A DNA stretch of 12,073 bases from contig DASXQR010000194.1 of NCBI GenBank assembly GCA_036507075.1, positions 1-12,073 on the forward strand. The letters are read 5' to 3'. Position 1 is the first letter of the stretch; each line of letters starts with the position of its first letter. This document shows, in pieces, positions 1 to 12,073 of this stretch. The position numbers and the translations under genes are program-made. The stretch comes from Acidobacteriota bacterium. Its GTDB lineage: Bacteria > Acidobacteriota > UBA6911 > JACQSX01. Below the pieces are notes generated by a model. The model made no database searches. It saw only the letters and a list, made by a program, of their open reading frames with translations, and was not told where the DNA came from.

Positions 1-411
1 ATGGCAACCTCGCCGATCTGGCGGCAGGGTTGGTGGATTGTTGTCAGCGGAATTGGTAATAAGGCGGCATACTCGACATCGTCGATTCCCACTATCCTTA
101 CATCTGCAGGATACGATACCCGAGAGCCAGCAGCGTTTGCATGAGGCGGCCTGCGGTCCGGTCGTTGGCACACACGAAAGCTTTCACATGCGCGGTTTCT
201 ACTAAACGTCGAATCTCGTCAGATTGAGTTGGGTCGAGGCGCTGTACCAGGATGGGTTCCACTGACGCGCCATAAGCAAACAAAGCCTCGCGGTAACCGG
301 CGATTCGCGCTTCCACAGTCGACGCCGAAAGCGGATAAGCGAGAAACACGATTCGTCTTGCTCCAAGCTTGAGAAGATGCTCGGTGATCAGGTAGCCGGC
401 ACGGCGATTGT
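1..411 (-). pseudogene. LacI/AraR-type transcriptional regulator, C-terminal sugar-binding domain fragment; 5'-truncated, frameshifted, runs off the left window edge
   Basis: Minus-strand translation reads NRRAGYLITEHLLKLGARRIVFL...EARIAGYREAL...AFVCANDRTAGRLMQTLLALGYRI. After a frame change at 109-110 (CC where CCC would restore the frame) it continues (P)ADVRIVGIDDVEYAALLPIPLTTIHQPCRQIGEVA, which are classic periplasmic-binding-fold LacI motifs. Similarity stops abruptly at about 411; there is no HTH domain. Confidence 0.85.
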
Positions 412-547
412 ATGGATTGCTTACGGCATCGCGGTTGGTGCGGCCCCGGTTGTGGTGGCAAACGCGCTCGTTGCAGGGATGGCTTTTCTGTCGGCGCGGC
501 GGAGGTCACCGCGAAGGCGCGAAAGCGCGAAGCAAAAAATTGCTTGA
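412..547 (+). pseudogene. 3' fragment of a small membrane protein (YgjV-like or PQ-loop/SemiSWEET-like)
   Basis: The frame from 413 reads WIAYGIAVGAAPVVVANALVAGMAFLSARRRSPRRRESAKQKIA* (TGA 545-547). The W-x-x-YG...P-V-x-x-AN helical hairpin is typical of the C-terminus of these families. The upstream sequence is antisense LacI fragment, so the native 5' part is missing. It is absent from the ORF track. Confidence 0.6.
509..532 (+). repeat. Solo copy of the 8-nt-periodic repeat family
   Basis: CC-GCGAAG-GC-GCGAAA-GC-GCGAAG has the same architecture as the copies at 1734, 4934 and 8745. Confidence 0.6.
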
Positions 548-566
548 GGCAACCACAAAAGCTTGC

Positions 567-1640
567 TCAGTACTTTTTCCCCGGCTTCATGACGTGTCCC
601 CAGCTCAGTACATGCCCAGCCGGAAAGTCATAATCTACGCCGGGGATCTGCTTCGCCTGGATCAGGGTTCCAAACTGAAAATAGACCGCATCCATGTCGG
701 AATGCCACCCGGAGTAATGTCCAAAACCCCCATCCGCGTTTCGACATCCAAGAACCCACTGAGCCGCCTTTCCGATTGCGGCGCGGCACCGCTCAGAATC
801 TCCGCCCAGTTGCCGAAGAATGAAAACAGCGTCAAAACAGGCGTGAACGTCCCAATCCGGCTGCTTGATGTTCCAACCACCATCGGCTCGTTGATCCCTT
901 AGCACCCGGTCTACCATGGCTGCAGCGCGAGGTGTGGCTTCTCCAATCAGCCGGAAAAAATGGGCCATGTGAAAAGCAGCCGCAACATGATTTCCCAGGT
1001 ATCCATCTTCGGCCTGGCTCTTTACCATGTGGTCACGAATGGCTGCCCGATATTCCGGCGGGAACGGCTCATCGAGAGCGGCATAAAAAAGCGGGAAGAA
1101 GCTGGTCGTATACCATGGAAGCTGCTGAAACGCATTCTTCGTAAAGAATCGATCCAGGACCTGGACGGCGCGATATTTCGGTTTCTCTCCCAATGCCCGC
1201 AAAGCCACGACCCCCTGCGTGGTGTTGTACAGAAGCGCCAGTTCGCCCTTGGAATCAAACTTTCCTCCATGATTTATGAAGGAGCCATCCGGCTTCTGAT
1301 GACTTTGGATGAATGCTACTGTTACTTCCTCACGAGGAAGCTTCCAGCCGGCGCTTCGCGCCAGTGTCGCGGCGTAAGTAACGGCTGCCAGATCGCTCGC
1401 GGCGGTGTCAGAATTTCCTTGATAAGCAGGATCAGGTGATGGGGCGTATCCACCATCCTCTCTCGCGCACCGGGTAATGAACTTGAAAGTTTCGTTCTTT
1501 ATTCGGGAACCGTCGATCCCCGACGATGGACTTCCAACTGTCTCACGCGCCGCAGCATGCCCGGTCGCTGGCAACAGCATCCCGGTGGTTGAAAAAACTG
1601 CATCCTTGATAAATTTTCGTCTTGGCAACCTGTTTTCCAT
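567..1640 (-). CDS. Tat-exported prenyltransferase/squalene oxidase repeat (alpha/alpha-barrel) protein
   Basis: Five (Q/R)xxDG(G/S)(W/F/Y)-type repeats: CAREDGGY, HQKPDGSF, SQAEDGYL, DQRADGGW, CRNADGGFG. The N-terminus has a twin-arginine signal PRRKFIK, a moderately hydrophobic stretch and a GHAAA cleavage-like site. ATG at 1640 is preferred over TTG at 1652. Confidence 0.85.
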   Translation of the reverse strand: MENRLPRRKFIKDAVFSTTGMLLPATGHAAARETVGSPSSGIDGSRIKNETFKFITRCAREDGGYAPSPDPAYQGNSDTAASDLAAVTYAATLARSAGWKLPREEVTVAFIQSHQKPDGSFINHGGKFDSKGELALLYNTTQGVVALRALGEKPKYRAVQVLDRFFTKNAFQQLPWYTTSFFPLFYAALDEPFPPEYRAAIRDHMVKSQAEDGYLGNHVAAAFHMAHFFRLIGEATPRAAAMVDRVLRDQRADGGWNIKQPDWDVHACFDAVFILRQLGGDSERCRAAIGKAAQWVLGCRNADGGFGHYSGWHSDMDAVYFQFGTLIQAKQIPGVDYDFPAGHVLSWGHVMKPGKKY

Positions 1641-1695
1641 ATCTATTCGCAAGAGCCGGCGGCAAAGTCGCCATCCGTGTCCGATTCTTCATATA

Positions 1696-1799
1696 CCACA
1701 AAGGCACCAAGGAGCACGAAGCAAGACTGATTGCCACGAAGACACGAAGGCACGAAGGGACATCATTTAGCCTGGGCTCTTGGCGTTCCTGGCGGTGAA
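1696..1799. repeat. Cluster of three periodic-repeat copies (two +, one -)
   Basis: CCACAAAGGCACCAAGGAGCACGAAG (1696-1721), GCCACGAAGACACGAAGGCACGAAG (1733-1757) and minus-strand CCGCCAGGAACGCCAAGAGCCCAG (1772-1795). Confidence 0.8.
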
Positions 1800-1809
1800 G
1801 TTGACGGTT

Positions 1810-1839
1810 TTGACGACAAATTGGGGTCGATACTACAGT
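1810..1839 (+). promoter_or_regulatory. Candidate sigma70 promoter
   Basis: TTGACG (1810-1815), 18-nt spacer, TACAGT (1834-1839), upstream of the + strand hypothetical gene. Motif match only. Confidence 0.35.
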
Positions 1840-2029
1840 GGCGGAGGGGGGATTCAAACGGCAAAGTGCTGTATCCCAAATACCTGCCCGAACACAAAAA
1901 TTCTTGTAGAAAACGGTTTCCATTTGGGGTATGCTACCGGCAATTCTTGATCAGCCTGAATAACCACGCGTGAGCGTGGCTCCTCCTCTATTCAAGGGCT
2001 GGTTAGCAAAGGTGCGCAGGGGCTTTGCC

Positions 2030-2299
2030 ATGACGTACAGGAAATCGATTCGTCTCTCCGAGACGCCAGTTCAACTCGTCTTTGCCTTCGCCAAGGGTGA
2101 ACGGGTTCGCTCAATTTTCAACCCCTTAATCCAGGGAACCGTGCAGGAAGGTTGGGCCGGTGACCAGATCGTTTATCTGATCGCCACTGACGGCGGAAGG
2201 CTGATGACTGTCCCCCAACACCATCTCCGCACCCAGGAGAGCGTCCCTGCGCGCAGTCGCGCCTGCCCTGCCAAGATCGCGGAACGAGCGGTCAGCTAG
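2030..2299 (+). CDS. Hypothetical protein (89 aa), possible SH3/Tudor-like beta-barrel
   Basis: ATG at 2030 follows GCAGGGG. The core FAKGERVRSIFNPLIQGTVQEG...IVYLIATDGGRLMTVPQHHLR has the F-x-x-G-x-x-V...G-x-V...Y-x-I pattern of small SH3-like barrels. The stop is followed by a terminator-like palindrome. Alternative GTG start at 1970. Confidence 0.6.
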   Translation: MTYRKSIRLSETPVQLVFAFAKGERVRSIFNPLIQGTVQEGWAGDQIVYLIATDGGRLMTVPQHHLRTQESVPARSRACPAKIAERAVS

Positions 2300-2503
2300 C
2301 CCGGGTTATTCAAAAAAACTTAACCGCGAAGAACGCCAAGACCAGCGCGGGGTGACGGCCTGGAGCTCAAAGCATGAAGGCCAATAAAAATTGCGTGTCG
2401 CTTTTTTGCGTTCACCTTCAATGCTTTGAGCTCCAGGCCGTCACCCCGCGCTATCCTGGCGTTCTTGGCGTTCTTTACGGTGAGGTTTTTGAATGATCCG
2501 GGC
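2299..2503. repeat. ~205-bp composite palindrome between convergent genes; probable bidirectional terminator
   Basis: Perfect 32-bp inverted repeat AGCGCGGGGTGACGGCCTGGAGCTCAAAGCAT (2344-2375 / 2421-2452). It lies inside imperfect outer arms (2299-2341 / 2463-2503) that contain periodic-repeat copies and A/T tracts. Confidence 0.9.
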
Positions 2504-2523
2504 AGTATCGCGGGCATGCAAAC

Positions 2524-3858
2524 CTATTTCGACACCAACTCCAGCGGGATGGCATTCGTCCTCGGACCGAAGGCCCCGATGATAATTGCCACCCCCAGCC
2601 ATGCTGCCGAGATCAGCAGAATCACGGCAAACACGCCGTGTGCCAGCATTGCGCCGATCACCAGCGATGAGAGCGCAGCGCTCAGGCGGCTCCAGCTATA
2701 TGTAAAACCCACTCCGGTCGCGCGCGCGCGCGTGGGAAACAACTCGGCCTGGTAGGTGTGAAGCACGGCGGAAAACCAGTACGAAAGCGTGGTGATCAAC
2801 GCGCCAAACAAAACCACCAACGCAGGATGTCGCACCTGGCTGAACAGGATGCCGGCAACCGCGATGGCCGAGGAGAGCAGAGTGATGGCCCACTTGCGCT
2901 CCAGCCGATCAATCGTCCAAACGGCAATCACAGGACCCAAGGGGCTCGCCAGCGCCATCAGCAGGGTGTATCCCAATGATCGAACCAGCGGAATCCCCTG
3001 CTGAACAAGGAACGTCGGCAGCCAGTTGGCATATCCGTAAATACCGATCGTCTGCAGAAAGTGGAAACCGATTAACATCGCAGTCCTTTTCAGATACGGA
3101 CCGCGCCACAATTCCAGCCAGGGTATGGTGCTGGCAGATTCGGCTGTCACTTGCAGCGGTTCGGGCAAGGGTTTGCCTGTCTCCTGCTCGATTTGGCGTT
3201 CAATTCCTGCAACCAGCCGCTCGGCTTCCGCAACACGGCCGCGGGATTCCAGCCACCGCGGCGATTCGGTCAGAGAACGCCTCAGGTACCAGGCCAACAG
3301 CGCTCCCATGGCGCCAATCACCATCACCCACCGCCAGCCCGCCAGGAGAAAATGAGTTGGCACCAGCAACCAGGAAAGCGCGGCGACAACGGGAACGGCG
3401 AGAAAGCCGGATACCTGCGTGATTGCGATAAACCTGCCGCGAACCGCGCTCGGCACCATCTCGGTCACATACGTGTCAATCACGACAAGCTCCGCGCCAA
3501 TTCCCACGCCGGCCAGAGCGCGCGAGGCGATCAGCCAGAAGGCGCTGGGAGCAAATGCGCCGGCCAGTGTAAAGACGGAATAAATCAGCAGCATGAACAC
3601 AAAGGCAGTGCGCCTTCCCAGGTAATCACTCCCCATTCCAAAAATGATCGTGCCGGCAAACATTCCCAGGAATCCCGACGAGATAAACATGCTGAGCTGA
3701 CGAAGGTCGAAAAAACCCGAGGCGTGCAGAGCGGCTCCCAGATACGCAACCATGAAAATATCGTAAAAATCAAACCAGGCGCCCAGCGAAATCAGGGTGA
3801 TGAACCGGTAATGAAATTTACTGACGGGAAGCCGTTCCAGACGGCCGGCGATGTTCAT
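2524..3858 (-). CDS. MFS transporter (aromatic acid/metabolite:H+ symporter-like)
   Basis: 444 aa with about 12 hydrophobic segments. Motifs: RLERLP N-terminus, FDFYD, motif A GMGSDYLGRR, YVTEMVPSAVRGR, ESPRWL, DRLERK, ELFPTRARATG. Confidence 0.95.
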   Translation of the reverse strand: MNIAGRLERLPVSKFHYRFITLISLGAWFDFYDIFMVAYLGAALHASGFFDLRQLSMFISSGFLGMFAGTIIFGMGSDYLGRRTAFVFMLLIYSVFTLAGAFAPSAFWLIASRALAGVGIGAELVVIDTYVTEMVPSAVRGRFIAITQVSGFLAVPVVAALSWLLVPTHFLLAGWRWVMVIGAMGALLAWYLRRSLTESPRWLESRGRVAEAERLVAGIERQIEQETGKPLPEPLQVTAESASTIPWLELWRGPYLKRTAMLIGFHFLQTIGIYGYANWLPTFLVQQGIPLVRSLGYTLLMALASPLGPVIAVWTIDRLERKWAITLLSSAIAVAGILFSQVRHPALVVLFGALITTLSYWFSAVLHTYQAELFPTRARATGVGFTYSWSRLSAALSSLVIGAMLAHGVFAVILLISAAWLGVAIIIGAFGPRTNAIPLELVSK

Positions 3859-3862
3859 TTAA

Positions 3863-4123
3863 GTTTCGGGTTTTCGGGTTTCAGGGTTTCGGGTTTCGGG
3901 TTTCAGGCTACAAGTTTCCGGTTACGGGTTTCGGGTTTCGAGTTTCGAGTTTTCGCAGTCGTGATACTTTTGAAGCCCAGAGAGTAACGCGCAGCTTTCA
4001 TTACGCTAATAATCTGAACACCCGGCGAACTCGTAAACCGGAACTCGCAACTCGGAACACGAGAACCCGTAACCCGAAAACCTGTAACCCGAAAACTCGG
4101 AACCCGAAAACCCGTAACCCGAA
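3863..4123. repeat. Two inverted arrays of degenerate 7(-8)-nt units, (GTTTCGG)n and (CCGAAAC)n
   Basis: 13 units at 3863-3956, a 67-nt unique spacer, then about 13-14 reverse-complement units at 4024-4123. The element fills nearly the whole gap between the O-methyltransferase stop (4132) and the MFS start (3858). Confidence 0.9.
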
Positions 4124-4131
4124 GAGGACAA

Positions 4132-4809
4132 TCAGCGAATTTTCACTCCCATCGCCAGTCCTTCTTCCGTGGGAATCATGGTGGCGCGGAATCGGCCGCC
4201 TCGGGCCAGGCGTTCGGAAAACTGGCGCAAGGCGCGCACCGATTCGGCATCCTCTCCGGTGTAAGAAGCGTCGGAGATGTGCCCCCAGGCAAAAGCATTG
4301 TCGGCCAGCACCACTCCGCCGATGCGAAGATGTTCTTCGCTCCATGCCAGATAGACAGAGTAATTCTTCTTGTCAGCGTCGATAAAAACCACGTCAAAAG
4401 GTCCGTCCCGATTAATGCCAGGCAGTTTTTCCACTGCATTGCCGATATGAATGCGGACGTTCTCGGTCATTCCGGCGCGCGAGAATGATTCGCGTGCTAC
4501 CTCGGCATTCTTTTTTTCCAGCTCAAATGTGTGCAGAAAACCGTCCCGCCCCATACCTCTGAGGATGCAAACGCCGCTGTAGCCGCCGAGCGTTCCGATC
4601 TCGACGGCCTTCTTGGCCATCACGGCCCGGGTCAGCACCTCCAGGTGCAGGCCGTCGAATTTTCCGACCTGGATCACGGGCAAACCCTCTCGCTCGCTGC
4701 GGGTGCGGATCTCACGAAGGATGTCGTCTTCGGGAGTATAGACCTGCTCGACCCACCTCGCGATTGCCACGCTTGCCTGACCGAAGCCTTTTTCCACCGG
4801 CGATCGCAT
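4132..4809 (-). CDS. Class I SAM-dependent O-methyltransferase (Methyltransf_3, CCoAOMT/YrrM-like)
   Basis: Motifs VEIGTLGGYSG, HTFE, PFDVVFIDADKKNY, GGVVLADN and EGL. ATG at 4809 follows a GGGAGA RBS, giving 225 aa. The longer 300-aa ORF call extends into intergenic repeats. Confidence 0.92.
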   Translation of the reverse strand: MRSPVEKGFGQASVAIARWVEQVYTPEDDILREIRTRSEREGLPVIQVGKFDGLHLEVLTRAVMAKKAVEIGTLGGYSGVCILRGMGRDGFLHTFELEKKNAEVARESFSRAGMTENVRIHIGNAVEKLPGINRDGPFDVVFIDADKKNYSVYLAWSEEHLRIGGVVLADNAFAWGHISDASYTGEDAESVRALRQFSERLARGGRFRATMIPTEEGLAMGVKIR

Positions 4810-4895
4810 TGCTGTCTCCCATCTGCGTTTTCTCGAGCTACTATGAAAACATGGGGCAACTGAAATCCCAAAAGCTTTCGTTTGAATGGTTGAAA

Positions 4896-4957
4896 CTTCG
4901 TGCCTTCGTGTCTTCGTGGCCAAAATCGGACTGCCACGAAGACACGATGACACGAAG
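4896..4957. repeat. Periodic-repeat hairpin (25-bp arms, 12-nt loop)
   Basis: CTTCGTGCCTTCGTGTCTTCGTGGC / GCCACGAAGACACGATGACACGAAG, 23 of 25 positions complementary, in the divergent O-methyltransferase/DedA intergenic region. Confidence 0.9.
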
Positions 4958-5020
4958 GGCGCGACATATCGCGACTCTGCGAGTGGCGCGAAGCGACGCC
5001 CGTTGTAAACTACTGCTGCA

Positions 5021-5611
5021 ATGCTTGAGAACATCCTGCAGTACTTTCACGCCTACGGCTACTGGATCCTCTTCTTCGGCGTGATGCTCGAAAACGCCGG
5101 GGTACCTCTTCCGGGCGAGACGCTCCTGCTTGCCGCCGGGGTCTATTCGCAGTCGGGGCACTTCCATTTCTGGGCGGTGCTGCTGGTCGCGTTTTTCGGC
5201 GCTGTTCTCGGTGACAACGGCGGATACTGGCTCGGAAAGACGCTGGGGCGCAGGTTTCTGGCAAAACACGGAGCAAAGATCCTTTTCAATCAAGAGCGGC
5301 AAAAGCTGATGCAGAGCTACTTCAAGACGTACGGGCCGCGCACGGTGCTGGTGGCGCGCTTTATTACCGGCCTGAGAGTCTTTACCGCCTTGTTCGCCGG
5401 CGCCTCAGAGATGGAGTGGAATCTGTTTTTCCGATTTAATGCGATGGGCGCGGCGCTTTGGACCGCGGTGATCGGCTCGCTGGGTTACTTCTTTGGTAAG
5501 AACTGGGATACGCTGGAGCGAGTGGTCGGATGGACCGGCGTTCTGCTTTTGATTGTCGCTGTGTTGATGGGTCTTTCCTTCGGGATGAAGAAAATCTTCT
5601 CGCCTGATTAA
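5021..5611 (+). CDS. dedA: DedA family (SNARE_assoc/VTT) membrane protein
   Basis: Motifs LENAGVPLPGETLLLAAG, GAVLGDNGGYWLGK, YGPRTVLVARFITGLR, FAGASEM, FFRFNAMGAALW. Confidence 0.95.
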   Translation: MLENILQYFHAYGYWILFFGVMLENAGVPLPGETLLLAAGVYSQSGHFHFWAVLLVAFFGAVLGDNGGYWLGKTLGRRFLAKHGAKILFNQERQKLMQSYFKTYGPRTVLVARFITGLRVFTALFAGASEMEWNLFFRFNAMGAALWTAVIGSLGYFFGKNWDTLERVVGWTGVLLLIVAVLMGLSFGMKKIFSPD

Positions 5612-5614
5612 GCA

Positions 5615-5668
5615 CTGGCTTGGCGCCTTGGTGGTTAAAAGAATGGAACCACCAAGACACCAAGCCAG
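5615..5668. terminator. Periodic-repeat hairpin between convergent dedA and BON genes (possible terminator or mRNA 3' stabiliser)
   Basis: CTGGCTTGGCGCCTTGGTGGTT / AACCACCAAGACACCAAGCCAG, 20 of 22 complementary; both mismatches are G-U pairs on the minus-strand RNA. It starts 3 nt after the dedA stop. There is no long U-tract. Confidence 0.65.
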
Positions 5669-5700
5669 GTTTACATGCCTGCCCGAGAATTCTCGGCGCG

Positions 5701-6315
5701 CTACTTTTCTACCCGCAGATTATTGGTCACTTTGAACACGCCCGGGACAGAGTTGGCCACAATGCCGGCCTGATTTTTGTCCGCCTCGGAACTGACAACG
5801 CCCACCAGCGTGAGCGTCCCATTCTTGACGATAATGTGAATCGGCGGGACGGCGCGCAGTGCATACCGGTCCAGGCCGGGGCGGCTGAAAATTGCCCGGT
5901 ATGCCGCGATCCGAATGCGGTCATCATTGGGCGAAAGCGGAAGCACTTCAATGTTGTTGATGACCTTGGAAACCTCTTCCAGCCTCTTGACTCTGTTCTC
6001 CGCATCCGATTTAAGGGTCGGACGGGTAACCTGCCCCGAGAGGATGACTGTGTCTCCGTGCACCGAATACTCGAGGTTGTCAAAGACGTCGTAGTAGGGC
6101 AGCGTCACCAATTGATGACGAACTTCCTCGCTCAATCGCGCCTCGTTGACGCTGCCGGCATGCCGCGTCCCGCTCAATTTTGGCTTGTCCTTGTCTTTGT
6201 CTTTATCCTTTCCCTTGTCCTTACCGGCCTCAGCAAGGAGGGGTCCCATTGTGAGAGCACACATCAGAGCGATGATAAACCTGCCAATTTTTGAGAAATT
6301 CAACATTTTGTTCAT
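5701..6315 (-). CDS. Secreted dual-BON-domain protein (OsmY-like)
   Basis: GGAGG RBS, signal peptide ending LAEA, KD-rich linker, and two BON domains (VHGDTVILSGQV...EVSKVINNIEV; VKNGTLTLVGVVSSEADKNQAGIVANSVPGVFKVTNNLRV). Confidence 0.93.
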   Translation of the reverse strand: MNKMLNFSKIGRFIIALMCALTMGPLLAEAGKDKGKDKDKDKDKPKLSGTRHAGSVNEARLSEEVRHQLVTLPYYDVFDNLEYSVHGDTVILSGQVTRPTLKSDAENRVKRLEEVSKVINNIEVLPLSPNDDRIRIAAYRAIFSRPGLDRYALRAVPPIHIIVKNGTLTLVGVVSSEADKNQAGIVANSVPGVFKVTNNLRVEK

Positions 6316-6521
6316 ATGAATCCTCCAAAGGTGGTCTTGTCTGTGAGGGCTCCGCGCTCGTGTTCAAAGGCCGAAGCCTTCGCCGTTATTTAAGCATGGT
6401 TTTTCATCCGGCGCGCCGCTCCCTTCCGATCGCGGGTTTGTGGGTGCCCCCGGTTCCGCGGGTGAGTAATCCGCCGTCCGGCAGAAAACTTCCAACAACC
6501 TCTCTTTTTTGAAATCTTCGA

Positions 6522-6550
6522 TTGCAGCGAGACTTGAACGTCAGTAAAGT
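6522..6550 (+). promoter_or_regulatory. Candidate sigma70 promoter for speA
   Basis: TTGCAG (6522-6527), 17-nt spacer, TAAAGT (6545-6550), preceded by a T-rich tract. Confidence 0.45.
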
Positions 6551-6640
6551 GATTCCTACAAACGAACACGGCACGCTCCCCGTGTGGGAGAATTTCAAGG
6601 GACCGCTGGTTGGCGACGGTCGGAGGAGACAAAGGTCAAT

Positions 6641-8707
6641 TTGGACGAAACAACAGCAACGGCTGCGAACGACTGGGACATTGAGCAGGCGACTTACCTT
6701 TACGATGTCGACCGCTGGGGACGCGGTTATTTTTACATCAATGAGAAGGGTCACGTTGCCGTTCGCCCCATTTTCGAGAGCCCCCAATCCGTCGACATCT
6801 ACGATGTTGTTACCGAAATAAAAAATCGCGGCATCCAACTGCCGTGCCTGATCCGCTTTCAAGACCTTCTCCAAACCCGCGTTATCGAACTCAACGAGGC
6901 CTTCCGGCAGGCCATCAACGAATACGAATACCTCAACGTTTACCGGGGCGTTTACCCCATTAAAGTGAACCAACTCCATGAGGTGGTCGAGGAAATCCTT
7001 CATGCGGGCGAGCCTTACGATTTCGGCCTGGAATGCGGCTCCAAGGCCGAATTGCTGGCAACGCTGGCTCATCTGGATCGGGACAACATGCTGCTGATCT
7101 GCAACGGCTACAAGGACCAGACCATGATGGCCCTGATGATGGCGGGGAGGCAGTTGGGAAAGGACATTATTCCGGTCATCGAGAAGCGCCGCGAATTGGA
7201 CGAGCTGCTGGCGATTTCAGAAGTGATGCAGGCAAAGCCGGCCTTTGGCGTGCGCGTGCGGCTGACTACCGAGGGGAGCGGGCGCTGGGCGGAATCGGGC
7301 GGAGAACAGTCCAAATTCGGCGTTTCGCTGCTCGAGATTCTCGATATCGTTCGCCTGCTGAAAGAGCGCAACCAGACAGACGCCTTTCATCTGCTGCACT
7401 TTCACCTCGGTTCGCAGTTGAATGACATCATGACGGTAAAGGCCGCCGCGCGGGAGGCCACCCGCGTCTACGCCAAGCTTTTTCAGATGGGAATCCCTAT
7501 CCGTTATCTGGATATCGGCGGCGGACTGGGGGTGTCTTACCAGGGCACGCGCTCAGGCCGGGAACAGGACATCAATTACACGCTCCAGGAGTACGTCAAC
7601 GGCGTCGTTTACACGGTAAAGGAAATCTGCGAAGCCGAGGATGTCCCGCATCCGGCTCTGGTGTCCGAAAGCGGGCGCTCCATCACCGCTTACCACTCCA
7701 TGCTGGTCGTGGGCGTTCTGGGAGCCACCACCCGGGCCACAGAAACCGCCTTCAAGGTGATCGAACCGGACGAAAACGACCATGAATCCGTGCATGAGCT
7801 GGTGGATCTGAACCGCCAGATCGAAGGCGAAACCGATCTGTCGCAGATTCTGGAAATTCACCACGATGCCGAGCAGCGCCGCAGCGAGGCCAACTCATTG
7901 TTTTCGCTCGGCTATCTTTCACTGCCGGAGAAGGCGAAAGCGGAACAGCTCTATTGGCGCGTGACACGCAAGATTGCCGAGCAGATCCGGGCCTTCGATG
8001 AAGAGGATCTGCCGGAAGACTTGCGCAAGCTTCACCTTTTGCTGACGGACCAGTACATCTGTGACTTTTCCGTATTCCAGAGCATGCTTGACCACTGGGC
8101 CATCGACCAGTTGTTCCCCGTCATGCCCCTGCACCGGTTGAACGAAATGCCCAACCGGCACGGTATCCTGGTGGATCTTACCTGCGACAGCGACGGCAAA
8201 GTGGACACGTTTGTCGATATTTCCGGGCCCAAGCCGTATCTGGAGCTTCACCCGCTGCAGGACAACGAGCCCTATTTTCTCGGTTTTTTCCTGATGGGCG
8301 CTTATCAGGACATCCTCGGTGACATGCACAACCTTTTTGGACGGGTCAATGAAGTGCATGTCTATGCCGACGCGGAAGAGCCGAACGGCTTCTACATTGA
8401 AAAACTGATTCCGGGCACCACCGTCGAGGAGGCCGTGCAGTTGGTGCAGTACTTCGCCAGCGATTTGAAGAAGCGAATGGACAAAATCGTGAAGCGGCAG
8501 GTTGAAAACAAGAGCCTGCGGGCCGGCGAGGGAATGCGCATTCTGGAGTGGTACAATGCCGCGCTTTCGGAATCCACCTACTACAATTTCTGGCAGAATG
8601 GCCTGGCCCGATTCGCTCCCCGCGACGTCGACGCAAACAGCGTAGAAAAGACAAACGGCGTGGAAAAACCCGCGGCTGTTCCCGAGCAGATCAAAGCCAC
8701 CGGTTAA
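6641..8707 (+). CDS. speA: Biosynthetic arginine decarboxylase
   Basis: PLP-lysine motif YPIKVNQ, plus GLECGSKAEL, ICNGYKD, SGGEQSKFG, LHFHLGSQ, LDIGGGLGV, SESGR, FSVFQSMLDHWAIDQLFP, DLTCDSDG and GAYQDILGDMHNLFG. The start is uncertain: TTG 6641 (after GGAGGAG) is preferred over GTG 6584. Confidence 0.97.
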   Translation: MDETTATAANDWDIEQATYLYDVDRWGRGYFYINEKGHVAVRPIFESPQSVDIYDVVTEIKNRGIQLPCLIRFQDLLQTRVIELNEAFRQAINEYEYLNVYRGVYPIKVNQLHEVVEEILHAGEPYDFGLECGSKAELLATLAHLDRDNMLLICNGYKDQTMMALMMAGRQLGKDIIPVIEKRRELDELLAISEVMQAKPAFGVRVRLTTEGSGRWAESGGEQSKFGVSLLEILDIVRLLKERNQTDAFHLLHFHLGSQLNDIMTVKAAAREATRVYAKLFQMGIPIRYLDIGGGLGVSYQGTRSGREQDINYTLQEYVNGVVYTVKEICEAEDVPHPALVSESGRSITAYHSMLVVGVLGATTRATETAFKVIEPDENDHESVHELVDLNRQIEGETDLSQILEIHHDAEQRRSEANSLFSLGYLSLPEKAKAEQLYWRVTRKIAEQIRAFDEEDLPEDLRKLHLLLTDQYICDFSVFQSMLDHWAIDQLFPVMPLHRLNEMPNRHGILVDLTCDSDGKVDTFVDISGPKPYLELHPLQDNEPYFLGFFLMGAYQDILGDMHNLFGRVNEVHVYADAEEPNGFYIEKLIPGTTVEEAVQLVQYFASDLKKRMDKIVKRQVENKSLRAGEGMRILEWYNAALSESTYYNFWQNGLARFAPRDVDANSVEKTNGVEKPAAVPEQIKATG

Positions 8708-8734
8708 CGACTTACGTCCGCGCTCTTCAAACCA

Positions 8735-8836
8735 AAAAAATCCACCACAGAGACACGGAGGACACAAAGGAAGTTTTGAGCGTACCACTGGGCAAGACTT
8801 CCTCTGTGTCCTCCGTGTCTCTGTGGTGGATTTTTT
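8735..8836. terminator. Periodic-repeat long hairpin with A/U tracts; bidirectional intrinsic terminator-like
   Basis: 44-bp arms AAAAAATCCACCACAGAGACACGGAGGACACAAAGGAAGTTTTG and its inverse, 42 of 44 complementary, with a 14-nt loop, located 27 nt after the speA stop. Confidence 0.85.
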
Positions 8837-8899
8837 CGTCCATCAAGACCTGGAACGAGGAACGCTGAGACCGGGCTCCGCTGTGGCCGTCTGCAAGTT

Positions 8900-9173
8900 G
8901 CCCCCGGATGGGGCGCTGAGCCTGTAGCCGGGGGTCGGCGCGTTTTTTGCGCCTACCCCTGGAACCAGAAAAAATCACATTTTTGCGCCCCGGACGGGGC
9001 GCTGAGATGGTCCACGCACCCCGCCATAACAACCGTTCGCCAGTCAAAATCGCGAAAATCTCCGCTCAGCGCCCCGTCCGGGGCGCTAATGTTTGATGCG
9101 TTTGCGAACCGGGGATAGGCGCAAAAAGCGCGCCGACCCCCGGCTACAGACTCAGCGCCCCTCTCCGGGGCGC
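8900..9173. repeat. GTAG-type REP doublet (REPIN-like non-autonomous element)
   Basis: Outer arms 8910-8955 / 9116-9161 match at 44 of 46. Inner arms 8985-9006 / 9065-9086 match at 22 of 22. Each outer arm has GTAG directly 5' of an imperfect hairpin. There are four GCCCC-N-GGGGC mini-palindromes. Confidence 0.8.
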
Positions 9174-9208
9174 CTGACCAGTTGCTGTACATGTTCCAAA
9201 ACTTACCC

Positions 9209-9326
9209 CTAGAGACTCGATACATCGCGTCTGAGGCGGGCGCGACAAATCGCGCACAGCCTCCGTTGCGGCGCTTGGGAGGCGACATGTCGCATCCCAC
9301 TCCGACGCGGCGAGGCGCGTCTCTAC
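9209..9326. repeat. Second REP-type inverted pair, (G/C)TAGAGACGCG family
   Basis: CTAGAGACTCGATACATCGCGTCT (9209-9232, +) and GTAGAGACGCGCCTCGCCGCGTC (9326-9304, -), each a tetranucleotide followed by a hairpin. Small GCGA-N-TCGC hairpins lie between them. Confidence 0.65.
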
Positions 9327-12073
9327 GGTGAAATAACCGCCAGATTCGCCTGCTTGAGTTGCGCGTTCAGGGTTGCGCGGTCTCGGGTCTTGAGCGTGTT
9401 CCAGCGCGCCAGCACTTTGGCAAGCTCCTGGCGGCGGGCGGCGACGGCGGCAACCAGTTGGGTCGTGGGAGCGGCGTCGGCGCCCTGCAACAAACCCATG
9501 GCCTGGATCAGGGAACCGCTCATGCCGGCCAATGTCTCCTCACCTCCCGCGTTGGTGACCGCGCCTGGAATTCCCGGAGAGAATCCGCCGCTGCCGAAGC
9601 GCCCGCTGCCGCTGCTGCCCTCAAGCGCTGCCGCCTTCCGGTCGAACGAGGCCAGAGTCTGTGACAGCGAACCGATGCCGGCGCGCTCCTGCAGTTGCTT
9701 CACCTGCGCGCGAATTGCGCGCAGATCTTTGAGCGCCGCCTGCAATTCCAGCGCCCCGTCATACATCGCTTTTGACAGCGAGAACTGCTGCGCCAGTCCT
9801 GCCGCCGACCTCTTGACGCGCGGATCCAGCTTCACGGTCAACGGCTGCCTGTAGCTGGCGCCGTTGACCGTCAGCTTAACAATGTACCGGCCCGGCTCCG
9901 CCCACGGAGAAACAGGCGCCGGTACGGTGTTGTGAGGAACGGCTGCAATCGGAAGTCCCCCGCGTCCCCCGCCCGCGCTCAAAGGTTGATAATGCAGGTC
10001 CCACAGAAAGCGGTGCATGCCCGCTGTCGTTGAAAGAACCTGCGGCGGCCGATACCAGTAGAGCGGAACCGGCGCCGTCGCCGGATCGGGTGCTTCAACT
10101 GAATCGCTGCTGGAGTAGCGGCGAACCGGCTTGCCCGCGGCATCCAGCACCTCAAATGTGACAGGTCCCGACGCGGTCGACTTCAAGTAGTAATTAATGA
10201 TCGCGCCTTCGGGCGGGTTTTCTCCTCTTGGTTCGTCCGCGGGAAGCGGTGTGTCCGTGTTCATGTTCCAGCGCACCCGGTAAGCCACCTGAGGACGGAA
10301 GAGGACCGTCTTGGCGGCTGAAGGGGCTGAAAGCGGTGCGCGCGAGCCGGCAGCGCCATCGCTGACTGTCCGCTCCCTTGCCGCCGCAGCGCGGATTTCA
10401 TCCTGGTTGAGTTGGCGCAGCGGAGTGATGTCGTCCAGGATCCAGAAGCCTCGCCCGTGCGTTGCGACCACCAGATCGTCATCTTTAATAATCAGATCGC
10501 GCACCGACGATGCCGGCATGTTCAAACGCAGCGATTTCCAGTGATCTCCATCGTCAAACGAGACATAAACCTCGCGCTCGGTTCCGGCAAACAACAGCCC
10601 TTTACGTTTTGGATCCTCGCGTACCACGTCGGCAGGCCCGCCATCGGGAATTCCGTTGGTGATGTGCGTCCACGTTTTGCCCCCGTCATGTGTGCGGTAG
10701 ATATGGGGCCGCATGTCGTCGAGGCGAAGCGTGTTGACGGCCGCGTAAGCGGTCTGCGCGTCAAAGCGCCCGGCATCGATAAGAGACACTTTCGCCCAAG
10801 GCGTCAGCTCCGGCGGCGTGACGTCCTTCCAGTGAAGGCCGCTGTCCGCGGTTACATGGATAAGACCGTCATCTGTGCCGGCCCAGATGCGGTTGACGTC
10901 GACGTACGACGGCGCGACCGTGTAAATGACGCCGCGCTGCGACGCCTTCGCAGTGTCGCTGTTCCGGTACTTGCCAACGCCGGCCGGCACTTCCCAGGTC
11001 TTGCGCGACAGATCAGGACTGATCTGCTGCCAGTGTTGGCCGCCATTGTTTGTCTTCCACAGTGTGTTGGCGGCAAAGTAAAGAATATGCGGATCGACCC
11101 GCGAAAAGAGGACCGGCGCCGTGCGCAGCGTGCGGAAATCGGATGGTCGAATCGGTCTTGGTCCCACAGTCTGGGCTTGTCCGGTGCGGCGATCGTAGCG
11201 CGTCACATTTCTGCCGCCGTAAACGATGTCAGGATCCAGCGGGTCCGGCGCGGCGTATCCGTACTCGTCCACTCCAACCGGACGCCACTCGCGGAACGTG
11301 ATCTGGCCGTCGCTGCCGCGGCTCGACACGCAGGCTGAGCCGCTTTCCTGCTGGCCGCCGCACACCCGGTAGGGAAACGCATTGTCGGCAGCGACGTGAT
11401 AGAGCTGCGCGGTCGGTTGGTTGTACCACGAGCTCCATGTCTGGCCCCCGTTAACGCTGACAATGGCGCCCTGATCGCTGGCGCTGAGAATGATGTCCGG
11501 GTTGTTCGGATTGATCCAGATGCGCTGATAATCATCGCCCCCCGGTGCGCCTCGAATTCCCGTCCATGTCTTGCCGCCGTCGGTAGACTTCCACATCACG
11601 GTGCTCGCCACAAAGACGATGTCGGGATTCTTCGGATGAACCGCAGGCACCGGAAGGTCGCCCCCGCCAATCCGGCCAGCCGGACGCGGATCCGTGGTTG
11701 CGCGCGACCAGCTCTCGCCGGCATCGTCGGAACGATAAATGCCCACGCCGCGCCCGGAAGCCACCGAGGCATAAATTCGTTTCGGATTGCTGGGCGCGAC
11801 GGCAAGGTCCGCCTGCACCACGCCGTCAGCGCCGCTCCCCAGGCCGTTGGTGAGCTGCCGCCACGTCGCGCCGCCGTCGCTCGATTTGAAAATGCCGCCG
11901 CCCGTGCCGCTCCACGCTCCGTTTTCCCACGGCCCCTGGCGCGCTTCCCACAGTGCCGCGTAAATGATGTCGGGATTGGCCGGATCGAACTCGATGTCCG
12001 AAGCGCCCGTATTTTCGTCTTTGTAGAGCACCTTTTGGAATGTCCGGCCGCCATCGGTCGAGCGGAATACACC
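9323..12073 (-). CDS. VPS10/sortilin-like BNR (Asp-box) repeat beta-propeller glycosyl hydrolase-like protein; 5' end outside the window
   Basis: The frame is open to the window edge (GVFRSTDGGRTFQKVLY...). Many S/T-x-D-G-G-x-T-W Asp-boxes, plus NQPTAQLY, CGGQQESG, WAGTDDG and VATHGRGFWILDD, followed by a FlgD-Ig-like region and a helical C-terminus. Confidence 0.93.
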   Translation of the reverse strand, partial: GVFRSTDGGRTFQKVLYKDENTGASDIEFDPANPDIIYAALWEARQGPWENGAWSGTGGGIFKSSDGGATWRQLTNGLGSGADGVVQADLAVAPSNPKRIYASVASGRGVGIYRSDDAGESWSRATTDPRPAGRIGGGDLPVPAVHPKNPDIVFVASTVMWKSTDGGKTWTGIRGAPGGDDYQRIWINPNNPDIILSASDQGAIVSVNGGQTWSSWYNQPTAQLYHVAADNAFPYRVCGGQQESGSACVSSRGSDGQITFREWRPVGVDEYGYAAPDPLDPDIVYGGRNVTRYDRRTGQAQTVGPRPIRPSDFRTLRTAPVLFSRVDPHILYFAANTLWKTNNGGQHWQQISPDLSRKTWEVPAGVGKYRNSDTAKASQRGVIYTVAPSYVDVNRIWAGTDDGLIHVTADSGLHWKDVTPPELTPWAKVSLIDAGRFDAQTAYAAVNTLRLDDMRPHIYRTHDGGKTWTHITNGIPDGGPADVVREDPKRKGLLFAGTEREVYVSFDDGDHWKSLRLNMPASSVRDLIIKDDDLVVATHGRGFWILDDITPLRQLNQDEIRAAAARERTVSDGAAGSRAPLSAPSAAKTVLFRPQVAYRVRWNMNTDTPLPADEPRGENPPEGAIINYYLKSTASGPVTFEVLDAAGKPVRRYSSSDSVEAPDPATAPVPLYWYRPPQVLSTTAGMHRFLWDLHYQPLSAGGGRGGLPIAAVPHNTVPAPVSPWAEPGRYIVKLTVNGASYRQPLTVKLDPRVKRSAAGLAQQFSLSKAMYDGALELQAALKDLRAIRAQVKQLQERAGIGSLSQTLASFDRKAAALEGSSGSGRFGSGGFSPGIPGAVTNAGGEETLAGMSGSLIQAMGLLQGADAAPTTQLVAAVAARRQELAKVLARWNTLKTRDRATLNAQLKQANLAVISP

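What the first reader, a model, noticed from the sequence alone, without database searches (positions are those of the whole stretch)
509..8826. Dispersed 8-9-nt-periodic repeat family (12 copies in about 8.3 kb) occupying most intergenic gaps
Seen: copies at 509+, 1696+, 1734+, 1795-, 2324+, 2480-, 4919-, 4934+, 5634-, 5649+, 8745+ and 8826- fit R-CC-RCNRAG-(R)RC-RCNRAG[-(R)RC-RCNRAG] with a few deviations. The hexamer variant differs between loci (ACGAAG, GCCAAG, ACCAAG, ACAGAG, GCGAAG), while the periodic grammar and the RCC head are kept, so a simple identity search would split the family. They lack the GTAG/CGTC-plus-hairpin form of classical REPs. Inference: a poorly described non-autonomous mobile element or protein-binding repeat with an off-window mobiliser. 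From unverified recollection, similar repeats flank GxxExxY (PD-(D/E)XK-like, TIGR04256) genes, which makes them a candidate partner.
Basis: partly seen in the sequence, partly recalled or inferred. Interest (0 to 1): 0.8.

Follow-up and report, generated by a model that had tools for sequence, protein, structure and literature searches.

The report
Competence-linked nuclease repeat family
The 12 repeats are real members of a family of about 1,500-2,000 copies in this genome whose inverted arms also bracket a small predicted nuclease gene (GxxExxY), and in this lineage that gene carries the same upstream motif as the DNA-uptake genes, so the repeats likely spread while cells take up foreign DNA.

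Summary
Observation confirmed: all 12 copies are where stated. A loose pattern finds exactly these 12 in the window and 2,002 genome-wide (control 93); the strict count, 1,503, is the highest of 301 phylum genomes. Arms are 93% intergenic, form inverted doublets in discrete subfamilies, and show no target duplication. They fill 6 of 8 window gaps but only 31% of gaps genome-wide.

The GxxExxY link holds: 113 of 128 GxxExxY loci carry arms, 91 inward on both sides. Load tracks gene presence (61/69 vs 52/231 genomes), and internally deleted cassettes exist. This scan reported that link before on at least 20 other genomes, and Geobacter papers listed the repeat as putative regulator sites.

New here: a promoter-like motif (TTCGCA-N17-GTTATGT) precedes comEA, comEC, comF, dprA, comM, recA and ssb. 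It also precedes 5 of 6 GxxExxY, 10 of 12 Y1/RAYT and 6 of 7 four-helix-bundle genes (background 31/4,502). comM and comEA are the cassette's commonest neighbours elsewhere. Best reading: gene-less copies of a nuclease cassette, likely spread during natural transformation. Activity, expression and movement are untested, and the motif is lineage-specific.

The parts
508..532 (+). Single arm, three units (GCGAAG type); same type as the 12-member subfamily
1695..1721 (+). Single arm, three units (ACAAAG/ACCAAG type, as at GxxExxY loci L006/L001)
1733..1757 (+). Arm, three units (GCC-ACGAAG type); with the next bases 98% identical over 49 nt to the left end of the 69-member subfamily, then truncated
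1771..1796 (-). Arm of the GCCAAG 9-nt type facing 1733-1757; the pair is a chimera of two subfamilies and does not fold well (z 0.44)
2299..2503 (.). Compound ~205-bp hairpin element: arms 2323-2340 (+) and 2455-2481 (-), perfect inner stem 2344-2375/2421-2452; member of the 44-copy subfamily; arm type of GxxExxY locus L002
4896..4957 (.). Head-to-head doublet: arms 4896-4920 (-) and 4933-4957 (+); 84% identical over 63 nt to the doublet beside the broken GxxExxY gene L005; the gap 4820-5001 differs in a near-identical strain
5619..5664 (.). Head-to-head doublet: arms 5619-5635 (-) and 5648-5664 (+); 84% identical over 61 nt to the doublet downstream of intact GxxExxY gene L001; about 140 similar loci in the genome
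8735..8836 (.). Head-out doublet of the GAG type: arms 8744-8769 (+) and 8802-8827 (-), 44-bp stem, A/T runs at the base; no resident GxxExxY gene of this arm type was found in the assembly

Best explanation
The repeats are the arms of a small cassette (arm, GxxExxY gene, inverted arm) and of its gene-less copies, which likely spread when the predicted GxxExxY nuclease is made during natural competence. Shown: arms bracket the gene, arm type follows protein clade, gene-deleted and gene-less forms exist as multi-copy subfamilies, and no target duplication is found. Also shown: in this bacterial family the gene sits behind the motif that precedes comEA, comEC, comF, dprA, comM, recA and ssb, or directly behind dprA. 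Inferred: the motif is a competence promoter. The protein binds the phased RCC-RCNRAG units as a sequence motif and cuts at or beside them in incoming or recombining DNA. Host recombination and repair (RecA, DprA, ComM) then install the arm-bounded piece imprecisely in intergenic DNA. Copies that land in genes are purged.
For: Association. Each main arm variant of this genome matches a resident gene: ACCAAG L001, 9-nt GCCAAG L002, GCC-ACGAAG L005, ACAAAG L006. Two window doublets are homologous to doublets flanking L001 and L005. Arm type needs 4 changes on a 115-row tree against 32.6 shuffled. Deletion series: L006 here; in G006, 6 of 9 fetched remnant loci keep arms on both sides, and 4 loci share one deletion junction by eye. 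Dispersed subfamilies of 69, 55, 44, 23, 18, 17, 17 and 12 copies. The arms of one doublet vary independently while inner stems of two subfamilies co-vary, so the arms are kept as a sequence motif rather than for pairing. Motif: 61 sites at 20 bits or more against 0 control. Of 20 downstream genes annotated, 13 are competence or recombination genes. It precedes 5 of 6 GxxExxY genes (none in the training set; the sixth lacks its 5' end) against 31 of 4,502 genes overall. In G001, G003 and G004, 8 of 10 GxxExxY genes have it and the other 2 lie just behind dprA. Over 161 loci the commonest neighbours are comM (6) and comEA (5), 10 of the 11 directly upstream on the same strand; G148 has GxxExxY-comM-GxxExxY. 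Protein: PD-(D/E)XK fold, pLDDT 95.6, invariant E41, E91, K93, Q105 and near-invariant D81, Y109.
Against: No cutting, expression or movement was observed; no RNA run was listed. The motif is lineage-specific: only 10 of 128 loci score 16 bits or more, all from this family. None of 26 GxxExxY upstream regions in five more distant genomes scored above 2.4, though their dprA and comM also scored low, at most 7.6. Most cassettes elsewhere sit inside housekeeping operons. Only 1 of 533 doublets here keeps a gene remnant, so most need not descend from gene-bearing cassettes. 8 of 69 repeat-rich genomes have no detected gene, and the GAG-type arms here have none. Empty alleles are few (3 distinct) and could be deletions. 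A 130-residue nuclease has no known strand-joining activity. Gene and arms are inherited together, so the tree signal does not prove specificity. Fold scores are below Z 8 and show no function. 80 of the loci were found with L001 as query, which biases the 113/128 figure towards its clade.
Confidence: 0.55

Rival explanations
1. GxxExxY is the cognate mobiliser or partner, but competence coupling is a local adaptation of this bacterial family; elsewhere the cassette is expressed by read-through from any operon and spreads within the chromosome, as REPINs are thought to.
For: Motif absent outside the family; most cassettes lie between co-transcribed housekeeping genes; repeats are abundant in genomes where no motif was seen.
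Against: comM and comEA are still the top neighbours across distant lineages, with at least 3 and 4 separate events after merging sister rows. Other lineages may use other motifs: G072 shows a look-alike by eye before dprA, comM and 1 of 3 GxxExxY genes. The genome with the motif has the largest load of 301.
Confidence: 0.2
2. Another enzyme (a RAYT/IS200 Y1 transposase or host repair alone) moves the hairpins, and GxxExxY is cargo, for example a nuclease that filters incoming DNA and is kept for the host's benefit.
For: The genome has 12 Y1 matches, 10 behind the same motif. Arms are nested in other repeat families. HUH enzymes act on single-stranded hairpins (established knowledge).
Against: 0 of 12 Y1 and 0 of 7 four-helix-bundle loci have these arms. 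No fixed ends or tag were found. Repeat load follows GxxExxY within families, 0 of 5,000 permutations.
Confidence: 0.12
3. The arms are host regulatory or structural sites (nucleoid-protein binding sites, terminators, RNA-stabilising hairpins), the reading given for the Geobacter copies.
For: PMC2700814 proposes IHF/HU-type regulator sites. Strong hairpins with A/T runs at the base. 93% lie outside called genes.
Against: No preference for convergent gaps (34% vs 30% tandem and 32% divergent) and no strand bias of singlets (105 vs 113). Copy number ranges from 3 to 1,503 within one family. Orthologous gaps in sister genera hold different repeats. It does not explain the gene link. A secondary role of this kind remains possible.
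Confidence: 0.07
4. The arms are DNA uptake or self-recognition signals like the Neisseria DUS, amplified by transformation drive, with GxxExxY reading them on incoming DNA.
For: About 2,000 copies, inverted pairs and a competence link.
Against: Only 135 of 2,002 arms lie in called genes, near the control level of 93, whereas uptake sequences also occur inside genes (PMC2346458, title and abstract start only). Subfamilies share whole interiors, which means copying rather than point mutation. GxxExxY shows no pilin or export features in the alignment.
Confidence: 0.06

Closest known systems
REPIN-RAYT / REPtron and TIRtron systems (PMC3733652, abstract and section 16 read; PMC8049555, passages read)
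   Same: Hundreds of short intergenic repeats in inverted doublets; a few cognate genes flanked by the same repeats, one repeat variant per gene; moving enzyme supplied in trans.
   Different: Arms are non-palindromic phased 8/9-nt arrays without a GTAG/CGTC tag; the partner is a PD-(D/E)XK protein, not an HUH Y1 transposase; the gene occurs in up to 19 matches per genome with deletion derivatives.
Geobacter multicopy nucleotide sequences: G. metallireducens class 2 sites, consensus TCTCCGTS[Y] x3 in opposite-strand pairs (PMC2700814, passages and supplement legend); G. bemidjiensis nonanucleotide repeats WCCTCTGTG (PMC2996986, one supplement passage)
   Same: Their reverse complements fit the same unit grammar (CACGGAGA, CACAGAGG), with three units and paired inverted sites at variable distance; very likely the same family.
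   Different: Read there as regulator-binding sites or simply catalogued; in the passages seen no partner gene, mobility or competence link is given.
MITEs (Correia, ERIC, RUP type; recalled, not from a call)
   Same: Non-coding, inverted ends, subfamilies sharing interiors, internal-deletion derivatives of a gene-bearing form.
   Different: No target-site duplication in 528 doublets, unequal ends, no DDE transposase link; about 40% of loci are single arms (493 of 1,224).
PDDEXK_3 / GxxExxY family (PF13366, TIGR04256; function 'Unknown' in PMC3424549, passage read), fold neighbours Cas4 and type II restriction nucleases
   Same: The partner is a full member with the catalytic acidic/lysine residues and a QxxxY motif as in RecB/Cas4-like nucleases (motif name recalled).
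   Different: No solved relative by sequence; structural matches are weak (Cas4 4r5q E 0.017; BpuSI Z 7.8, rmsd 2.4, 89 aligned).
DNA uptake sequences of Neisseria/Pasteurellaceae
   Same: Very high copy number, inverted pairs, tie to competence.
   Different: Almost wholly intergenic, copied as compound units, and linked to a cytoplasmic nuclease gene.

Membership tests
REP (GTAG/CGTC-tagged) | Each unit is a short palindrome with a GTAG or CGTC tag | tested here: not met
   Flank profile of 1,439 arms shows no tag; the single arm region 500-560 does not fold better than shuffles, z -1.45
REPIN | Two units in inverted orientation at preferred spacings, dispersed between genes | tested here: met
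   533 head-out and 201 head-to-head doublets, the latter mostly 11-14 nt apart; 135 of 2,002 arms in called genes
REPIN-RAYT / TIRtron | Cognate gene flanked by the repeats | tested here: met
   GxxExxY: 113 of 128 loci with arms, 91 inward on both sides
REPIN-RAYT / TIRtron | The cognate gene is an HUH Y1 tyrosine transposase | tested here: not met
   0 of 12 Y1 loci carry these arms; the partner is PF13366
MITE | Terminal inverted repeats and multi-copy non-coding subfamilies | tested here: met
MITE | Target-site duplication of fixed length | tested here: not met
   528 doublets: 57 with any shared 6-mer vs 58.3 permuted; no offset above 21 of 528; the three empty alleles have unequal boundaries
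MITE | Internal-deletion derivative of a gene-bearing element | tested here: met
   L006 and the G006 series; but only 1 of 533 doublets in this genome keeps a remnant
GxxExxY / PDDEXK_3 (partner gene, off-window) | Family profile above cut-off and conserved catalytic residues | tested here: met
   TIGR04256 147 bits, PF13366 143.5 bits; E41, Y44, E91, K93, Q105, N122 invariant in 23 sequences
GxxExxY / PDDEXK_3 (partner gene, off-window) | Nuclease activity on the arms | not testable with these tools
   Needs purified protein
Late competence regulon | Shared upstream motif with comEA, comEC, comF, dprA, comM, recA, ssb | tested here: met
   met in this bacterial family only
Late competence regulon | Co-induction with competence genes | not testable with these tools
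   No RNA run listed
DNA uptake sequence | Also frequent inside genes | tested here: not met
   135 of 2,002 arms in called genes, control level 93
DNA uptake sequence | Raises DNA uptake | not testable with these tools
   Needs a transformable host

The most novel reading that the evidence does not exclude
A new class of selfish DNA that uses natural transformation as its replication cycle. A 130-residue RecB/Cas4-like nuclease, switched on by the competence promoter, cuts at phased octamer arms and lets host recombination paste arm-bounded pieces into new gaps, with no transposase chemistry. RAYT and four-helix-bundle repeat systems in the same genomes have converged on the same promoter, which would mean that REPIN-type repeats in general move on incoming single-stranded DNA during competence.
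Probability: 0.35. Interest if true: 0.92.

Novelty: new variant of a known kind. Interest (0 to 1): 0.74.

Why it matters
It gives a very common protein family of unknown function (GxxExxY/PDDEXK_3) a candidate substrate and a candidate trigger. It explains a repeat that fills a third of this genome's gaps and was listed in Geobacter without a cause. The shared motif also sits before most RAYT/Y1 genes of this family (10 of 12 here; 14 of 17 scored in G001, G003, G004). RAYT's exact function is stated to be unknown (PMC8049555), so this offers a direct test of when REPIN-type repeats move: induce competence and look. The motif also predicts a full competence regulon in an uncultured soil lineage.

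Tried and rejected
Filled/empty orthologous sites. The metagenome scan with dedA found no relative; with speA, only relatives at 61% identity or less. Sister genera (75-78% DNA identity) have different repeats or a lone arm after BON and speA, too diverged to align. Contigs of four runs showed no listed clean skip of an element, but the tables were cut. No RNA holder listed.

Target-site duplication: none. Outer flanks are not more self-complementary than permuted pairs, so my idea that doublets form by local inverted duplication of flanks was dropped. Arm-level hairpin selection: rejected, as same-change counts equal permuted ones in three subfamilies. Gene remnants in doublets: 1 of 533. Terminator role: no orientation bias; the simple scan flagged no arm but only allows short loops. 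RAYT or four-helix-bundle gene as cognate partner: 0 of 12 and 0 of 7.

Specificity residues: N-terminal helix positions differ between arm types, but the types are nearly single clades, so this is not evidence. No solved relative by sequence; no Foldseek match at E 0.001 or better. The competence motif did not transfer to five more distant genomes.

Papers, 9 searches: GxxExxY, 3 papers; PDDEXK_3/PF13366/TIGR04256, 2; REPIN/RAYT terms, 11; motif strings, 2,439 with 30 listed and none relevant by title; four-helix-bundle terms, 10; RAYT plus competence terms, 125 with 25 listed; RAYT full name with competence and natural transformation, 1, whose passages make no such link; uptake-sequence terms, 13; Geobacter multicopy terms, 344 with 20 listed. 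None seen links the repeat to GxxExxY or either to competence. Subscription papers are not searched. Supplements 13-19 of PMC2700814 and 13-15 of PMC2996986 were not searched and may bear on this.
Full report
Observation. All 12 copies are present as stated. The strict pattern gives 8 matches in the window against 0.025 in shuffles. A one-mismatch pattern finds exactly the 12, and 2,002 in the 6.1-Mb genome G000 against 93 in the reversed genome. The strict IUPAC count is 1,503 against 3, the highest of 301 phylum genomes; the next is 542. The window genes are a prenyltransferase-like protein, an MFS transporter, an O-methyltransferase, DedA/VTT, BON, arginine decarboxylase and a VPS10-like protein. 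Arms occupy 6 of the 8 gaps between called genes. With my own gene caller (4,607 genes), 135 of 2,002 arms lie within genes and 1,051 of 3,394 gaps carry an arm, with no bias for convergent genes.

Anatomy. An arm is R-CC plus two or three RCNRAG units at 8-9 nt period, with a T-rich and then A-rich stretch before the head. Of 1,224 loci, 489 are head-out doublets, 190 head-to-head doublets and 493 single arms. The 399 long doublets cluster by interior into subfamilies of 69, 55, 44, 23, 18, 17, 17 and 12 and smaller groups, with 109 singletons; window 2324-2480 is in the 44-member group. The two arms of a doublet vary independently: same-change counts 42, 17 and 31 against permuted means 30, 23 and 28. 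Inner stems of two subfamilies change together (141 vs 48; 168 vs 40), the third does not (76 vs 106); kinship inflates these counts. There is no target-duplication signal in 528 doublets. Of 1,203 loci tested, 12 had a contiguous armless paralogue: 7 point to one allele (C72), 2 to others (C192, C56) and 3 are insertions in heptamer arrays. The boundaries are unequal. In run X2, a different study from the possible source, one contig matches 2485-4819 and 5002-5237 with one difference each but has 275 letters where the window has 182. The gap holding the 4919/4934 doublet therefore differs between near-identical strains; the allele was not shown.

Partner gene. G000 has six TIGR04256 matches. 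L001, L002, L005 (broken) and L006 (truncated between inward arms) carry the four main arm variants of the genome; L003 and L004 carry a sister CACGAAT/CACGGAT arm. The window doublets at 5619-5664 and 4896-4957 are 84% identical to those beside L001 and L005. Of 128 GxxExxY loci scored (11 dropped for short flanks; partial matches not scored; 80 of the input loci were found with L001 as query), 113 have an arm within 250 bp and 91 have inward arms on both sides. Controls: 3 loci with the reversed string, 6 of 244 distant windows, 32 of 4,316 ordinary genes, 0 of 12 Y1 and 0 of 7 four-helix-bundle loci. The named loci span about 17 phylum-level groups. Across 300 genomes (one unpublished genome left out) rho is 0.56. 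61 of 69 genomes with 30 or more arms have the gene against 52 of 231; the within-family permutation gave 0 of 5,000, and 15 of 21 families go the expected way. Arm type needs 4 changes on the tree against 32.6 shuffled, which shows co-inheritance, not specificity. G006 shows a deletion series: 6 of 9 fetched remnant loci keep arms on both sides, and four share one junction by eye. In G000 only 1 of 533 doublets keeps a remnant. The model (pLDDT 95.6) has the PD-(D/E)XK fold, with weak matches to Cas4 and restriction nucleases, Z at most 7.8. PMC3424549 lists the family's function as unknown (passage).

Competence link. The upstream regions of GxxExxY, Y1 and four-helix-bundle genes share a bipartite motif, TTCGCA-N17-GTTATGT with an A/T-rich left flank. 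A matrix trained on 25 sites (no GxxExxY site; at least two RAYT-type sites remained) gives 61 sites at 20 bits or more and 0 in the reversed genome. I annotated 20 downstream genes, picked by eye from those hits: ssb, YifB/comM, recA, comEA, comEC, comF, dprA, radC, recG, recQ, pcrA, an Xpf nuclease and a minor pilin (13), one RAYT, and six with no family. Several score below the curated cut-offs but are the best matches. The motif precedes 5 of 6 GxxExxY, 10 of 12 Y1 and 6 of 7 four-helix-bundle genes, against 31 of 4,502 called genes (the search window was 600 nt for these families and 200 nt for the background, with 19 of the 21 hits within 140 nt). In G001, G003 and G004, 8 of 10 GxxExxY genes score 14-34 bits and the other two lie just downstream of dprA. 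There, 14 of 17 Y1 genes with enough flank have it (21 of 52 matches were examined), as does comM in 3 of 3 family genomes. Independently, over 161 loci the top neighbours are comM (6) and comEA (5), at least 3 and 4 separate events after merging sister rows; G148 has GxxExxY-comM-GxxExxY. Against generality: the motif is confined to this family, 26 loci in five more distant genomes lack it, and most cassettes elsewhere lie in housekeeping operons. That the motif is a promoter is inferred from its spacing and position.

Mechanism. Best reading (0.55): the nuclease is made during competence, reads the phased units as a sequence motif and cuts at or near them; host recombination then installs arm-bounded pieces imprecisely, which fits the lack of target duplication, the single arms, the chimeras and the nesting. 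Binding, cutting, timing and insertion are all inferred. Rivals: competence coupling is local only (0.2); another enzyme moves the elements and the gene is cargo (0.12); host regulatory sites (0.07); uptake signal (0.06).

What is known. It works like REPIN-RAYT and TIRtron systems (PMC3733652, abstract and section 16) but fails their tag, palindrome and Y1 tests, and it fails the MITE target-duplication test. The repeat itself is in print: PMC2700814 lists paired sites of three TCTCCGTS[Y] units as putative regulator sites (passages), and a supplement of PMC2996986 lists WCCTCTGTG nonanucleotide repeats. PMC4692102 describes other inverted heptamer arrays without a partner (passages). PMC12378983 reviews mobile elements and competence and has no occurrence of REPIN (passages). 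Nine searches found no link of the repeat to GxxExxY or of either to competence. This scan had reported the repeat-GxxExxY link in at least 20 other genomes and parts of this family elsewhere in this genome; none of its notes held the competence terms. Earlier notes call the genome Acidobacteriota; I did not check that.

Verdict. A real and very large family, a new variant of the REPIN/MITE kind with a non-transposase partner. The part that is new to this scan is the competence coupling, which makes the function of GxxExxY, and possibly of RAYT, directly testable. Interest 0.74.

Noticed in passing
G000, about 61-68 sites (e.g. C111, C110, C23, C45, C100, C187, C208): Promoter-like motif TTCGCA-N17-GTTATGT marks a complete predicted competence regulon, conserved in G001-G004; six annotated members have no family and are candidate new competence genes; one site precedes what looks by eye like an anti-sigma gene (C17).
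   Followed up: yes
G000 Y1 loci; L318-L346: Most RAYT/Y1 transposase genes (10 of 12 here; 14 of 17 in sister genomes) and four-helix-bundle genes (6 of 7) sit behind the competence motif.
   Followed up: partly
window 8900-9171: 107-bp inverted repeat, 82-85% identical to both flanks of the Y1 gene at C201:35721-36062, with a decayed look-alike of the promoter motif near 9065; looks like a gene-deleted RAYT cassette.
   Followed up: partly
window 9207-9328: Another inverted-repeat element, about 39 related loci; one copy lies beside the RAYT gene on C88.
   Followed up: partly
window 3863-3955 and 4022-4123: Inverted arrays of a GGTTTCG heptamer between the MFS and methyltransferase genes; about 112 related loci; same architecture as arrays flanking four-helix-bundle genes, cognate gene not identified.
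   Followed up: partly
window 4820-5001: Whole intergenic region differs (275 vs 182 letters) in a near-identical strain in run X2.
   Followed up: partly
window 8669-8680: Five substitutions within 12 bp near the speA 3' end in runs X2 and X3, 65-75 bp before the 8745 arm, in a contig otherwise identical over 3,054 bp; looks like a short recombination tract.
   Followed up: no
window 6395-6450: Short palindromic repeat of another family (5 loci by BLAST; many copies matched in G003).
   Followed up: no
window 1970-2299: Single-copy 109-codon ORF with no Pfam match, between two repeat clusters.
   Followed up: no
window 98-349: Fragment resembling a LacI-type sensor domain (PF13377, below cut-off); possibly a pseudogene.
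   Followed up: no
G000 C152:105389, C17:147225, C16:2137 and about ten more: Members of the 69-copy subfamily are nested in the loop of another palindromic repeat, with locus-specific complementary flanks.
   Followed up: partly
L001, L006, G000 C79:3968: Arms overlap start codons and give N-terminal MNHQD/MNHHKD tags, also on a host gene that looks like pheS.
   Followed up: no
L187, L188, L191: GxxExxY cassettes have methionine-synthase-like sequence upstream, and in two of the three also downstream, i.e. between parts of a split gene.
   Followed up: no
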